Shown here piece after piece: positions 1-64,000 of a DNA stretch of 64,000 nucleotides; position 1 is the stretch's first letter; every line of letters begins with the position of its first letter. This stretch comes from Verrucomicrobiia bacterium. GTDB lineage: Bacteria; Verrucomicrobiota; Verrucomicrobiia; Limisphaerales; UBA1319. The stretch is from NCBI GenBank assembly GCA_963664225.1, contig OY760937.1, positions 256,001 to 320,000 on the forward strand. The letters run 5' to 3'. The notes under the pieces were generated by a model. It was not told the DNA's origin. It saw only the letters and a list, made by a program, of their open reading frames with translations, and made no database searches. The translations under genes were made by a program, and so were the position numbers.

Positions 1-122
1 GAAAAAGGTCCTTCCATGGGCTCTGCCTCTGCTTTTCACAGGATATCTGGTGTACGGTTTTGTCCGGCCGTACATCTCGCGTAAAATGCGCGCTGAAATC
101 GAGGACGATACAGAGTCCGAGG

Positions 123-800
123 ATGACGAGTCTCCCCATGACTGACGTTGGCCAATTGGTGGTGGCGTGGGTGGTTGGTTTTATCAGCGGGTTGCTTGTT
201 TCGATTCCCGTTGGCCCCATTAATATCACCATTTTGAACGAAGGTTCGCGCCGGGGATTTCATTGGGCGTTGCTGATTGGCATGGGATCGGTCTCCATGG
301 AGGTGATTTATTGCACGATTGGGTTTGCAGGTTTTGCGGGATTGTTCGATTCCCGATGGCTGCGGGCCACAATGGAATTATCCACCTTCATGCTGATGTC
401 CTATTTGGGGCTTAAGTACATGCTGATGCGCGCGCTACCTCAGAGTTCCAGGACCGAGGCGGCGGTGGAGCAGAGGCTGCATCCGCATACAGCGTTCATG
501 ACGGGATTTGTCCGGGTGCTGGGCAATCCTAACGTCCTGCTGGGGTGGATCACATTGTCGGCCACATTCATTGCTCATGAATGGGTTCAAACAACGTGGA
601 CAAGCCGGTTGATATGTATCAGCGGGGTGGCGGTCGGGGCCATGGTCTGGTTCTTCATGCTCAGTTATTTGGTGGCCAAAACCCATGGCCGTTTTTCCGC
701 GCGAACCTTGCTGCGCATGTCCCAATTATCTGGCGCATCTCTGCTGTTAATGGCTCTGGTGATCGGTGGTCGGTTGGTCTATATGCTGGCCAGGCATTAA
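123..800 (+). CDS. LysE/RhtB-family translocator (amino-acid exporter-like membrane protein)
   Basis: Hydrophobic multi-TM ORF with LysE-type motifs 'SIPVGPINITIL..G..RG' and 'GF...LGNP'. Start uncertain (ATG 123 or 138; ORF track starts at 60). Confidence 0.75.
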   Translation: MTSLPMTDVGQLVVAWVVGFISGLLVSIPVGPINITILNEGSRRGFHWALLIGMGSVSMEVIYCTIGFAGFAGLFDSRWLRATMELSTFMLMSYLGLKYMLMRALPQSSRTEAAVEQRLHPHTAFMTGFVRVLGNPNVLLGWITLSATFIAHEWVQTTWTSRLICISGVAVGAMVWFFMLSYLVAKTHGRFSARTLLRMSQLSGASLLLMALVIGGRLVYMLARH

Positions 801-988
801 GTGCCGGGGTTGATAACTGTGAATTTCTGGCTTCCATCTGGGACCGTATTGCCCGACTTTCGATACTGGGTATTATTTGCGAACCAACCATTATCCTTCG
901 TTCGATGAAGATTGCCGCCCCAAAGGTCATCGCTCCAGCGCCAATGGAATATCGGGATCGGTAATGGATAGTACGGTTCCATCAGCGC

Positions 989-1016
989 AAAAAAAGCCCG
1001 GTTTAAAACCGGGCTT
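989..1016 (-). terminator. Intrinsic terminator of the VPDSG-CTERM gene
   Basis: Hairpin AAGCCCGGTTT-a-AAACCGGGCTT (994-1016) with an A-run at 989-995 (U-tract on the minus strand), just downstream of the stop at 1044. Confidence 0.8.
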
Positions 1017-1043
1017 CGAAGTTAATTTGAATGGCGGATTGGA

Positions 1044-1664
1044 TTAAACGCCCAGTTTTCGGCGCAGGGCACCGAGGCCGAGAAAAGCCAGACCAAGAAG
1101 GCCCGCCGTGCTGGCGCCATCCGGCACCGAGGAGGAGACCTGTGTCACAGTGGCACTAATCGTGGCACCAGATCGCTGATCGCCCGAAAGTCCAAAGAGA
1201 CCCTTGTTAAATTTCGCGTCGTTCAGCGAAACCATAAAGGAACGATCTCCGGGAATATCAACCGTCACCGGGCCATTCCATGTGACAGAGCCATACTGGG
1301 ACAGGCCGAATAAGGCAAAACCACCAAATGTCACGCCTTTAACGGTGGCACCTGTGGAAGGATCTGTGAAGTCCAGTGTTGCCGAAATGCTCATGGGCAC
1401 GGTGTCTTCACCGGCATTGACGGTGCTTTCAGTCGTCCAGATACTGAAGAAACTGAAAGTTGTGAATTGCCCATCATCCAAAGCGAATGTCCTGCCACTA
1501 ACCCCGGCATCGATGGATGTCTGGATTGTTAATCCAGGATCTGTGGAGTTCGCTGAAACGAACGAACCGGTCCCGATTTCATAGTTCTTTGTGATAGCGA
1601 AAGCCGACGGAGCGCTAAGGCCGACCGTCACAACCGCCACTCCCAACACATGCATTAATTTCAT
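1044..1664 (-). CDS. VPDSG-CTERM (PEP-CTERM-like) exosortase-sorted surface protein
   Basis: N-terminal signal peptide; C-terminus 'SVPDGASTAGLLGLAFLGLGALRRKL' = VPDxG motif, TM helix and basic tail. Confidence 0.9.
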   Translation of the reverse strand: MKLMHVLGVAVVTVGLSAPSAFAITKNYEIGTGSFVSANSTDPGLTIQTSIDAGVSGRTFALDDGQFTTFSFFSIWTTESTVNAGEDTVPMSISATLDFTDPSTGATVKGVTFGGFALFGLSQYGSVTWNGPVTVDIPGDRSFMVSLNDAKFNKGLFGLSGDQRSGATISATVTQVSSSVPDGASTAGLLGLAFLGLGALRRKLGV

Positions 1665-2242
1665 ACGTAACCTTTCGTTTTTTTTGATTGCTGCTGGCGC
1701 ATCTCATTCGATTTGCGACTCAGGTGTGGTTTGGAATTCTGTAATACCTCCGCGTTTTCGTCCGTGCCATAACCTTTTCAACAGTCCCCACCCCCATGAC
1801 CTCTTGATTCTTGTCCGCCCCACTTGTCAAAGGTGACATAGCAAACTCTGGTCCAATGGTTCTTTTGAAATGTTTCTTGAATCGTAAGTGACTAAATATG
1901 AACAATATAAAATAGATTAATAATTTCAGATGTAATATCCCCTCCCGGCATTGGGCTGGTTCGATTGTAAGCCAGGACTTCAGAATGGCGGGCTGTGACC
2001 GGAGCTGTGTTTCTATCTCATTCGCTACAAGTGATATATGAAATAAAATGAGGTGTAAAATATACTTACACCGCATGGTGGGACGCCTTCAAAGGTGTTT
2101 ATAACGTTATGGATTTTAATGATTTACAACTAACCTAATGTTGTAAAACCAGTTTACAATATTAGGGTGTGGTTTGGATTTGTGATATGGTCTCGGATAT
2201 CAAACCTTACTAATCCATTCCGATTTTATGACGTTCAACCGG

Positions 2243-2270
2243 TTGAATTTTAGGTTGATCAGGCTAGACT
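2243..2270 (+). promoter_or_regulatory. Putative sigma70 promoter of the LOG gene (likely leaderless), overlapped by a perfect palindrome
   Basis: TTGAAT-16 nt-TAGACT-7 nt-ATG(2278). The perfect 14-bp palindrome TTCAACCGGTTGAA (2234-2247) overlaps the -35. Confidence 0.5.
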
Positions 2271-2277
2271 GACGCTT

Positions 2278-3309
2278 ATGGATAGAGGACTTCGAATTAC
2301 TGGGGATCCGGAATTACATCAAAGAATTCGTGATTTGATTGCTTATAAAGGTGGAGGGGCCAATCCTGAATTAGTCGAGGACATCATTGAAAACGCCCTA
2401 AAACTGCTCAACGACGTACAAGACCGGGGAGATGTGCGGGTGATTCAGACGGCAGTTCGCGAGTTGCGCTATGCATTTCGGCTGTTCGCGCCTTATTCAG
2501 ATCGGCGCAAGGTGACGATTTTTGGTTCGGCCCGGATTCAGCCTGAACAGGTGGAATACCAGCAAGCTGCAGAATTTGGCCGTAAAATTGTGGAAGCCGG
2601 ATTCATGGTGATCACGGGTGCGGGTCCGGGGATCATGCAGGCCGGCCATGAAGGTGCCGGACCGGAAATGAGTTTTGGGGCAAATATCCGGCTGCCGTGG
2701 GAGCAAAATCCCAATCCGGTCATCGAAAAGGACCGCAAATTGGTAACGTTCAAGTATTTCTTCACGCGCAAATTCACTTTTTTACGCCAGGCGGACGCGC
2801 TGGTGCTTTTTCCGGGCGGGTTTGGGACGATGGATGAGGGGTATGAGGCGTTGACGTTGATGCAAACGGGCAAGAGCCGCTTGATGCCGCTGGTGTTGGT
2901 GGATCGTCCCGGAGGCACGTATTGGAAGACCTGGGACAAGCATGTGCGGGAGCATCTGTTGCGCAATGAACTGATTTCGGAGGAGGATCTTGATTTATAC
3001 CAGATCACGGACAATACGGACCATGCGGTGCGGGTGATCACGCGATTCTATCGCAATTACCACTCGAGCCGTTTTGTGAGGGATTTGTATGTGATCCGGC
3101 TGATGCATCCGCCGACTGAAACGGCCATTGCGGCATTAAATGAGGATTTTGCAGATATTGTCGAGGATGCGAAATTCCACAAGAGTGGGGCGTTGCCCGA
3201 GGAGGTGGCGGATCAGGATCATGTGGATCTGCCGCGGCTGGCGTTTGGTTTTGACCGGCGGAGTTACGGTCGGTTGCGTCAATTGATCGATGTGCTGAAT
3301 ACCTGGTAA
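2278..3309 (+). CDS. LOG-family (TIGR00730-like) nucleotide monophosphate phosphoribohydrolase
   Basis: Motifs 'VTIFGSAR', 'ITGAGPGIM', 'FKYFFTRK' and 'PGGFGTMDE'. Confidence 0.9.
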   Translation: MDRGLRITGDPELHQRIRDLIAYKGGGANPELVEDIIENALKLLNDVQDRGDVRVIQTAVRELRYAFRLFAPYSDRRKVTIFGSARIQPEQVEYQQAAEFGRKIVEAGFMVITGAGPGIMQAGHEGAGPEMSFGANIRLPWEQNPNPVIEKDRKLVTFKYFFTRKFTFLRQADALVLFPGGFGTMDEGYEALTLMQTGKSRLMPLVLVDRPGGTYWKTWDKHVREHLLRNELISEEDLDLYQITDNTDHAVRVITRFYRNYHSSRFVRDLYVIRLMHPPTETAIAALNEDFADIVEDAKFHKSGALPEEVADQDHVDLPRLAFGFDRRSYGRLRQLIDVLNTW

Positions 3310-3410
3310 ATTACCTTCGGCAGTCAGGGGGTATTCTCGTTGACCGGTGGCGTTAAAAACAGCTACATGTGGGTGTAATCAACGGTCACTGAGCGGCGCG
3401 CAAAAGAACC

Positions 3411-4670
3411 ATGAACTCGAAACAACGTTTTCAAACCACGCTGAACCATCGACAGCCCGACCGCGTGTGCGTTGACTTTGGCGCCACCGCAGTTACCGGG
3501 ATTCATGTTTCAGTGGTGCATGGGTTGCGCCAGCGCCTGCTTGGGGAGCCTGAAAACCGGGTGAAGGTGATCGAGCCTTACCAAATGCTGGGCGAATTGG
3601 ACGATCGTCTTCAGGAGGCCTTGGGCATCGATATCATGGGGGTTTTGCCGCGCAAATCGATGTTCGCCACGGAAGCCCGGGATTGGAAGCCTTTTACCTT
3701 GTTTGATGGCACGCCCTGCCTGGTTCCCGGGGATTTCAATTTGACTCCCGCGCCGGGCGGTGGCTGGTTCATGCATCCAGAGGGAGATATCACCGCGCCG
3801 CCCAGTGGACATATGCCGGAAGGTGGATATTTTTTCGATGCGGTCATCCGCCAGGATCCGCTCGATGAGGACAAGCTGAATCCCGCGGACAACCTGGAGG
3901 AGTTCGGTTTGTTCAAGCCGGAGGACGTGGGTTATTATCGGAAGCTGGCGGCACAGGCCGAAGAGCGTTCAGAGATGGGTTGCATGCTGATTGTGCCCGG
4001 GGCGGCATTTGGCGATATTGCGCTGGTCCCCGCGCCGTTTTTGAAGCATCCCAAAGGCATTCGCGATGTTCAGGAATGGTATATTTCGACCAAGACACGC
4101 CGCGATTATGTGTATCAAATATTTGAGCAGCAGTGCGCCATCGCGCTACAAAATATCGCCACGTTGATCGAAATATTTGGCGACCGCGTTCAGGCCGCCA
4201 TGATCACGGGCACGGATTTTGGGACGCAACGAGGGCCGTTCATTTCGGTGGCCGCATATCGCGATCTATTCATGCCGTTTCACAAGCGGGTCAACGATCT
4301 GATTCACGGCAAAAGCGGTTGGAAGACGTTCATCCATTCCTGCGGATCGATTTACAAGCTGATCCCGGATTTTATTGCGGCCGGCTTCGATATTTTGAAT
4401 CCGGTCCAGTGTTCCGCCACGGACATGGACGCCGGGCGGCTGAAGAAGGAATTTGGGAAGGACCTCGTTTTCTGGGGCGGCGGCGTCGATACGCAGAAGA
4501 CCATGGCTTTTGGAACGCCCGATGAGGTTTATCGCGAGGTGCGGGAGCGGATCGAGATATTCAACCAGGACGGCGGATTTGTGTTTAACAGCATCCATAA
4601 TGTCCAGGGCAACACGTCGATCGACAATGTTCTGGCGATGTTCAAAGCCATAAAGGACTCGGGGAAATAA
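3411..4670 (+). CDS. Uroporphyrinogen decarboxylase/methyltransferase-like TIM-barrel protein
   Basis: C-terminal 'GTDFGTQ', 'HSCGS', 'NPVQ', 'FWGGGVDTQ' and 'GGFVFNSIHN' motifs typical of the URO-D-like family. Confidence 0.8.
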   Translation: MNSKQRFQTTLNHRQPDRVCVDFGATAVTGIHVSVVHGLRQRLLGEPENRVKVIEPYQMLGELDDRLQEALGIDIMGVLPRKSMFATEARDWKPFTLFDGTPCLVPGDFNLTPAPGGGWFMHPEGDITAPPSGHMPEGGYFFDAVIRQDPLDEDKLNPADNLEEFGLFKPEDVGYYRKLAAQAEERSEMGCMLIVPGAAFGDIALVPAPFLKHPKGIRDVQEWYISTKTRRDYVYQIFEQQCAIALQNIATLIEIFGDRVQAAMITGTDFGTQRGPFISVAAYRDLFMPFHKRVNDLIHGKSGWKTFIHSCGSIYKLIPDFIAAGFDILNPVQCSATDMDAGRLKKEFGKDLVFWGGGVDTQKTMAFGTPDEVYREVRERIEIFNQDGGFVFNSIHNVQGNTSIDNVLAMFKAIKDSGK

Positions 4671-4830
4671 CGGGCGTGAACCCCTGTTTGAGTGCGTTTG
4701 AGAAACAAGGAACAAGATTTGCGAAAAACCGGGCAAAAGTTGCGTAGCGCTCAATGATTCCGAGGGTGAATAATGACGGGCAGGAGTGAGGGATGGTTGT
4801 GCAGAAGAAATTTAAAACGAAAACAAACTT

Positions 4831-5835
4831 ATGCGAAAGAACTGTTTAAAGGCGCTGGCGATTCTCCAGACATTAACTTTGGCGGGAACGGTTTATGGGG
4901 CGACGGAGGCGAATGTCGTTCCGGAGGTGTTACGGACGCGGGCGCAAAAGTTGATGGGGCCGCTTCCTGACAAAATGTCAGGCGCGGAAAAAGACACTCC
5001 GGCGCGTGTCGAGTTGGGGAAAAAACTGTTCTTTGAAACGCAATTGTCCCAGGACCAAAAGATGTCCTGCAACACTTGCCATCAGGTGGAAGGGCGCAAG
5101 GGCGGGGTGGATAACGAGGCGACCTCCCTGGGAGTGGTGGGCAAGCGCGGCAGTCGTAATTCACCCACCGTCCTCAATGCGGGTTTTCAACTCTCGCAAT
5201 TCTGGGACGGACGCGCTGCCACGTTGGAAGATCAGGCCAAGGGGCCGATCCTCAACCCGGTGGAGATGGCCATGCCAGACGAGAAGGTTGTGATGAAGCG
5301 TCTGTCCGCCGACGCCCAGTACCCTGCCTTGTTCAAGAAGGCATTTTCAGAGGACACCGATCCAATGACTTATGACAATCTGGCCCGGGCCATTGCGGCC
5401 TATGAGCGGACACTGATCACGCACGATCGCTTCGACGATTTTCTCAAGGGAGATGACAAGGCGCTGACCGCGCAGGAATTACAGGGGCTCTCGCTGTTCT
5501 TGAAGACCGGTTGCGCAACCTGCCACAACGGTCCCACCCTTGGGGGAAACCGATATCACAAGCTGGGCCAGGCGCATAGCTACGCCAACCAATCGGATAT
5601 GGGCCGTTTCGACGTCACCAAGGTCGAAGCCGACAAACTCAAATTTAAGACTCCCGTGCTGCGGAATGTGGCGCTGACGGCGCCTTATTACCATGATGGT
5701 AAAATCCTGGCCCTGGCCGACGCGGTCACAGAAATGGCCTGGCTGCAGTTGGACAAAAAGCTCGAGGCGGATGAAACCGCCGCCATTGAGGCGTTTTTAA
5801 AATCACTGACAGATAAAGATCGCGAAACAAAGTAA
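4831..5835 (+). CDS. Di-haem cytochrome c peroxidase (CCP/MauG family)
   Basis: Signal peptide; two CxxCH motifs (CNTCH, CATCH); 'RNSPTVLNA', 'QFWDGRA' and 'TAPYYHDG'. Confidence 0.92.
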   Translation: MRKNCLKALAILQTLTLAGTVYGATEANVVPEVLRTRAQKLMGPLPDKMSGAEKDTPARVELGKKLFFETQLSQDQKMSCNTCHQVEGRKGGVDNEATSLGVVGKRGSRNSPTVLNAGFQLSQFWDGRAATLEDQAKGPILNPVEMAMPDEKVVMKRLSADAQYPALFKKAFSEDTDPMTYDNLARAIAAYERTLITHDRFDDFLKGDDKALTAQELQGLSLFLKTGCATCHNGPTLGGNRYHKLGQAHSYANQSDMGRFDVTKVEADKLKFKTPVLRNVALTAPYYHDGKILALADAVTEMAWLQLDKKLEADETAAIEAFLKSLTDKDRETK

Positions 5836-5859
5836 ACATTTAGTTAATCGGAATAAATT

Positions 5860-6834
5860 ATGCACAAAGGAGTAAATCGTCGGGATTTCATCAAGAACGC
5901 GGCTTTGACCCCCGCTGCGGTGTCCGTGGCGCTGGGCGCGGGGGCATTGCCCGCGATGGCGGAGGGTGCCGGGGCTGAAAAAGATTTCACAGGTCCCATG
6001 CCAGCCGCCAAAGGCACGCTGCCGATGGGAAAGATCGGCAAGTTGGAGTTGAGCCGCCTCATGCTCGGGGGCAACCTGATTTCCGGTTGGGCCCACAGCC
6101 GGGATTTGTCCTATGTGACCAAGCTGATGAAGAATTACAACACGGAGCACAAAATCCTCGAGACACTCGAAATTGCCGAGACCAACGGCATCAACGTCAT
6201 CAACCTGTCCATTGGGGATGACACGTCGTTCCTCAAAAAGCATTGGAAGCGCGGCGGCAAGATGATGCTGGTCGCGCAGGCCAATCCGGGTGACAAGAAT
6301 GAGCTTACTCAGTTCAAGCGGGCCGTGGATGCGGGAGCCTCCGCGGTGCATATCCAGGGCCATGGCGCGGAAAAACTGGTCGAGGACGGCCAGGTCGATG
6401 TAATCGCCAAAATCATGGAATACATCAAATCCCAGGGCGTGCCCGCAGGCGTGGGCGCGCATGCGCTTGAGGTCATCGTGGCATGTGAAAAGGCGAAGGT
6501 CGGGGCGGACTTCTACCAAAAAACGCTGCATACCAAAGATTATCGCTCGGCGCCCAAATCGGATGAGAAAGGCTTTTTAGGCTCATGGGACAACGGTTGG
6601 TGCAAGGACGCCGACGAAGTGATCGAGTTCATGTATAACGTGAAAAAACCCTTTGTCGCGTTCAAGGTCATGGCGGCGGGCGCGATTCCTCCGCAGAAGG
6701 CCTTCCAGTATGCCTTCAATGGCGGGGCGGATTTTGTGCTGGCCGGCATGTTCGACTGGCAGATTGAGGAGGATGTGCGCATTGCGAAGGAGGCCCTGAC
6801 TTCGGTGAAACGCGAGCGTCCGTGGATGGCGTGA
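5860..6834 (+). CDS. Tat-exported aldo/keto-reductase-like TIM-barrel protein
   Basis: Twin-arginine signal 'NRRDFIK'; AKR-like 'SRLMLGGN' start and 'AFKVMAAG' near the C-terminus. Confidence 0.6.
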   Translation: MHKGVNRRDFIKNAALTPAAVSVALGAGALPAMAEGAGAEKDFTGPMPAAKGTLPMGKIGKLELSRLMLGGNLISGWAHSRDLSYVTKLMKNYNTEHKILETLEIAETNGINVINLSIGDDTSFLKKHWKRGGKMMLVAQANPGDKNELTQFKRAVDAGASAVHIQGHGAEKLVEDGQVDVIAKIMEYIKSQGVPAGVGAHALEVIVACEKAKVGADFYQKTLHTKDYRSAPKSDEKGFLGSWDNGWCKDADEVIEFMYNVKKPFVAFKVMAAGAIPPQKAFQYAFNGGADFVLAGMFDWQIEEDVRIAKEALTSVKRERPWMA

Positions 6835-6875
6835 GCAGATGCCCAGACAGAATCGACAAGTTGATAAAACCATTT

Positions 6876-7769
6876 ATGAAGATTTCATTTCGCGGATTGG
6901 CCTGTGCCGCCTTGCTGTGCGGTCTGACGATTTCTTCTCCGGCCTCCGAGGTCAGCGAAGGGGTCACGGGTTCGAATATCGTCACGGAGACTCTCGCCAG
7001 CAAATCACTCGATAAGGACGTTGCTTTTAATATATTGCTGCCGTCCGATTACGACGCCTCGACGCGGCGTTATCCGACTTTGTATTTGCTGCACGGCTAT
7101 GGGGACACCCATACAGCATGGTCCTTGATGACGGATCTTTCGGGTTACGCCGCCAAATACAAGATCATCATCGTCATGCCCAACGCAGAAAAGAGTTTTT
7201 ACGTGAACAGCGTCAAGGACTCCAAATCGAAGTTCGAGGACATGATCATGAAGGATCTGATGGCCTATGTGGACAGCCACTACCGGACGATTCCGCTGCC
7301 GCGTTCACGCGCGGTGGCCGGATTGTCCATGGGCGGTTTTGGCGCTGTCTTCCTGGGGCTCAAGCATCATGACAAATTTGCCGCCATCGGCACCTTCAGC
7401 GGAGCGGTATCACGGGTGCATATCACACCGCCGGATCCTTCAAAGCAAAGTGAGAACGACCGCAAATTCCAGCAAACACTCGATGATATGTTCGGCGCGC
7501 CCGGCACCAAGGAACGTGACGAGCGCGATCCATTCAAGATCGTGGAGAACATGCCTCTCAATGAGGTGCCCTATCTCTACATTGCCTGCGGTGGACAGGA
7601 TTTTCTGCTTGAGGAGAACCGGATGTTCGTCGATTACCTGTCCAAAAAGAAGATCACCTACGAGTATCACGAAATCTCCCCGCGCGTTCATTCCTGGGAT
7701 TTCTGGAACGATCAATTGCTCCAGTTTCTGGATTGCCTGCGGGGATTGAGCGGGTTTTCAGATATTTGA
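6876..7769 (+). CDS. Secreted alpha/beta-hydrolase esterase (CE1-like)
   Basis: Signal peptide from ATG 6876; 'YPTLYLLHG', nucleophile elbow 'GLSMGG', 'CGGQD' and 'HSWDFW'. Confidence 0.85.
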   Translation: MKISFRGLACAALLCGLTISSPASEVSEGVTGSNIVTETLASKSLDKDVAFNILLPSDYDASTRRYPTLYLLHGYGDTHTAWSLMTDLSGYAAKYKIIIVMPNAEKSFYVNSVKDSKSKFEDMIMKDLMAYVDSHYRTIPLPRSRAVAGLSMGGFGAVFLGLKHHDKFAAIGTFSGAVSRVHITPPDPSKQSENDRKFQQTLDDMFGAPGTKERDERDPFKIVENMPLNEVPYLYIACGGQDFLLEENRMFVDYLSKKKITYEYHEISPRVHSWDFWNDQLLQFLDCLRGLSGFSDI

Positions 7770-7835
7770 AAATGGCCCGACCGGGCCGCCGGTGACTCCA
7801 TGGCGGCCAGGTTTAAATGGGAGTAAACTCGTCTT

Positions 7836-8537
7836 ATGAATAACAAACGATGGTTTGACGGCAAGTTGGCCGTATGGCTGGCGATATTGGCGGCCGGCCT
7901 GGGCCTGACGCTTCCAGCCCTTGCCGAAGTGCAGAGCGTCTTTTGCAAGGGGGGCAAATTCTGGGTGGTTGTCGATGGTGCGACGTCCGAAATTTCAAGT
8001 GAGGTCAAACTGCCCCACGAGGTCATCGTGAATACCAACGGGATGTTCATAGTGGATAAAGGGAAGGAGAGAAAACTGGAGGAAGGGCAGCGGATCGGCA
8101 TGGACGGGATGCTGCTGAGCACGAATGGATCAATCGGGCCCGTCTATGATCACATTGCGGTTAAGGGAGGCAGGGTTCTCGTGGTGCGTGATGGGGTGGC
8201 CACAGCGTTGACCGCCCCCATGTCCCTGCCCAATGGTGCGGTGTTCAAGCCGGATTCCTCGATGATCAAACCCGGTGGAATGCAAGTCCGGATGGTTGAC
8301 GGGCAGTTGTTTAATATCGATGGAACGCCCATTGCCACCAGGGACACGATATCGATGCAATCGGGCAAGGTGGTTTTGCAGAGGGACGGTTCATTGATGA
8401 CGTTGTTGCCGATACAAGTTACCGAAATGTCCGATGGCACGCGCGTGACAGGCACTGGCCTGGTCACATACAGGGACGGACGCAAGGTGCAATTGACCGA
8501 AGGTCAGATCATCACCGTAGCCGGCGTTGCCAGGTAA
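7836..8537 (+). CDS. Secreted protein with three ~60-aa beta-rich repeats (DUF6799-like)
   Basis: Signal peptide, then three units of the form 'xxKxGKVxVVxDG...NG..V...G.....G....L.EGQ.I..DG'. Confidence 0.55.
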   Translation: MNNKRWFDGKLAVWLAILAAGLGLTLPALAEVQSVFCKGGKFWVVVDGATSEISSEVKLPHEVIVNTNGMFIVDKGKERKLEEGQRIGMDGMLLSTNGSIGPVYDHIAVKGGRVLVVRDGVATALTAPMSLPNGAVFKPDSSMIKPGGMQVRMVDGQLFNIDGTPIATRDTISMQSGKVVLQRDGSLMTLLPIQVTEMSDGTRVTGTGLVTYRDGRKVQLTEGQIITVAGVAR

Positions 8538-8640
8538 ACCCTGGCCCATCACACCCGAAATCCGAAATAGGAACGACCCATCTGACGCAATCATTTGGCC
8601 ATCCATGGTTTGAAACCGGCTGTGGAGTATTGGTTTAATA

Positions 8641-10499
8641 CGCACTTTACCCCCTTAAATTAGCCGCCAATCGGGCTTATCGCCTTTAAACGCAAGGGAT
8701 TGAGGGGGAATGTAATAGTTCATATGTAGCCATACATATATCGATATTATATTTGACTATAAAACGCACGTAACGTATTATGTGGCCATTATGAAGTCCG
8801 GCAAGCGTTTCCACCTCGAAATCCAAAGCCACAGGGCCAATCCCATCGGCCTGATCCGCTCTTCCTACCGCGACTCCGACACCCAAGCTGTCAAACACAC
8901 CCAGCACGGGCGCATCACCGGCGTGTCCCTGGACCAGCTCAAGCTGATCCAGGCCGCCTTTCAGGGCAAGGTCGTCCCCAAGGAGGATCCCAACGCCTTC
9001 CAATGCACCGATTCCAGGGAATACGGGGCCAGCCATGCCGTTGTGGAAACGGCCCGCCAATTGGGTTTGGACACCATTCTTTACTCCCGCAACGAGCCGT
9101 GGGTCCGGGATTGCCTGGCCATGATTGCTGGCCGGGTGGTTTATGCGGGCAGCAAACTGGCCCTGTCCCACCAGACCAAAAACAGCGCTCTGTGGGAGAT
9201 CTGCGGGGTCACTGGCGAGGTGGATGTTGAAGACCACTGCTACCGGCCGATGGACCGGTTGCTGGAGCGCCAGGAGGCCATTCAAAAAGCCCTGGCCAAA
9301 AAACATCTGCGCAATGGCCATGTCGTGCTCTACGACATCACCAGCAGCTATTTTGAGGGGGCCTACGAGCAAAGCGACGTCGTGCTTTTCGGCTACAACC
9401 GGGACTGCAAGAGCGGACACGAGCAGGTGGTCCTGGGTTTGCTCTGCGACGAGCGGGGCTGTCCGGTGGGCATCGAACTCTTTGCGGGCAACACGCAGGA
9501 TGCCCAGACGGTGATCGATAAAATCCAGGAGCTGCGCCGTGAATACGGTTTGAGCGAGGTGACCTTCGTGGGCGACCGGGGCATGATCACCCAGGCCAAC
9601 GCGCAGAAGCTTGAAAAGGTCCAGGGCCTGCACACGCTCAGCGCGCTGACCCATCGGCAGATGTTCGAACTGCTGGAGCGCAAAGTCATCCAACTCGAAT
9701 TGTTCGACGAAAAGAAGATCGCCGAGGTGACCGACCCGGACAAGCCCGGCCAGCGCTATTGTCTCTGCCGCAATCCAGACACTCAGGCCCGGGAAACGGC
9801 CACCCGCCAACGGTTGCTCGAGCTCACCCGCCAGGGTATGGACAAGCTCGTCGAGCCCAAGAAAAAAAGGACCCCTGAGAAACTCGGTTCCCAGGTGGGG
9901 CGGCTGCTGGAAAAATACAAAATGGGTAAATTCATCCACTGGGAGGTTAAAGAGGGGCGGCTGGAATACCATTTGAAGCAGGAAGCCATCGGGCAGGAAC
10001 AACTGCTGGACGGCTGTTACATTATTACCACCACCGTGACGGAAAGCCAGATGAAGACGGCCCAAGTGGTGGCCACCTACAAAAGCCTCACCTTTGTCGA
10101 GCAGGCCTTCCGCACCCTCAAGACCGTGGCCCTGGAGATTCGGCCGGTGTATCACAAAAAGGATGATCGCATCCGCAGCCATGTGTTTTTATGCATGCTC
10201 GCCTATTACGTTTACTGGCACATGAAGCAACGATTGCAGCCGCTCTTTGAAAAGGATGGCAAAGGAAAGAAACGTCAATGGACCATGGAAAATGTGATTG
10301 AGCATTTGCGCGGCATCCGCAAACAACAAGTCAGCGTGGGCGGCGTGCACTTTGAGCAAATCTCTCAGCCCAACGAACAGCAGCAGGAAATCCTGAATCT
10401 GCTCGGAATCAAGCTGTAGCCATTTTGTTGAAATTCAAAATGAGCTCCACACCCTTGATTCTATTGGAGATTTCTTGTTTTTAAGCGGGGTAAAGTGCG
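8641..10499 (+). mobile_element. IS1634-family insertion sequence (1859 bp)
   Basis: Terminal IRs CGCACTTTACCCC (8641-8653) and GGGGTAAAGTGCG (10487-10499); 6-bp direct repeat TTAATA at 8635-8640 and 10500-10505; a single transposase ORF. Confidence 0.93.
8782..10419 (+). CDS. IS1634-family DDE transposase
   Basis: Motifs 'LYDITSSYFEG', 'GYNRD', 'VGDRGM', 'VEQAFRTLK' and 'RPVYH...RIRSHVFLCMLAY'. The start may be ATG 8791, behind TTGACT-17-TATTAT (8753-8781). Confidence 0.93.
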   Translation: MAIMKSGKRFHLEIQSHRANPIGLIRSSYRDSDTQAVKHTQHGRITGVSLDQLKLIQAAFQGKVVPKEDPNAFQCTDSREYGASHAVVETARQLGLDTILYSRNEPWVRDCLAMIAGRVVYAGSKLALSHQTKNSALWEICGVTGEVDVEDHCYRPMDRLLERQEAIQKALAKKHLRNGHVVLYDITSSYFEGAYEQSDVVLFGYNRDCKSGHEQVVLGLLCDERGCPVGIELFAGNTQDAQTVIDKIQELRREYGLSEVTFVGDRGMITQANAQKLEKVQGLHTLSALTHRQMFELLERKVIQLELFDEKKIAEVTDPDKPGQRYCLCRNPDTQARETATRQRLLELTRQGMDKLVEPKKKRTPEKLGSQVGRLLEKYKMGKFIHWEVKEGRLEYHLKQEAIGQEQLLDGCYIITTTVTESQMKTAQVVATYKSLTFVEQAFRTLKTVALEIRPVYHKKDDRIRSHVFLCMLAYYVYWHMKQRLQPLFEKDGKGKKRQWTMENVIEHLRGIRKQQVSVGGVHFEQISQPNEQQQEILNLLGIKL

Positions 10500-10888
10500 T
10501 TAATACACCTTCGCCGAATGCAAATCATGGCCATCTCAAAGCATCGCATCCTCTTGACCATTCTTATTTCGGATTTCGGGTTAAACGGGCAATATGGTTG
10601 CGACCATGGCGATGTCTCTGTTGCTTCGACTCGATTAGGATGAGCTGGCTGACATGAGTTTTGCGGCTGTCATTGAAAATATCCGTGATGGTTCCTTACA
10701 ATAAGGCGTCCTGCCGGTCACGCAACGGAGGCTGGAATTGGCGTTGGCACCAAGCATGGCAGCCGCTGGAAGACACTGATAAAAGCTAATGAACGGAAAA
10801 TGGGAATTGTAAAAGCTCAGGCCTTCCGATGGTCCAAGGGGCAGTTGGCCAGGAATCGATAAGTCGGATATGGTTACCGGTTAGTCGG

Positions 10889-11806
10889 TCAATGGACGGG
10901 CGGAATTTTCGGCGGTGGATTTCCCTTGGCCGCAAGCCAGTCGGTTAATTGGAGACGACCTTCAGGCAGGAGCACGAGGTCCGCCTTGCCTTCGATGAGG
11001 TTCTGGGTTTCCAGGATTTTGAACATGGCTTCCTTGACTTCGGGATCGCGCGAAATCTGGTCCAGGGCATTTCCCACATATTCCGGTCGGATGGCTCCGG
11101 CCTTGGCAAATTCGAATGCGGCCTCGCGTTCGGCGGTGCTGGCGATGATGTTCACGCGGTTGGCGCCGTCCTGTTTGATGGCGGAGGTGACCTGGCGGAG
11201 GCGGTTGACCACTTTGCTCTCGATCTGCCGGATCATCCCGGCGTCGCGGAAATGCACTTTGCGGATGTAGATGGAGCCGAGTTTGTAACCCCATTCGTGG
11301 GATTTGGGGGAGACCTCGTCGCGCACGGTCTGGCTCATGGTGTGGCGGCTGGAGAGCATGTCGCCCAGGGGCATGTTGCTCAGGCAGCGGACGGTGGAGT
11401 TGCTGACGTTGGCGGCGAGGGAGCCGCGCGGGTCGGCGTTCTTGAAGAGGTAGGCCACGGGATCGCTGATGAACATTTCATACCAGATGCCGATGCCCAT
11501 GGGGGCGCCTTCCTCTGAATTGACCGGCTGGCTGCGGAGGTATTCCTGATCCATGCGCATGTCCAGCACGTAACATTTTCCGAACCAGTTGATCAGAAAG
11601 GCGCGCCATCCCAAGGCGAGTGGGAGGATGTAAAAACCGGGTTCGTCGATGTTGCCGATGACTTTTCCAAACAGCATGTACACATGGCAGCGGCGTTCAT
11701 GGACGATGGCGTAGAGGCCGAGGAACCGCGCGATTCCAAGAATCAGCGGCACGGCGACGAAACACGCGGCGAATGTGATGACTGCGGCGGGTAGAAACAG
11801 GTTCAT
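10889..11806 (-). CDS. SPFH/band-7 domain membrane protein
   Basis: N-terminal TM helix followed by a band-7-like domain ('LFGKV...EPG', 'WGYKLGSIYIRKV'); overlaps the upstream paralogue by 4 nt. Confidence 0.7.
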   Translation of the reverse strand: MNLFLPAAVITFAACFVAVPLILGIARFLGLYAIVHERRCHVYMLFGKVIGNIDEPGFYILPLALGWRAFLINWFGKCYVLDMRMDQEYLRSQPVNSEEGAPMGIGIWYEMFISDPVAYLFKNADPRGSLAANVSNSTVRCLSNMPLGDMLSSRHTMSQTVRDEVSPKSHEWGYKLGSIYIRKVHFRDAGMIRQIESKVVNRLRQVTSAIKQDGANRVNIIASTAEREAAFEFAKAGAIRPEYVGNALDQISRDPEVKEAMFKILETQNLIEGKADLVLLPEGRLQLTDWLAAKGNPPPKIPPVH

Positions 11807-12804
11807 GCTTTGTCCTCCACGATGGCCTGGCGGGCATGGGCGAAAAGGGTCAGGCGCACATTGCGCACGTAAGCGTCCACTGCGGCCGGATTTTTTTGTT
11901 TTAGTTCAGATAACTGGGTGGCCAGGCGTGTAATGGGCTGGACCTCCGCCTGGGCTTTGAGCGTTTCAATTTCCACGGCGCGCCGGGATTGGACGATTTT
12001 TTGATCCGCCGAGGCCTGGGCCAGGCTGATGTCCGAGGAGACCTGGTTGTGGGCGGTGTTGATGGCCGCCAGTGCGGATTCCACCTCCGGGGGCGGATCG
12101 ATGCCTGTGATGAGCGAGGCGTCCAGCACGATTCCATAGCGCGCCTGGGAGGAACGGCATTCGCGTTCCATGTGATCGTTCAGGTCGCGGACGTTTTTTC
12201 GCAGGTCGTTGATCGAGATGCCCGCGATGTCCTGCAGGGGCGGCTCCGTCGGGCTGGAGTCCGGAGTTTTCCCAATAATTGTCTTTGGCGCCTCGTAGTT
12301 GGCAATGCGCTCGCGCAGCACGGATACGAAGTAGCCCATGACGTGGGCAAATGGATTTTTTACGCCGAACAGAAAGGCATACATGTTTTTCTCGGAAACG
12401 CGGTAGCGAATCTGGCCCGTCATGCCGGTGTTGAGCTGGTCTTTGGTGACGGCTTCGAGCAGGGTGCCGTTTGCATTGGCGGTCGGGCTTTCAGGATCGT
12501 AGGCCATGTTCACGGTTCCCGTGGCCACAGAGACTTTATAGACGGTTTCCCACGGAAATTTGAAATAAGGTCCGCCGGGCATGATGACACGCACCTGCGG
12601 GTACGAGTAGCGCGTTTTCTCGTCGGCGGTGAGCGATTCCGAGATGGGGTCTTCATTGGTGGTGAGACCGCCGAGGCGTTCGGCCCGGCCGAAGCTCGTT
12701 TTCACGGCCCGCTCATTCTGGTCCACCGTATAAATGCCGCTGATCAAATAACGCGTGAGGAACCACGCGGCAAAACCGAATGCACAACCGAGAATCAGAC
12801 TCAT
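11803..12804 (-). CDS. SPFH/band-7 (HflK-like) domain membrane protein
   Basis: TM helix, 'GIYTVDQNERAVKTSFG', 'PGGPYFKFPW', 'YGI......ITGIDPPPEVESAL' and a coiled-coil tail. Confidence 0.78.
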   Translation of the reverse strand: MSLILGCAFGFAAWFLTRYLISGIYTVDQNERAVKTSFGRAERLGGLTTNEDPISESLTADEKTRYSYPQVRVIMPGGPYFKFPWETVYKVSVATGTVNMAYDPESPTANANGTLLEAVTKDQLNTGMTGQIRYRVSEKNMYAFLFGVKNPFAHVMGYFVSVLRERIANYEAPKTIIGKTPDSSPTEPPLQDIAGISINDLRKNVRDLNDHMERECRSSQARYGIVLDASLITGIDPPPEVESALAAINTAHNQVSSDISLAQASADQKIVQSRRAVEIETLKAQAEVQPITRLATQLSELKQKNPAAVDAYVRNVRLTLFAHARQAIVEDKA

Positions 12805-12950
12805 AAGCAAGATGATTGAATTACGGTTGCATCATATCGCGGTTCGTATTTAGACGCAACCCATTACATGTTACAAAATGGGGGCGCGTTTGTAGCGGCC
12901 GTGAAAAATCGACCAGGGTTAATTTGGAGGAGGGCGGGCAACCTCAGGGA

Positions 12951-13117
12951 AGCCACAGACTGCCACAGATAAACACAGATTGGAGAAGGACAGGATGGAC
13001 AGGATTTTAGATGGAAGGACCGAAATAGCGGACTTCCATTGCGAATCTCACTGTTTAAGGACGGGATTACAGACAGGGATAGAGGGGAAAGACAGGATGA
13101 CAGGATGGACAGGATTT
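12951..13117 (+). repeat. Cluster of short purine-rich direct repeats (CACAGAY x3; GACAGGAT x5)
   Basis: agcCACAGACtgcCACAGATaaaCACAGAT (12951-12980); GGACAGGATGGACAGGATT (12988-13006); GACAGGATGACAGGATGGACAGGATTT (13091-13117). Confidence 0.75.
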
Positions 13118-13302
13118 GGAAGAGGGCGGGAGGAAATGAAAAATGGACAATTGGATGCAGGGCGGAAAGGGATTTCGGCCATCGCGGAATTCGACGAGGG
13201 GGCCTGTTATTGAACGCGGGATCCAGTTTGAGAAAAAACGGGGAAATCAAAGGGCCTCTAATTTGACTTTCACCGGAGTGGTTTATCAGCCATCTTAAGG
13301 AG

Positions 13303-13803
13303 ATGCGAATGCGACGTGAGGCGCGGGAACGTGCCGTGCAATTTTTATTTCAGTATGATTTGAATCCGCCCGAGGATTTGGATGGGGCGTTGACCCGGTT
13401 CTGGGAGAGCCAGCAGGCGTCCTTCATCGCGGAGGATAAAGGCAAGGCGCGGTGGAACGAACCGATGGATTTGCCGCCGGCGACGGCGGAGGAGGCCACA
13501 ACGCGCACTTTTGCGGAGGGCCTGATTCGCGGGGTGCTGGAGCATCGGGTGGAGTTGGACGAGAAGATCGTGAAATATGCGAAGAACTGGGATTTGCACC
13601 GGATGGCGGTGGTGGATCGGAATGTGATGCGGTTGGGGATCTTCGAGATGCTTTTCCGGGAGGATATTCCCCCGGTGGTGAGCATCAATGAGGCGGTGGA
13701 CATCGCGAAGAAGTTTTCCACGGAGGACAGCGGGAAATTTGTGAACGGCATCCTGGACAAGGTTAAAGCGGACTTGCTGCGACCGGCGCGTATCGTAAAG
13801 TAA
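13303..13803 (+). CDS. nusB: Transcription antitermination factor NusB
   Basis: 'RREARERAVQFLFQ', 'NWDLHRMAVVDRNVMRL' and 'SINEAVDIAKKFS...KFVNGILD'; SD AAGGAG immediately upstream. Confidence 0.97.
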   Translation: MRMRREARERAVQFLFQYDLNPPEDLDGALTRFWESQQASFIAEDKGKARWNEPMDLPPATAEEATTRTFAEGLIRGVLEHRVELDEKIVKYAKNWDLHRMAVVDRNVMRLGIFEMLFREDIPPVVSINEAVDIAKKFSTEDSGKFVNGILDKVKADLLRPARIVK

Positions 13804-13806
13804 CGC

Positions 13807-14667
13807 ATGGTAGCGGACTTACATTTGCATTCGCAGTATTCGGACGGGACCTACACGGCGGCCGAACTGGCCGAAGAAGCGCGGAAACACGGACTGAAGC
13901 TGATTGCGTTGACGGATCATGACACGGTGGAGGGGTGTGAGTCGGTTGGGGCGGAATGCCGTTCCAGAGGCCTTGAGTTCATACCCGGTGTGGAGTTGAC
14001 GGCTGAGTTTGCGGGGGATGAGCTGCATTTGCTCGGGTATTTTGTGGATACGCAGAGCCCGGAATTGCTGGCTGAACTGGCCAAATACCAATTGGTGCGT
14101 CAGAACCGGGTTCGCGAGATGGTGGCGCGGTTGAATAAGATGAGCATACCGCTGTCTGCGGATGAAGTGTTTGCGCTGGCCAACTGCCGGTCTCCGGGGC
14201 GTCCGCATGTGGGGCGCGCGCTGGTGAAGGCGGGGGTTTGCACGAATCTTGACCAGGCATTCGAGCGGTTTTTGAAGAAGCACCGACCAGCCTGGGTGCC
14301 GAAGTTCAAGATGTCCGCGGAAGCGGGCATTGGGCTGATCCATCGGGCGGGCGGTCTGGCGGTGATGGCGCATCCGGGGCTTAATCACTGCGACGAGGCG
14401 ATTCCGGGGATGGTGGCCGCAGGTTTGGACGGCATTGAATGTTTTCACTCGAAGCACTCTGAAGCGACGTCGGCGTTTTATCTGGAGGTGGCCCAATGTC
14501 ATGGTTTGCTGGTGACGGGGGGATCGGATTGCCACGGGATGAGCAAGGGCAAGCCGACGATGGGACAGGTGCGGCTGCCTTTTGCCTATATTGAAAAGAT
14601 GAATGCGCGGGTGGCGGAAATTTCCAAAAATGCGGCGAAACGACCGCAGGCGGAGCAGTCCGCCTAA
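13807..14667 (+). CDS. PHP-domain phosphoesterase (TrpH/YciV-like)
   Basis: 'DLHLHSQYSDG', 'ALTDHD', 'GRPH', 'AHPG' and 'TGGSDCHG'. Confidence 0.92.
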   Translation: MVADLHLHSQYSDGTYTAAELAEEARKHGLKLIALTDHDTVEGCESVGAECRSRGLEFIPGVELTAEFAGDELHLLGYFVDTQSPELLAELAKYQLVRQNRVREMVARLNKMSIPLSADEVFALANCRSPGRPHVGRALVKAGVCTNLDQAFERFLKKHRPAWVPKFKMSAEAGIGLIHRAGGLAVMAHPGLNHCDEAIPGMVAAGLDGIECFHSKHSEATSAFYLEVAQCHGLLVTGGSDCHGMSKGKPTMGQVRLPFAYIEKMNARVAEISKNAAKRPQAEQSA

Positions 14668-14680
14668 AGATCGGAATTGC

Positions 14681-15607
14681 ATGGGATTATTTCAGAAATT
14701 CAAAGACGGACTGCTCAAGACGCAGTCCAAACTGGTTCACGAGATCAAACGGATATTCACCGGTTCGCCCAAATTAACGCGGACGAATCTGGATGAATTG
14801 GAAGCGGCGCTGATTGGCGCGGACCTGGGGATGGCAATGACCAGCCAGATCATCGTGGCGGTGAAGAAATCCTATGAGAGCCAGGGTGGCAGCGGGCTGG
14901 ATGTGTTCGATATTGCGCGGCGCGAGGTGGAACTGAGCCTTTCGGCAAACGACGCCGCAATGGCGAAAATGCCTTCGGGACCCACGGTGGTTTCACTGGT
15001 GGGGGTCAATGGCACGGGGAAAACCACGACGGCTGCGAAACTTGCTTATCACATCCAATTGGGGGGAGGCACGGCATGCATTGCGGCGTGCGATACTTTT
15101 CGCGCGGCGGCCATCGAGCAGATCAAGCTCTGGGGGGAGCGATTGAAGGTGCCTGTGGTTGCGGGCAAGTATGGCGCGGATCCGGCAGCAGTGGCGCATG
15201 ATGCGGTGACCGCAGCAATGGCGCGCCAGATCGATTATTTGTTTATCGACACGGCGGGGCGTCTGCACACGAAACATAATTTGATGCAGGAATTGCAGAA
15301 GCTTCACAGGGTCATGGGCAAGCAACTGGCCGGGGCGCCTCATGAAACCTTGCTGGTGCTCGATGCGACGACGGGGATGAACGCGATGAACCAGGCCCGG
15401 GAGTTTAACAAGTCGGTGAAATTGACGGGATTGATCGTGACGAAACTCGATGGCACGAGCAAAGGCGGCATGGTGGTGGCGATTCAGAAGGAACTGGGTC
15501 TGCCGATCAAATGGATCGGATTGGGGGAAAAGCCCGACGATCTCCAGCCCTTCGACGCGGCGCAATTCGCGGTCGCGTTGTTTCCAGGCGAAGAGGTTCC
15601 CGCGTAG
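14681..15607 (+). CDS. ftsY: Signal recognition particle receptor FtsY
   Basis: '[10 protein letters not shown]', 'DTFRAAA', 'DTAGR' and '[10 protein letters not shown]'; ATG 14681. Confidence 0.97.
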
Positions 15608-15627
15608 ACAGCAATGGCGCGCTTCGA

Positions 15628-16791
15628 ATGAAGGCCCAGGCCCAGGCAACGGATTTATCCAAAAGCAGCGAAGAAGCTGCATTCATGCGCCTGGCGCTGC
15701 GCCTGGCCAATAAGGCGTACGGGCGCACTTCCCCCAATCCCATGGTAGGCGCGGTGCTGGTGCGAAATGGCAGGATTCTTGGCCAGGGATGGCATCACGG
15801 CGCGGGATTACCCCATGCGGAAATCGAGGCTCTGAAGGACGCGCAGGCACGGGGCAAAGATGCGCGTGGCTCCACGATTTATGTCACGCTGGAACCGTGC
15901 TGCACACACGGTCGCACACCGCCGTGCACGGAGGCGCTGATTGCCGCTGGTGTCGGCACTGTGATCGTGGCGGCCACGGATCCCAATCCGGCGCATTCAG
16001 GCCGTGGTTTCGCGGTGCTCAAAAAGGCGGGCATTCAAGTCGCTCACGGTCTTTTGGCAAATGAGGCGACGCATCTGAATGAGGCCTTTAATCATTGGAT
16101 TGTGAGCAAAACGCCGCTGGTCACAGTGAAGGCGGCGATGACGTTGGATGGAAAGATTGCGACGGCGACCGGGGATTCCAAATGGATCACAGGGGAACGA
16201 GCCCGCGCGCATGCCATGCGGTTGCGCCTGGGGTCCGATGCCATTCTGGCGGGCATAGGAACGATTCTGGCGGATGATCCGGGGTTGACATTGCGATTGG
16301 GCCAACGGCCTGGAAGTGCGGTCAAGAGGCTGCGGCGGATTGTGGTCGATTCGCGCGCGCGCATGCCGTTGCAGGCCCGTGTGGTCAGCGATGCGCAGCG
16401 GGAATTGACGACGGTGGTGGTCACGGAGCTTGCGCCGCGCCGCCGGATCAGCGCGTTGCAGAAGCAGGTTGACGTATGGGTGGCTCCGGTTCGCGAGGGC
16501 CATGTGGATTTAACCTGGGTCTTGAAAAAGCTGGGTTCCGAGAACGTCACGAGCCTGTTGGTCGAGGGCGGGGGAGAAGTTAACGCCGGCTTTTTGGAGC
16601 AAGGATTGGCCCGGCGCATCGCTTTTTTCTATGCGCCCAAGATCATTGGGGGACGCGATGCCAAAGCGGGGGTCGGTGGACTGGGGTGCAGCCGGTTGAC
16701 GGATGCGATTGTACTGAAGGAACCGCGATGGCGGCATTTGGGACCGGATTTGTTGCTTGAAGCGAGGGTGGGGGAAGAGAGGAACGGTTGA
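15628..16791 (+). CDS. ribD: Bifunctional riboflavin biosynthesis deaminase/reductase RibD
   Basis: 'TSPNPMVGAV', 'HAE', 'TLEPCCTHGRTPPC', 'TLDGKIA' and 'VEGGG'; start approximate. Confidence 0.96.
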   Translation: MKAQAQATDLSKSSEEAAFMRLALRLANKAYGRTSPNPMVGAVLVRNGRILGQGWHHGAGLPHAEIEALKDAQARGKDARGSTIYVTLEPCCTHGRTPPCTEALIAAGVGTVIVAATDPNPAHSGRGFAVLKKAGIQVAHGLLANEATHLNEAFNHWIVSKTPLVTVKAAMTLDGKIATATGDSKWITGERARAHAMRLRLGSDAILAGIGTILADDPGLTLRLGQRPGSAVKRLRRIVVDSRARMPLQARVVSDAQRELTTVVVTELAPRRRISALQKQVDVWVAPVREGHVDLTWVLKKLGSENVTSLLVEGGGEVNAGFLEQGLARRIAFFYAPKIIGGRDAKAGVGGLGCSRLTDAIVLKEPRWRHLGPDLLLEARVGEERNG

Positions 16792-16810
16792 CGAAAGCAC
16801 GGGGCTCCAC

Positions 16811-17509
16811 TTATTGAGGCGCCGGTGGCGGCGAGCTCAATTCGGTTGGGGGCAGGGGAGGGCCGTCTTTCGATATGAGAGCCCTTTGGACTTCCATATT
16901 CACCACGCTGGATTCGTAGGTGGCTTGCGGTTGAGCGGCCGCCGCGCCAAAATTGGAGCGAACCGGGCGGGACGGAATCATGGGCATACCCGTCGCGGGC
17001 AGCGCGGGTGTGTTGGGCGGAATGACGGGCATGGGTGTGGGCGCGCCACCTGGCAGGGCGTGAACGCCGGGTGCTGGCGGGGCCACCGCCATGGGGACTG
17101 CCACTTTGTTTCCATGGGTGTCGAAAGTGAGCGTCATGGGGGTGCCGGCGTTCTTAATGATCACGCTGCCGGCCTTTTCGTTGATGGTCACGACTTCCAA
17201 GGCGCCATCCCGCTCTCCTTCACGAATCGTGGGATAGGTAAATTGTCCCGGTTTGGTGCCATCCGGAAGGCGGAAATACGCTTTCTTAACACCCTGATAA
17301 GAGGTGATGCCGGTGAAAGTGATATTAACCTGTTGGGTGGCGGCCAGTGTGTCTGGATCGACTGGCGGAGGCAAAGGCTTCAGGCTGAATGCGTTGCGCT
17401 CGTTAATCTGCTGATATGACGCCATTTGGACATCACCGGCCACCCCCCATACGGCGGATGCCAGCATGCAGCAGATCAAAACTGCCATGGCTCTACATTT
17501 CGCACTCAC
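16811..17509 (-). CDS. Hypothetical exported protein with a PilP/GspC-HR-like beta domain and Pro-rich tail
   Basis: Signal-like N-terminus; 'RNAF.L.P', 'ITFTGIT...KKAYF', 'EGE..G.LEV..I....G.V.I'; Pro/Ala-rich C-terminus. Fold assignment is inference. Confidence 0.55.
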   Translation of the reverse strand: MSAKCRAMAVLICCMLASAVWGVAGDVQMASYQQINERNAFSLKPLPPPVDPDTLAATQQVNITFTGITSYQGVKKAYFRLPDGTKPGQFTYPTIREGERDGALEVVTINEKAGSVIIKNAGTPMTLTFDTHGNKVAVPMAVAPPAPGVHALPGGAPTPMPVIPPNTPALPATGMPMIPSRPVRSNFGAAAAQPQATYESSVVNMEVQRALISKDGPPLPPTELSSPPPAPQ

Positions 17510-17606
17510 AAAAATATATTAATTACCTTATCCAAAAAACACCAGTCTTTGAATTAAGTTTCGAAGGGGAGCGAATTGCGCTAAAACAGCTGTGTAGGTA
17601 ATTACC

Positions 17607-18017
17607 TTACGACTCAAGTTTGCGATAAAACTCGCGCGGCGCGACGATTTCAACGCCGAACGGTTTGTTCAATGCCAGCAAGTCCTTATCCTTGGTAACA
17701 ATAAACTGTGCGTGACTGCTTAGTGCGCAGGCGAGAAACGGGTCATCATTGACGTCCCGACTGCGCCGCTTTCCCAAGGGCGCGGGTTCGACAAGGGAAG
17801 CGATGCGCTCAATCCAGTCCAGGAATGGCGCCGGATCTCGATCTGGACATTCAGCCTGACCAATCCGTAACAGAAGGGACCGATACTCGCGCAGAATGTC
17901 ATCGGTCACGGCCAAACGGAATTTCCGTTGCGCCAGAAGGACAAAAAAACGACGATCTTCGCTCCTGGGCCAAAACGTTGCCGACACCACGACGTTCGTG
18001 TCCACGACGACGGTCAC
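17607..18017 (-). CDS. PIN-domain toxin (VapC-like)
   Basis: 'VVVDTNVVVSA', 'ILREY', 'SRDVNDDPFLACA' and 'IVTKDKDLL'; overlaps the antitoxin by 4 nt. Confidence 0.9.
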   Translation of the reverse strand: MTVVVDTNVVVSATFWPRSEDRRFFVLLAQRKFRLAVTDDILREYRSLLLRIGQAECPDRDPAPFLDWIERIASLVEPAPLGKRRSRDVNDDPFLACALSSHAQFIVTKDKDLLALNKPFGVEIVAPREFYRKLES

Positions 18018-18295
18018 GATCTTTTACTCCGCTGCTCTGACCGGTATTTTTTGATTTCCGTCTGGATCCGAATTTCGTCTGTGGCGGTGATGGATCTGGC
18101 GCGACGTCCTTCGTCGATGGTCTTTAAAACCGCCGTCAGCTCGGCCTCGGTAGGTTCTGGCACCGGTGTGACGTAGAAGCCATCGCCAACCTCGGTGATG
18201 CGCAGCGAGGTTCCCGGACGGATGCTCTTGCGCTCGCACATGGCTTTGGGCAGGACCACCTGGCGCTTGGTGGTCACAGTAATCGTCGTCGTCAC
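18014..18295 (-). CDS. AbrB/MazE/SpoVT-family antitoxin
   Basis: 'TVTTKRQVVLPK..C....IRPG..L' swapped-hairpin signature; lies upstream of the PIN gene. Confidence 0.85.
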   Translation of the reverse strand: MTTTITVTTKRQVVLPKAMCERKSIRPGTSLRITEVGDGFYVTPVPEPTEAELTAVLKTIDEGRRARSITATDEIRIQTEIKKYRSEQRSKRS

Positions 18296-18299
18296 ACTT

Positions 18300-18330
18300 G
18301 TAAGATTATCCTACGCGATGATTTGGTCAA
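18300..18330 (-). promoter_or_regulatory. Promoter/operator of the AbrB-PIN toxin-antitoxin operon
   Basis: Minus strand TTGACC-16-TAATCT-7-GTG; imperfect palindrome GTAAGATTATCCTAC (18300-18314) covers the -10. Confidence 0.5.
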
Positions 18331-18402
18331 GATCAGGAGCGTTGGCCGCCAACCTGGCGGTTCACGCGCGATCGCACCCATCCTTCCCCAACAGGGAGGC
18401 TG

Positions 18403-18978
18403 TCATGGTGAAGCGGGTTTCGAGGGAGTGAACACCAGGGAGGCGGAATTGAGGCAATACCGCAGGCCGGTGGGTTTGGGGCCGTCATCGAAAACGTGGC
18501 CCAGATGGGCATCGCACCGGGCGCAGAGGACCTCGGTGCGGACCATGCCGAAGCTGAGGTCGGGTTTTGAAAGGACGTTTTCTTTGGCGATGGGAGTGAA
18601 AAAGCTGGGCCAGCCGGTGCCGGAATCAAATTTGGCATCCGCGGAAAAGAGGGGTAACGCGCAGCAGACGCAGGAATAAACGCCGGGTTTCTTGTGGTCA
18701 TAAAACACGCCGCAAAAAGGACGTTCGGTGCCTTTGCCCCGGGCCACCTCATACTGTTCCTTGGTGAGCAATTTTCGCCATTCCGCGTCGGTTTTGATCA
18801 CTTTATCCATGGTCATAAGTTCTGTGGGCTGTCCTTTGTCGTCCAACAGGCGGACGGCGACTTTTCCGGGTTGCGATGGGGCGGAGCTGGTCTCTGAACT
18901 GGCGGAAGTGTGGGTTCCGCAAGCGGCCAGCAGCGCGCAAAGGGCCAAACCGAACATCGTTAACACAGCTTTGTTCAT
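18403..18978 (-). CDS. msrB: Peptide methionine-R-sulfoxide reductase MsrB with lipoprotein signal
   Basis: 'GTERPF', 'KFDSGTGWPSF', 'RTEV.C..CDAHLGHVFDDGP.PTGLRYCLNS'; lipobox LAAC. Confidence 0.95.
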   Translation of the reverse strand: MNKAVLTMFGLALCALLAACGTHTSASSETSSAPSQPGKVAVRLLDDKGQPTELMTMDKVIKTDAEWRKLLTKEQYEVARGKGTERPFCGVFYDHKKPGVYSCVCCALPLFSADAKFDSGTGWPSFFTPIAKENVLSKPDLSFGMVRTEVLCARCDAHLGHVFDDGPKPTGLRYCLNSASLVFTPSKPASP

Positions 18979-19129
18979 CGCGCGTCAATATAGTCCAAAA
19001 CGGGCGTTGTGCCATCCGGTTGTGAGGGTGAGAAGGCGGGTGTTTGGGTTTGCAAAGGTGCGATGGCGGTTTTAAGGTGCGCTGAGATTCACGCAAGGAC
19101 AAAACGGACCGCCGATTTTTTATAAGCCT

Positions 19130-22100
19130 ATGGAAGGAATCGTAATTATCATCCTAATTGTCATCGGTTTGATCATTGGCCTGCCTATCATTGCCATTGT
19201 CAAGGCAGGCCGGGCCGCGCGTCGATTGGAGGAATTGCTGCAACGGCTGGATACGGTGGAGTCGGAATTACGCGTTTTGAAGAGGATGGGTCGTTCTGCA
19301 GAACCGGCTGCGAATGAGGCAAAGGAAAGTGAAAAGGCGTGGGGATCCGTGTTTCCAGAGGCGACCTCACCAGTGCAGAGTCAACCCACTCCTCCAACTG
19401 CTCCAGTGCAGATGGAAACGGTGGAACCTCCCCTTGTTACCATGGAACCGGATCTGCCACCGTTCATCGAGAGCGCCGCAACGGTGTTCGTCAGGCGAGC
19501 CGAGGTCAAGCACAGAGCGCCAGGGCCTTTGATATCACCCATACCCGAAAGAGAGGCCAAGGGGATCACTGCCGGAATCAACTGGGAGCAGTTCATGGGG
19601 GTCAAACTTTTTGCCTGGGTGGGTGGATTGGCCCTGTTTTTGGGGGTTGCGTTTGCGGTGAAGTATTCGTTCGACCAGGGGTTGATCAGCCCGCCGGTGC
19701 GGGTGGCGCTGGGTTTCTTAACGGGGCTGGGGCTGGTGGTGGGTGGGCTGTGCCTGGCGCGGGAACGGTATGCGGTGACGGTTCAGGCGCTGTGCTCGGC
19801 GGGCTTGCTGATTTTGTATTCGAACATTTTTGCGGCTACCTCCTTTTATAAATTGATATCGGGAGGGCTGGCGTTTCCGCTGATGATCCTGGTCACGGTG
19901 ACGGCTTTTCTGCTGGCGGTGCGATTGAATGCGGTGGCGGTGGCCGTCATGGGTCTGGCGGGGGGATTCTTGACGCCACCCCTGCTTTCCGAGGGTAAGA
20001 ACCGTCCTCTAGAACTGTTCACATATGTCGCCATACTCGACCTGGGCCTGATGGCGGTCGCATTCAAAAAACGTTGGAGCTACCTGGCGTTAATGGCGGC
20101 TGCCGGGACGATTGTCATGCAATGCGGGTGGGCGGAAAAGTTTTACAGCGTGCCGGAAATGGGAACCGCCCTGGCGGTTTTTCTGTTCTTTGCGTGGTTG
20201 TTCCCCGCGTTTTTCCTATGGGCCAGACAACGGGAACAGGATGACAAATACCTAATGGCCTCTGCGGTGCTGATGCCCATGGCCATGCTGGTGTTTGCGA
20301 ATGTGCTTCTCATGGATTCGCACCTGGGAGGCGGGCAGGAACCGGTTCTGCTGTTTGGCTGCGTGTTTGCGGCGGACGTTGCGCTGCTCCTGATTGCGTG
20401 GTTCAAGGTGGAACTGCGAAGCATCCATGCGGTGGCGGGCGGGGCGGTTTACTGGCTGCTGGCGGTTTGGACGATGGACTATCTGAAGCCCGAGACATTG
20501 AATCATGCGCTGGCGTTGTATCTGTGTTTTGCGATTCTGCATTCGGTGTTTCCGGTGATGGCTGGGAAATATCGTCCCGCGCCGACGCCAGTCTGGTGGG
20601 CGCATGTGTTCGCTCCGCTGGCTCTGCTCTTGTTTCTGGCGCCAATCTTCAAGCTGGCCGCAGTATCGATGCTGCTGTGGCCGGCGGTGTTGCTGGTGGA
20701 TCTGGTGGCGATCGCGCTGGCGTTTGTCACGGCCTCCGTGCTGGGATTGCTCGCGGTGCTTGTGTTGACGGTTCTGGCCATGGGCTGCTGGGTATTGGAA
20801 GCCCCTGGGGAAATCGGTAACCTATCGGGATACCTTATTGTGGTGGGTGGATTTGGGATTTTCTTTTTTCTGGCGGGAATGTTCGCGGTCAAGAAATCGA
20901 TATTTCCATCAAGCCAGACGGAGGAGGAAAGCGATGCGGGCTCGACGACGATATTTTCCAACAACCGCCTTGCCGAACATATTCCGGCACTTTCGGCCAT
21001 ACTGCCCTTTCTGCTGCTCATGATGGTGGTGGAGCGATTGCCGATTGGCGATCCATCACCGGTGTTTGGTCTGGCGGGTTTGATGATGATTTTGCTCCTG
21101 GGGCTGGCATGGACGGGGAAGGCGGACCTGCTTTGCCTGGTGAGCCTGGTGTGCGTGTGGGGGGTGGAATGCGCATGGCAATTCCGGCGTTTTGACACGG
21201 AGCATGCCCCGATTGCGCTCGGGTGGTATCTGGGTTTTCAAGCGGTTCTGACGCTGTTTCCGTTTATGTTCCAATCCCGGATGAAGGGGCGGGTAATCCC
21301 ATGGATGGCGGCGGCGCTGGCGGGACCGGCACAATTTTTCCTGGTGCATCGTCTGGTGAAGGCGGCGTATCCGAATTCCTACATGGGGCTGCTTCCGGCG
21401 GTCTTTGCCATTCCCGCGCTGGTGTCGCTGGCGCGGGCGGCTGGCGTGGGGGCGGGAGGGGATCAACATCAAAAATCGGTACTGGCGCTGTTCGGGGGCG
21501 TGGCGCTGTTTTTCATCACGCTGATTTTTCCGATTCAATTCGATCGCGAATGGATCACGCTGGGATGGGCGGTGGAAGGGATGGCGCTGTTGTGGTTGCT
21601 GCACCGGATATCCCATGAAGGCCTGAAGTGGGCGGGCGTGGGATTGCTGGCGGTGGCGTTCATCAGGCTGGCGGTCAATCCAAGGGTGCTGGAGTATCAT
21701 TTGCGCTCGGGCACGCCGATTTTCAATTGGTATCTCTACGCGTATGGCGTGACGAGCCTTTGTCTATTCGTGGGGGCAGTTTTGCTTGCGCCGCCGCGAG
21801 ATCAATTGAATGGAATAAAGATGCCGCCGCTTCTGCGGGGGATGGGCACCCTGCTGGCGTTTTGGCTGTTGAACATTGAGATCGCGGATTATTTCAGCGT
21901 TGGAACTTCGACCCGGTTTGATTTCTCCGGCAATTTTGCGCGGGACATGGCTTATTCGCTGGGATGGGCGGTGTTTTCCCTGATACTGCTGGTGGTGGGC
22001 ATCAGCCGACAGACCCGCCCGGCACGCTATGCGGGGATTGGTTTGCTGACTTTCACCATGCTAAAATTGTTTCTGCATGACCTGTGGAGCCTGGGCGGAC

Positions 22101-22216
22101 TATACCGGATCGGATCCTTCATCGGGCTTGCGCTGGTACTGATCGTCGTATCCTTTTTATACCAACGTTATCTTTCGCCGACGGCCGGTGAGAAGCAGCC
22201 GGAGAAGTTACCATGA
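19130..22216 (+). CDS. DUF2339-family polytopic membrane protein
   Basis: N-terminal TM and coiled coil, Pro-rich linker, 'WEQFMGVKLFAWVGG' and about 25 TM segments ending 'KLFLHDLW.L..LYRIGSFIGL'. Confidence 0.85.
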   Translation: MEGIVIIILIVIGLIIGLPIIAIVKAGRAARRLEELLQRLDTVESELRVLKRMGRSAEPAANEAKESEKAWGSVFPEATSPVQSQPTPPTAPVQMETVEPPLVTMEPDLPPFIESAATVFVRRAEVKHRAPGPLISPIPEREAKGITAGINWEQFMGVKLFAWVGGLALFLGVAFAVKYSFDQGLISPPVRVALGFLTGLGLVVGGLCLARERYAVTVQALCSAGLLILYSNIFAATSFYKLISGGLAFPLMILVTVTAFLLAVRLNAVAVAVMGLAGGFLTPPLLSEGKNRPLELFTYVAILDLGLMAVAFKKRWSYLALMAAAGTIVMQCGWAEKFYSVPEMGTALAVFLFFAWLFPAFFLWARQREQDDKYLMASAVLMPMAMLVFANVLLMDSHLGGGQEPVLLFGCVFAADVALLLIAWFKVELRSIHAVAGGAVYWLLAVWTMDYLKPETLNHALALYLCFAILHSVFPVMAGKYRPAPTPVWWAHVFAPLALLLFLAPIFKLAAVSMLLWPAVLLVDLVAIALAFVTASVLGLLAVLVLTVLAMGCWVLEAPGEIGNLSGYLIVVGGFGIFFFLAGMFAVKKSIFPSSQTEEESDAGSTTIFSNNRLAEHIPALSAILPFLLLMMVVERLPIGDPSPVFGLAGLMMILLLGLAWTGKADLLCLVSLVCVWGVECAWQFRRFDTEHAPIALGWYLGFQAVLTLFPFMFQSRMKGRVIPWMAAALAGPAQFFLVHRLVKAAYPNSYMGLLPAVFAIPALVSLARAAGVGAGGDQHQKSVLALFGGVALFFITLIFPIQFDREWITLGWAVEGMALLWLLHRISHEGLKWAGVGLLAVAFIRLAVNPRVLEYHLRSGTPIFNWYLYAYGVTSLCLFVGAVLLAPPRDQLNGIKMPPLLRGMGTLLAFWLLNIEIADYFSVGTSTRFDFSGNFARDMAYSLGWAVFSLILLVVGISRQTRPARYAGIGLLTFTMLKLFLHDLWSLGGLYRIGSFIGLALVLIVVSFLYQRYLSPTAGEKQPEKLP

Positions 22217-24183
22217 AAAACAAATGGATTGTCGCGACATTGTTCGTTGCCGTGGGCATCGTCGTTTCTGGCGCGCCATTGCCGGAGGCTTGGAAATACG
22301 ATCAAACCGTTGCCATTGGGACGAACGGCTTGATCAAGATCGATGTGCCGCTGGAGACACTCGACCATGCGCGGCCGGCCCTCGAAGATTTGCGCCTGTA
22401 CGATGCCCAGGGGGTGGAGACCCCGTTCCTGATCGAGCGTCCCGTGCAGGTTCCGGCGGTGGTGCAAGCCGCGCGCAATATGCGTGTCACGCTGCGGCCC
22501 GAGGCCACCGTGGTGGTGGTGGAAACCGGTCTCACGCAGGCATTGGACGGACTGATTTTGGAATCGCCCGCGCGGGCATTTATAAAATCGGCCACGCTCG
22601 AGGGATCGCAGGACGGGAAGAACTGGCAGACACTTGCGGATGGGGAACCCATTTTCCGACAGTTCCCTGGCGCAAATAAACTGCACTTGCCAGTGACCGC
22701 CGCAAAGTGGGCCTGGCTGCGTGTGACACTTGACGACAAGCGGTCCCCGCCCATACCCATCACCGGCGCGCGGATTCAGGCGGCGGGTCCTGAACCGGCG
22801 CCCACGCAGCCGATGGCATTACGGGTGACCGAGCGCGAGGACGGCCCGGCACGCACACGGCTTACGGTGCGTGTGGCGGGCGCTCCGGTCGTGCTGGCGG
22901 GCATCACCATTGAAACGCCCGAACCGCTCTTTACGCGGCGCGTGTCACTCTTTCGCCCGAGTGTCGAGGAAAACGAAATTCGTGAAACCGTGCTTGCGGA
23001 AGGCACTGTTTACCGGATGGCCCTGGAAGGGAGGCCCATGGTGTCGGACCTGACCTTCGCGCAGGATGCGGTGGTGCCTGTGAAGGAATTGGTCATGACG
23101 ATTGAGAACGGAGATTCTCCACCGCTGGCGATTACAGCGGTGCGGGCGGCCCGGCGTCCGGTGCTCTTGACGTTCCTGGCGTCGGGACCGGGAGTCTATC
23201 ATTTGTTGAGCGGCAATCCAGATTGCGCGGCGCCGCAATACGATCTGGCGAGCATGCCGCACGATGTTTCCGGACGCTGGGTGCCTTCGCGCGCTGGCGA
23301 GCCTGGCACCAACGCCACCTTCAAGCAGAAGGCTCCGTTGCCGGAGGTTGCGGAATCGGGAGCGGTCCTGGACACCAGCGAGTGGAGTTTCCGCAAACGC
23401 GTTGTGATCGGGCAGGGTGGGGTGCAGCAGCTTGAACTGGATTTGGAGACATTATCTGAGGCGGCCAGGGACTTTGGCGATTTGCGGTTGATCCTTGATG
23501 GCCGCCAGGTTTCCTACCTGATTGAGCGCCCGGTTTTGTCGCGCCGGTTTTCGCCCATTACCGAAAAAGTGATTGATCCCAAAAGGCCATCCGTCAGCCG
23601 CTGGCGGTTGAAATTGCCGCAACAATCTCTGGCCGTTACGCGGCTTCAAGGTCAGACCGAGGCTCCGTTTTTCAAACGCGATGCAGTCCTCTTGCAAGAG
23701 GTGCCGGACGAGCGCGGGAATCTCTACACGGTCCAACGCGGTGCCGCGTCCTGGGTTCGTGTGTTGAATCAAACCAAGACGCCTTTGTCGATGGATATTC
23801 AGGGACCTCTCTCCTCGGACACGGTTTTTCTGGAAATGGAGAATGGGGACAATCCGCCGCTGGAAATGCGCGGTTTTGAAATGGAATATCCCGTGGTGCG
23901 GTTGATATTCAAGGCGACGGGCGAGGGAAATGTTTATTTGTATTACGGCAATCCAAAGGCGCGGCGTCCGCAATATGACATCGATCTGGCCGCGCGCCAG
24001 ATGCTGGCGGAGGTGAAGATCAAGGCGACTCCGGGACCCGCCGAACCATTGCGGGGACACCGCGGCATCGAGCGACTGGGTGGCGCGTCGGGTTGGGTGT
24101 TTTGGGGCGTGCTTGGCCTGGTGGTGATCGGTCTGCTTGTGGTCATCACGCGACTGCTCCCAAAACACATGGGCGATAAATGA
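22213..24183 (+). CDS. DUF3999-like exported protein with internal duplication and C-terminal TM anchor
   Basis: Coupled to the DUF2339 gene (ATGA overlap); two copies of 'LETL..AR....DLRL' ... 'ENGD.PPL' ... 'GNP....PQYD'. Confidence 0.65.
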   Translation: MKNKWIVATLFVAVGIVVSGAPLPEAWKYDQTVAIGTNGLIKIDVPLETLDHARPALEDLRLYDAQGVETPFLIERPVQVPAVVQAARNMRVTLRPEATVVVVETGLTQALDGLILESPARAFIKSATLEGSQDGKNWQTLADGEPIFRQFPGANKLHLPVTAAKWAWLRVTLDDKRSPPIPITGARIQAAGPEPAPTQPMALRVTEREDGPARTRLTVRVAGAPVVLAGITIETPEPLFTRRVSLFRPSVEENEIRETVLAEGTVYRMALEGRPMVSDLTFAQDAVVPVKELVMTIENGDSPPLAITAVRAARRPVLLTFLASGPGVYHLLSGNPDCAAPQYDLASMPHDVSGRWVPSRAGEPGTNATFKQKAPLPEVAESGAVLDTSEWSFRKRVVIGQGGVQQLELDLETLSEAARDFGDLRLILDGRQVSYLIERPVLSRRFSPITEKVIDPKRPSVSRWRLKLPQQSLAVTRLQGQTEAPFFKRDAVLLQEVPDERGNLYTVQRGAASWVRVLNQTKTPLSMDIQGPLSSDTVFLEMENGDNPPLEMRGFEMEYPVVRLIFKATGEGNVYLYYGNPKARRPQYDIDLAARQMLAEVKIKATPGPAEPLRGHRGIERLGGASGWVFWGVLGLVVIGLLVVITRLLPKHMGDK

Positions 24184-24207
24184 CGGAAACGGTTGCTCCG
24201 GGCACGG

Positions 24208-25302
24208 TCAGTCCGCGGCCCGCCTGTATTGAATGGGCATCTGGATGGCAGCCTTGTTATGCACAGTGGCGGCGGCTTCGATGGGCCAGTAGGGATTGCG
24301 CAACATTTCGCGCGCGAGCAACACGATGTCGGCCTGGCCGTTGCGAATGATCCCGTCCGCCTGCATGGCGTCGGTGATGAAGCCCACGGCGGCGGTGCGA
24401 ATATTGGCCTGTTTTCGAATGGCTTCCGCGAAAGGCACCTGGAAGCAGGCGCCGAAGGGAATCGCCTTGTATTCGGGAGTGACAAAGGCGGAACTGCAAT
24501 CGATCAGATCGACACCCTCGTTTTTAAGGAGCTTCGAAAATTCAATCGATTCCTCGATGGTCCAGCCGCCCTCGACCCAATCTGTGCAGGAGAGGCGGAT
24601 GGTAAAGGGGAATTTGTCGGGCCAGACCTGGCGCATGAGGCGGGTTGTTTCCAGGGTCATGCGGATTCTGTTTTCGAAGCTCCCACCATAATTATCCTGG
24701 CGCTTGTTGCTCAGCGGGGAATAGAAGCTGTGCAGGAGGTAGCCATGGGCGGCGTGGAGTTCGAGCCATTCGCAACCGGCATGAACGGCGCGCAGGGTGG
24801 CGCCTCGAAACGCCTCCTGAACGGTGTGAATATCGGTAAGGGTCATCTCGCGGGGCGCGCGCGTCAGGTTGTCGCCGAATGGCAGGGCGCTGGGCGCGAT
24901 GGTCTCCCATCCGCCTTCGGCATCCGTGAGGGATCGTCCATTATCCTCCCAGGGACGCGCGGAGCTGGCTTTGCGTCCGGCGTGGGCCAGTTGAATTCCG
25001 GGCACGGCCCCATGTTGTTTCATGAAGCGATTGATGCGGGCCAGCGGCTCAATGTGGGCATCCGACCAAAGGCCCGAATCGCCGGGGGAGATGCGTCCAC
25101 GGGGCTCCACGCCGGTGGCTTCCACGATGACCAGACCCGCGCCGCCCACGGCGCGCGCGCCCAAATGGACGAGATGCCAGTCATTGAGGAGGCCGTTTTC
25201 GCAGGTGTATTGGCACATCGGGGAAACGCCAATGCGGTTGCGCAGGGTAACTCCCCGGATGGTGAGCGGCGAAAAAAGGTGCGGACGATCGTTAGTTTGC
25301 AT
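24208..25302 (-). CDS. NADH:flavin oxidoreductase (Old Yellow Enzyme, YqjM/NamA-like)
   Basis: 'LRNRIGVSPMCQY', 'QLAHAGRKAS' and 'LHAAHGYLLHSF.SPLSN.R.D.YGGSFENR'. Confidence 0.93.
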   Translation of the reverse strand: MQTNDRPHLFSPLTIRGVTLRNRIGVSPMCQYTCENGLLNDWHLVHLGARAVGGAGLVIVEATGVEPRGRISPGDSGLWSDAHIEPLARINRFMKQHGAVPGIQLAHAGRKASSARPWEDNGRSLTDAEGGWETIAPSALPFGDNLTRAPREMTLTDIHTVQEAFRGATLRAVHAGCEWLELHAAHGYLLHSFYSPLSNKRQDNYGGSFENRIRMTLETTRLMRQVWPDKFPFTIRLSCTDWVEGGWTIEESIEFSKLLKNEGVDLIDCSSAFVTPEYKAIPFGACFQVPFAEAIRKQANIRTAAVGFITDAMQADGIIRNGQADIVLLAREMLRNPYWPIEAAATVHNKAAIQMPIQYRRAAD

Positions 25303-25474
25303 GTTTAAGCCTTATCAAAATTAACCTCAGTCAGAATATTTAATAAATATCGTCCAAGTGGGCTGCGGCGTCCAATGCTACGCGTTATTTGTGGGCAGTT
25401 TTGTCCGTGATGGCAGTCCAGAAAATTGTGTTTTTCATCTTTACGTTATTGGATGAAGATCGAACAATGGCGGC

Positions 25475-28417
25475 ATGAAAATCAATCCCGGGATCCATCC
25501 TCGTGCCGTTGCATGGCTTGTTTGCATTCTTGTTTTCTGGAGTTCGTTGAGTGGCCGGGCCGCGGCGAACAATCCCAATACAGACTGGTTCAAGGAGGCC
25601 AAATACGGGGTGTTCATGCACTTTCTGCCGGGGAGTGCGGCTGATTTGGAAAAGACGGGGAAATTCGATGTTCAGGCGCTGGCCGGGCAATTGGAGACGA
25701 TGGGGGCGAAGTATTTCGTCCTGACCCTGGGGCAGAACTCGGGCTATTTCAACGCGCCCAACGCCGCCTATGACCGGCGCACAGGATACGCGGCGGGCGA
25801 AAGGTGCTCGAAACGCGATCTGCCGCTCGAACTTTATGACGCGCTCCATGCGAAGGGGATTCGCCTGATGCTCTATTTGCCGTGCCAGACGCCCAATGGC
25901 GATGTGCGCGCGCAGAAGGCATTTGGGCTGGCGCAGGGGGCCCAGGATCAGCCGATCGATGCGGCCTTTGCGGAAAAGTGGAGCGAGGTCATCCAGGAAT
26001 GGGCGGATCGTTACGGGGACAAAGTGTCGGGCTGGTGGTTCGATGGGGGCTATGAGTGGGTGAAATTCAACGAGACCATTGCGACGCGCTACGCGGCCGC
26101 GGTCAAGCACGGGAATCCCAACGCCATCGTGACGTTCAATCCGGGCGTCAAGGTTATCCATTACACGGAGGCGGAGGATTACACGGCGGGGGAACTGAAC
26201 GAGCCTTTGGAAGTGATTCCCACGGGACGCTGGCTGGGCGGTTCCCAGTGGCATGCGCTGACCTATGTTGGTGCGAACTGGGGTCAAAGGAACACGCGAT
26301 TCACGGGGGAACAATGGGCGAAGTGGGTGCGGGCGGTGACCGACAAGGGAGGGGTGGTTACCCTGGACATGGGACCGAATTACAATCCGGAGACAGGGGC
26401 GATTGGCGCGCTGGCGAAGGAACAGGTGGCGCAAGTGGCGGCCATCCGGGAAGCGGTACGGGGTGCGGGATCCAAACCGATACCGTCCCCGGCCCGACTG
26501 AAGCGCGCGGCGAGTTTTCTGGGGATTCATTTCGATTTTCACGCCGGGATTGATTGCACGGAGATTGGGAAAAATACCACGCGCGAGATGGTGGAGAGCA
26601 TCATTGACCAAGTGCATCCGGATTATCTCCAGATCGATTGCAAGGGACACCCGGGTTTGACCAGTTATCCGACGCGGGCGGGAAATCAGGCCCCGGGATA
26701 TGTGGGCGATCCGCTGCGAATCTGGCGGGAAGTGACGACCGAACGGGGCGTGGCGCTTTACATGCATTACTCAGGCGTGTGGGATTCCGAGGCGATTCGG
26801 AAGCATCCGGAATGGGCGGTGATCAACGCGGACGGTTCGACCAACGGCAATGCGACCTCGTTCTTTGGGGCGTATGACGATCAACTGCTCATCCCCCAAT
26901 TGCGGGAACTGGCCGGGGACTACGGCGTGGATGGGGCATGGGTGGACGGGGAATGCTGGGCTTCGGCACCGGATTACAGCCCGGCAGCGCTCAAGGCGTT
27001 TCGTGAGAAGACGGGAATCGGTGAGGTTCCCCGCAAGCCCGGCGACGCGCATTGGTTCGAGTTCTTGGAATTCAACCGCGAGGCCTTCCGCAAACATCTG
27101 CGGCACTATGTGACCGAAGTCAAAAAGACCCATCCGGCCATGCAATTGTGCAGCAATTGGGCGTTCACGGACCACATGCCGGAGGGGGTTTCCGCGCCTG
27201 TGGATTGGATTTCCGGGGATTACTCGCCCCAGGACAGTGTCAATTCGGCGCGGTTTTCCGCGCGGTATCTGGCGCGCCAGGGCAAGCCGTGGGATTTGAT
27301 GGCGTGGAGCTTCACAATCGCGGGCGAGAAATTCAACGGATCGAATCAGAAGACGGCGGTGCAATTGAAACGCGAAGCCGCGGCCGTGTTGTCCCTTGGC
27401 GGAGGATTTCAGGCTTATTTCACCCAGCGGCGGGATGGTTCCGTGCGCCTGGAACAAATACCCGTGATGGCGGAGGTGGCGAAGTTCTGCCGGGCGCGGC
27501 AGGCGTTCTGCCAGGGGGCGGTTCCCGTGCCGCAAGTGGCGCTGCTCTACTCGACGGCGTCGCATTACCGGGAAATGAACGGGCTGTTTTCACGGGATTT
27601 GACGAGGCTCCGGGGAACGCTTCAGGCGTTGCTGGAAGGGCAGCAATCGGTGGAGATCGTCAGCGAACATAACCTCACGGGTCGCATGGCGGAATATCCA
27701 CTGATCGTCGTTGCGGAATGCGATTTCCTGGCTCCAGCCTTCAAGGACGAGTTGGTGCGGTATGTGCGCCAGGGCGGCAAACTGCTGGTGGTGGGTGGTG
27801 GAACAGCCAGGATGTTTTCGCAGGAACTGGGAGTGACCCTGGAAGGTTCCGCAGCGCCGGGGTATCTGGAGCATTCCGGGGCGCTCGTTGAAACGAAAGG
27901 TCAGGTGCAAACTGTGAAACTGGCAGAGAAGGCGCAGGCGTTCGGGCGCATGCATGCGACGAACGATCTGAATTCGCCGTTTCAAGCGGCGGCCTCCATC
28001 ACGAAACTTGGCCAGGGACAAATCGCGGCCACCTATTTTAACTTCAGCCAGGGCTATATCGAAAATCGCTCCGAGACGTCGCGGGGGTTTTTGAATGCGC
28101 TGATGCGGGAGTTGTTTCCGAATCCGTTGGTGCAAGTGCAGGGTTCAGCGGATGTGGACGTGTCGGTTAATCGCGTCAAGGGTCGGCTGGCCGTGAATCT
28201 GGTGAACACCGCCGGGCCGCACGCGGACCTCAAAGCGCCAATCCATGAATCGATTCCAGTCGTGGGGCCACTGCAAATAGTGATCCGCCATCCGAATAAA
28301 CCGGCGCATGTGACAATGCAACCGGGCAACCAGGAGTTGCCGTTCGAGTATGGTTCCGGGGAAATTCGTCTGACGGTGCCCAAACTGGAAATCCATGACA
28401 TCATCCTGGTGGATTGA
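25475..28417 (+). CDS. Secreted tandem glycoside hydrolase: GH29-like barrel fused to a second fucosidase-like (GH151/GHL6-like) barrel
   Basis: Domain 1 'WFKEAKYGVFMHF...GWWFDG'; domain 2 'LGIHFDFH...DCKGHPG...DGAWVDGE' followed by a GH42-trimerisation-like region. Confidence 0.65.
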   Translation: MKINPGIHPRAVAWLVCILVFWSSLSGRAAANNPNTDWFKEAKYGVFMHFLPGSAADLEKTGKFDVQALAGQLETMGAKYFVLTLGQNSGYFNAPNAAYDRRTGYAAGERCSKRDLPLELYDALHAKGIRLMLYLPCQTPNGDVRAQKAFGLAQGAQDQPIDAAFAEKWSEVIQEWADRYGDKVSGWWFDGGYEWVKFNETIATRYAAAVKHGNPNAIVTFNPGVKVIHYTEAEDYTAGELNEPLEVIPTGRWLGGSQWHALTYVGANWGQRNTRFTGEQWAKWVRAVTDKGGVVTLDMGPNYNPETGAIGALAKEQVAQVAAIREAVRGAGSKPIPSPARLKRAASFLGIHFDFHAGIDCTEIGKNTTREMVESIIDQVHPDYLQIDCKGHPGLTSYPTRAGNQAPGYVGDPLRIWREVTTERGVALYMHYSGVWDSEAIRKHPEWAVINADGSTNGNATSFFGAYDDQLLIPQLRELAGDYGVDGAWVDGECWASAPDYSPAALKAFREKTGIGEVPRKPGDAHWFEFLEFNREAFRKHLRHYVTEVKKTHPAMQLCSNWAFTDHMPEGVSAPVDWISGDYSPQDSVNSARFSARYLARQGKPWDLMAWSFTIAGEKFNGSNQKTAVQLKREAAAVLSLGGGFQAYFTQRRDGSVRLEQIPVMAEVAKFCRARQAFCQGAVPVPQVALLYSTASHYREMNGLFSRDLTRLRGTLQALLEGQQSVEIVSEHNLTGRMAEYPLIVVAECDFLAPAFKDELVRYVRQGGKLLVVGGGTARMFSQELGVTLEGSAAPGYLEHSGALVETKGQVQTVKLAEKAQAFGRMHATNDLNSPFQAAASITKLGQGQIAATYFNFSQGYIENRSETSRGFLNALMRELFPNPLVQVQGSADVDVSVNRVKGRLAVNLVNTAGPHADLKAPIHESIPVVGPLQIVIRHPNKPAHVTMQPGNQELPFEYGSGEIRLTVPKLEIHDIILVD

Positions 28418-28466
28418 TAATGGCCGCGAAATCCACTATGATCTGAAAGTTAACCAAGAAAAAATT

Positions 28467-29966
28467 ATGCCCATGAGAAAACTCATCCATCGTATCGGCG
28501 CGTTTGCAGTCCTGGCGGCTGGAACCGTTTTTCTGGCACCGGCTGTTAGCGCGCAAACCAAATATGAACCGACCTGGGAATCGCTCGACAAGCGGCCCAC
28601 GCCCGAATGGTATCTGGATGCCAAGTTCGGCATCTTTATTCATTGGGGCGTTTATTCCGTGCCGGCTTACGGAGAATCCAAGGAGTATTCCGAGTGGTAT
28701 TGGAACCGCATGGCGGACAAAAAGGCGGGCAACCCGTGGTGGGAGTTTCATAAACGGGTTTACGGAGAGAACTTCGAATACAAGGATTTCGCTCCGATGT
28801 TCAAGGCGGAGTTGTATAACCCGCGTCAATGGGCCGATCTGTTCGAGCGTTCCGGCGCTAAATACATTGTGCCCACCTCGAAGCACCATGATGGATTTTG
28901 CATGTGGCCCAGCACCAACGCGAATCTGGCGTGGGATCGCAAGTGGAACAGCGTCGATGCCGGACCCAAGCGGGATCTGCTGGGGGAATTGACCGCTGAA
29001 GTGCGCAAGAAACCGGGCATGCACATGGGCTTCTATTACTCGCTTTATGAGTGGTTCAATCCGATGTGGCTGACGAACAAGGCGGCTTATGTGACCCAGC
29101 ACATGCATCCGCAGTTCAAGGACGTGGTGACGCGCTATTCGCCGGACATCATTTTCAGCGACGGCGAATGGGACATTACCTCGGCGGAGTGGAAAAGCCC
29201 GGAATTGCTGGCCTGGCTTTTCAACGAGTCGCCCTGCAAGGACAAGGTGGTGATCGATGATCGCTGGGGCAAGGAAACCCGTCACCATCACGGCACCTAC
29301 TACACCACGGAATATGGCGCGGGCATGAAAGACGCCTCGCATCCGTGGGAGGAAAGCCGCGGCATGGCCTATTCCTATGGCTACAATCGCGCTGAACGCA
29401 TCGATGAATACAAATCCCCCCGCGAGTTTGTTTTGACACTGGTGGACCTGGTCAGCCGCGGTGGAAACTTGCTGCTCGATATCGGGCCGTGCGCGGATGG
29501 CACGATTCCGCCGGTCATGGAGGAACGGCTGCTGCAGATCGGGGACTGGCTCAAGGTGAATGGCGAGGCCATCTACGGCACGCGCCATGCCGGCAGGGAT
29601 TGCCAATGGTCGGAAGGCAAGCGTCCGGGTCAGGAATTCGGCGAATACCGCGTGGAATACAATTTGATGAAACAGATCGGTCCGAAGGCCAAGGATGGTC
29701 AGGCGGTCAAACAGATGTTTTTCACGCGCAAGGGTAAGACCCTCTACGCCACCGTGCCTTACTGGCCTGAAGGCAAACTGGTGATCCGCAACATCAAGAC
29801 ATCGGATCAGACCGAGGTGTCCATGCTCGGTGTTCCGGGGAAACTGGAGGTCGCCGCCAACGACAAAAGCATCACGATCACGGTACCGGAGCTGACGGTG
29901 GACACCGTGCCGTGCCAGCATGCGTGGTCGTTCAAGATCACGGATGCGGAGTTACTGCCTGAATAA
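28467..29966 (+). CDS. Alpha-L-fucosidase (GH29)
   Basis: 'YEPTWESL..RPTPEW..DAKFGIFIHWG.YSVPA', 'TSKHHDGF', 'FSDGEW' and 'GGNLLL.IGP'; signal peptide. Confidence 0.95.
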   Translation: MPMRKLIHRIGAFAVLAAGTVFLAPAVSAQTKYEPTWESLDKRPTPEWYLDAKFGIFIHWGVYSVPAYGESKEYSEWYWNRMADKKAGNPWWEFHKRVYGENFEYKDFAPMFKAELYNPRQWADLFERSGAKYIVPTSKHHDGFCMWPSTNANLAWDRKWNSVDAGPKRDLLGELTAEVRKKPGMHMGFYYSLYEWFNPMWLTNKAAYVTQHMHPQFKDVVTRYSPDIIFSDGEWDITSAEWKSPELLAWLFNESPCKDKVVIDDRWGKETRHHHGTYYTTEYGAGMKDASHPWEESRGMAYSYGYNRAERIDEYKSPREFVLTLVDLVSRGGNLLLDIGPCADGTIPPVMEERLLQIGDWLKVNGEAIYGTRHAGRDCQWSEGKRPGQEFGEYRVEYNLMKQIGPKAKDGQAVKQMFFTRKGKTLYATVPYWPEGKLVIRNIKTSDQTEVSMLGVPGKLEVAANDKSITITVPELTVDTVPCQHAWSFKITDAELLPE

Positions 29967-29982
29967 GATAGGTTATGTGGAG

Positions 29983-30013
29983 GCCTGTTGAGACGGAAGA
30001 TGTCTCAACAGGC
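29983..30013. repeat. Perfect 12-bp inverted repeat (hairpin) downstream of the fucosidase
   Basis: GCCTGTTGAGAC-7 nt-GTCTCAACAGGC. No U-tract, so a terminator role is uncertain. Confidence 0.6.
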
Positions 30014-30021
30014 TCCTGGAT

Positions 30022-30086
30022 GGGGTTGGGAAGGGGTTGGGAAGGAGAATGGTTGAATCCGCAGATGGGGCAGATAAACGCAGAAT
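30022..30086 (+). repeat. Short tandem repeats (GGGGTTGGGAA x2; GCAGA x3)
   Basis: Read directly; the GCAGAT...GCAGATAAACGCAGA array resembles 12951-12980. Confidence 0.6.
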
Positions 30087-30110
30087 AAATCAAAACACTC
30101 AATTAGACAT

Positions 30111-32414
30111 ATGAGACGGCGCATTTTTTGTGGATTGGGAGTTTTCATGTTTCTGGGTTGTCTGGCTGGGATTGCGGTGGAAGATATTCAATTGGGCGGC
30201 AGGCTGTCGCAAGGGGGGGGCAATGTGGTGCTTTGGTGGACCCTTTCCAGTGCTGCGAAGGTGCGACCGGACACCAAACCGGCGGAGCAAGAGACTGCAG
30301 CTGTGCAGATGCGTTGCGCACGCAATGAATACGAATCGGTGCAGGTGGTGGTTCGGCCGGAGCAGGCGCTGCATCATCTGACCATTCAGGCTGGGTCTTT
30401 TGCGGGACCAGGTCAGCAGATGATTTCCTCCAATGAAGTGGAGGTTCTCCAGGCGACTTATCTCAACGTTACAACTCCCACAGATGGCAGCACCAAGACT
30501 GGATTGTGGCCGGACCCGCTGGTTGCCATGCGCGATGCCGTTGATTTGCCGGCGGGGACCAATCAGGCCTTTTGGGTGCGCGTGCATGTCGTGGTGGGAA
30601 TTGCGCCGGGAATTCACAAAGGCACATTGCGGATGCGGGCGGACGGTTGGGAGGCGGACGTGCCACTGGAACTGACCGTTTATAAATTCGCGCTGCCGGA
30701 TCAGATGATCTGCCAGACCGCATTCGGTTTTTCGCCCGGTGAAGTCTTTCGTTATCAGCATCTGGAGACCGAAGAAGCCAAACGCCAGGTGTTGGAGAAG
30801 TATTGGGCCAACCTGTCCGCGCACCACATTTCGCCCTACGATCCCGCGCCTCTGGATGCCTTTTCCGTGACCTGGCCCAAGGTTCAACCGCCCAAGAGCC
30901 AATGGGATCAGTGGAGCAATTTGCGGCTGGTCCCAAACGAATACCATTCCGGCAAGAGTGCCTTGCTGGTTTACGACGATAAGGCTGACAAAGTCGTGGA
31001 GGTGAGCTATTTCCCCTTGATTCCCATTCCGGCGAAGGGATTGCACCTGAGGGGATGGTATCGCACGGCGATTCCCGGACACCGGTTCACGGTTTCCCTG
31101 AACCATTACGATGTCGATCGAAAGTGGATATCCGGACACAACAGAGACCTTGTGATGGCGGGCAACGGGCAATGGCAAAGCGCGGACTTCAAGCTGACCG
31201 AGTTTCCCGAAGGGGCCAAATACGTGGGCTTGCATCTGATGGGCACGGTTTGGACGGAGGAGGGGGAGAACCTGGGGTTGGTGTGGTTTGACAATATTTC
31301 CATTCAGAATCTGGAAACCGGAGAGGAACTGATTCAGGGCGGAGATTTTGAGCCAACGCAGAGAACGGAATTGGTCGCGGCGGCGGAACAGTTGCATCCG
31401 ACCCTTGATTTTGGGGCCTGGGACAAGGCGATGACACGGGCCTTTGACCAATACCACTTCAACTCGTTTTCCGTGCCGATGGTCGGAATGGGCGGGGGGA
31501 CGTTTCACGAATTGTTGCAACCAAGCCTGTTGGGATTTGGTGAGGACGCGCCCGAATATCCCTTACTGCTGGGTTCCTACTGCCGCCAGGTGCAGGACCA
31601 TCTGCGCGCCAAGGGATGGCTGGATAAGGCGTTTATTTACTGGTTCGATGAACCGAGCGAGGATCAATATCCCTACCTGCAAAACGGATTCAACAAGCTC
31701 AAACAATATTGCCCGGACATCACGCGGATGATCACCAAACTGGTGGAGCCGGGATTGATCGGCGGCCCGAATCTCTGGTGTCCGATCTCAGACCAATATA
31801 ACCACAAGAGCGCAGAGGAGCGTCGCAAGCTCGGGGAGCGGTTTTGGTGGTATGTGTGCACGGGACCGAAGGCGCCGTATGCCGGGCTCTTCCTGGATCA
31901 TCCCGCGCCTGAAATGCGCATCTGGCTCTGGCAGACCTTTCAGCGCAATATCAATGGAATTCTGGTCTGGCAATGCAATTATTGGAGTAGCGATACGGCC
32001 TATCCCGAGGCCGGGAAAATGCAAAATCCCCTGGTGGACCCGATGAGCTGGATGACGGGATACGGAACACCTGCCGGGAAGAAGTCTCCGTGGGGCAATG
32101 GGGATGGACGCTTTATTTATCCTCCTTTGGCGGCGGCTTCCGGCAACCCTGCCAGCCCCGTGATGGAGGAGCCGGTCGATTCGATTCGTTGGGAACAACT
32201 GCGCGATGGCATTGAAGACTATGAGTATCTGACGATCCTTCGGAACAAATTGAATCAGCGCCGCGCGACCTTGAGCGCTGAAAAGGCGCAGGAATATGAA
32301 AAGCTGCTCGAGGTTCCGGAAAACATCACGAAGAGCATGACCGAGTTCACCCCTGATGGTGGGCCGATTGAAATGCGCCGCGACCAGATTGCCCGGGCGA
32401 TTGAGACGATGTAG
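30111..32414 (+). CDS. GH123-like/DUF4091 glycoside hydrolase with an inserted carbohydrate-binding module
   Basis: 'ARNEYESVQV', 'WPDPL', 'YWFDEP', 'WWYVC', 'NGDG..IYP' and 'SIRWEQLRDGIEDYEYL'. Confidence 0.75.
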   Translation: MRRRIFCGLGVFMFLGCLAGIAVEDIQLGGRLSQGGGNVVLWWTLSSAAKVRPDTKPAEQETAAVQMRCARNEYESVQVVVRPEQALHHLTIQAGSFAGPGQQMISSNEVEVLQATYLNVTTPTDGSTKTGLWPDPLVAMRDAVDLPAGTNQAFWVRVHVVVGIAPGIHKGTLRMRADGWEADVPLELTVYKFALPDQMICQTAFGFSPGEVFRYQHLETEEAKRQVLEKYWANLSAHHISPYDPAPLDAFSVTWPKVQPPKSQWDQWSNLRLVPNEYHSGKSALLVYDDKADKVVEVSYFPLIPIPAKGLHLRGWYRTAIPGHRFTVSLNHYDVDRKWISGHNRDLVMAGNGQWQSADFKLTEFPEGAKYVGLHLMGTVWTEEGENLGLVWFDNISIQNLETGEELIQGGDFEPTQRTELVAAAEQLHPTLDFGAWDKAMTRAFDQYHFNSFSVPMVGMGGGTFHELLQPSLLGFGEDAPEYPLLLGSYCRQVQDHLRAKGWLDKAFIYWFDEPSEDQYPYLQNGFNKLKQYCPDITRMITKLVEPGLIGGPNLWCPISDQYNHKSAEERRKLGERFWWYVCTGPKAPYAGLFLDHPAPEMRIWLWQTFQRNINGILVWQCNYWSSDTAYPEAGKMQNPLVDPMSWMTGYGTPAGKKSPWGNGDGRFIYPPLAAASGNPASPVMEEPVDSIRWEQLRDGIEDYEYLTILRNKLNQRRATLSAEKAQEYEKLLEVPENITKSMTEFTPDGGPIEMRRDQIARAIETM

Positions 32415-32435
32415 GAATTCCAGTTCGATCGAATT

Positions 32436-33713
32436 ATGAAGAAATCAGTATTTATCAACCCAAAGCGCATTATTGCTTTACTTGGTGTTGCGGTCCTGTC
32501 AGCCACGGTGCTGGCCCAGGAAACCATTTTACAACCACAGGCCAAGCCGGGACAAGCCGCGGTTGGGAGCAATGCCTTCGACTGGCCAAACTGGCGGGGA
32601 CCGACCCATGACGGCGTTTCACACGAAACCAAGCTGAATTGGAAGTGGTCGTCAGAGGGACCAAAGAAATTGTGGCAAACGACGGTGGGGAAGGGGATGT
32701 CCTCCTTCGCCGTGGCGCAGGGCAGGGCTTATGCCATGGGCAATCGGGAGGACGTGGATACGGTCTATTGTTTCGACGCTGAGACGGGGAAAGAGATTTG
32801 GAAACATCCCTATCCATGCCCGCTGAACCCGCTGGCATACGAGGGTGGTCCCAGTTCGACTCCCGCTGTGGAGGACGGCCGGGTTTATACATTGAGCAAG
32901 GCTGGAGATTGTTTTTGTCTGGATGCCGCGACTGGAAAAGTGATCTGGTCCAAAAAGTTCGATGCGCCCCCAACCACCAAGGAGGATTACAAAGTATGGT
33001 GGGGGTTTGCGGGTTCACCGTTGATCGAAGGCACTCAACTGATCCTGTCCGTCGGAACCGCGGGTGTGGCCCTCAACAAGATGACCGGCGATGTCCTTTG
33101 GGATAATGGACCTGGTCGTGCGGGTTATTCGTCGCCGGTGCCTTTTGTTATGGGCGCGGAACGGTTATTTGCAAAACTGAGCGGGCATGAAATCGTGGTC
33201 GCGAAAATGAGCGACGGCAAAGTATTATCGCGGACCTTGTGGCGGACCACGTGGGATCAAAATGCGCCGGATGTTCTTGTCTCAGGAGGGAAGATGCTGG
33301 TTGCCACAGGACATGGAGTGGGCGCTGCGCTGTTCAATGTCACCACAAACGCTCTGGTTCCGCTTTGGAATGTTAAGAGCCTGCGCACCGAACTTTCGAC
33401 GCCGGTGCTCTGGAAAAATCATGTTTATGGATTCGATAAGAATCAATTGGTCTGCCTGGACTGGGAAAGTGGCGCCGTAAAGTGGGCGGCGGAAGAGACC
33501 CGGCAGGGTTCATTGATAGTGGCGGATCAAAAACTCATCGTGATGCAGGAGGACGGAACATTGCTTATTGCCGAGGCCACCCCGGAGGCGTTCAAGCCCG
33601 TGGCCAAGGCACAGGTTCTGGACGGTAGGTGCTGGTCTGTCCCTGTTCTTTCCAATGGAAAAATGTTCTTGCGCAACGCTGCGGGAATCGTGGTCTGTCT
33701 GGACTTGCGGTAA
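32436..33713 (+). CDS. PQQ-like beta-propeller repeat protein (secreted)
   Basis: 'DWPNWRGPTHDG', repeated 'C.DA.TGK.IW' blades, 'YSSP' and 'WSVPVLSNG...RN'. Confidence 0.85.
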   Translation: MKKSVFINPKRIIALLGVAVLSATVLAQETILQPQAKPGQAAVGSNAFDWPNWRGPTHDGVSHETKLNWKWSSEGPKKLWQTTVGKGMSSFAVAQGRAYAMGNREDVDTVYCFDAETGKEIWKHPYPCPLNPLAYEGGPSSTPAVEDGRVYTLSKAGDCFCLDAATGKVIWSKKFDAPPTTKEDYKVWWGFAGSPLIEGTQLILSVGTAGVALNKMTGDVLWDNGPGRAGYSSPVPFVMGAERLFAKLSGHEIVVAKMSDGKVLSRTLWRTTWDQNAPDVLVSGGKMLVATGHGVGAALFNVTTNALVPLWNVKSLRTELSTPVLWKNHVYGFDKNQLVCLDWESGAVKWAAEETRQGSLIVADQKLIVMQEDGTLLIAEATPEAFKPVAKAQVLDGRCWSVPVLSNGKMFLRNAAGIVVCLDLR

Positions 33714-33850
33714 GACGGCAATGAACACAGTGGGGTGTTTGCCTGGCATGCAGATGGATGCGGAGTAGATGTGAAAATGTATTGTTTGGTCGGGGCGTTT
33801 TTTCAAGTGCTCACTGGATGTTTCTTATCGTCACGCCAGCTTTTTAAGCC

Positions 33851-36800
33851 ATGAATTACACTATGAAAACCTGGGGATGCCTCTTTGCCGGGTTGCTGGC
33901 AGGCCTTGTCTTTTTGGGCAAGCCCGTTTCCGCGGCGAATGTCCTATCGGCAAACGATATCACAACAAACCGGCAACCCGCTAAATTTGCCGCGTTCCAA
34001 TTCGGCACACCAACCTCGGCTCATCGTCCTGGATTTACCAAGGTCACGATCAAAGACGCGTTCACGACTGAAAAGGGCTATGGTTTCCAGTCAACGGAGG
34101 GATTGCTGGAGTATGATCGCGGCGGCTCCGAAATTGTCCGTCCCAACGATGAATACACCGCCAGCGTGTATGGCGCATACCGATTCACCTCGGATATCAC
34201 ATGCGCCCTGGTCGAAGGAACCAAAGGCAATGCCTTCATGGTGGCCATGCCCGATGGAGATTATACGGTGTGGTTAATTGCAGGCGACGCCGAATGGGAA
34301 CCGCCGTTGTTCGAGGTTTGGGCAAACGGCCAGAAGAAAGTCGGAGTGAACATCCCGCGCGCGCGTTTTATTTTCATGGAGCCGTTTCAAGCGCGCGCGA
34401 CCAACGGACTATTGCAGATCGATTTGAAAGGGGAGCATGGTTGGGTTCTCAATGGTTTGGTGGTGGGCAGGGAAGGCCCTGAACTTGCCGAAACCGTCGC
34501 AAAACTGCAGCGCGACATTTTCTTCCTAACCGGGCAGGAGCTGCCGAGTTGGAAGGAGCGCAAATCCGCCTCACCCAATCCGCCTCTGGAATGGACTTCC
34601 GCCGAACAACAACAGGGCTACGTCGTCTTCCCAGTCGATTACACCGAATTGATTCTCCCAAGCTTCACGCCAACCCGCGCCATGATCGGCCAGCCGTTAA
34701 CCGCGTTTGCCACACCCGGGGAAATCGAGCCTGCGACATTCTGTGTTTCTGCCGGCAAGAATTTGGGAGAAGTCCGCGTGGAATACTCCGGCTTCGTGGG
34801 GGAACAAGGCAATCAAACCATCGCACGCACCAACGTGAGCATCCGCACTGTCCGTTGCTGGCCTCAACGCTTGAGCGGCTGGGGAGGCAATGGCGATTAC
34901 AGCGTGGTGCCGGAGGTCCTCGATCCCGTGGGCGGTCGGGCTTCTCGTGTGCAAGAGGGCCAGGTCAAGCAATGGTGGCTCACGGTAAATGTGCCGCAGG
35001 ATACCCCTGCGGGACGTTATCGCATGACACTGACGGTTCAGCCCGAGAATGCACCACCGACGGTTCTGGAGTGGAAGCTGCTTATTCTGCCCTTCTCGCT
35101 CAGCCGTCCCGCTGACAGGCATTGGGGCACATGGCTCGATACCTTCCCGCCGGTCGGAGGTTTGTCTGGCCCGGAACGGCGTGGACGCAATCTGCCTTCG
35201 GAAAGGGACCGCCTGGCCCGCGCCGACATGGCAGACTATCGGGAGCACGGTTTCGATCTGGTTCTGTTGAATTATTACTTTGGCGCGCAGGAGAATCCGG
35301 ATGGCAGCTTCACCTATGACACCTCGCAGCTTGCGCGCGATCTGGAGTACTGCAAACTCCTTGGCACCCGCGCGCCAGTGGTGCTGACCATTGAATACGC
35401 CTGCCGGGATTTCGAATATCGCTTCGCGGAGCCGGGGCAAAAACATGTTCCTGGCACCTTCAGTCCCAAGGCGCACAAGGCCATTGTTGGCCTGGTAAAG
35501 CACATCCGGGACGACGCGCAACGCCACGACTGGCCCAAGCTATACTTTTTCCCAATAGATGAACCGGGCAACAATAAAACGGATAACCGGATGCTGTTCG
35601 CCCAAAACGTGTTGGATTTCGTCCATGAAGTCCCCGGCTGTCAGACGGCCACCACGCTGACCGCAGGTGAAGTACAGCGCCTGGGCGACCGTGTGGATGT
35701 CCGGATTTACGCCTACGGAAATTACAATCGCACCAAGGTTCTGGAAGAAACCCGGCACGGTCATCCATTCTGGTATTACGAAAATGGCATGTTTTACGCA
35801 CACAGCCCCACCGCCTCGCGCAACATGACGGGATTTGAGTTTCTGAGATCAGGCGCGGAAGTGGCCACAGCGTGGGGTTTCTCCGCCACCCAGGCCAATC
35901 CTGAAAATGACTTCGATGGCGGGCATAAGGACTGGAACGTGATCTTCCCTGGCGTGGACAGGCCAACGCCGACCATTTACTGGGAGCTATGTCGCGAAGG
36001 GGTGGATGATTACCGCTATGTGACAACGCTCCAGGAGAAAATTCGCCAGGCCAGAGAAAGCGGGCAGATTGAATCCGCACGACGCGCAGAAGCCGTCCTG
36101 GCGCCGATCATCGATCCCAAAGCAACTGCGGTCAGTCAACCACAGGCCTTTGCCCGATACCGTTGGCGCATTGCGCGTGAGATTCTGAATCTGATGGGTC
36201 ACCAAAAGCTGGCCCTCTCATTCCCCGCCGTGGTCAAAAACTCGGCGGCTCCTGAAAAAACAGGGCCAAACCTCATTGAAGACCCTTCTTTTGAGAAGGG
36301 TCCGCAAGACGACAGGTTTCCGAGTCCGAACTATCAGATCGCCGACCGTTATTCGAAACTGGAATCCAAACCAGTGGACGCATTGAGCGTGACAGACGAA
36401 TCAGCGCATACAGGACGGTATTCCTTGAAATGGGATTTCAGCAAGGCCGCAGGCAAAGGCTCCCTCTATGACCGGAATCGTTACCTCATTGTCAATGTCC
36501 AGGTGCCGGCTGAGGCGGCGATCAAGCTGAGAGGCAAGCGCGTAAAAGTGGGCTGCTGGTTCAGGATCGGCAGCGGTTCACTCGTGCCTGGCATGAACCT
36601 CCGTCAGTCCGGAAAGGGCGCCTACCTGGCCGGAATTGAATACAGGGGAGGTGTGGCGGATCCAGCCGTGTGGAACCTCTTCCTGTCCGAAGGCCGCCTG
36701 CGCACTGATTTCGAGAACCTCGATATTCACATCTCCTGCCGCATTCCCGAAGACGATGTTGAGTTAGCCCAGAAATCCCACTTCTACATCGACGACGTCT

Positions 36801-37117
36801 TTCTCCAGGCCATCGAGGAACCGGTGCTTGCTGTAGCGACACCACTCGATGAGTATTATTCGGGCGAAACCGTTCCGTGGAATGTCAAAGCGGCTTCCGC
36901 GGCCCCGGTGAAGGTGCAGCTTGTGTCCCCGGAACGAATCGCCGCCGAGTGGACGGGTGAAATCGCAAACGGATCGCTGAACGGCTCTTTCGAAACCCGC
37001 AAAATAAAAGCCGGAATTTATACTCTGCGAGGGGTCATCGATTCACCACAAGGATCGCAAACCGCGGAGCAGCAGATCATTCTCTCTCCGGATCCATTTG
37101 GGCAGTTGGAGCCTTGA
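33851..37117 (+). CDS. Large secreted GH123-like/DUF4091 glycoside hydrolase with beta-sandwich/CBM modules
   Basis: N-terminal 'FQFG...GF..V.....FT.EKGYG' beta module; catalytic-like 'PIDEP' and 'WELCREGVDDYRY'; CBM4_9-like 'NLIEDPSFE...HTGRYSLK...FYIDDVFL'. Confidence 0.65.
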   Translation: MNYTMKTWGCLFAGLLAGLVFLGKPVSAANVLSANDITTNRQPAKFAAFQFGTPTSAHRPGFTKVTIKDAFTTEKGYGFQSTEGLLEYDRGGSEIVRPNDEYTASVYGAYRFTSDITCALVEGTKGNAFMVAMPDGDYTVWLIAGDAEWEPPLFEVWANGQKKVGVNIPRARFIFMEPFQARATNGLLQIDLKGEHGWVLNGLVVGREGPELAETVAKLQRDIFFLTGQELPSWKERKSASPNPPLEWTSAEQQQGYVVFPVDYTELILPSFTPTRAMIGQPLTAFATPGEIEPATFCVSAGKNLGEVRVEYSGFVGEQGNQTIARTNVSIRTVRCWPQRLSGWGGNGDYSVVPEVLDPVGGRASRVQEGQVKQWWLTVNVPQDTPAGRYRMTLTVQPENAPPTVLEWKLLILPFSLSRPADRHWGTWLDTFPPVGGLSGPERRGRNLPSERDRLARADMADYREHGFDLVLLNYYFGAQENPDGSFTYDTSQLARDLEYCKLLGTRAPVVLTIEYACRDFEYRFAEPGQKHVPGTFSPKAHKAIVGLVKHIRDDAQRHDWPKLYFFPIDEPGNNKTDNRMLFAQNVLDFVHEVPGCQTATTLTAGEVQRLGDRVDVRIYAYGNYNRTKVLEETRHGHPFWYYENGMFYAHSPTASRNMTGFEFLRSGAEVATAWGFSATQANPENDFDGGHKDWNVIFPGVDRPTPTIYWELCREGVDDYRYVTTLQEKIRQARESGQIESARRAEAVLAPIIDPKATAVSQPQAFARYRWRIAREILNLMGHQKLALSFPAVVKNSAAPEKTGPNLIEDPSFEKGPQDDRFPSPNYQIADRYSKLESKPVDALSVTDESAHTGRYSLKWDFSKAAGKGSLYDRNRYLIVNVQVPAEAAIKLRGKRVKVGCWFRIGSGSLVPGMNLRQSGKGAYLAGIEYRGGVADPAVWNLFLSEGRLRTDFENLDIHISCRIPEDDVELAQKSHFYIDDVFLQAIEEPVLAVATPLDEYYSGETVPWNVKAASAAPVKVQLVSPERIAAEWTGEIANGSLNGSFETRKIKAGIYTLRGVIDSPQGSQTAEQQIILSPDPFGQLEP

Positions 37118-37174
37118 ATGCAATGTTTTTTCAAGCTGGTCAAAAGGACCAGCTCAACCTATTGGGATTCCACA

Positions 37175-37220
37175 GTTACCAACATTATTATCTGGTTACA
37201 AAGTTTATTATCCGAGTACA
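37175..37220 (-). mobile_element. Orphan Tn7-right-end-like sequence (remnant of an earlier element)
   Basis: Minus strand reads TGTACTCGGATAATAAACTTTGTAACCAGATAATAATGTTGGTAAC: a TGT terminus and two 20-bp-period repeats, resembling the Tn7R pattern TGT-N5-GACAATAAAGTCTTAAAC. Confidence 0.6.
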
Positions 37221-37222
37221 AA

Positions 37223-40200
37223 TATCCGTCCGTAATTAAGGATGTCACAAATCGTGCCTGGAGCATGGGCTCAATTCGTAATTAAGGACTGTCACAATAT
37301 TTTGCTTTTCAATTTCTGGTCCGAATCGACCTCACGGCCGTAATAATTTGATTGAATCTTAGGCGTGTCCACGATCCCGTGAAAAGTGTGTTTAGGTTTC
37401 GGGTCGTCTTTTTCGGTTGTTTCCGTGATCATGGTATTTCAAACAACCGATAAAACTTGGAAATGTCCGACAAACCATTCGTGTCGGTGATAAACGTTGG
37501 TCCACCTGTGCCAGGGATTTTATCGCTCACCGGAACCCAATCTTGAGCTGGCAGATTCGTTGACATTTCCAGGCGATAAAAAGCTCCCGCAGCACCAGGG
37601 AACTGCAAAACGACATTCCGGTCTTTCACTTCCATTCCACTGATTAAAAGTTGAGGACGAGGACTCATGTTTAGGATCGACGCTGAAGCCTTGGTCGTGT
37701 TCAAAACGGCGTTCACTGGATTGGCCAAGTTTAGATAGAAGTTTTTGACCGCAGCCGAATCGGGAATTCCATATATTGGGATCGAAACGCATGCGTTTGT
37801 AACCCCGGGTGGCAAAACGAGGGTTCCTGACTTGCCCAGATAATCGCGGCCCGCAGCCGCGTTGCCATTTTGGGTGAAATAATCCACACTGGTTTGTGCG
37901 GCGTTGGTTCCAGACATTTGAATATTAAACAGTGCGTTGGTGATGCTGTCGGAAGCCATGGCCAGCGAGACATTGGTGACTGTAATGCCGCGCAAATTGC
38001 ATTCGAGGAGCGTGCAAGTGGCTGACGCAATTGGAGTTGATGTTGGCGAGCCAAGACTGACATTCAGATAAAATTCCAGGTTGGACCTTATGAGACCTTT
38101 ATCAATAATTACAACCGAATAGGTTTTTCCGGTTGCCCCAGGCTCGAATGTCAGCATTCCTATCAAAGGTGACATATAATCTTGAGAAGAAAGAGCTGTC
38201 CCGTTGATAGTGCGACAATACAGAGTGATTGGCTTAGTGCCAGGCACGTCAAGCATAACGTTAAAGTTGGCCTTAATACCGTTTTGGCGAGGGACAATCA
38301 GATTGCTTACGGATACGGAGGGCATTGGATAAATTGTTTCGGTGGAAACGATTTGGTTATTGGATGGATCGATATCCGGTTCGTTTTGCGAAATCGACGC
38401 CATGAATGGGATCGTCCCGGCTGTTGGAACCGTCGATACAACTGTGATCCCAACACTCGAACCGGACGCCATTGTCCCAACGTTGCAAATGACAACTCCG
38501 TTGGTTTGTGTGAAGGATCCCTGGGTCGAGCGGTTCGTGACAAGCGTTGAGCCATTGGCCAAAATATTGCTGAATGTAACCCCGGTGGCGGTTAAAGGCC
38601 CATCATTCGAAATCTTAAATGTGTTGGTTAGAGTGCCTCCGGCGATTGCCCAATTGTTGGTGGTTTCCAAAATGAGATCGCCCACAGCGGGGATTTTTGA
38701 AGTGCGTAGTAAGAAAAATTGGCAACGGAGTGAGGGAAAAGGGATATTGTAAGGATTTTCTGAAGTGGCAAAAGCCAGGGTTCCGGCCCCGCAACGGGTT
38801 AAGCTGTGAGCGATGCCTGATGCCCCGGGAATGGTGATTTGCCAAAGAACATTGCTCATATTTGTAGAGCAGGCGGCCAGCGTATAATTTGGATAGGGCG
38901 CATAACCGCCCTGGCCGAGGAAATAAGCTCGTCCATTTTCCACATCGGAGGCAACCAAACCAGATGCGGGATATACGCCCAGGTTAGTATTATTTAAAAG
39001 ATCCAGCGCATGTCCATTCGCTGCAATCAACAGATTGTCCTCTGTTTGGAAGTCACCCGCAAAACCGGCAAGATTAGTCAACACACCACCGATGCCAGAG
39101 GCATCAATGCCATATGCGGTAAAGGTCCCATTGACGGCATACAAGGTGGAACCATCTGGAGAGGCCTGAATTTGAAATGGACTTCCAAGGACAGGCCCGA
39201 TCACTTGCGGACGCTTGATCCCATCGTCAAATATGGCCACCTGCTGGCTGTAACTTCCATACCAAGGAGCCATGGACACAGTGATCGAGCGAGGTCGGTC
39301 AGGCAGGGGAGCAAAATCGGCCACGATGTAATTGACATCCATTCCAATATCGAATTGAAAATCGTTCGTCCAGGTCTGAATGTTAATTCGCGCAACGAAT
39401 CTCAGTTGGGTGGTTCCAACATACAAGAATTGGCTGTCGCTGGTTATTGCGATTTTGCCGGGTTCGAAGCCTGTGGGGAGGGATTTCTCCACAGTCCCAG
39501 TTTGCGGATCGATTTGAACAATGCTATTGCTGTAGGCTCCGGTGTTTAGCACTGTGGCGAACAGCTTATCTCTGATCGGATCGTAAACCATATCCCCGAT
39601 GCTCAGGTCGATTTTCTGATAAAACTGGACAAGGCTCGATTGCGCTGCCGAATTGTCAGCCATATCAAGATCCGGCTCATTGGCGGCCACGCGGACATAA
39701 TTCGAGAATGAACCAACGACATCCGGTCGCAGCAGAATGGAGATTTGTGCTGAGGCGCCAGGGGCCAATGTGCCCAATTGTGCCATCACGGTGCCATTAT
39801 TGTTGGAAATGGAGCCTTGGGTTGATGATGTCGATACGAATCTGGCTCCGGCAGGCAGGATGTCCCGCGCAACAATGCCAGTGGCCACGCCAGGGCCTTT
39901 ATTGCTGATGGTAAGGGTGATCGTATAATTCGTCATCAGGGTCGTTAAAGTCGGCGCCGATTGTGTGACCATCAGATCCGCAGGTTGATTGGTTGGCACC
40001 AATGGTGTTTGGATGGAAAATAGCTGCCCTCCTGTGGTGGCAAATGCCAGACCACGATCCCCCCATCGAACCAATTGTTCGGGCGCTCCAATTATGCCTG
40101 TCACCAACATGGATCCCATCAACTCATAGTTGTTCAAGGAATAGGCGGTAATCGTCGTCATGGAGTCATTTGGGATCACTTTCATGTAAAATACGCGGCC

Positions 40201-43200
40201 CGAAGCCATATCAGGACAGAGATGATTTGCATTCCTAGCCAGCCCCGGGAAAGTGGCCACATGTATCATTGATTCCGGATCCACTACCTCGCCCCATGCA
40301 AAAAACAGCAGACCACCGCCAGACCGCATCTCGGGCCCTCCGTCATACGTCAGCACATTAGCGGTTGAGGACACCGCATTGGTGCCATCCAATTGCACGC
40401 GAGTGATGCCTCCATTGTAGCCATAGAAAACATTGGGAGAAAGGGATGGCTGAATTAGAGAAATCTCAGGCGAAATGTTTAGTGCGGTGGCGATGCCGTT
40501 AGAAATGATTTTAACCCCGCGCCCGCTGGGAGTTCCGTAATTATAATGTTGTGAGAGCAGAACTGACTGGGCCTGATCCTGAAGAACAATCATTTCGCTC
40601 AGGTCATAGCTGTAAATCGAGTCTTGAAATGTGACGGCACTCGTCTTCAGGTCCACTTGCACGATGGTTGCTGTGCTTTGGAGATACGCATAAAGGTAGC
40701 GGCCGTCTGGGGAGATCGCCAGGGCGCCAGGTTCTGATCCCACCGCAATGGGATTGCCGGGATGCAGGCTCTCGGGATCGATCTTGACGATGCAGTTTCC
40801 ATAGGTTGTATCAGAGCCAGAAACGCTGGCATAAAGCATGCGATCGACGGGATTATAAATAAGATCATTGGCCTTAAGCAGCAGGTGGGCAACGGAGTTG
40901 GAGGCTGTGGAATCAAGGACCGTGGTCAACCAGCCAGACTCTTTATGCGCCAAATTTGAAGAATCCGACGTTGAGGCAATGCTCACGACATTGGTCAACA
41001 CCCCAAGGTCCTTGGTTCGGACGGTCACTTTCAGTGATGTTTCGCCATGAGGTGGAATTGCGCCGAACAAGGCGACGAGGATGCCGTTATTGTTTTGTGC
41101 TGTGCCCTGGCTGGGTGTGGCGTTCACCAGTGCTGCTCCGGCAGGCAATAGATCAGTCAAGATCACATCCTGAGCGCTCATGCTCCCGGAATTGGTTACG
41201 AGGATGCTATACGATATATCGCTTCCGGGTGTGGCGAGCGCCGGGCCGCTCTGGGTTACGGCCAATTGTGCTGAAGTTGAATCCGCGGCAAACGGGGAGC
41301 GAATCAAAAAGATTTGACCGCCCGTGGTGGCAAAAGCCAGTCCATTTGTTCCCCATCGCACAAGGTTTTTTGCACTGCCAACGATTCCAGGGATTGTTTG
41401 GGATCCTTGCAGAGTGAATGTCTCGATATCGCACGCATAAATGGCCGTTTGGTTTCCTTGTTGTGTTAAAAAGTAAATGATTCCTGCATCCGGATCGGGT
41501 GCGGGTGCTCCGCTGGCCAGTTTTCCCGGAACAGGGTATTGCCCGATGGGTTTCTGTTTCGCAGGGTTAAATGCAGTTCCATTGGAAACGTACATTGACC
41601 CTCCGCTGAGAATGCCGCCAGTTTCAAATCCTGGAACCAAAGCCAGGTCAGCGAGATTTGTCCGTGCAACCTCTCCATCATAAATGAAATCTAGAGGCCC
41701 GAATTGGCATTGTCCGGCAATGGCCAGGCTGGCGGGGCTGTTTGGCAAACCAATCAAGCTGATTGCATAAAAATTATAAGGGTTTTGAGGTAAAGAAAAT
41801 TCCAGGTCGGGCATTTGTGATGCCAGATTCAAGCGCTGGACGGAATAGCCGTTTTTTACGGCGATGTAGATAAATTGATTACTGGCCGAAAGGGCCATTA
41901 AGCCTGGGGCCGTGTCCACGGGGATGAAAGCCTCCACGGTGGCGGAGTAGGGATTGAGCCGCATCACTGTGTTTGATTCGACTGCAGCAGTTGCCGGGAC
42001 GGTCGCGTAAATCCGGTCTGTTCCCGGATCATACACGAGGTTGCTGACAGTGGCATTGAGGGACACAATGGATACAAATCCTACATTAAACGGGTTGCTT
42101 TGCCCCAATGTCTGGCCGCTTTGGGCGCGCACAGCAACATTTGTTGCGGCAGTGTTTATCATGATTGTTCCACTCCACCGCCCATTGGTAAAATGATCTG
42201 TTTGCGTTGGAACCAAGCTGTCCAGTGGCAACCCGATTGGAGATAGCGATGCAATGCCGGAAAAACCATCCAATGTGTCACCGCTTTTGTTCTGCGCCAG
42301 AATCGTAGCCGCAAATGGTTGATTGGCGGTTTGATTCAATGGAATTCGGGCAAAGGCGAAATGATCCAAATGTGTGTCGTGGATCAAAATCGTGCCGCTG
42401 GCATTGACGAAGCCTGATGCGGACGCGGAGACTGTGACCAATTGGTTTTGCCTGGGGCTGGAGCCAGGCGGGACGGTCAATTGGATCACGACCGAAGTCT
42501 GACCGGCTGGCAAGACCACAGTGACTGGAACCTGCAAGAAGCTGGAATCGCTGCCGGCCAGATTGATCACTAAATTGGTTTCGAGAGATCCTGCAATCAT
42601 GATCGTCGCATTGGTTGCATCTCCTGAACCTTCGAATAAACGATCAGGCACCTGCAGAACCAGATCATTTGCCTTGGCGCCAGAGATTGTGATCGATCCA
42701 CTTGCAGTTCCTTCGGAACCCGCGGATGCCGTCACCGTTAACTTTCTGCTGCCTAATATGACAGGGGCATTGGGCGCGTTGAGACTAAAACGGACATTGG
42801 TTTGGCCTGCCGGAATTCGAACATAAAGCGGCACATCCAACAAACTGGGATCGCTTGAACGCAATTCCGCCTGGAAATTCGAACCTGCGGGGACGCCTAT
42901 CGAGAGTTGGGCCTGGTTAGTGATTGTGCCTCCTTGCGGGATTATTTCCGACGGCAAGGTCAATTGCGGCAGCATGGGTGCGCTAAGATTTGTAATGAGG
43001 CCTTGTGTCATCAACGAAAGGGAATTCGAGGCTGTAATGGTGACAAACTGAATGCCGTCGATAACTGAATCGTTAAAATTTGTGAGGTTAAAACGGGCCG
43101 AAACATTGCCAGCCGGAATGGTAACCGTGGACGGTCCACCAATCTTCGATGGATTGTCAGAATTGAGATTGAAAACCAAATCAAAATCAATAGCGCGTGA

Positions 43201-44919
43201 AATGGCAATTGTTGCCGGGTGAATTTCCGACACAGTGCTCAAGGTCGTCGGCGGCAATGTCAGCATGACAGATGTGTTCAGGGTCTCGAATGGATTGCTG
43301 TTTCCAGGATGGCCATTCTCATCATCCACATGCAGGAACACATTGCTGGCGGAAGCGTTGACAGCCAAAAAGCCGCTCCAAACACCGTTCGTCAAGTTGA
43401 CCGCAGCCGGGTAAATCTGAACCGGTGTATAATTGGCAGCAAATGGAAGGCTGAGTTGTGAATTCAAAACACCGAACGACGGGAAAGCTTGAATCCAATC
43501 CATAGCCTGCCGATGGTTAAAGTTGCCTTGCCGTTGATACGACTTATACGCGATTCGAGCCGAAGTTGGCATGCCAATCCAATCGGACGATCGTATAGGA
43601 ACAGGATTGGTTATAAAAAACGGATAGCCCGTTGATGCGCAGAAGAAATCGATCAGCCCATTCGTATGGTTTAGCAAAGACATCGCAATCGGGCTGAGAT
43701 TATTTGGGTTTTCCATTATCGGCCCATCCGACGAGAAATTTGGATAGACTCCAGGGGGGACACCTCCTGGTATTATCGTGAAAACCGATTGGGGTGCGCA
43801 TATTGTGCCGGCGGGAAAAATAAAAGTCCTGACTGGCTGGGGCCAGTGTTCCAAATCATAATAGACTGCCTTCCAGCCAGAGATATCGACTGGGTTTGTG
43901 GATGGATTTGTGAATTCAACTCTCGAGTAATTGCCATTGTCCACTTCTGAAATAACCAGTGGCGGGATCGACAAGATTTGCGCGGAGACAGACACGCTGC
44001 CGTTGAAATCTGCAACTACTTGCTCTGCGCTGTCCCGGGCAGTTATTGTTGCTTTAATTGGAGCGCCCGCTACTTGAGGTGATTCAATGGGATTCCACGA
44101 AAAATGATCGAGCGAGGTAGCCTCCGTGTGCGAACAGATGGCCGACACCAAGACGCTCAACAGGACCGGAAAAATGAATGACTTTCGGCTTGTTTTGATA
44201 ATCTGGGAGAAATCAACGTTCTGGTTGCCAGACTCCGTTTTAAGGCCAGCCTGGCCGCCAATATTAAGCAATTTTTCCTCGCGAAATGAATGCTCCATAA
44301 TGAGTCCTTCAGAAATGTATGTCACGGCCTGCTTGTGGAGGATTGTATGCTTTTCGTTATTCAAGTCAATTATAATACTCCGGCAAAAATTCAAGAAAAG
44401 TGCGGTCTGACAGAGGTCATGAGAAAACATGGAGGCAAAGAGCGTCAAAAAGTGAACTCCTCTCATCGTGATTTGTGACTTTTATGCCCGCTGATGTGTT
44501 TCTGGGGCGTCATTGCAGATTCTTGCTTTAAAGTTTCTTAAAGATGTACGCAAGTTGAGCGGTAATTTTCCTGCCTCTTCCTTCACTTCCTGGGGACTAT
44601 TTACTGGGCCATACGGAAATTGCTACTCTGTGGAAGTCGCAAATGCGTGGGAAAATCTGGTTTTTCGCCAATACAAGTGGATTCGTAAGCGAGTTAAGTG
44701 AGCGGGGAGATGTGTTCCGATACTTCAGATCGTGCCTCCCTGCAGTAAGATGGTCTTGCCGTTTACCTGAGCTCATTTCCAGCCTGTGAATAATCATCAG
44801 AAGATTCCGGAGGAACCTCAAAATAAACCAGGTGTATTTGTGAATTGCGCCATGCCTGGCCCAATCCAGATTTGTGACATACCTCAATTAAATGTGACAT
44901 CCATAATTACGGACGGACA
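37223..44919. mobile_element. Non-autonomous Tn7-like element at the glmS attachment site (7697 bp)
   Basis: 27-bp terminal IRs, 25/27 identical (TATCCGTCCGTAATTAAGGATGTCACA at 37223-37249; TGTCCGTCCGTAATTATGGATGTCACA read inward from 44919). Extra internal copies at 37277-37296 and 44873-44891. The end lies 24 bp from the glmS stop. No tns genes. Confidence 0.8.
37429..44298 (-). CDS. Giant secreted multidomain surface protein (lamin-tail-like domain, Ig-like repeats, 3x beta-propeller + DUF11, 2x Calx-beta, verrucomicrobial C-terminal domain)
   Basis: Signal-like 'FIFPVLLSVLVSAICSHTEA'; 'LVISEV....VEFTNP....VDISGW'; 'VP..V.IPAGQT' repeats; three 'VYDP..D..YA.V...LVRWG..GLAFAT' plus 'DL.VTQS.P...N.GP..A' units; 'DY.T.NG.A.AG.DY'; C-terminal 'YRLEMSTNL...W...FYRL'. 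Start uncertain (ORF open from 44466). Confidence 0.8.
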   Translation of the reverse strand: MEHSFREEKLLNIGGQAGLKTESGNQNVDFSQIIKTSRKSFIFPVLLSVLVSAICSHTEATSLDHFSWNPIESPQVAGAPIKATITARDSAEQVVADFNGSVSVSAQILSIPPLVISEVDNGNYSRVEFTNPSTNPVDISGWKAVYYDLEHWPQPVRTFIFPAGTICAPQSVFTIIPGGVPPGVYPNFSSDGPIMENPNNLSPIAMSLLNHTNGLIDFFCASTGYPFFITNPVPIRSSDWIGMPTSARIAYKSYQRQGNFNHRQAMDWIQAFPSFGVLNSQLSLPFAANYTPVQIYPAAVNLTNGVWSGFLAVNASASNVFLHVDDENGHPGNSNPFETLNTSVMLTLPPTTLSTVSEIHPATIAISRAIDFDLVFNLNSDNPSKIGGPSTVTIPAGNVSARFNLTNFNDSVIDGIQFVTITASNSLSLMTQGLITNLSAPMLPQLTLPSEIIPQGGTITNQAQLSIGVPAGSNFQAELRSSDPSLLDVPLYVRIPAGQTNVRFSLNAPNAPVILGSRKLTVTASAGSEGTASGSITISGAKANDLVLQVPDRLFEGSGDATNATIMIAGSLETNLVINLAGSDSSFLQVPVTVVLPAGQTSVVIQLTVPPGSSPRQNQLVTVSASASGFVNASGTILIHDTHLDHFAFARIPLNQTANQPFAATILAQNKSGDTLDGFSGIASLSPIGLPLDSLVPTQTDHFTNGRWSGTIMINTAATNVAVRAQSGQTLGQSNPFNVGFVSIVSLNATVSNLVYDPGTDRIYATVPATAAVESNTVMRLNPYSATVEAFIPVDTAPGLMALSASNQFIYIAVKNGYSVQRLNLASQMPDLEFSLPQNPYNFYAISLIGLPNSPASLAIAGQCQFGPLDFIYDGEVARTNLADLALVPGFETGGILSGGSMYVSNGTAFNPAKQKPIGQYPVPGKLASGAPAPDPDAGIIYFLTQQGNQTAIYACDIETFTLQGSQTIPGIVGSAKNLVRWGTNGLAFATTGGQIFLIRSPFAADSTSAQLAVTQSGPALATPGSDISYSILVTNSGSMSAQDVILTDLLPAGAALVNATPSQGTAQNNNGILVALFGAIPPHGETSLKVTVRTKDLGVLTNVVSIASTSDSSNLAHKESGWLTTVLDSTASNSVAHLLLKANDLIYNPVDRMLYASVSGSDTTYGNCIVKIDPESLHPGNPIAVGSEPGALAISPDGRYLYAYLQSTATIVQVDLKTSAVTFQDSIYSYDLSEMIVLQDQAQSVLLSQHYNYGTPSGRGVKIISNGIATALNISPEISLIQPSLSPNVFYGYNGGITRVQLDGTNAVSSTANVLTYDGGPEMRSGGGLLFFAWGEVVDPESMIHVATFPGLARNANHLCPDMASGRVFYMKVIPNDSMTTITAYSLNNYELMGSMLVTGIIGAPEQLVRWGDRGLAFATTGGQLFSIQTPLVPTNQPADLMVTQSAPTLTTLMTNYTITLTISNKGPGVATGIVARDILPAGARFVSTSSTQGSISNNNGTVMAQLGTLAPGASAQISILLRPDVVGSFSNYVRVAANEPDLDMADNSAAQSSLVQFYQKIDLSIGDMVYDPIRDKLFATVLNTGAYSNSIVQIDPQTGTVEKSLPTGFEPGKIAITSDSQFLYVGTTQLRFVARINIQTWTNDFQFDIGMDVNYIVADFAPLPDRPRSITVSMAPWYGSYSQQVAIFDDGIKRPQVIGPVLGSPFQIQASPDGSTLYAVNGTFTAYGIDASGIGGVLTNLAGFAGDFQTEDNLLIAANGHALDLLNNTNLGVYPASGLVASDVENGRAYFLGQGGYAPYPNYTLAACSTNMSNVLWQITIPGASGIAHSLTRCGAGTLAFATSENPYNIPFPSLRCQFFLLRTSKIPAVGDLILETTNNWAIAGGTLTNTFKISNDGPLTATGVTFSNILANGSTLVTNRSTQGSFTQTNGVVICNVGTMASGSSVGITVVSTVPTAGTIPFMASISQNEPDIDPSNNQIVSTETIYPMPSVSVSNLIVPRQNGIKANFNVMLDVPGTKPITLYCRTINGTALSSQDYMSPLIGMLTFEPGATGKTYSVVIIDKGLIRSNLEFYLNVSLGSPTSTPIASATCTLLECNLRGITVTNVSLAMASDSITNALFNIQMSGTNAAQTSVDYFTQNGNAAAGRDYLGKSGTLVLPPGVTNACVSIPIYGIPDSAAVKNFYLNLANPVNAVLNTTKASASILNMSPRPQLLISGMEVKDRNVVLQFPGAAGAFYRLEMSTNLPAQDWVPVSDKIPGTGGPTFITDTNGLSDISKFYRLFEIP

Positions 44920-44943
44920 AAGGCACTGTTAACTTCATTTCAT

Positions 44944-44979
44944 TTATTCGACGGTGACGCTTTTGGCCAGGTTGCGGGG
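44944..44979 (-). other. attTn7 TnsD-recognition region (last 12 codons of glmS)
   Basis: CCCCGCAACCTGGCCAAAAGCGTCACCGTCGAATAA encodes PRNLAKSVTVE*, the conserved segment bound by TnsD in canonical Tn7. Confidence 0.75.
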
Positions 44980-46803
44980 CTTATCCACGTCACAGCCGCG
45001 CGCGACGGCGATGTGATAGGCCAGGAGTTGGAGCGGCACGATGGCGAGCAACGGGAACACGGGATCCATGGTGGCGGGAATGGAGATGACGTGATCGGCC
45101 AGGCGCGCCACGTGTTCGTTGCCTTCTGTGGCCAGGGCGATGATGGGGCCTTTGCGGGCTTTGATTTCCTGGAGATTGCTCAGTGTCTTATCATACCAAG
45201 TGCCTGAAGGAGTGAGAATGACCGAGGGTGTGTGCTCGTCGATCAGGGCGATGGGGCCGTGTTTCATTTCCGCAGCGGGATAGCCTTCGGCGTGGATGTA
45301 AGAGATTTCCTTGAGCTTGAGGGCTCCTTCGAGGGAAGCGGGAAAGCAGTATTGTCGGCCGAGAAAGAAGAAGTTTTGGGCGTCCTTGAATTTCAAGGCC
45401 ACGGTTTTAATTTCTTCGGACAGGGTGAGGACTTTTTGAAGTTGCTCGGGGACAGCTTCCAAGGCGTGAATCAGTTCGGCGCCGCGGCCTGATGCAAGCA
45501 TCCGCATGCGTCCCATGAACAGGGCCAGCAGGGCCAGGACGGTGACCTGGGAGGTGAAGGCCTTCGTGGAGGCGACACCGATTTCCGGGCCCGCATGGAG
45601 GTAAATGCCGCCATCGGCTTCGCGTGCGATGGTGCTGCCGACGACGTTGCAAATGGAGAGGACCTTGTGCCCCCGCCTTTTGGATTCGCGCAGGCCGGCG
45701 AGTGTGTCGAGTGTTTCCCCGGATTGTGTAATGGCCAGGACGAGGGTGCTTTTGTCGATGGGCGCGTTGCGGTAGCGAAATTCGCTGGCGTATTCGACTT
45801 CGACCGGGATGTGGGCAAATTCTTCAATGAGGTATTCGCCAAGAAGTGCGGCGTGCCAGCTTGTGCCGCAGGCGATGAGGACGATGCGGTCCACGGCGCG
45901 CAACTCGGCGGCGGTGAGATTTAAACCGCCGAATTTGGCTGTGGCTTCGTCGTGATCGATGCGTCCGCGCAGGGCGTTGGCGACGGTCTGGGGTTGCTCA
46001 AAGATTTCCTTGAGCATGAAATGCGGGAATGCGCCCCGTTCGATGGCCTCGGCGCCGTATTCGATCTGGCTGATCTGGACCTTGGCGGTGTCGGAGCCCA
46101 GGCTGGTGACGTTGAAACGCTCGCGGGTGAGGGTGACGACGTCGTAGTCGTTGAGATAGACCACCTGGCGGGTGTGGGCGACCATGGCACTCGCGTCGCT
46201 GGCCAGAAAGTATTCACCCTGACCCACGCCGACGATGAGCGGGGAACCGCGGCGGGCGCCGACCATGATTCCGGGATGATCGGCGCTGATGACGGCCAGG
46301 CCATAGGTGCCAATCACGTCACGAAGGGCGTCCATGACGGCTTGTGTGAGAATGGCATCCTCCGAAGCGCCTGCGGCTTTGAGTTTTTGATAGCACTCGC
46401 CAATCAAATGGGCCAGGACTTCGCTGTCCGTTTGAGAATGGAAAATGTGTCCAGCCTTGAGCAGACGTTCCTTGAGACGCTCGAAATTCTCAACCACTCC
46501 GTTATGGACCACGGCAATGCGGCCCGATTGGTCGAGATGCGGATGGGCGTTTTCGTCAGACGGTGGTCCGTGCGTGGCCCAGCGGGTATGCCCCAGACCC
46601 AGGGAACCGGTCGGGGAACCAAGCGCCAGACTGCGTGCCAGACCCTCGTCGATTTTTCCGCGTTTTTTGACGGTTTCCAGCCGACTATCTTCGAGCACGG
46701 TGATGCCCGCGCTATCGTAGCCCCGGTATTCGAGCCGTCGGAGGCCTTCCAGCAGGATTGGAGAGGCCGATTTGCTGCCAATATAGCCAACGATTCCGCA
46801 CAT
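44944..46803 (-). CDS. glmS: Glutamine--fructose-6-phosphate aminotransferase
   Basis: 'MCGIVG', 'RLEYRGYDSAG', 'GHTRWATHG', 'QSGET' and 'EGALKLKEISY'; C-terminal 'DKPRNLAKSVTVE'. Confidence 0.99.
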   Translation of the reverse strand: MCGIVGYIGSKSASPILLEGLRRLEYRGYDSAGITVLEDSRLETVKKRGKIDEGLARSLALGSPTGSLGLGHTRWATHGPPSDENAHPHLDQSGRIAVVHNGVVENFERLKERLLKAGHIFHSQTDSEVLAHLIGECYQKLKAAGASEDAILTQAVMDALRDVIGTYGLAVISADHPGIMVGARRGSPLIVGVGQGEYFLASDASAMVAHTRQVVYLNDYDVVTLTRERFNVTSLGSDTAKVQISQIEYGAEAIERGAFPHFMLKEIFEQPQTVANALRGRIDHDEATAKFGGLNLTAAELRAVDRIVLIACGTSWHAALLGEYLIEEFAHIPVEVEYASEFRYRNAPIDKSTLVLAITQSGETLDTLAGLRESKRRGHKVLSICNVVGSTIAREADGGIYLHAGPEIGVASTKAFTSQVTVLALLALFMGRMRMLASGRGAELIHALEAVPEQLQKVLTLSEEIKTVALKFKDAQNFFFLGRQYCFPASLEGALKLKEISYIHAEGYPAAEMKHGPIALIDEHTPSVILTPSGTWYDKTLSNLQEIKARKGPIIALATEGNEHVARLADHVISIPATMDPVFPLLAIVPLQLLAYHIAVARGCDVDKPRNLAKSVTVE

Positions 46804-46973
46804 AATTATTCAACGCGAGAGTTATTTTGTCAGATTCCGTTTATCCGGCTCCATCATGCCAGACGACGCTGTTATAGGATATGGGGGCAGGTCCTGTTTT
46901 ATTGATGATTCTTGCCCTCAACACCCATCTCATGATAGAGTGTGACCAACGATTTGCAAGCGACCAAAATTTT

Positions 46974-48278
46974 ATGCCAAATTCCATTTCTCAATCTGGA
47001 GGGGGCCGGGTACTCAGCATCATCATGGGAGGCGGGCAGGGCAGCAGGCTCTTCCCGTTGACAAAGGAACGCGCAAAGCCCGCAGTGCCGCTGGCGGGAA
47101 AATATCGTCTTGTGGACATCCCCATCTCCAATTGCATTAATTCAGGTTTAAAGCAGATTTATCTGCTGACCCAGTTTAATTCCGCCTCCCTGCATCGGCA
47201 CATTTCCCAGTCCTATAAGTTCGACCAGTTCACCAATGGTTTTGTGGAGATTCTCGCGGCCGAACAGACCTTCTCCGATTCCTCATGGTATCAGGGAACG
47301 GCCGATGCCGTGCGCAAGAACCGGATGCACTTCATGAATCAGGATTTTGAATATGCCCTGATTCTCAGCGGCGACCAGCTTTACCGCATGGATTACCGGA
47401 AAATCCTGGCCCGGCATATCGAGAATAAGGCGGATTTGACCGTGTCCACGATTCCAGTGACCCGTCAAAACGCGCAGGGTCTGGGTATCATGCAAGTCGG
47501 ACCTGATTATCGCATCACGCGTTTTGTCGAGAAACCGACCGATCCGCAGGTCCTGGATACTTTACGGATCCCGCCGGACCTGTATAAAGGTTTGGGGATA
47601 GAGGGCACCGAGGAGTTGTTTCTGGCGTCAATGGGTATTTACGTGTTCAACCGGGAAGTGATGTTTCAACTGCTTGATAACACGTTAACGGATTTTGGAA
47701 AACATATTATACCAAACGTCATCAACACGCACCGTGTCTTTTCCGATGTGTTTCAAGGCTATTGGGAGGATATTGGAACGATCCGCTCGTTTTTTGAGGC
47801 AAATATCGAGCTGACCGAGGAATTGCCCCGATTCAACTTTTTCGACATGGATTCGCCCATCTTCACCCGGCCCCGTTTTTTGCCGGCGTCGAAAATAAAC
47901 GGAGCGCACGTCGATCATGCGATCATTTCCGACGGGTGCATCATTAATTACGCGCACATCAGCCGGAGCATTGTTGGTTTGCGCAGTCTGGTGGATCGGG
48001 GCAGTTCGCTGCATCGCGTGGTGATGCTCGGAGGCGATTATTTCGAGAGCCAGGCTTCGATTGCCAAAAGCATGGCTGAGAACATCCCGCGCATCGGCAT
48101 TGGACGCAACACACGGATTGAAAACGCCATCATTGATAAGAACGCCCGTATTGGAAACAATTGTGTGATCTCACCTGCAGGCAAGCCCGATCAGGTCACC
48201 GAGGACAAGTTTTACATTCGCGATGGGATTGTCATTATTCCAAAAAACGGAGTGATCCCCGACGGAACGGTCATTTGA
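46974..48278 (+). CDS. glgC: Glucose-1-phosphate adenylyltransferase
   Basis: 'GGGQGSRLFPLTKERAKPAVPLAGKYRLVD', 'WYQGTADAV', 'FVEKP', 'SMGIY' and 'YWEDIGT'. Confidence 0.97.
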   Translation: MPNSISQSGGGRVLSIIMGGGQGSRLFPLTKERAKPAVPLAGKYRLVDIPISNCINSGLKQIYLLTQFNSASLHRHISQSYKFDQFTNGFVEILAAEQTFSDSSWYQGTADAVRKNRMHFMNQDFEYALILSGDQLYRMDYRKILARHIENKADLTVSTIPVTRQNAQGLGIMQVGPDYRITRFVEKPTDPQVLDTLRIPPDLYKGLGIEGTEELFLASMGIYVFNREVMFQLLDNTLTDFGKHIIPNVINTHRVFSDVFQGYWEDIGTIRSFFEANIELTEELPRFNFFDMDSPIFTRPRFLPASKINGAHVDHAIISDGCIINYAHISRSIVGLRSLVDRGSSLHRVVMLGGDYFESQASIAKSMAENIPRIGIGRNTRIENAIIDKNARIGNNCVISPAGKPDQVTEDKFYIRDGIVIIPKNGVIPDGTVI

Positions 48279-48330
48279 TCCGCCGGGAAGATACCGCATT
48301 CTGGCGCTGGGTCTGAAAAGACCTGGTGAC

Positions 48331-48358
48331 TTGCGAATTCAGGATTTTAACTTATACT
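48331..48358 (+). promoter_or_regulatory. Putative sigma70 promoter upstream of the SOD gene
   Basis: TTGCGA-16 nt-TATACT, followed by a ~110-nt structured leader. Confidence 0.5.
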
Positions 48359-48473
48359 GCCGGGTATTATGAGAGCCGTCAGGGCAGCAGACAAAACAGG
48401 GTCGCAAATCATCCAATGAATTGCGACAGGGAAGCCCGAACGGCGGATGACAATGAAAATCGAGGATACCAAA

Positions 48474-49088
48474 ATGGCATATCAGCACGCGAATAAGCAG
48501 GAAGCATTGCTTGCAAAAGTCAAAGGCAAAACCGGCAAGATCTCTGACAAAACCCACGAGGAGCATCTGAAGCTCTACACGGGCTACGTCAACAAAACCA
48601 ACGCAATCCTCAAGGAGTTGGAGGAACTATCCAAAACACTGGATCCGGCCAATGTGGCCCACGCCAACCAGATTTACAGCGTCATGCGCACCCTGAAGCT
48701 GGAGTATTCCTTCGCTCTGGGTGGCATCGTCAATCATGAGATTTACTTTGGCATCATGGGCGGCAAAGGTGGTCCGGCCACCGGCAAGGTGGCTCGCCTG
48801 ATCGAGAAGAGCTTCGGTTCCTTCGATGCTTATAAAAAGGATTTGAAGGCCACCGCCATCTCGGCGCGCGGATGGGCCTGGACGATTTACGATCCCAAGT
48901 CTGACCTGCTTTTCAACCACCTGGGTGATTCACAGAGCACTTACTCCGTCTGGGGAGTCACTCCGATTCTCGCCCTGGACACTTACGAGCACGCCTATTA
49001 CGCGGATTTCTTTACCGCGCGCGGCGCCTACATCGATGAATTTCTGAACATCGTCGATTGGGATCAGGTCAACGCCAATTTGAAATAA
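48474..49088 (+). CDS. Fe/Mn superoxide dismutase family protein (ChrC-like)
   Basis: 'EEHLKLYTGYV', 'NHEIYF' and 'LALDTYEHAYY' metal-ligand motifs; SD GAGGA before ATG 48474 (ORF track starts at 48447). Confidence 0.9.
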   Translation: MAYQHANKQEALLAKVKGKTGKISDKTHEEHLKLYTGYVNKTNAILKELEELSKTLDPANVAHANQIYSVMRTLKLEYSFALGGIVNHEIYFGIMGGKGGPATGKVARLIEKSFGSFDAYKKDLKATAISARGWAWTIYDPKSDLLFNHLGDSQSTYSVWGVTPILALDTYEHAYYADFFTARGAYIDEFLNIVDWDQVNANLK

Positions 49089-49104
49089 CCGCGCTTGGGG
49101 TCAT

Positions 49105-49806
49105 TCATTTCGCTTTGTCAACGACTCCTTCGGGAGTCGTTTTTTTTGCAGTTTGAGTTTCTTTTTTGCGCCACGCTCTTTCGGTCTTGTTTAGCTCGCG
49201 GCGCAGGGCGTCCTCCGCGGACCACCCTTTGCTCTGTGCATATTGGACGAGTGCCAGCAATGAAGGCCCCAACTGCGCCTTGGTGGGTGAGAAGGGTGGT
49301 GGCACGATTTTTTCGGCCGCGTTCAACCCGGCTTTGCGGGCTTTCTTGAGGAGTTTTTCCGCGCGCATCAAGGAGGGCAGGTGACGGGGGACGCCATCCA
49401 GCGCGGAGGGACGTTCATGAACGGTCCCTTTTTTCTCGGTTTTCTTGATTTGATCCCATTGAGTCCAGATGGCATCGATGGTTTTGACCTTGGAATCGCC
49501 AAAGACATGGGGATGGCGGCGGATTAATTTATCGACCAGTTGCCGGGCCACGGTTTCGAAGTCAAAGGCCTTCCGCTCCCGGGCCATCTGACAATGAAAG
49601 ACCACCTGGAGGAGCAAGTCGCCCAGTTCCTCCGCCATTTCCACGTCATCACCGGCTTCAATGGCATCGATCAATTCGTAAACCTCCTCGATGGTATGAA
49701 GGCTGATGGAGCGGTGGTCCTGTTCGCGATCCCAGGGGCAGCCATCGGGCGCGCGCAAACGGGCCATTACTTCCAACAATTGATCGATGGCTTTTTTCTT
49801 TTTCAT
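49105..49806 (-). CDS. mazG: MazG nucleoside triphosphate pyrophosphohydrolase
   Basis: 'LRAPDGCPWDREQ', 'EEVYELIDAI', 'EELGDLLLQVVFH' and 'KLIRRHPHVFG'; ATG overlaps the proB stop. Confidence 0.92.
   Translation of the reverse strand: MKKKKAIDQLLEVMARLRAPDGCPWDREQDHRSISLHTIEEVYELIDAIEAGDDVEMAEELGDLLLQVVFHCQMARERKAFDFETVARQLVDKLIRRHPHVFGDSKVKTIDAIWTQWDQIKKTEKKGTVHERPSALDGVPRHLPSLMRAEKLLKKARKAGLNAAEKIVPPPFSPTKAQLGPSLLALVQYAQSKGWSAEDALRRELNKTERAWRKKETQTAKKTTPEGVVDKAK
49121..49148 (+). terminator. Intrinsic terminator of the SOD gene (overlaps the mazG 3' end)
   Basis: ACGACTCC-TTCG-GGAGTCGT followed by T8. Confidence 0.85.
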
Positions 49807-50888
49807 CAGAGAATGACCAGGTTGTCGCGGTGAACGATTTCGGTGCGACCGGTCTTGCGGGCGGTCAATGCGGCGGCGCTGAAATCCGTGATGCCGCGCG
49901 CGAATTCGGTGCCGTCCAGGTCGCAAATGCGGACGATATCTCCGGCTTCGAACGCGCCGTCAAATCGAGAGATTCCCACAGGCAGCAGGCTTTTTCCGCC
50001 TTCGCGCAGGGCCTTTCTGGCCCCGTCATCCACATAGAGCAATCCCTTGGGGTTGTGGAAAAATGCGATCCAACGTTTGCGTCCGTGCATCTTATTGGGT
50101 CGGGGCACGAAGAGCGTGCCGGTTTCCGCGCCTTTGAGGATATTCTCCAGAACCGTTTTTTTGCGACCGGGAGCGATCACCATCGGGATACCGGAGCGAA
50201 TCACAATTTTGGCGGCTTGAACCTTGGAGTGCATGCCTCCGATGGCCGTGACGCTCGTGGTGCCTCCCGCCATTCTTTCGATGGCGGCGTCAATTTTTTC
50301 AACCAGCGGGATCACGCGGGATTGTGGGGTGCCATAGTTTTCGACCAGCCCATCCACCGTGGTCAGAATGACCAATAAATCCGCAGGCAGCAATGAAGCG
50401 ACCAGGGCAGAGAGGCGGTCGTTGTCCCCGAATTTCAATTCGGTTACCGAAACAGCGTCGTTTTCATTGATGATGGGAATGACGCCGCGCTGGAGGAGGG
50501 CCAGCAGGGTGTGGCGCGCGTTGAGATGGCGGTCGTGATGCTCGAGATCGTCATGAGTGAGCAAGACCTGGGCGACATGGAGGCCGTATCTGGCGAAGAG
50601 CTGCTCGTAGATGGCCATGAGCCGGCATTGGCCGACGGCGGCGCAGGCCTGCATTTCAGCTAGATCGGTCGGGCGTTTCTCAAAGCCGAGCGTGCCCATG
50701 CCGGCGCCGACCGCGCCTGAGGTGACGAGGAGAATTTCCTTGCCGGCCTTGCGTTGGGCGGACATCTGGGCGACCAACTGTTCCATTTGGGCCAAATCGG
50801 GCTGCTTGCGACTGTCGGTGAGGACGCCGGTGCCCAATTTGACCACGATACGCGTGACATCTTTTAATAATTTCTGCCGCATTACCAT
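49806..50888 (-). CDS. proB: Glutamate 5-kinase
   Basis: 'IVVKLGT', 'VTSGAV.AG', 'AAVGQ', 'INENDAV', 'FGDNDRL' and a C-terminal PUA domain ending 'HRDNLV'. Confidence 0.97.
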   Translation of the reverse strand: MVMRQKLLKDVTRIVVKLGTGVLTDSRKQPDLAQMEQLVAQMSAQRKAGKEILLVTSGAVGAGMGTLGFEKRPTDLAEMQACAAVGQCRLMAIYEQLFARYGLHVAQVLLTHDDLEHHDRHLNARHTLLALLQRGVIPIINENDAVSVTELKFGDNDRLSALVASLLPADLLVILTTVDGLVENYGTPQSRVIPLVEKIDAAIERMAGGTTSVTAIGGMHSKVQAAKIVIRSGIPMVIAPGRKKTVLENILKGAETGTLFVPRPNKMHGRKRWIAFFHNPKGLLYVDDGARKALREGGKSLLPVGISRFDGAFEAGDIVRICDLDGTEFARGITDFSAAALTARKTGRTEIVHRDNLVIL

Positions 50889-50966
50889 CGGTAGGTAGCA
50901 TGGGAGGGCGGATCGAGTCAATGACGCGGAGGGCGTAACGACTTGAGAGGGTTCCAATTTGCGCGT

Positions 50967-51197
50967 CTAACCTCCGGCCACAATGCGCACAATTTCGAGG
51001 CGATCGCCGTCATTCAGTGGACGGCCGCCAAACTCGGATGGCGAAACAGCCTCGCCATTCTGCTCCACAACCACCGCGCGCGGGAAAAGTTTTTGAGCGA
51101 CCAGAAATTGCTCCAGCGTGCAGGGCAGGGCAATGGGAATGGACAGGCCATTGGCCGTGACGTGCCCCGCCGTTTGGGAATGAGTATTTCGAATCAT
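50967..51197 (-). CDS. thiS: Sulfur carrier protein ThiS
   Basis: 'VVVEQNGE', 'LNDGDRLEIVRIVAGG' with the C-terminal GG. Confidence 0.9.
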   Translation of the reverse strand: MIRNTHSQTAGHVTANGLSIPIALPCTLEQFLVAQKLFPRAVVVEQNGEAVSPSEFGGRPLNDGDRLEIVRIVAGG

Positions 51198-51217
51198 AAA
51201 CAATGGGATGCAGCTTG

Positions 51218-52372
51218 TCAGTGGTCGCCGACGGTCAAGGTGATGGGCGCATTGGTTCCCGCAGCCAGAATGCGGACCGAATCCGGCTTGATTTCCAGAC
51301 ACTTGACGAGGATTGTGCGCGAACCAAGCGTCAGCTCTTTTTCCTCGTTTTCGAAAAACTGGCGGTTGTTGATCAGGGCGCAACGGTTGGTTTTTGATCC
51401 AATGATTCCCAGGAGTCTCAACGTTTGGACCGGCTCCTGAACGCGCACGGCCCAGTTGGCATTAGGGACTGGGACCGGGCTGATCCTTGGCGAACCGAGT
51501 TGGGACAGAGTCTGCGCGTCGATAACAGCATTCGTTGCACGCTTGACCCAATCCAATATGGCCGGGAAGCCGTAATCCGTTTCCAAACCGATCAACACCT
51601 TGATTTTGCCATGTGTATAGACGTTCTCGAGGATGTTTTGCTGCTGAGTGCGGTCTTCAGTGGAGACCATCCATTTATAGGCGGTGAGTTCACAAAGCGC
51701 CTCCAGGGTGTCCCCTTCGATGCTCCGGTTGCGCGCCTTGTTTTCGTTAATCCACAAATGCATGAATTCGTGGGCGCAGACCGATGTGGTGTCGCTCTTA
51801 AGCTGGCCACTGAGCAATACAACGCTGTGGGCCAGCGTTTCGCCTGTGCGGCGGCTCTGTGAAAAACCGAGGCGTCGCATGGTTTCCGGCACGGGATTGC
51901 CATCCCGATAGTTCCAGTAATCGATATCAAATAGGGATACGGCCACTGCCGTATTCTTCAATTTCAGTTCGCCGCCGGTCAGTCGATAAAGGCCGTTATG
52001 AACATCTTCGAACAGGCGCTGGGCCTCGGCTTCGGACTTGACGGTGTTGGGCAGATCGAATTTGCAAATGAAACGTCCGTCGGACGTCTTTCCGAATTTA
52101 TCCTTGATGGGCAGCCCGCAGAGCGAACATCGGTTGGGAAGTTCGACGCAGATTTCGCAGACCGGACCCGCGGGATGGCGGTAAGCTTTGCCGGAGAGCA
52201 ACCGCTTCCCACAAACGACGCAGGTGAACGCTTCATCATCAGATTGACAGGATGGTGTGCCGAACCAAAGCAGACTGAGAAATAGCGCCAAGGGCAACGC
52301 ATGGAACCAGAACATGCGGCGGCCTTTCAGCCTGGGCGCTGGACGTTCGAACATGCCGCCTGACAAATTCAT
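51218..52372 (-). CDS. Protein DA1-like zinc metallopeptidase with N-terminal Cys-rich (LIM-like) fingers
   Basis: Hydrophobic N-terminus; CxxC...H...CxxC and CxxC...C motifs; 'AHEFMHLW' followed by 'EALCE'. Confidence 0.7.
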   Translation of the reverse strand: MNLSGGMFERPAPRLKGRRMFWFHALPLALFLSLLWFGTPSCQSDDEAFTCVVCGKRLLSGKAYRHPAGPVCEICVELPNRCSLCGLPIKDKFGKTSDGRFICKFDLPNTVKSEAEAQRLFEDVHNGLYRLTGGELKLKNTAVAVSLFDIDYWNYRDGNPVPETMRRLGFSQSRRTGETLAHSVVLLSGQLKSDTTSVCAHEFMHLWINENKARNRSIEGDTLEALCELTAYKWMVSTEDRTQQQNILENVYTHGKIKVLIGLETDYGFPAILDWVKRATNAVIDAQTLSQLGSPRISPVPVPNANWAVRVQEPVQTLRLLGIIGSKTNRCALINNRQFFENEEKELTLGSRTILVKCLEIKPDSVRILAAGTNAPITLTVGDH

Positions 52373-52466
52373 ATCGATACACTTCCATTAAACAGGATTT
52401 TTGCGACGTTGCCAATCCGTTAGATGGGAAATGCAGGACACCGATTTGGCCTCTGCGCCTCCCTGA

Positions 52467-53921
52467 TCATTCTTTGCGCAAGGTGATCGGCCCAAGCCGG
52501 TAGCATCGTTGTCCGTCATCGCCAGCCATGGGCAGCGCGATCCGTGGGGTGCCATCCCGTTGGCCAACAGAAACGAAAACTGTGTAATCGCCCGGCCTGG
52601 TGACTGGCGCGATCTGGCCGATCACGAATTTGCATTCATTGGTTTGCGTGGGGATTTCGTCGGGCGCGCCAACCGGCAAATTACGGACATTAAACTGCTC
52701 GTCGGCCAAGACGGAAACGATACCTCCAGCGTCGTCCTTGATTGTCAGGGTTACAAAACCACCGGCGTAGCAAGGGGCCACGCCTGCATTGGCCCAAACA
52801 CTGCGCACCGCAAAAGGCTGGCCGATGACGACCGCCTTGGGCCATGCGATTTCGCGCAGTTGCAGCCGATAACCCATGCGGCGGTTGATGCGTTCGATGA
52901 GCGCCTTGTTTTCGTTCAGTTCGATGCGTGGCCACCAATGGATCGACATGTAGCTGGCGTGGTAATCCTCGACCGCTTTGAGCAGCAGGGAGCCGTCCCC
53001 CCAGGCGCCGCGTTCCCTGGAACTACCATAATGCTCATGCTCAAGGATCACCGGCCAGTGAGGCCAGAATGCCTGAGCCATTCCTGCGTGGTACCACGCG
53101 TTCGGCGCGGGCTGAACGAGGATGCTGTCGTCGCGCAAGGTAACCCCGTTGGCAATGGCATAATCGGTTTCGGGGAAATGCAGGCCGGGTTTGTTATGCC
53201 CGGCCACGTCATCGCTGATGCAAAGCAGGGTATGCTTGAAGAGTTTTACATGAAGATCGATGTGCTTTTTGACGATGGGCAGCGCCTCCGCGTCGGGCAC
53301 CTGGCTGCTCATCATGGTATGACCTTCGCCCCACATTCCATATGTGCCGATATCGACAAATGAGACATTGGGATTGCCGTCGTAGCGGGCGGCCATGGCC
53401 GTGAGGAATTTCTCGAGTTTTGCCAGGAAAATGGGATCGCCGAAATCCGGATCCCAACTGCCGCCGGTCTCGGAGCGGCCCTTTCCAAATTGATAGAACC
53501 ATCCCCTGGCGCCCGCGTTTTTCACCCATTCGGGCGTGGCGAAGCGCGTCCAATTTTCCGAGCAGGTGATCCGGAAGGCCACGCGCTTGCCCTTGGAAAT
53601 CCACCGTTGGGCCGGTGTGTCCAGCAAAGCCCAATTATATCGCCCCTCCTCCGGTTCGAGAAAGGCCCAAGGCACGCGCAGGTACACTGTGGATAGACCG
53701 GGGAAATCATCGAGCGTGTCTGAAGGCTCAAACTTCGAGCCGTAGTTCTGCGGAATGTTCGAGTAAAAATGCATCGTCCATCCCATTTCTGGATTGACCA
53801 GAGCCGCGCCGGTGTCCGCTGGCCGCACGGTTACCAGATCGTCATCCGCTTTCAGGGCCGGGATTGCGATGGCAAGCCCGGCCAGAAGAACCAGAGTGAT
53901 GAGGTGTTTCGGGGGGTTCAT
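52467..53921 (-). CDS. Secreted glycoside hydrolase-like protein (beta-galactosidase-like barrel + DUF4832-like domain)
   Basis: Signal peptide; 'LVNPEMGW', 'YLRVPWAFLEPEEG.YNW', 'G.WGEGH', 'RMGYRL' and 'N.GVAPCY'. Confidence 0.65.
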   Translation of the reverse strand: MNPPKHLITLVLLAGLAIAIPALKADDDLVTVRPADTGAALVNPEMGWTMHFYSNIPQNYGSKFEPSDTLDDFPGLSTVYLRVPWAFLEPEEGRYNWALLDTPAQRWISKGKRVAFRITCSENWTRFATPEWVKNAGARGWFYQFGKGRSETGGSWDPDFGDPIFLAKLEKFLTAMAARYDGNPNVSFVDIGTYGMWGEGHTMMSSQVPDAEALPIVKKHIDLHVKLFKHTLLCISDDVAGHNKPGLHFPETDYAIANGVTLRDDSILVQPAPNAWYHAGMAQAFWPHWPVILEHEHYGSSRERGAWGDGSLLLKAVEDYHASYMSIHWWPRIELNENKALIERINRRMGYRLQLREIAWPKAVVIGQPFAVRSVWANAGVAPCYAGGFVTLTIKDDAGGIVSVLADEQFNVRNLPVGAPDEIPTQTNECKFVIGQIAPVTRPGDYTVFVSVGQRDGTPRIALPMAGDDGQRCYRLGPITLRKE

Positions 53922-56305
53922 TCGTATTGCGCTTTGAATTTCCAGTGGCCGGGGACCACTTCAAACCGGCCGGAATGTTCGCTTTCAGGCAAATACTTCA
54001 CACCCTTGAGGTGGGTGGTGTCGTTCTCTTTTAGTTTGCGTCCGTTGATGGACAGACTTGCGAGTCGCTTTCCGGGTATTTGAGGCATGCAAACTTGAGC
54101 GATGGTTCCTTGAGGGGAATTCAGATCCAGCTCGAAAGCGTTGTCCTTATGCTTGAGAGTGAGTTGGATATTGCCTTTGGCCGTTGCGACCAGGGTGGAG
54201 ATGTTCTGCAAGGATCCCATTTGAGGGCGGACCTGGTAGAGCGCATAGGCGGGTTCGATGGGGGAAATACCGGCAGCATATTGCGAGAGCACGGTGAGCG
54301 GACCACCGCTCCAGGCGTGGTTGTAAGTGCCGCCACCAAAGCCATCGCTGCCCAGGCCCCATCCTTCCCAAAGCGTGGTGAGTTCGCTGGCGACCTGTTT
54401 CTGATAACGCGTCTTCATCCGTTCCAAGGCCTGATCCGGCGCATGCATGAGGAACAGCGCTTCGAGAACGTATTTTTCCATGTAGGGGCTGGCATTGCGG
54501 TGTTTGGCGAAAACCTCCTTCAAAGCGGCGAACTTATCCGGACCCGCCAGGCCGGAAATCACCGCCATGGCATTGGCGCGGTCATCTGTATCGCCTTTGT
54601 AGCTTGGAGTGCGGTATTCCGTTCCAGTCCAGAATTTGGTGTTAAAGCCACCCTTGATGGTTTTCATGCGCGATTCCCATTCGGGTATGTCCTTCTCGTT
54701 ACCTGATAGGCGGGCCATGTTGATGGCGGCTTCAAGTGCCAGACTGTACCAGGCGCTGTCGAGCACGCGCTCGTCAATATTCTCGCCCCAATCCTCCCAG
54801 TCCCAATCGCCTTTGCGGTGGATAACGAGACCGTCGGCATCCAGCTTCCACACGTTCAAGTAGCCGCGCACATGGGGATAAACAGTGGCAATGGTCTCGC
54901 GGTCGCCGCTGTAAAGGTAATAGGTCCAAAAGCCGTATTTGCCAACGCTCGCGAGCATCTGGGGCGGCAACTCGCAATTCCAGGTGCCGTCTCCCGCATC
55001 CTGACGATTGAGGTCGTTGGCGGGCCTGCCGGAGGGCACCGGAGAATAGAGCGTATTGTCCGAACGCTGCCAGCGCGCAAGTTCCAGCATGGCCTTGCGT
55101 GTCAGGGAGGCTGCGGAAGGATCGAAGGCATAGAAGACCTCCCCAAGTTCATTGGCAGCATCGCCCCACCACTGGGAGCGTTCGCGGTCCGGGCAATCCA
55201 TGTAACTATCCCGCATGGTCACATAGAGCGTGCGTCGTGATTTCTCCCAAAGTGTATTGTAAAACGGATCGTCGCATTGGAACCGGCCTGTGAACTCGGT
55301 GTTGAATCCCGTTTCGCGATATTTCAGCGTGATCGGTTTCACCCCAGCCGGAAGCGTGTAGAGGACCTCGTGGCCATTCATCCAACCCAGGGCCTCGAAT
55401 TCCTGGGCGCCGTCGCGCGTGACATACTCGGCGTGAACGTTGGCTTCGCCGCCGCCCATGAAGTTGTCCGTGCGCAGATCGATGGTTTTGCCTGCGGGGG
55501 CTTCTATTTTAATCCATGGCGTGACGTGCGCGTTGTACGGTAGTTTCGCGGCGATCACCTGGCCGCCGTCAGGGGTGTTGGTCAGTACGCGTGTGCTGAC
55601 ATAATCCTTGAGTCCGTAATCCTTCCAGAACTTCGTCGGGCGTTTTTCCAAGGATCCCCAAGGCGCGGCTGGAGGAATTGGGCCCACTACCGGCGAACTC
55701 CAACTGGAGTCGTCAAACCGGCGGCTGGTCCAATCCGCCAGATCCTTCCGGGCATCGAAAAGGATGCTCGACTCCGGCAGTCGGCGATTGGGTTGCACAC
55801 CGCCCGCCTTTCCAAACGCAGGATGCCGGATTGTTTTCCAAGTCGCGTCCGAAGCGAGGGTGTGATCACCCAGGTCCGCCTCAAACACCAGACCCGCTCG
55901 ACCACTGCTGTTGTGCGAAAAACCGTTCTTGCCAAAATACCACGCCAGCACGGCGATGCTGTTCGATCCCCTGGTCAGATAAGGCGCCAGATCGAGTTCG
56001 TCGTAATAAGTCGCGGTGGGTGTGGGTCCGCGCTTGAGACCGCCTTCGCGCACCACAAGCTTGTCGTTGATCCAGAGCCAGTATTTGGAGTCCACCGCGA
56101 TGCGCGCGATGGCGTGCGCAGGGACCTTGGTCACCTCAAAGGTTTTGCGGTAACAGGTCCACGAATTGGGGGACGTTTCCGTCGGACTAAGCCACTGGGC
56201 GGTCCAGACCGGGTTGGTGGACGCATCGGCGCGAACAATTGATGTGGAGACGGCCGCCAATAAAAGGCCGGCTAAAAGACCAACGCTGGATGATCGCAGG
56301 TTCAT
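53918..56305 (-). CDS. Alpha-L-rhamnosidase-like protein (GH78)
   Basis: 'YMDCPDRERSQWWGD', 'TTLWEGW' and 'NHAWSGGP'; signal peptide. Confidence 0.85.
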   Translation of the reverse strand: MNLRSSSVGLLAGLLLAAVSTSIVRADASTNPVWTAQWLSPTETSPNSWTCYRKTFEVTKVPAHAIARIAVDSKYWLWINDKLVVREGGLKRGPTPTATYYDELDLAPYLTRGSNSIAVLAWYFGKNGFSHNSSGRAGLVFEADLGDHTLASDATWKTIRHPAFGKAGGVQPNRRLPESSILFDARKDLADWTSRRFDDSSWSSPVVGPIPPAAPWGSLEKRPTKFWKDYGLKDYVSTRVLTNTPDGGQVIAAKLPYNAHVTPWIKIEAPAGKTIDLRTDNFMGGGEANVHAEYVTRDGAQEFEALGWMNGHEVLYTLPAGVKPITLKYRETGFNTEFTGRFQCDDPFYNTLWEKSRRTLYVTMRDSYMDCPDRERSQWWGDAANELGEVFYAFDPSAASLTRKAMLELARWQRSDNTLYSPVPSGRPANDLNRQDAGDGTWNCELPPQMLASVGKYGFWTYYLYSGDRETIATVYPHVRGYLNVWKLDADGLVIHRKGDWDWEDWGENIDERVLDSAWYSLALEAAINMARLSGNEKDIPEWESRMKTIKGGFNTKFWTGTEYRTPSYKGDTDDRANAMAVISGLAGPDKFAALKEVFAKHRNASPYMEKYVLEALFLMHAPDQALERMKTRYQKQVASELTTLWEGWGLGSDGFGGGTYNHAWSGGPLTVLSQYAAGISPIEPAYALYQVRPQMGSLQNISTLVATAKGNIQLTLKHKDNAFELDLNSPQGTIAQVCMPQIPGKRLASLSINGRKLKENDTTHLKGVKYLPESEHSGRFEVVPGHWKFKAQYE

Positions 56306-56464
56306 TTTATGATTGAATGAGACGGTTCATGTTCAAGTGAGTTCCAATCCATCGCATGGCTGAGATTCTGAATGCCTGGCAAAACGGACCGCCATCTTAC
56401 GGACACCACTTGGAACAATGCCCGAACGGCGCAATGCGTTTACGCACCGTTACTGAGGCATGAG

Positions 56465-56497
56465 GTGGATCGTAAATCCACTTGCGAATCAGGTCAA
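56465..56497 (-). promoter_or_regulatory. Putative promoter of the rhamnosidase operon with a palindrome over the -10
   Basis: Minus strand TTGACC-17-TACGAT; palindrome GTGGAT-5-ATCCAC (56465-56481). Confidence 0.5.
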
Positions 56498-56514
56498 TGC
56501 GAGATGAATTGAAA

Positions 56515-57717
56515 TCAACTGGTCAACGCGGCATCCCAGTCTTTCCACACGGGTTCGAGGCGATTCTTCATGAGCATCATGGATATTTCGGCTGGACTGC
56601 GATGATCGGCAATTTCGAACTGACCCGTGGCCGATGTTAATGGCGCGATGGTGAACGGCTCGAGGATTGGTGTGACAGCCGACACATGAGCCGGCGAACC
56701 TTTTGTGAGATGGATATGTTCCCGACCCGCGCCCGTGTAACCGCCCGGTTCGGTGTGGCTGCCAGCGCTCATGTGGGTGAATCCCACGCGCACCAGGCCA
56801 TCGCGTAATGCAGGAGCCTCCCGGGTGGAAAGCACCAGGCCCGCATCGGGGAAACAAATGCGGAAGGCGGCGGTTAATTGGACCAGCGCCCGGTCGCTCA
56901 ACGGGGCGGTGGGTTCGTAAGAACCGGCGTTCGGACGCAATCGCGGCATGGAGATGGTGAGGAAGGATTTCCAGCAGTGGCGCAGCAAATATTGGGCGTG
57001 CGCGGCCACACAGATGGATTCTGACTGCCAATCGAAGAGGCCGTAGAGCGCGCCAATCCCAATCCTGCGGAATCCGGCGGCGTAACCGCGCTCTGGAGCT
57101 TCAAGCCGCCATGCGAAATCACGCTTGGGTCCAGCCGTATGCACCTGCGCATAGACGTCGGGATTGTAGGTTTCCTGATATAGAGTCAAACCTTCCGCTC
57201 CGGCTTCGACCATCGAGCGGTAAGGCCCGGTTTCCATGGGCGCGACTTCAATGGATAGACTGGGCCATTCAGGGCGCAACGCGCGCAGGCAATCTTGAAG
57301 GTAGTTTGTGGAAACAAACTTGGGATGTTCGCCGGCGACGAGCAGCAAGTTGCGGAATCCTTGAGCGCGCAATGCGCGGGCTTCCGTGAGGGTTTCTTCG
57401 ATCGAAAGTGTGACGCGAAAGATGGGGTTGTCCCGTGAAAAACCGCAATATTTGCAGTTGTTGACGCATTCATTGGAGAGATAGAGCGGGGCAAAGAGCC
57501 GGATGGTGTTTCCGAAGCGCTGGCGGGTGAGCAATTCCGCCTTGCGGCACATCGATTCCAAATACGGGACTGCCGCAGGGGAGATGAGATGGGCGAAATC
57601 CCAAAGCGAGGATGTTGTTTTTCGCAAGCTGGCTTCCACCATTGCCGAAGAGGCGGATGCCGCAACGGCTCGCAAATCGCTCAGTGGCAGGCGCTCGAAT
57701 TCATTCAAAAATCCCAT
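56515..57717 (-). CDS. thiH: 2-iminoacetate synthase (radical SAM)
   Basis: 'FAPLYLSNECVNNCKYCGFS', 'YQETY', 'GPKRDF.WRL', 'STRE', 'SAGS.TEPGGY' and 'QFEIADHRS'. Confidence 0.95.
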   Translation of the reverse strand: MGFLNEFERLPLSDLRAVAASASSAMVEASLRKTTSSLWDFAHLISPAAVPYLESMCRKAELLTRQRFGNTIRLFAPLYLSNECVNNCKYCGFSRDNPIFRVTLSIEETLTEARALRAQGFRNLLLVAGEHPKFVSTNYLQDCLRALRPEWPSLSIEVAPMETGPYRSMVEAGAEGLTLYQETYNPDVYAQVHTAGPKRDFAWRLEAPERGYAAGFRRIGIGALYGLFDWQSESICVAAHAQYLLRHCWKSFLTISMPRLRPNAGSYEPTAPLSDRALVQLTAAFRICFPDAGLVLSTREAPALRDGLVRVGFTHMSAGSHTEPGGYTGAGREHIHLTKGSPAHVSAVTPILEPFTIAPLTSATGQFEIADHRSPAEISMMLMKNRLEPVWKDWDAALTS

Positions 57718-57807
57718 GCGATTTTACACTAACAGAAGATCGCATCGGGACAAGCGACGTGGGGCCTCCCAACCGGGAATAAAAGCGGCGTGATTACGAG
57801 AAGGACG

Positions 57808-58119
57808 TCAGCTTTTCTTCATGAACTGCCAGAAACTTTGAACCCGTTTGACGGTTTGCCACAGCAGCATCCCTTTAACGAAGAGGCCTTTTGAGGAAAC
57901 CCAGCGGCGGACGAGGAAGAAGCCAAGGACAGGGGCCAGACCAATGCCCCATTTGCGAAGGGAACCTGCCAGGCCGGAGCCAATATGAGTGACGGAAGAA
58001 CGGGCCGTGCCTTTAAGCTCGCTCCAATCCAGCTCAAGGGTGCGGCGGTTAAGCTCGCTCTCCATCAGCAGGACTTGCTTGCGAAGTTGAAGATGGTCTA
58101 TTTCCGAGGAGATAAACAC
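57808..58119 (-). CDS. YqjK-like small protein
   Basis: 'LRKQVLLMESELNRRTL' plus a C-terminal TM; third gene of a yqjDEK-like operon. GTG start inferred. Confidence 0.55.
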   Translation of the reverse strand: MFISSEIDHLQLRKQVLLMESELNRRTLELDWSELKGTARSSVTHIGSGLAGSLRKWGIGLAPVLGFFLVRRWVSSKGLFVKGMLLWQTVKRVQSFWQFMKKS

Positions 58120-58484
58120 TCTCGATCCTTTTGAAGTTCGTGAATTGTGGATCCGAACGGGGAGGGCCATTCCCGGATGCGTTTCTTGAGTGAAAGCACC
58201 AAAATTCCGGTCCCCAGGAGGAATGCCACAGCCAATGCGGAGAGAACGTAAATTCGGTATTCCCAAAAAACGGCCACGATGGTCAAAGAGAGGAACACCA
58301 CGGCCATGGCTGCAAGAAAACAAACAGCCAGCGCGAGGACCAGAGCTTGAATAAAACGCAGCTTGGACTCGTGCAGTTCGACGCCGACCAACTCAAGACG
58401 ATTCTGGAGGATGGCGAGAATCGTTCCCGCCATCCGCCGAAATGCTTTTGCCGGGCCGTCCGGGCCTGGCTCTGTCTGGGGCAT
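58098..58484 (-). CDS. YqjE-like (phage holin family) membrane protein
   Basis: 'RLELVGVEL.E', two TM helices and 'PFGSTIHELQKDRE.L'. Confidence 0.85.
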   Translation of the reverse strand: MPQTEPGPDGPAKAFRRMAGTILAILQNRLELVGVELHESKLRFIQALVLALAVCFLAAMAVVFLSLTIVAVFWEYRIYVLSALAVAFLLGTGILVLSLKKRIREWPSPFGSTIHELQKDRECLSPRK

Positions 58485-58487
58485 GGG

Positions 58488-58808
58488 TTATTTACGGTTG
58501 ACCAGAACCCCGATGACAATGCCCAACCCAAAGGCCACGCCAATGGATTGATAAGGGTGCTCGCGAATGACTTTGTCGGTCACTTTTGCTCCGGCCACCG
58601 CCTTATCCTGCATGGTGCGGCAGGTTTCCTTGGCGCGATCCAAAGCGGAGCTGAGGCGCGCACGGGCTTCCTTGGTTTTTTCACCCATGTCGGATGCGGT
58701 CGCCCGAATGAGTTCCTCCGCGTCCTTGGCCACAGTTTTGAGGTCGCTCACCAGTTTTTCCTTGGTGACGTCTTCCATCTCGATGTTGTTGGTATCAGCA
58801 GTGTCCAT
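58488..58808 (-). CDS. DUF883/YqjD/ElaB-family membrane-anchored ribosome-binding protein
   Basis: 'KLVSDLK.V..DAEEL..ATA' and 'TDKVIREHPYQSIGVAFGLG..IG.L'. Confidence 0.9.
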   Translation of the reverse strand: MDTADTNNIEMEDVTKEKLVSDLKTVAKDAEELIRATASDMGEKTKEARARLSSALDRAKETCRTMQDKAVAGAKVTDKVIREHPYQSIGVAFGLGIVIGVLVNRK

Positions 58809-58953
58809 AATATGCTTGCTCCATGTTCTTAATGTTACGACGGAATCCAGACCCGGCGCATTCATTGTGACACCGGAAATCAAAGATTTAATGCTGGCTC
58901 ACGGTCGCCAACCACATGCTTGAATATAATGGCGCAGTTACAAAACACAATAA

Positions 58954-59664
58954 TTATCTATTGGATTCCGCTTTCCTGGTTCCGCAGGAACACGACGCCG
59001 GGGTTTGAACCGCTTTTTCTGCGGCCCCGCGCATCTTTCGGATGGCGTTTCGCAAGTTCCGACTTGCAAAGAGGGTTGTCCCGCTGACAAAGGTATCGGC
59101 TCCAGCCTGGGCGCAAAACGCCGTCGTTTCGTAATCAATGCCTCCATCGACTTCGATTCGAAATTTGAGATCTTTGGCGCGGCGCCATTTCTGGATTTGC
59201 TGGATTTTGGGAATCATCTCATCTATGAAGCTCTGTCCTCCGTATCCAGGATTGACGGTCATGACGAGGATCATGTCCAAATGCCGCAGGAAGGGTGTCA
59301 AGGCATTGACGTTTGTGGCGGGATTGATTGCGAGGCCAACCTTTTTTTTCAAAGCCCTGATTTTCCAGATCAGGTCATTGACCCGGGCGCCCAACTCGAC
59401 GTGAACGGTCATGCTATCCGCGCCGGCTTTTGCAAAAGGCTCCAAAAGGATTTCCGGTTGCGTGCACATCAGATGCACATCGAACGGTTTGGAAACGACT
59501 TTTCGAATGAATGAAACCACTCGGGGACCATAGGAGAGATTGGGCACAAAGTGCCCGTCCATGACGTCCCAATGAATCCAATCTGCCCCGGCGCGAACGG
59601 CCCGCCGGGCTTCGTCAGCCAGGCGTCCCGCGTTCGCAGCCAACATTGATGGCGCTATAATCAT
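58954..59664 (-). CDS. rpe: Ribulose-phosphate 3-epimerase
   Basis: 'IAPS', 'HWDVMDGHFVPN', 'DVHLM', 'MTVNPG.GGQ' and 'EVDGG'. Confidence 0.97.
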   Translation of the reverse strand: MIIAPSMLAANAGRLADEARRAVRAGADWIHWDVMDGHFVPNLSYGPRVVSFIRKVVSKPFDVHLMCTQPEILLEPFAKAGADSMTVHVELGARVNDLIWKIRALKKKVGLAINPATNVNALTPFLRHLDMILVMTVNPGYGGQSFIDEMIPKIQQIQKWRRAKDLKFRIEVDGGIDYETTAFCAQAGADTFVSGTTLFASRNLRNAIRKMRGAAEKAVQTPASCSCGTRKAESNR

Positions 59665-59823
59665 CGGAAACAAGGGTAATCTGCTAAAGCCCAGAGTCAA
59701 CGTCGCATGAATTTATCGTAAATGAGCCAGTTGACTTAAATTACGCAAACCGGCGATTGGCGTGGATGAGGATGCGCAGCATGTTTTTAACCGTTGGTGC
59801 GGATTTCCTATGAATAGAACCAC

Positions 59824-60008
59824 TCACGATTGCGGTATTTCGAGTTGCTGGCAGATGCGGCGGGCCAAATGATCTTTGATCTCTCGATGTCGGGGAACTG
59901 TGGTCCATGCACCGTTGGTTGGATTTAACCAGATTGCATGAGAAGCCCCATGGCGCTTCAAAACGCAACCATTTGTGCGAAGTGCCGTTCCAGATCGGCA
60001 AGCTTCAT
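59824..60008 (-). pseudogene. hicA: HicA toxin, frameshifted
   Basis: ATG 60008 gives MKLADLERH, then a stop after 16 aa. A -1 shift at ~59982 continues LRTNGCVLKRHGASHAIWLNP...TTVPRHREIKDHLARRICQQLEIP, a typical HicA. Confidence 0.8.
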
Positions 60009-60223
60009 GCGGTTGGCAATTCGACTGTTTCTCGCAGCGATTGGGGTGATCTTTCGTGTCGGGCTCGATCACGGAGATATTCCACCGATAACTTAAGGGC
60101 ATCCAGCAGATTGGTGCGGGCTTCATCCAGCGTGTCGCCCTGACTTTGCACTCCGGGCATTTCCTCAAGCCAGCAAACGTAACCGCCTTCTTGCGCCGGT
60201 TCGAATACCGCAGTCAGTTTCAT
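60005..60223 (-). CDS. hicB: Short HicB-family antitoxin
   Basis: 'LTAVFEPAQEGGYV....EMPGVQSQGDTLDEAR.NL.DAL'; ATGA overlap with hicA. Confidence 0.9.
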   Translation of the reverse strand: MKLTAVFEPAQEGGYVCWLEEMPGVQSQGDTLDEARTNLLDALKLSVEYLRDRARHERSPQSLRETVELPTA

Positions 60224-60282
60224 ATCCGCGCCAATATGCCATCTGGATGGGACATCGGCAATACGCCGTTTTTTGGAGTTTT

Positions 60283-61368
60283 TCAGCAGGCTCCCAAGAT
60301 TTTTTTGGTGGGTTCCTGCTGGCTGATGCAGTGGAAGGATCCCAAGCCCCAGATCAGTTCGGTGGAATCGATGCCCACGACTTTTCGATCAGGAAACTCG
60401 GCCTGCAGGATACGGATGGCCTGGGCGTCATTCGGATGCCTAAAGATTGGAACCACAACGACTTGGTTGGCGATATAGAAGTTGGCGTAGCTGGCGGGCA
60501 GGCGCTGACCCTGGTATTCCACGGTGCCTGGGGTGGGTAGGTGAACGATCTTAAAGTGCTGGCCATCAATATCTTTGAGAGTGTGCAAGCGTTTCAGGTT
60601 TTCCTGGAGCACTGCGTAATTGGGATCCTGCGGGTCTTTTTCGACCACGGTGGCGATGGTGGTGGGATTGATGAATCGCGCCAGGTCGTCGATGTGGCCA
60701 TCCGTATCGTCCCCGGCAATGCCATCGCCAAGCCATAGAATGTGATTGACGCCAAAGTAGTTACGCAAGGCCTGCTCGATCTGAGTTTTGGTGAGATTTG
60801 GGTTTCGATTGGGGTTCAGCAGGCAGGACTCCGTGGTCAGCAGGCAGCCGCGACCGTTCACATCGATAGAACCGCCCTCCATGATGACATGCGGAGAGAA
60901 AAATGGCAGATTTCGATAATGCGCAACATGTTGCGGAACAGCATCATCAAGATCGAATGGAGGGTATTTTCCGCCCCATGCGTTGTAGTCCCAATCGACC
61001 ACGGCGCGTTCACGTCCGTGCGCTGTATCTTTTACGAGGAAGATGGGACCGTGATCGCGGCACCAGGGTTCGTAGGCGGGGAAATGGTGGAAAAATACCT
61101 TATCCAGAGGGACTTCCAGATCGGTGAGTAAGCCCCGAACCCAGGCTTCCTTGTCGGCATTCCAGACGTTGATGTGGACTTCTTCGTGGGGGACGAGATG
61201 TCGAATGAATTCCCCGTAAACGGGTGGCACGGTGTCGTACTTGTCGGGAAAACTTATTCCCTCGGGTCTTGGCCACGTAAGCCACGTGGCCGCATGGGGT
61301 TCCCACTCGGCTGGCATGCGAAAGCCGAGGGTGGCTGGGAGCCCTGTGGCATGGTTGTTGCTTAACAT
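60283..61368 (-). CDS. aguA: Agmatine deiminase / peptidyl-arginine deiminase
   Basis: 'RMPAEWEPH', 'W.RDHGP', 'EGGSIDVNG.G', 'DTDGHIDD', 'ASYANF' and 'GSFHCISQQEP'. Confidence 0.92.
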   Translation of the reverse strand: MLSNNHATGLPATLGFRMPAEWEPHAATWLTWPRPEGISFPDKYDTVPPVYGEFIRHLVPHEEVHINVWNADKEAWVRGLLTDLEVPLDKVFFHHFPAYEPWCRDHGPIFLVKDTAHGRERAVVDWDYNAWGGKYPPFDLDDAVPQHVAHYRNLPFFSPHVIMEGGSIDVNGRGCLLTTESCLLNPNRNPNLTKTQIEQALRNYFGVNHILWLGDGIAGDDTDGHIDDLARFINPTTIATVVEKDPQDPNYAVLQENLKRLHTLKDIDGQHFKIVHLPTPGTVEYQGQRLPASYANFYIANQVVVVPIFRHPNDAQAIRILQAEFPDRKVVGIDSTELIWGLGSFHCISQQEPTKKILGAC

Positions 61369-61383
61369 GGACCAAATAGAGAT

Positions 61384-62331
61384 TTAGGGCAGTTTTTCAC
61401 CCCGTGCGGCGAGCAAGAGGCGGTACCATTCATCCCGGCTCAGGTCGATATTGTCCGCTTGAACGGATTCCCGAATGCGCTCCGGTTTGGTGGAGCCGAC
61501 GATGGGGACGATTTTTGCCGGGTGCTTCATGAGCCAGGCCAGGGCGATCACCGTCCGGGTGGTCGAGCGCTCTTTGGCGATGGTGTCCAGCGTTTGCTGG
61601 AGGTCGATGATTCTGGCCTGACGCGGGTCGTTGTTTTCTGGCGCTGCGGCGCCGGTGCCCAGGAGGCCGCCGGTCAGGGGACTCCAGGCCAGAGGCGTGA
61701 TCTGCTGGGCGAGGCATTGGTCGAGGGTGCCATCGTTGAAGCAATCGAGTTTGCCAAGGCTGATTTCGACCTGGTTGACGAGCAGCGGCATGGGACAGGC
61801 GCTTTGAAGCGCGGTGACCTGGGAGGGACGAAAATTGCTGACGCCGAAGTAGCGGGCCTTGCCGGCACTCTTGAGCTGGCAGAATGCGGAAGCGACTTCC
61901 TCGGGGTCCATGAGGTAATCGGGCCGATGCAGTTGATAGAGGTCGATCGTCTCGATGCCCAGACGCTTCAGGGACTGGTCGCAGGAATTAAGAATGTGAC
62001 TGGCGGAGAAATCGAAGCGATGCGGGCTGGAGGGCGCGGGGTCTCCGGGCCAGCGAATGCCGCATTTGGTTGCGATGAGGATTTCGCTCCGTTTGGATGG
62101 GACTTGCTTGAGGGCCTTGCCAAAAATGGTTTCCGCAGCGCCGTTGCAATAGATGTCGGCGTGATCGTAGAGGGTGTATCCGGCGTCGAAGGCGGCCAGA
62201 ACGGCTTTGATGCCGGCCTCTTCGTGGCTGGCCGTAACGAGGGAAGGGTTTTTGACGCCTGCCAGCCGCCAGCAACCGTAGGCCAGCCGGGTGGTGAGCA
62301 ATCCGCTTTTTCCAATGGGAATGGTTTTCAT
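61384..62331 (-). CDS. Aldo/keto reductase (YdhF-like)
   Basis: 'LAYGCWRL', 'DHADIY', 'TKCGI', 'LHRPD', 'GVSNF' and 'AWSPL'. Confidence 0.92.
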   Translation of the reverse strand: MKTIPIGKSGLLTTRLAYGCWRLAGVKNPSLVTASHEEAGIKAVLAAFDAGYTLYDHADIYCNGAAETIFGKALKQVPSKRSEILIATKCGIRWPGDPAPSSPHRFDFSASHILNSCDQSLKRLGIETIDLYQLHRPDYLMDPEEVASAFCQLKSAGKARYFGVSNFRPSQVTALQSACPMPLLVNQVEISLGKLDCFNDGTLDQCLAQQITPLAWSPLTGGLLGTGAAAPENNDPRQARIIDLQQTLDTIAKERSTTRTVIALAWLMKHPAKIVPIVGSTKPERIRESVQADNIDLSRDEWYRLLLAARGEKLP

Positions 62332-62435
62332 AAATGTGCCACGTTTAATCGTCTCAAGAGGGTATCATGGATGGCAAATGCAGGCTTTCGCAAGCGCAAA
62401 TCGGAGGCGCGAAGGCGTGATCTGGAAGGGGCTGG

Positions 62436-62534
62436 TAACATGGATGGAAAGGATGGACAGGATTGGGGCGGGAAGAAAAACCGTTTCAGGCACGGAGGAG
62501 GAAAAACGGGTCAAAATAACATGGATGGACAGGG
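62436..62534 (+). repeat. Short purine-rich repeats (TAACATGGATGGA.AGG x2; GGATGGACAGGATT)
   Basis: 62436-62464 and 62517-62534; same GGATGGACAGG core as 12988-13117. Confidence 0.65.
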
Positions 62535-62593
62535 CGGAAAACCGCTTTTTTTTTAAGGAGACTTTGGGGGATGAAAACCTCACATTCAAGGGC

Positions 62594-63841
62594 GTGAAGG
62601 CGTGTGATATCGTGATTGTGGGTGGTGGGGCCGCAGGTTTTTTTGCGTCGATTGTGTGCGCGGAGGCCTGCAAGGGAGCTTCGGTGACGTTGCTCGAGGC
62701 GGGCGCGCAGTTTTTATCGAAGGTGCGCATTTCGGGTGGCGGTCGCTGCAATGTGACGCACGCTTGTTTCGATGCGAGGCAGCTTGCGGAGAGTTATCCC
62801 CGGGGCGGTCAGGCGCTCATTGGTCCGTTCCAGCGATTCCAACCAAGGGATGTCACGGCGTGGTTTTCGGGGCGGGGTGTGGCGTTGAAGACCGAGGGTG
62901 ACGGGCGGATGTTTCCAGTCACGGATTCTTCGCAGACGATTATCGATTGTCTGGTGGGAGCGGCCCGGGACGCCGGTGTGAAAACGCGTCTCCAGGCGGG
63001 AATTAAAAGTGTGACTCGCACGGCGGATTCCCGTTTTCAGTTGTTGCTGGCCAATGGGGAAACGCTGACCTGTGATTTGTTGCTGCTGGCCACGGGCGGA
63101 TGCCGTTCGGGTGAAGCGGTTCAACTGGTGGAGTCGCTGGGGCATCATGTGGAAGCGCCGGTTCCTTCGCTGTTCACTTTTAATTTGGATTGCGGATGGG
63201 TCAAGAAACTCTCCGGCGTATCCCTCGAGACAGTGGAGGTCACGGTGGCGGGAACGAGTTTGCGCGAACAAGGCCCGGTTTTGATGACGCATTGGGGTTT
63301 GAGCGGACCGGTGATTCTGCGGTTGTCGGCCTGGGGCGCACGGATTCTGCAGGGTTTGGATTACCGGTTTTCAGCGCAAATCAATTGGCTGCCAAAAATG
63401 AATGCCGAAACCATCACCACAGAGTTATCCAAGCGAGCGGAGCGGGATGGAGCCCGGCGTGTTGTGAACACACCGCTGACACCGTTGACGGCGCGTTTGT
63501 GGGAGCAACTGGTGCTGGCGGCCGGTGTGCCGTTGGATACGCGCTGGCAGGCGCTGGGAAGAGCTGCGCGCCATCGGTTGGTGCAGCAGTTGATTCGCAC
63601 GGAGCTGCCGGTGACGGGCAAGAGCACGAACAAGGATGAGTTTGTGACGTGCGGAGGGGTCCGGCTCAATGAGGTGAATTTCAAGACAATGGAGAGCCGC
63701 CTGTGTCCGGGGCTCTATTTTGCGGGTGAACTGCTGGACATCGATGGAATTACGGGTGGTTTCAATTTTCAGGCGGCCTGGACCACGGGCTGGCTGGCCG
63801 GATGCGCCATGGCGGAAGCCGCAAAATCACGGATGACCTGA
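62594..63841 (+). CDS. HI0933/BaiN-family flavoprotein (NAD(P)/FAD-dependent oxidoreductase)
   Basis: 'IVGGGAAG', 'SGGGRCNVT', 'GRMFP', 'TH.GLSGP', 'VTCGGV' and 'GGFNFQAAW.TG'. GTG 62594 inferred as start. Confidence 0.92.
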   Translation: MKACDIVIVGGGAAGFFASIVCAEACKGASVTLLEAGAQFLSKVRISGGGRCNVTHACFDARQLAESYPRGGQALIGPFQRFQPRDVTAWFSGRGVALKTEGDGRMFPVTDSSQTIIDCLVGAARDAGVKTRLQAGIKSVTRTADSRFQLLLANGETLTCDLLLLATGGCRSGEAVQLVESLGHHVEAPVPSLFTFNLDCGWVKKLSGVSLETVEVTVAGTSLREQGPVLMTHWGLSGPVILRLSAWGARILQGLDYRFSAQINWLPKMNAETITTELSKRAERDGARRVVNTPLTPLTARLWEQLVLAAGVPLDTRWQALGRAARHRLVQQLIRTELPVTGKSTNKDEFVTCGGVRLNEVNFKTMESRLCPGLYFAGELLDIDGITGGFNFQAAWTTGWLAGCAMAEAAKSRMT

Positions 63842-64000
63842 ACCGTGTTGGCCTTGCCTGCCGCAAAATCTTGGGGGAAATGGGAATCGCTCCTGTGTCC
63901 GTCAAATCGGGGCAACCTCAAAAGTGCATGCGAGTCCATAGGACTTGATCGATTTAAAACGAGATGACTGAGGACCTTGGATTAAACAAAAAGGGAAAAA

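Follow-up and report, generated by a model that had tools for sequence, protein, structure and literature searches.

Element A, a probable Tn7-family insertion left stranded downstream of glmS in a Verrucomicrobiia bacterium

Organization of the Locus

The window, a stretch of 64,000 nt from a Verrucomicrobiia bacterium (assembly GCA_963664225.1, contig OY760937.1, positions 256,001 to 320,000), contained a minus-strand glmS gene that encodes a protein of 619 aa (44944-46803; TIGR01135, 796 bits; stop codon at 44944-44946). On the same strand, glmS was followed by a 24-nt spacer (44920-44943) and by a segment of 7697 nt (37223-44919), hereafter element A, which consisted of Tn7-like ends and one cargo gene. 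The cargo ORF (37429-44466, minus strand) was predicted to encode a secreted-type repeat protein of 2345 aa. Element A was compact, with only 659 nt outside this ORF. A non-coding leader (44467-44872, minus strand) without a tns remnant separated the proximal end from the annotated cargo start; no terminator-like site was found in it on the minus strand, and a 96-aa ORF (44597-44887) had no Pfam match.

Element A was bounded by terminal inverted repeats of 27 nt, 25 of which were identical. The distal repeat (37223-37249) was TATCCGTCCGTAATTAAGGATGTCACA, the proximal repeat was TGTCCGTCCGTAATTATGGATGTCACA (reverse complement of 44893-44919), and the two mismatches were located at tip position 2 (A/G) and position 17 (A/T). 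The glmS-proximal end (44873-44919, minus strand) comprised an 8-nt tip, TGTCCGTC (44912-44919), site R1 (44893-44911), and an abutting second site, R2 (44873-44890), and the distal end (37223-37296, plus strand) comprised an 8-nt tip, TATCCGTC (37223-37230), site L1 (37231-37249), a spacer of 27 nt, and a second site, L2 (37277-37296). Counted from the tip, the sites on the glmS side occupied positions 11-27 and 30-47, and those on the distal side occupied positions 11-27 and 57-74. A third site was not detected at either end at five or fewer mismatches, and the similarity between the spacers of the two ends was weak (reached by 24 of 2000 shuffles). Two inverted-orientation sites per end with unequal spacing form a transposon-end layout, and these sites are predicted to be transposase-binding repeats.

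The tip of element A was TGT/ACA on the glmS side and TAT on the distal side, which corresponds to a G-to-A change in TGT. The flanking pentanucleotides, ACAAA (37218-37222) and AAGGC (44920-44924), differed and had only the AA adjoining the distal tip in common; therefore, a 5-bp target duplication was absent. The preliminary description of this DNA had reported 27-bp repeats with 25 matches and TGT and TAT tips, second site copies that abut beside glmS and lie about 27 bp apart distally, an end located 24 bp past the glmS stop, and no clean 5-bp duplication, and all of these were recovered on recomputation.

The glmS Attachment Site and a Same-Class tnsABCD Element

The ACA tip of element A was located at 44919, 24 nt past the glmS stop, and the last five nucleotides of the spacer (AAGGC, plus strand) are the expected position of a target-duplication copy. 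In one account of Tn7, the TnsD site comprises the final 36 bp of the glmS reading frame and the insertion point is placed about 20 bp past the stop (PMC2918618). In the present genome as well, TnsD is expected to recognize the 3' end of the glmS coding sequence (attTn7). The last 36 coding nucleotides were identical at 32 positions to those of glmS in G473, a genome of the same class, and the last 18 aa were identical throughout (18/18). Judged by its sequence, the 3' end of glmS is an intact attTn7-type target. Metagenome glmS proteins were 99% (P0114), 93% (P0115, encoded on a 90.9-kb contig), and 91% (P0117, encoded on a 44-kb contig) identical to the host protein, and the named glmS relatives belonged to Limisphaerales, to Pedosphaera, and to taxa with names in Verrucomicrobi-, in agreement with the Verrucomicrobiota host that had been proposed from the letters alone. 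A same-genus genome, G003, was uninformative as an empty-site comparison due to a glmS contig that stopped 10 nt past the stop codon, low identity to the host (64-88%, with 72-76% at glmS-glgC), and a lack of synteny beyond glmS-glgC. Neither G003 nor G004 yielded the GH123-like gene located on the left of element A.

G473 harbored a tnsABCD element (locus L095) 23 nt past its glmS stop, with genes for tnsD (PF15978, 281 bits), tnsC, tnsB (Mu-transpos_C), and tnsA (PF08722/PF08721). The glmS-side end of this element had TGT at its tip, and the 8-nt tip segment was followed by three 20-nt sites that abut. Both elements are from the same class and share the glmS target, a spacer of similar length (23 vs. 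24 nt), the TGT tip, the 8-nt tip segment, and abutting sites of approximately 20 nt on the glmS side. The end geometry of element A is that of the G473 element because the latter likewise shows the TGT tip, the abutting sites, and the position 23 nt past the stop. This supports the Tn7-type geometry and orientation at glmS that the preliminary description had recognized. On the other hand, the G473 element contains all four tns genes and has a different site sequence (ACAATAAAGTTGTGA), which resembles that of relic B (see below) and not that of element A.

Cargo Gene and Base Composition

The cargo protein contained a signal-like hydrophobic segment (approximately aa 95-117), an LTD domain, three beta-propeller-like/DUF11 modules, and a Calx-beta domain. 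The true start is likely downstream of the annotated one, for example at ATG 44298, which lies behind a promoter-like site (44369-44342). The gene was co-oriented with glmS, and no terminator-like site was found between the two. No orthologue was present in nine genomes of the family (best identity, 28%), and only three of 300 other genomes of the order contained matches, at 29-35% identity. The class-wide search with this giant protein was a weak one, in which two candidates were scored per genome. Full-length relatives from metagenomes (P0003-P0007), encoded on contigs of 7.7-156 kb, were 50-57% identical. Contigs of a sludge metagenome carried parts of the cargo gene at 88-99.4% likeness, and one joint in that run read as two L2-type sites with a different spacer of 36 nt, which is a weak hint. 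Among the joints listed for four sequencing runs, none skipped or inverted element A. In sludge run X1, the left flank (34500-37103) and the interval 44482-44915 were uncovered, but these holes prove nothing because the contigs had a depth of only 3-5x.

Element A had a GC content of 0.497, compared with 0.560 for the genome, which placed it among the lowest 1.8% of 7.7-kb windows, and the GC3 of the cargo gene (0.529 vs. a mean of 0.665) fell within the bottom 2.5% of the 1229 long frames. The AT-richness first suspected for the element was borne out by these GC and GC3 values. However, composition alone is weak evidence of foreignness since two other giant ORFs in the host genome likewise had a low GC content (0.467-0.469).

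Transposition Genes in the Element and the Host Genome

Tn7-like transposons have tnsB (DDE transposase), tnsC (AAA+), and tniQ/tnsD as their core genes, usually accompanied by tnsA. Element A contained no tns-like ORF and no tblastn match to Tns proteins. Profiles of TniQ, TnsD, Mu-transpos_C, and TnsA_C had no match across the host genome, and a tblastn search of the host genome with the four Tns proteins of G473 gave a best E-value of 0.08; as a positive control, the Mu-transpos_C profile recovered tnsB in G473. The absence of tns genes from the element, as first described, therefore extends to the genome. The TnsA_N profile gave one sub-threshold match (host genome, 4.62 Mb), which was rejected; its neighbors were genes for a kinase, a PhoPQ-related protein, a hydrolase, a peptidase, and an MFS transporter. 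Matches to TniB were dismissed as unspecific since the control matched in 14 of 14 genomes. The host genome contained 18 rve matches, all of which were IS-sized and none of which was near element A. No recombinase, integrase, or transposase domain was found among the ORFs of at least 200 aa that were checked across 19-60 kb of the window, and Rfam and tRNA scans yielded no matches.

Specificity of the End Motif

At six or fewer mismatches, the 27-mer occurred at two places in the 5,783,426 bases of the host genome, and both were ends of element A. A degenerate site pattern, TAATTRNGGN{1,2}TGTCACA, had four matches in the host genome, which were the four end sites (two forward on the left and two reverse on the right). 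Across 400 other genomes of the class this pattern was absent, and its single match in 295 other genomes of the order (G844) was chance-like and located within apparently coding sequence. Siblings with the ends of element A were not found in 401 class and 296 order genomes. The preliminary description had proposed a search of the genome and its relatives for the same ends flanking tns genes; neither such an arrangement nor a second copy of the ends was found in 10 genomes of the family and 401 of the phylum. Scans of two collections with the exact pattern gave six single matches in genome contigs and 57 in metagenome contigs. These were rejected as sibling ends, as none of the 63 had a tip or a second site beside it and many shared a single conserved coding context. 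In 12 loci around TniQ genes of the class, the site was absent at four or fewer mismatches. A candidate plasmid sibling of the proximal end was also rejected, the blastn search having given just one match of 27 nt (E = 7).

Relic B, a Probable Older Element

The sequence at 37173-37220 (minus strand) is probably what is left of one end of an earlier Tn7-like element of another type and was designated relic B on the basis of a tandem repeat and a match to G473. Read on the glmS-sense strand, relic B consisted of TGTACTCG and two abutting 20-nt units that were identical at 16 of 20 positions, and its tip faced glmS. It was located 2 nt from the distal tip of element A. In register with the glmS-proximal end of the G473 element, 28 of 48 positions agreed, and both the TGT tip and the 8-nt offset were shared; this match, a 58% identity over 48 nt, was noticed post hoc. 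The score was reached at just 10 of 11,566,758 genome positions, and relic B alone among them started with TGT. A tandem repeat was likewise seen only at relic B, as judged by eye and not computed. A partner end for relic B was not found at five or fewer mismatches. The position of relic B, two bases beyond the distal tip of element A, suggests that the putative attTn7 site was used twice.

Origin and Mobility of Element A

Taken together, these features indicate that element A is probably what remains, stranded, of a Tn7-family insertion at attTn7. We infer which proteins moved it, in what order the events took place, and that it is now immobile. A TnsD/TniQ-type selector would have bound glmS at its conserved 3' coding end, and a TnsC-type ATPase would have passed the signal to a TnsB-type DDE transposase on the four 17-20-nt sites. 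Element A would then have joined approximately 20-24 nt past the glmS stop, with the closely packed end toward glmS, and the giant gene for the secreted repeat protein would thereby have become co-oriented with glmS. Presumably the site was occupied beforehand by another type of Tn7-like element, B, now represented by a single end. Since the sites of B differ, element A would not have been subject to the target immunity of B.

Element A is best described as a transposase-less Tn7-like derivative that is probably not mobile now, because the genome is without tnsA, tnsB, tnsC, and tnsD, the distal tip reads TAT rather than TGT, and the flanks show no intact 5-bp duplication. The tip and the missing duplication had already been read as signs of immobilization, and that reading is retained here. 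A tip mutation from TGT/ACA to ACT/TGA immobilizes Tn7-like mini-elements (PMC11014353), and one account calls the 5-bp target duplication characteristic of all Tn7 relatives (PMC11406308).

Regarding the lack of tns genes, loss by an internal deletion near the proximal end is slightly favored over an element that was always gene-less and moved in trans. A broader form of the latter, in which element A belongs to a family of naturally gene-less "mini-Tn7" of Verrucomicrobiota (Limisphaerales-type) that carry a giant adhesin-like gene as sole cargo and are moved in trans into attTn7 by an unsampled TnsB/TnsD lineage, is doubtful. The compact build, the lack of a tns remnant, the pieces of the gene in sludge, and the sludge joint with two L2-type sites may hint at such a family. 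A trans-mobilized derivative would be recognized by multiple copies or siblings and by an autonomous partner that shares its ends; element A was single-copy, and neither siblings nor such a partner were found in the genomes and collections searched.

Several DDE transposon families have TG/CA tips and multiple terminal sites. Element A could thus stem from another such family (IS21-, Mu-, Tn552-, or Tn5053-like, or undescribed), with its position at glmS being coincidental, and the missing 5-bp duplication, the failure to find cognate Tn7 genes, and a site unlike the Tn7-like ends compared (0 matches in the 12 TniQ loci of the class) are in line with this. However, such an origin is unlikely, given a tip 24 nt from the glmS stop vs. 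23 nt for the tnsABCD element of the same class, a packed end that faces glmS as in Tn7, a second, Tn7-type relic end at the same spot, and rve-type transposase matches of the genome that were IS-sized and none of which was near.

Inverted repeats around a gene could also serve an invertase. A native locus whose repeats act in recombination or regulation, such as by inverting the whole adhesin gene relative to read-through from glmS (phase variation), would fit the surface-type cargo that is co-oriented with glmS and not separated from it by a terminator-like site. This explanation is very improbable considering that recombinase, integrase, and transposase domains were lacking among the ORFs checked, that two phased, differently spaced sites per end resemble a transposon end rather than a simple crossover site, that the composition is foreign, and that the gene is missing from relatives. 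A functionless chance similarity between two AT-rich intergenic stretches, for which only the small number of sites speaks, is extremely unlikely because the 27-mer was confined to the two ends in 5.78 Mb and the degenerate site was found at all four end sites (4/4) and in none of the 400 class genomes.

Comparison with Known Systems and Implications

The left end of prototypic Tn7 contains three sites. Its right end has four sites in a published account, which describes ends with TGT at the tip and an 8-nt tip segment ahead of repeated sites that abut at one end and are spaced at the other (PMC11406308); the densely packed right end is reported to adjoin glmS (PMC3273789). Element A, as a predicted relative, resembles prototypic Tn7 in its insertion approximately 20-25 nt past the glmS stop, in the cargo held between its ends, in the TGT/ACA tip on its glmS side, and in having closely packed sites next to glmS and spaced sites far from it. 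Unlike Tn7, it lacks tnsA, B, C, D, and E, its site sequence is unrelated, and it has only two sites per end, TAT at one tip, and no intact 5-bp duplication. Tn7 requires no more than approximately 70 nt at one end and 144 nt at the other (PMC11014353). Laboratory mini-Tn7 and element A both consist of ends and cargo only, the ends of element A spanning 47 and 74 nt, although element A is natural, is without a known helper, and is probably not mobile now.

Tn7 is said to form genomic islands. Inactive or remnant Tn7-like elements have been described at the glmS and nrdB sites of A. baumannii (PMC11014353), and they share with element A the decay in place and the successive use of one attachment site. 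Element A differs from these remnants in that both of its ends are still sharp though all tns genes are gone. Verrucomicrobia have rarely been reported as hosts of Tn7-like elements, with five host species in one survey (PMC8649781).

On the proposed reading, Verrucomicrobiota have, or had, an active landing pad at attTn7, and Tn7-type elements can carry very large surface-protein genes, not just genes for defense or resistance. Elements of which only the ends are left escape surveys based on tnsB or tniQ; therefore, the share of this family in accessory DNA would be underestimated. The sharp ends of element A supply a site motif of 17-20 nt with which the transposase lineage that is missing could be sought. 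The insertion would have left the host with an accessory, secreted repeat protein of 2345 aa encoded behind glmS, an essential and constitutively needed gene.

Structure of the Element Downstream of glmS

The source genome (G000) is a single contig of 5.78 Mb, of which the window covers C1:256001-320000. Its glmS gene (44944-46803, minus strand; SIS and GATase domains, TIGR01135 796 bits) is followed by a 7697-nt segment, element A (37223-44919), which is quite probably a Tn7-family insertion made through the TnsD pathway that has since been left without the means to move. On the glmS sense strand, the 3' coding end (...NLAKSVTVE-TAA) is followed by 24 nt, ATGAAATGAAGTTAACAGTGCCTT, and then by the proximal tip and repeat of the element, TGTCCGTCCGTAATTATGGATGTCACA. 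The distal inverted copy of this 27-nt end (37223-37249) differs by two changes, one of which converts the terminal TGT to TAT. A core site of 17-18 nt, TAATT(A/G)NGG(N)NTGTCACA, occurs twice at each end: the copies abut at the proximal end (44873-44919; tip positions 11-27 and 30-47) and are 27 nt apart at the distal end (37223-37296; tip positions 11-27 and 57-74), with no third copy at either end at up to five mismatches. Inside, a single ORF (37429-44466, minus strand; 2345 codons) is preceded by a 406-nt leader and followed by a 132-nt trailer. The flanks, ACAAA and AAGGC, do not form a 5-bp duplication; as a reconstruction, they fit a damaged junction that retained AA, lost GGC, and had the tip G changed to A. 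The preliminary description had reported these repeats with their TGT and TAT tips, the second core copies, the distance of 24 bp from the glmS stop, and the lack of a clean duplication, and all were reproduced.

Comparison with a Tn7-like Element of the Same Class

Of 150 other genomes sampled across the class, six carry TniQ genes. One of these is G473, whose glmS is 64% identical to that of the source genome; in the target region, 32 of the last 36 coding nucleotides and all 18 of the last residues are identical. Behind glmS of G473 (locus L095), a TGT tip (TGTAGAAA) lies 23 nt past the stop, and three abutting 20-nt sites, ACAATAAAGTTGTGA, begin at 6034, 6054, and 6074 (0.17 expected by chance), followed by tnsD (PF15978, 281 bits, plus TniQ), tnsC (AAA_22/TniB), tnsB (Mu-transpos_C, rve), and tnsA (PF08722 and PF08721). 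In this class, TnsD-bearing Tn7-like elements therefore do insert 23 nt past glmS, the packed end lying towards the gene. The tns operon (G473:C76, 5999-12917) is directed towards glmS, with tnsD nearest the packed proximal end and tnsA farthest, opposite to the arrangement in prototypic Tn7; the contig ends short of the other end of the element.

Element A shares with the G473 element a spacer of similar length (24 vs. 23 nt), the TGT tip, the 8-nt tip segment, and abutting sites towards glmS. Work on Tn7 identifies the last 36 bp of the glmS ORF as the TnsD site, with insertion about 20 bp past the stop (PMC2918618); the right end always adjoins glmS (PMC3273789), and sites overlap in the right end and are spaced in the left, a 5-bp duplication being made by all Tn7 relatives (PMC11406308). 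The Tn7 geometry proposed earlier thus agrees with both the G473 element and the literature. A transposon of another family could also have come to lie behind glmS by coincidence, which is unlikely beside this shared layout.

Transposition Genes and Mobility

Pfam domains inside element A were limited to LTD, DUF11, Calx-beta, and related surface-repeat domains. TniQ, TnsD, Mu-transpos_C, and TnsA_C had no match in the whole source genome, and tblastn with the four G473 Tns proteins reached a best E of 0.08, with no match inside the element. The Mu-transpos_C search recovered tnsB of G473, and the search method therefore works. The earlier statement that the element holds no tnsA/B/C/D-like ORF thus stands, and the genome yielded no tnsB, tnsC, or tniQ (tnsD) genes in these searches either. 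TnsA_N gave one sub-threshold match (22.6 bits) among ordinary genes, and TniB matches were dismissed as unspecific. All 18 rve matches were IS-sized frames of 187-442 aa. These comprised two IS groups, of 11 copies with a 323-aa frame and six with a 304-aa frame (one cut to 187 aa), and one IS481-like frame of 442 aa at 3658886.

A native invertible or regulated locus would be a very improbable explanation, and no recombinase was found in the ORFs checked across 19-60 kb of the window. The Tn7-family insertion is considered to be without the means to move because it has no transposase, one mutated tip, and a degraded duplication, in line with the preliminary description. Tip mutations are known to immobilise mini-elements (PMC11014353). 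The tns genes would either have been deleted from element A, or the element would always have been helper-dependent.

Distribution of the Ends

The 27-mer occurred at up to six mismatches in only two places in the source genome, the two ends of element A, and a degenerate site pattern had four matches, all of them the end sites (two in each orientation). This pattern was absent from 400 further class genomes and turned up once among 295 further genomes of the order, in a coding-like context lacking a tip or second site; a backward control pattern gave two and three matches, respectively. Chance similarity is scarcely credible as a source of such ends. A wider occurrence of the end motif, raised earlier, was not found: sibling ends were absent from 10 family genomes, 401 phylum genomes, and the class and order samples, and exact-pattern searches of genome_contigs and metagenome_contigs gave 63 matches, none with a tip or second site. 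Many unrelated organisms (metagenome and genome loci L026-L080) share the 18-nt motif GTAATTATGGATGTCACA in one conserved coding context (...GG-VIMDVT...), presumably PdxS, which is a trap for motif scans.

A sludge metagenome contained fragments of the cargo gene (88-99.4% likeness), and one joint reads as two sites of the inner distal type (37277-37296 in element A) with 36 different nucleotides between them, a weak hint of a sibling that kept the sites and not the spacer. The whole stretch was present in three public runs, from which it may derive, and about half of it in two, as fragmented, identical contigs. In the same-genus genome G003, the glmS contig (L011, C3:1-13) stops 10 nt past the glmS stop, and no synteny is shared further on; this break would fit a repeat or variable insert there too.

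Composition, Cargo, and Host

The GC content of element A was 0.497 compared with 0.560 for the genome (lowest 1.8% of 7.7-kb windows), and the cargo ORF, with a GC3 of 0.529, falls in the lowest 2.5% of the 1229 frames that are 500 aa or longer (mean 0.665, sd 0.066), confirming that the element is AT-richer than the genome as a whole. Composition is only supportive of a foreign origin because two other giant ORFs of the genome are also GC-poor. These frames of 2031 and 2025 aa (G000:C1:1484248-1490340 and 383804-389878, beyond the window), with GC of 0.467 and 0.469, lower than the cargo, could be additional acquired genes for giant surface proteins.

The cargo contains a signal-like hydrophobic segment (~aa 95-117), LTD, Calx-beta, and three modules, each made up of a beta-propeller-like stretch and a DUF11 repeat. 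No orthologue was found in nine family genomes (best 28% identity), and of 300 other genomes in the order, just three contained a relative of its N-terminal 800 residues (29-35% identity). Metagenome proteins included full-length relatives at 50-57% identity, and one partial relative was named Verrucomicrobiae. Judging by the names of the nearest named glmS relatives (Limisphaerales 78%, Pedosphaera 76%, and several Verrucomicrobi*), the host is a member of Verrucomicrobiota, as originally suggested.

The annotated start (ATG 44466) is probably too far upstream; the signal-like segment begins near residue 95 of this frame, and a promoter-like TTGACT-16-TACAAT (44369-44342) precedes ATG 44298. 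The cargo is co-oriented with glmS, with no terminator-like site between them. In E. coli, the glmS terminator is disrupted when Tn7 inserts, and transcription can read through (PMC3273789). Given the missing terminator-like site, the promoter-like site, and this precedent, the cargo may be expressed both from its own promoter-like site and by read-through from glmS.

A Probable Older Element Beside Element A

Two bases beyond the distal tip of element A, the glmS-sense strand reads TGTACTCG, then two abutting 20-nt units (37173-37220) that are identical at 16 of 20 positions. An in-register alignment with the G473 end gives 28 matches over 48 positions, among them the TGT tip, the A-AATAA-GTT cores, and the 8-nt offset. 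Across both strands of the genome, a score of at least 28/48 was reached at only 10 of 11,566,758 positions; this was the only one starting with TGT and, judged by eye, the only one with a tandem repeat. The stretch rather likely represents the end nearest glmS of an older element of the G473/prototypic type, element B, a reading graded with caution because the comparison was made after the repeat was noticed. Element A would then have inserted later, between glmS and element B, whose tip would previously have lain 24 nt from the glmS stop if the two intervening T's are counted once. No partner end was found for element B, which is therefore regarded as a relic. Just to its left, a PQQ_2/BamB-like gene and a 1088-aa GH123-N-like gene (32436-37117) had no DNA match in G003 and could be leftover cargo of element B or simply variable glycoside-hydrolase genes. 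Fucosidase and GH123 genes occur at 25-32 kb of the window.

Relation to Known Tn7-like Insertions

A survey lists Verrucomicrobia among the rarer hosts of Tn7-like elements, with five host species (PMC8649781). The literature search found no paper on non-autonomous Tn7-like elements at glmS and, among the top-ranked matches, none on attTn7 insertions in Verrucomicrobia. Tn7-like insertions that are inactive or survive only as remnants at their attachment sites have already been published (PMC11014353), and element A is thus a further case of a known phenomenon, notable for its host phylum, its lone giant surface-protein cargo, its very clean ends, and the older relic stacked beside it.
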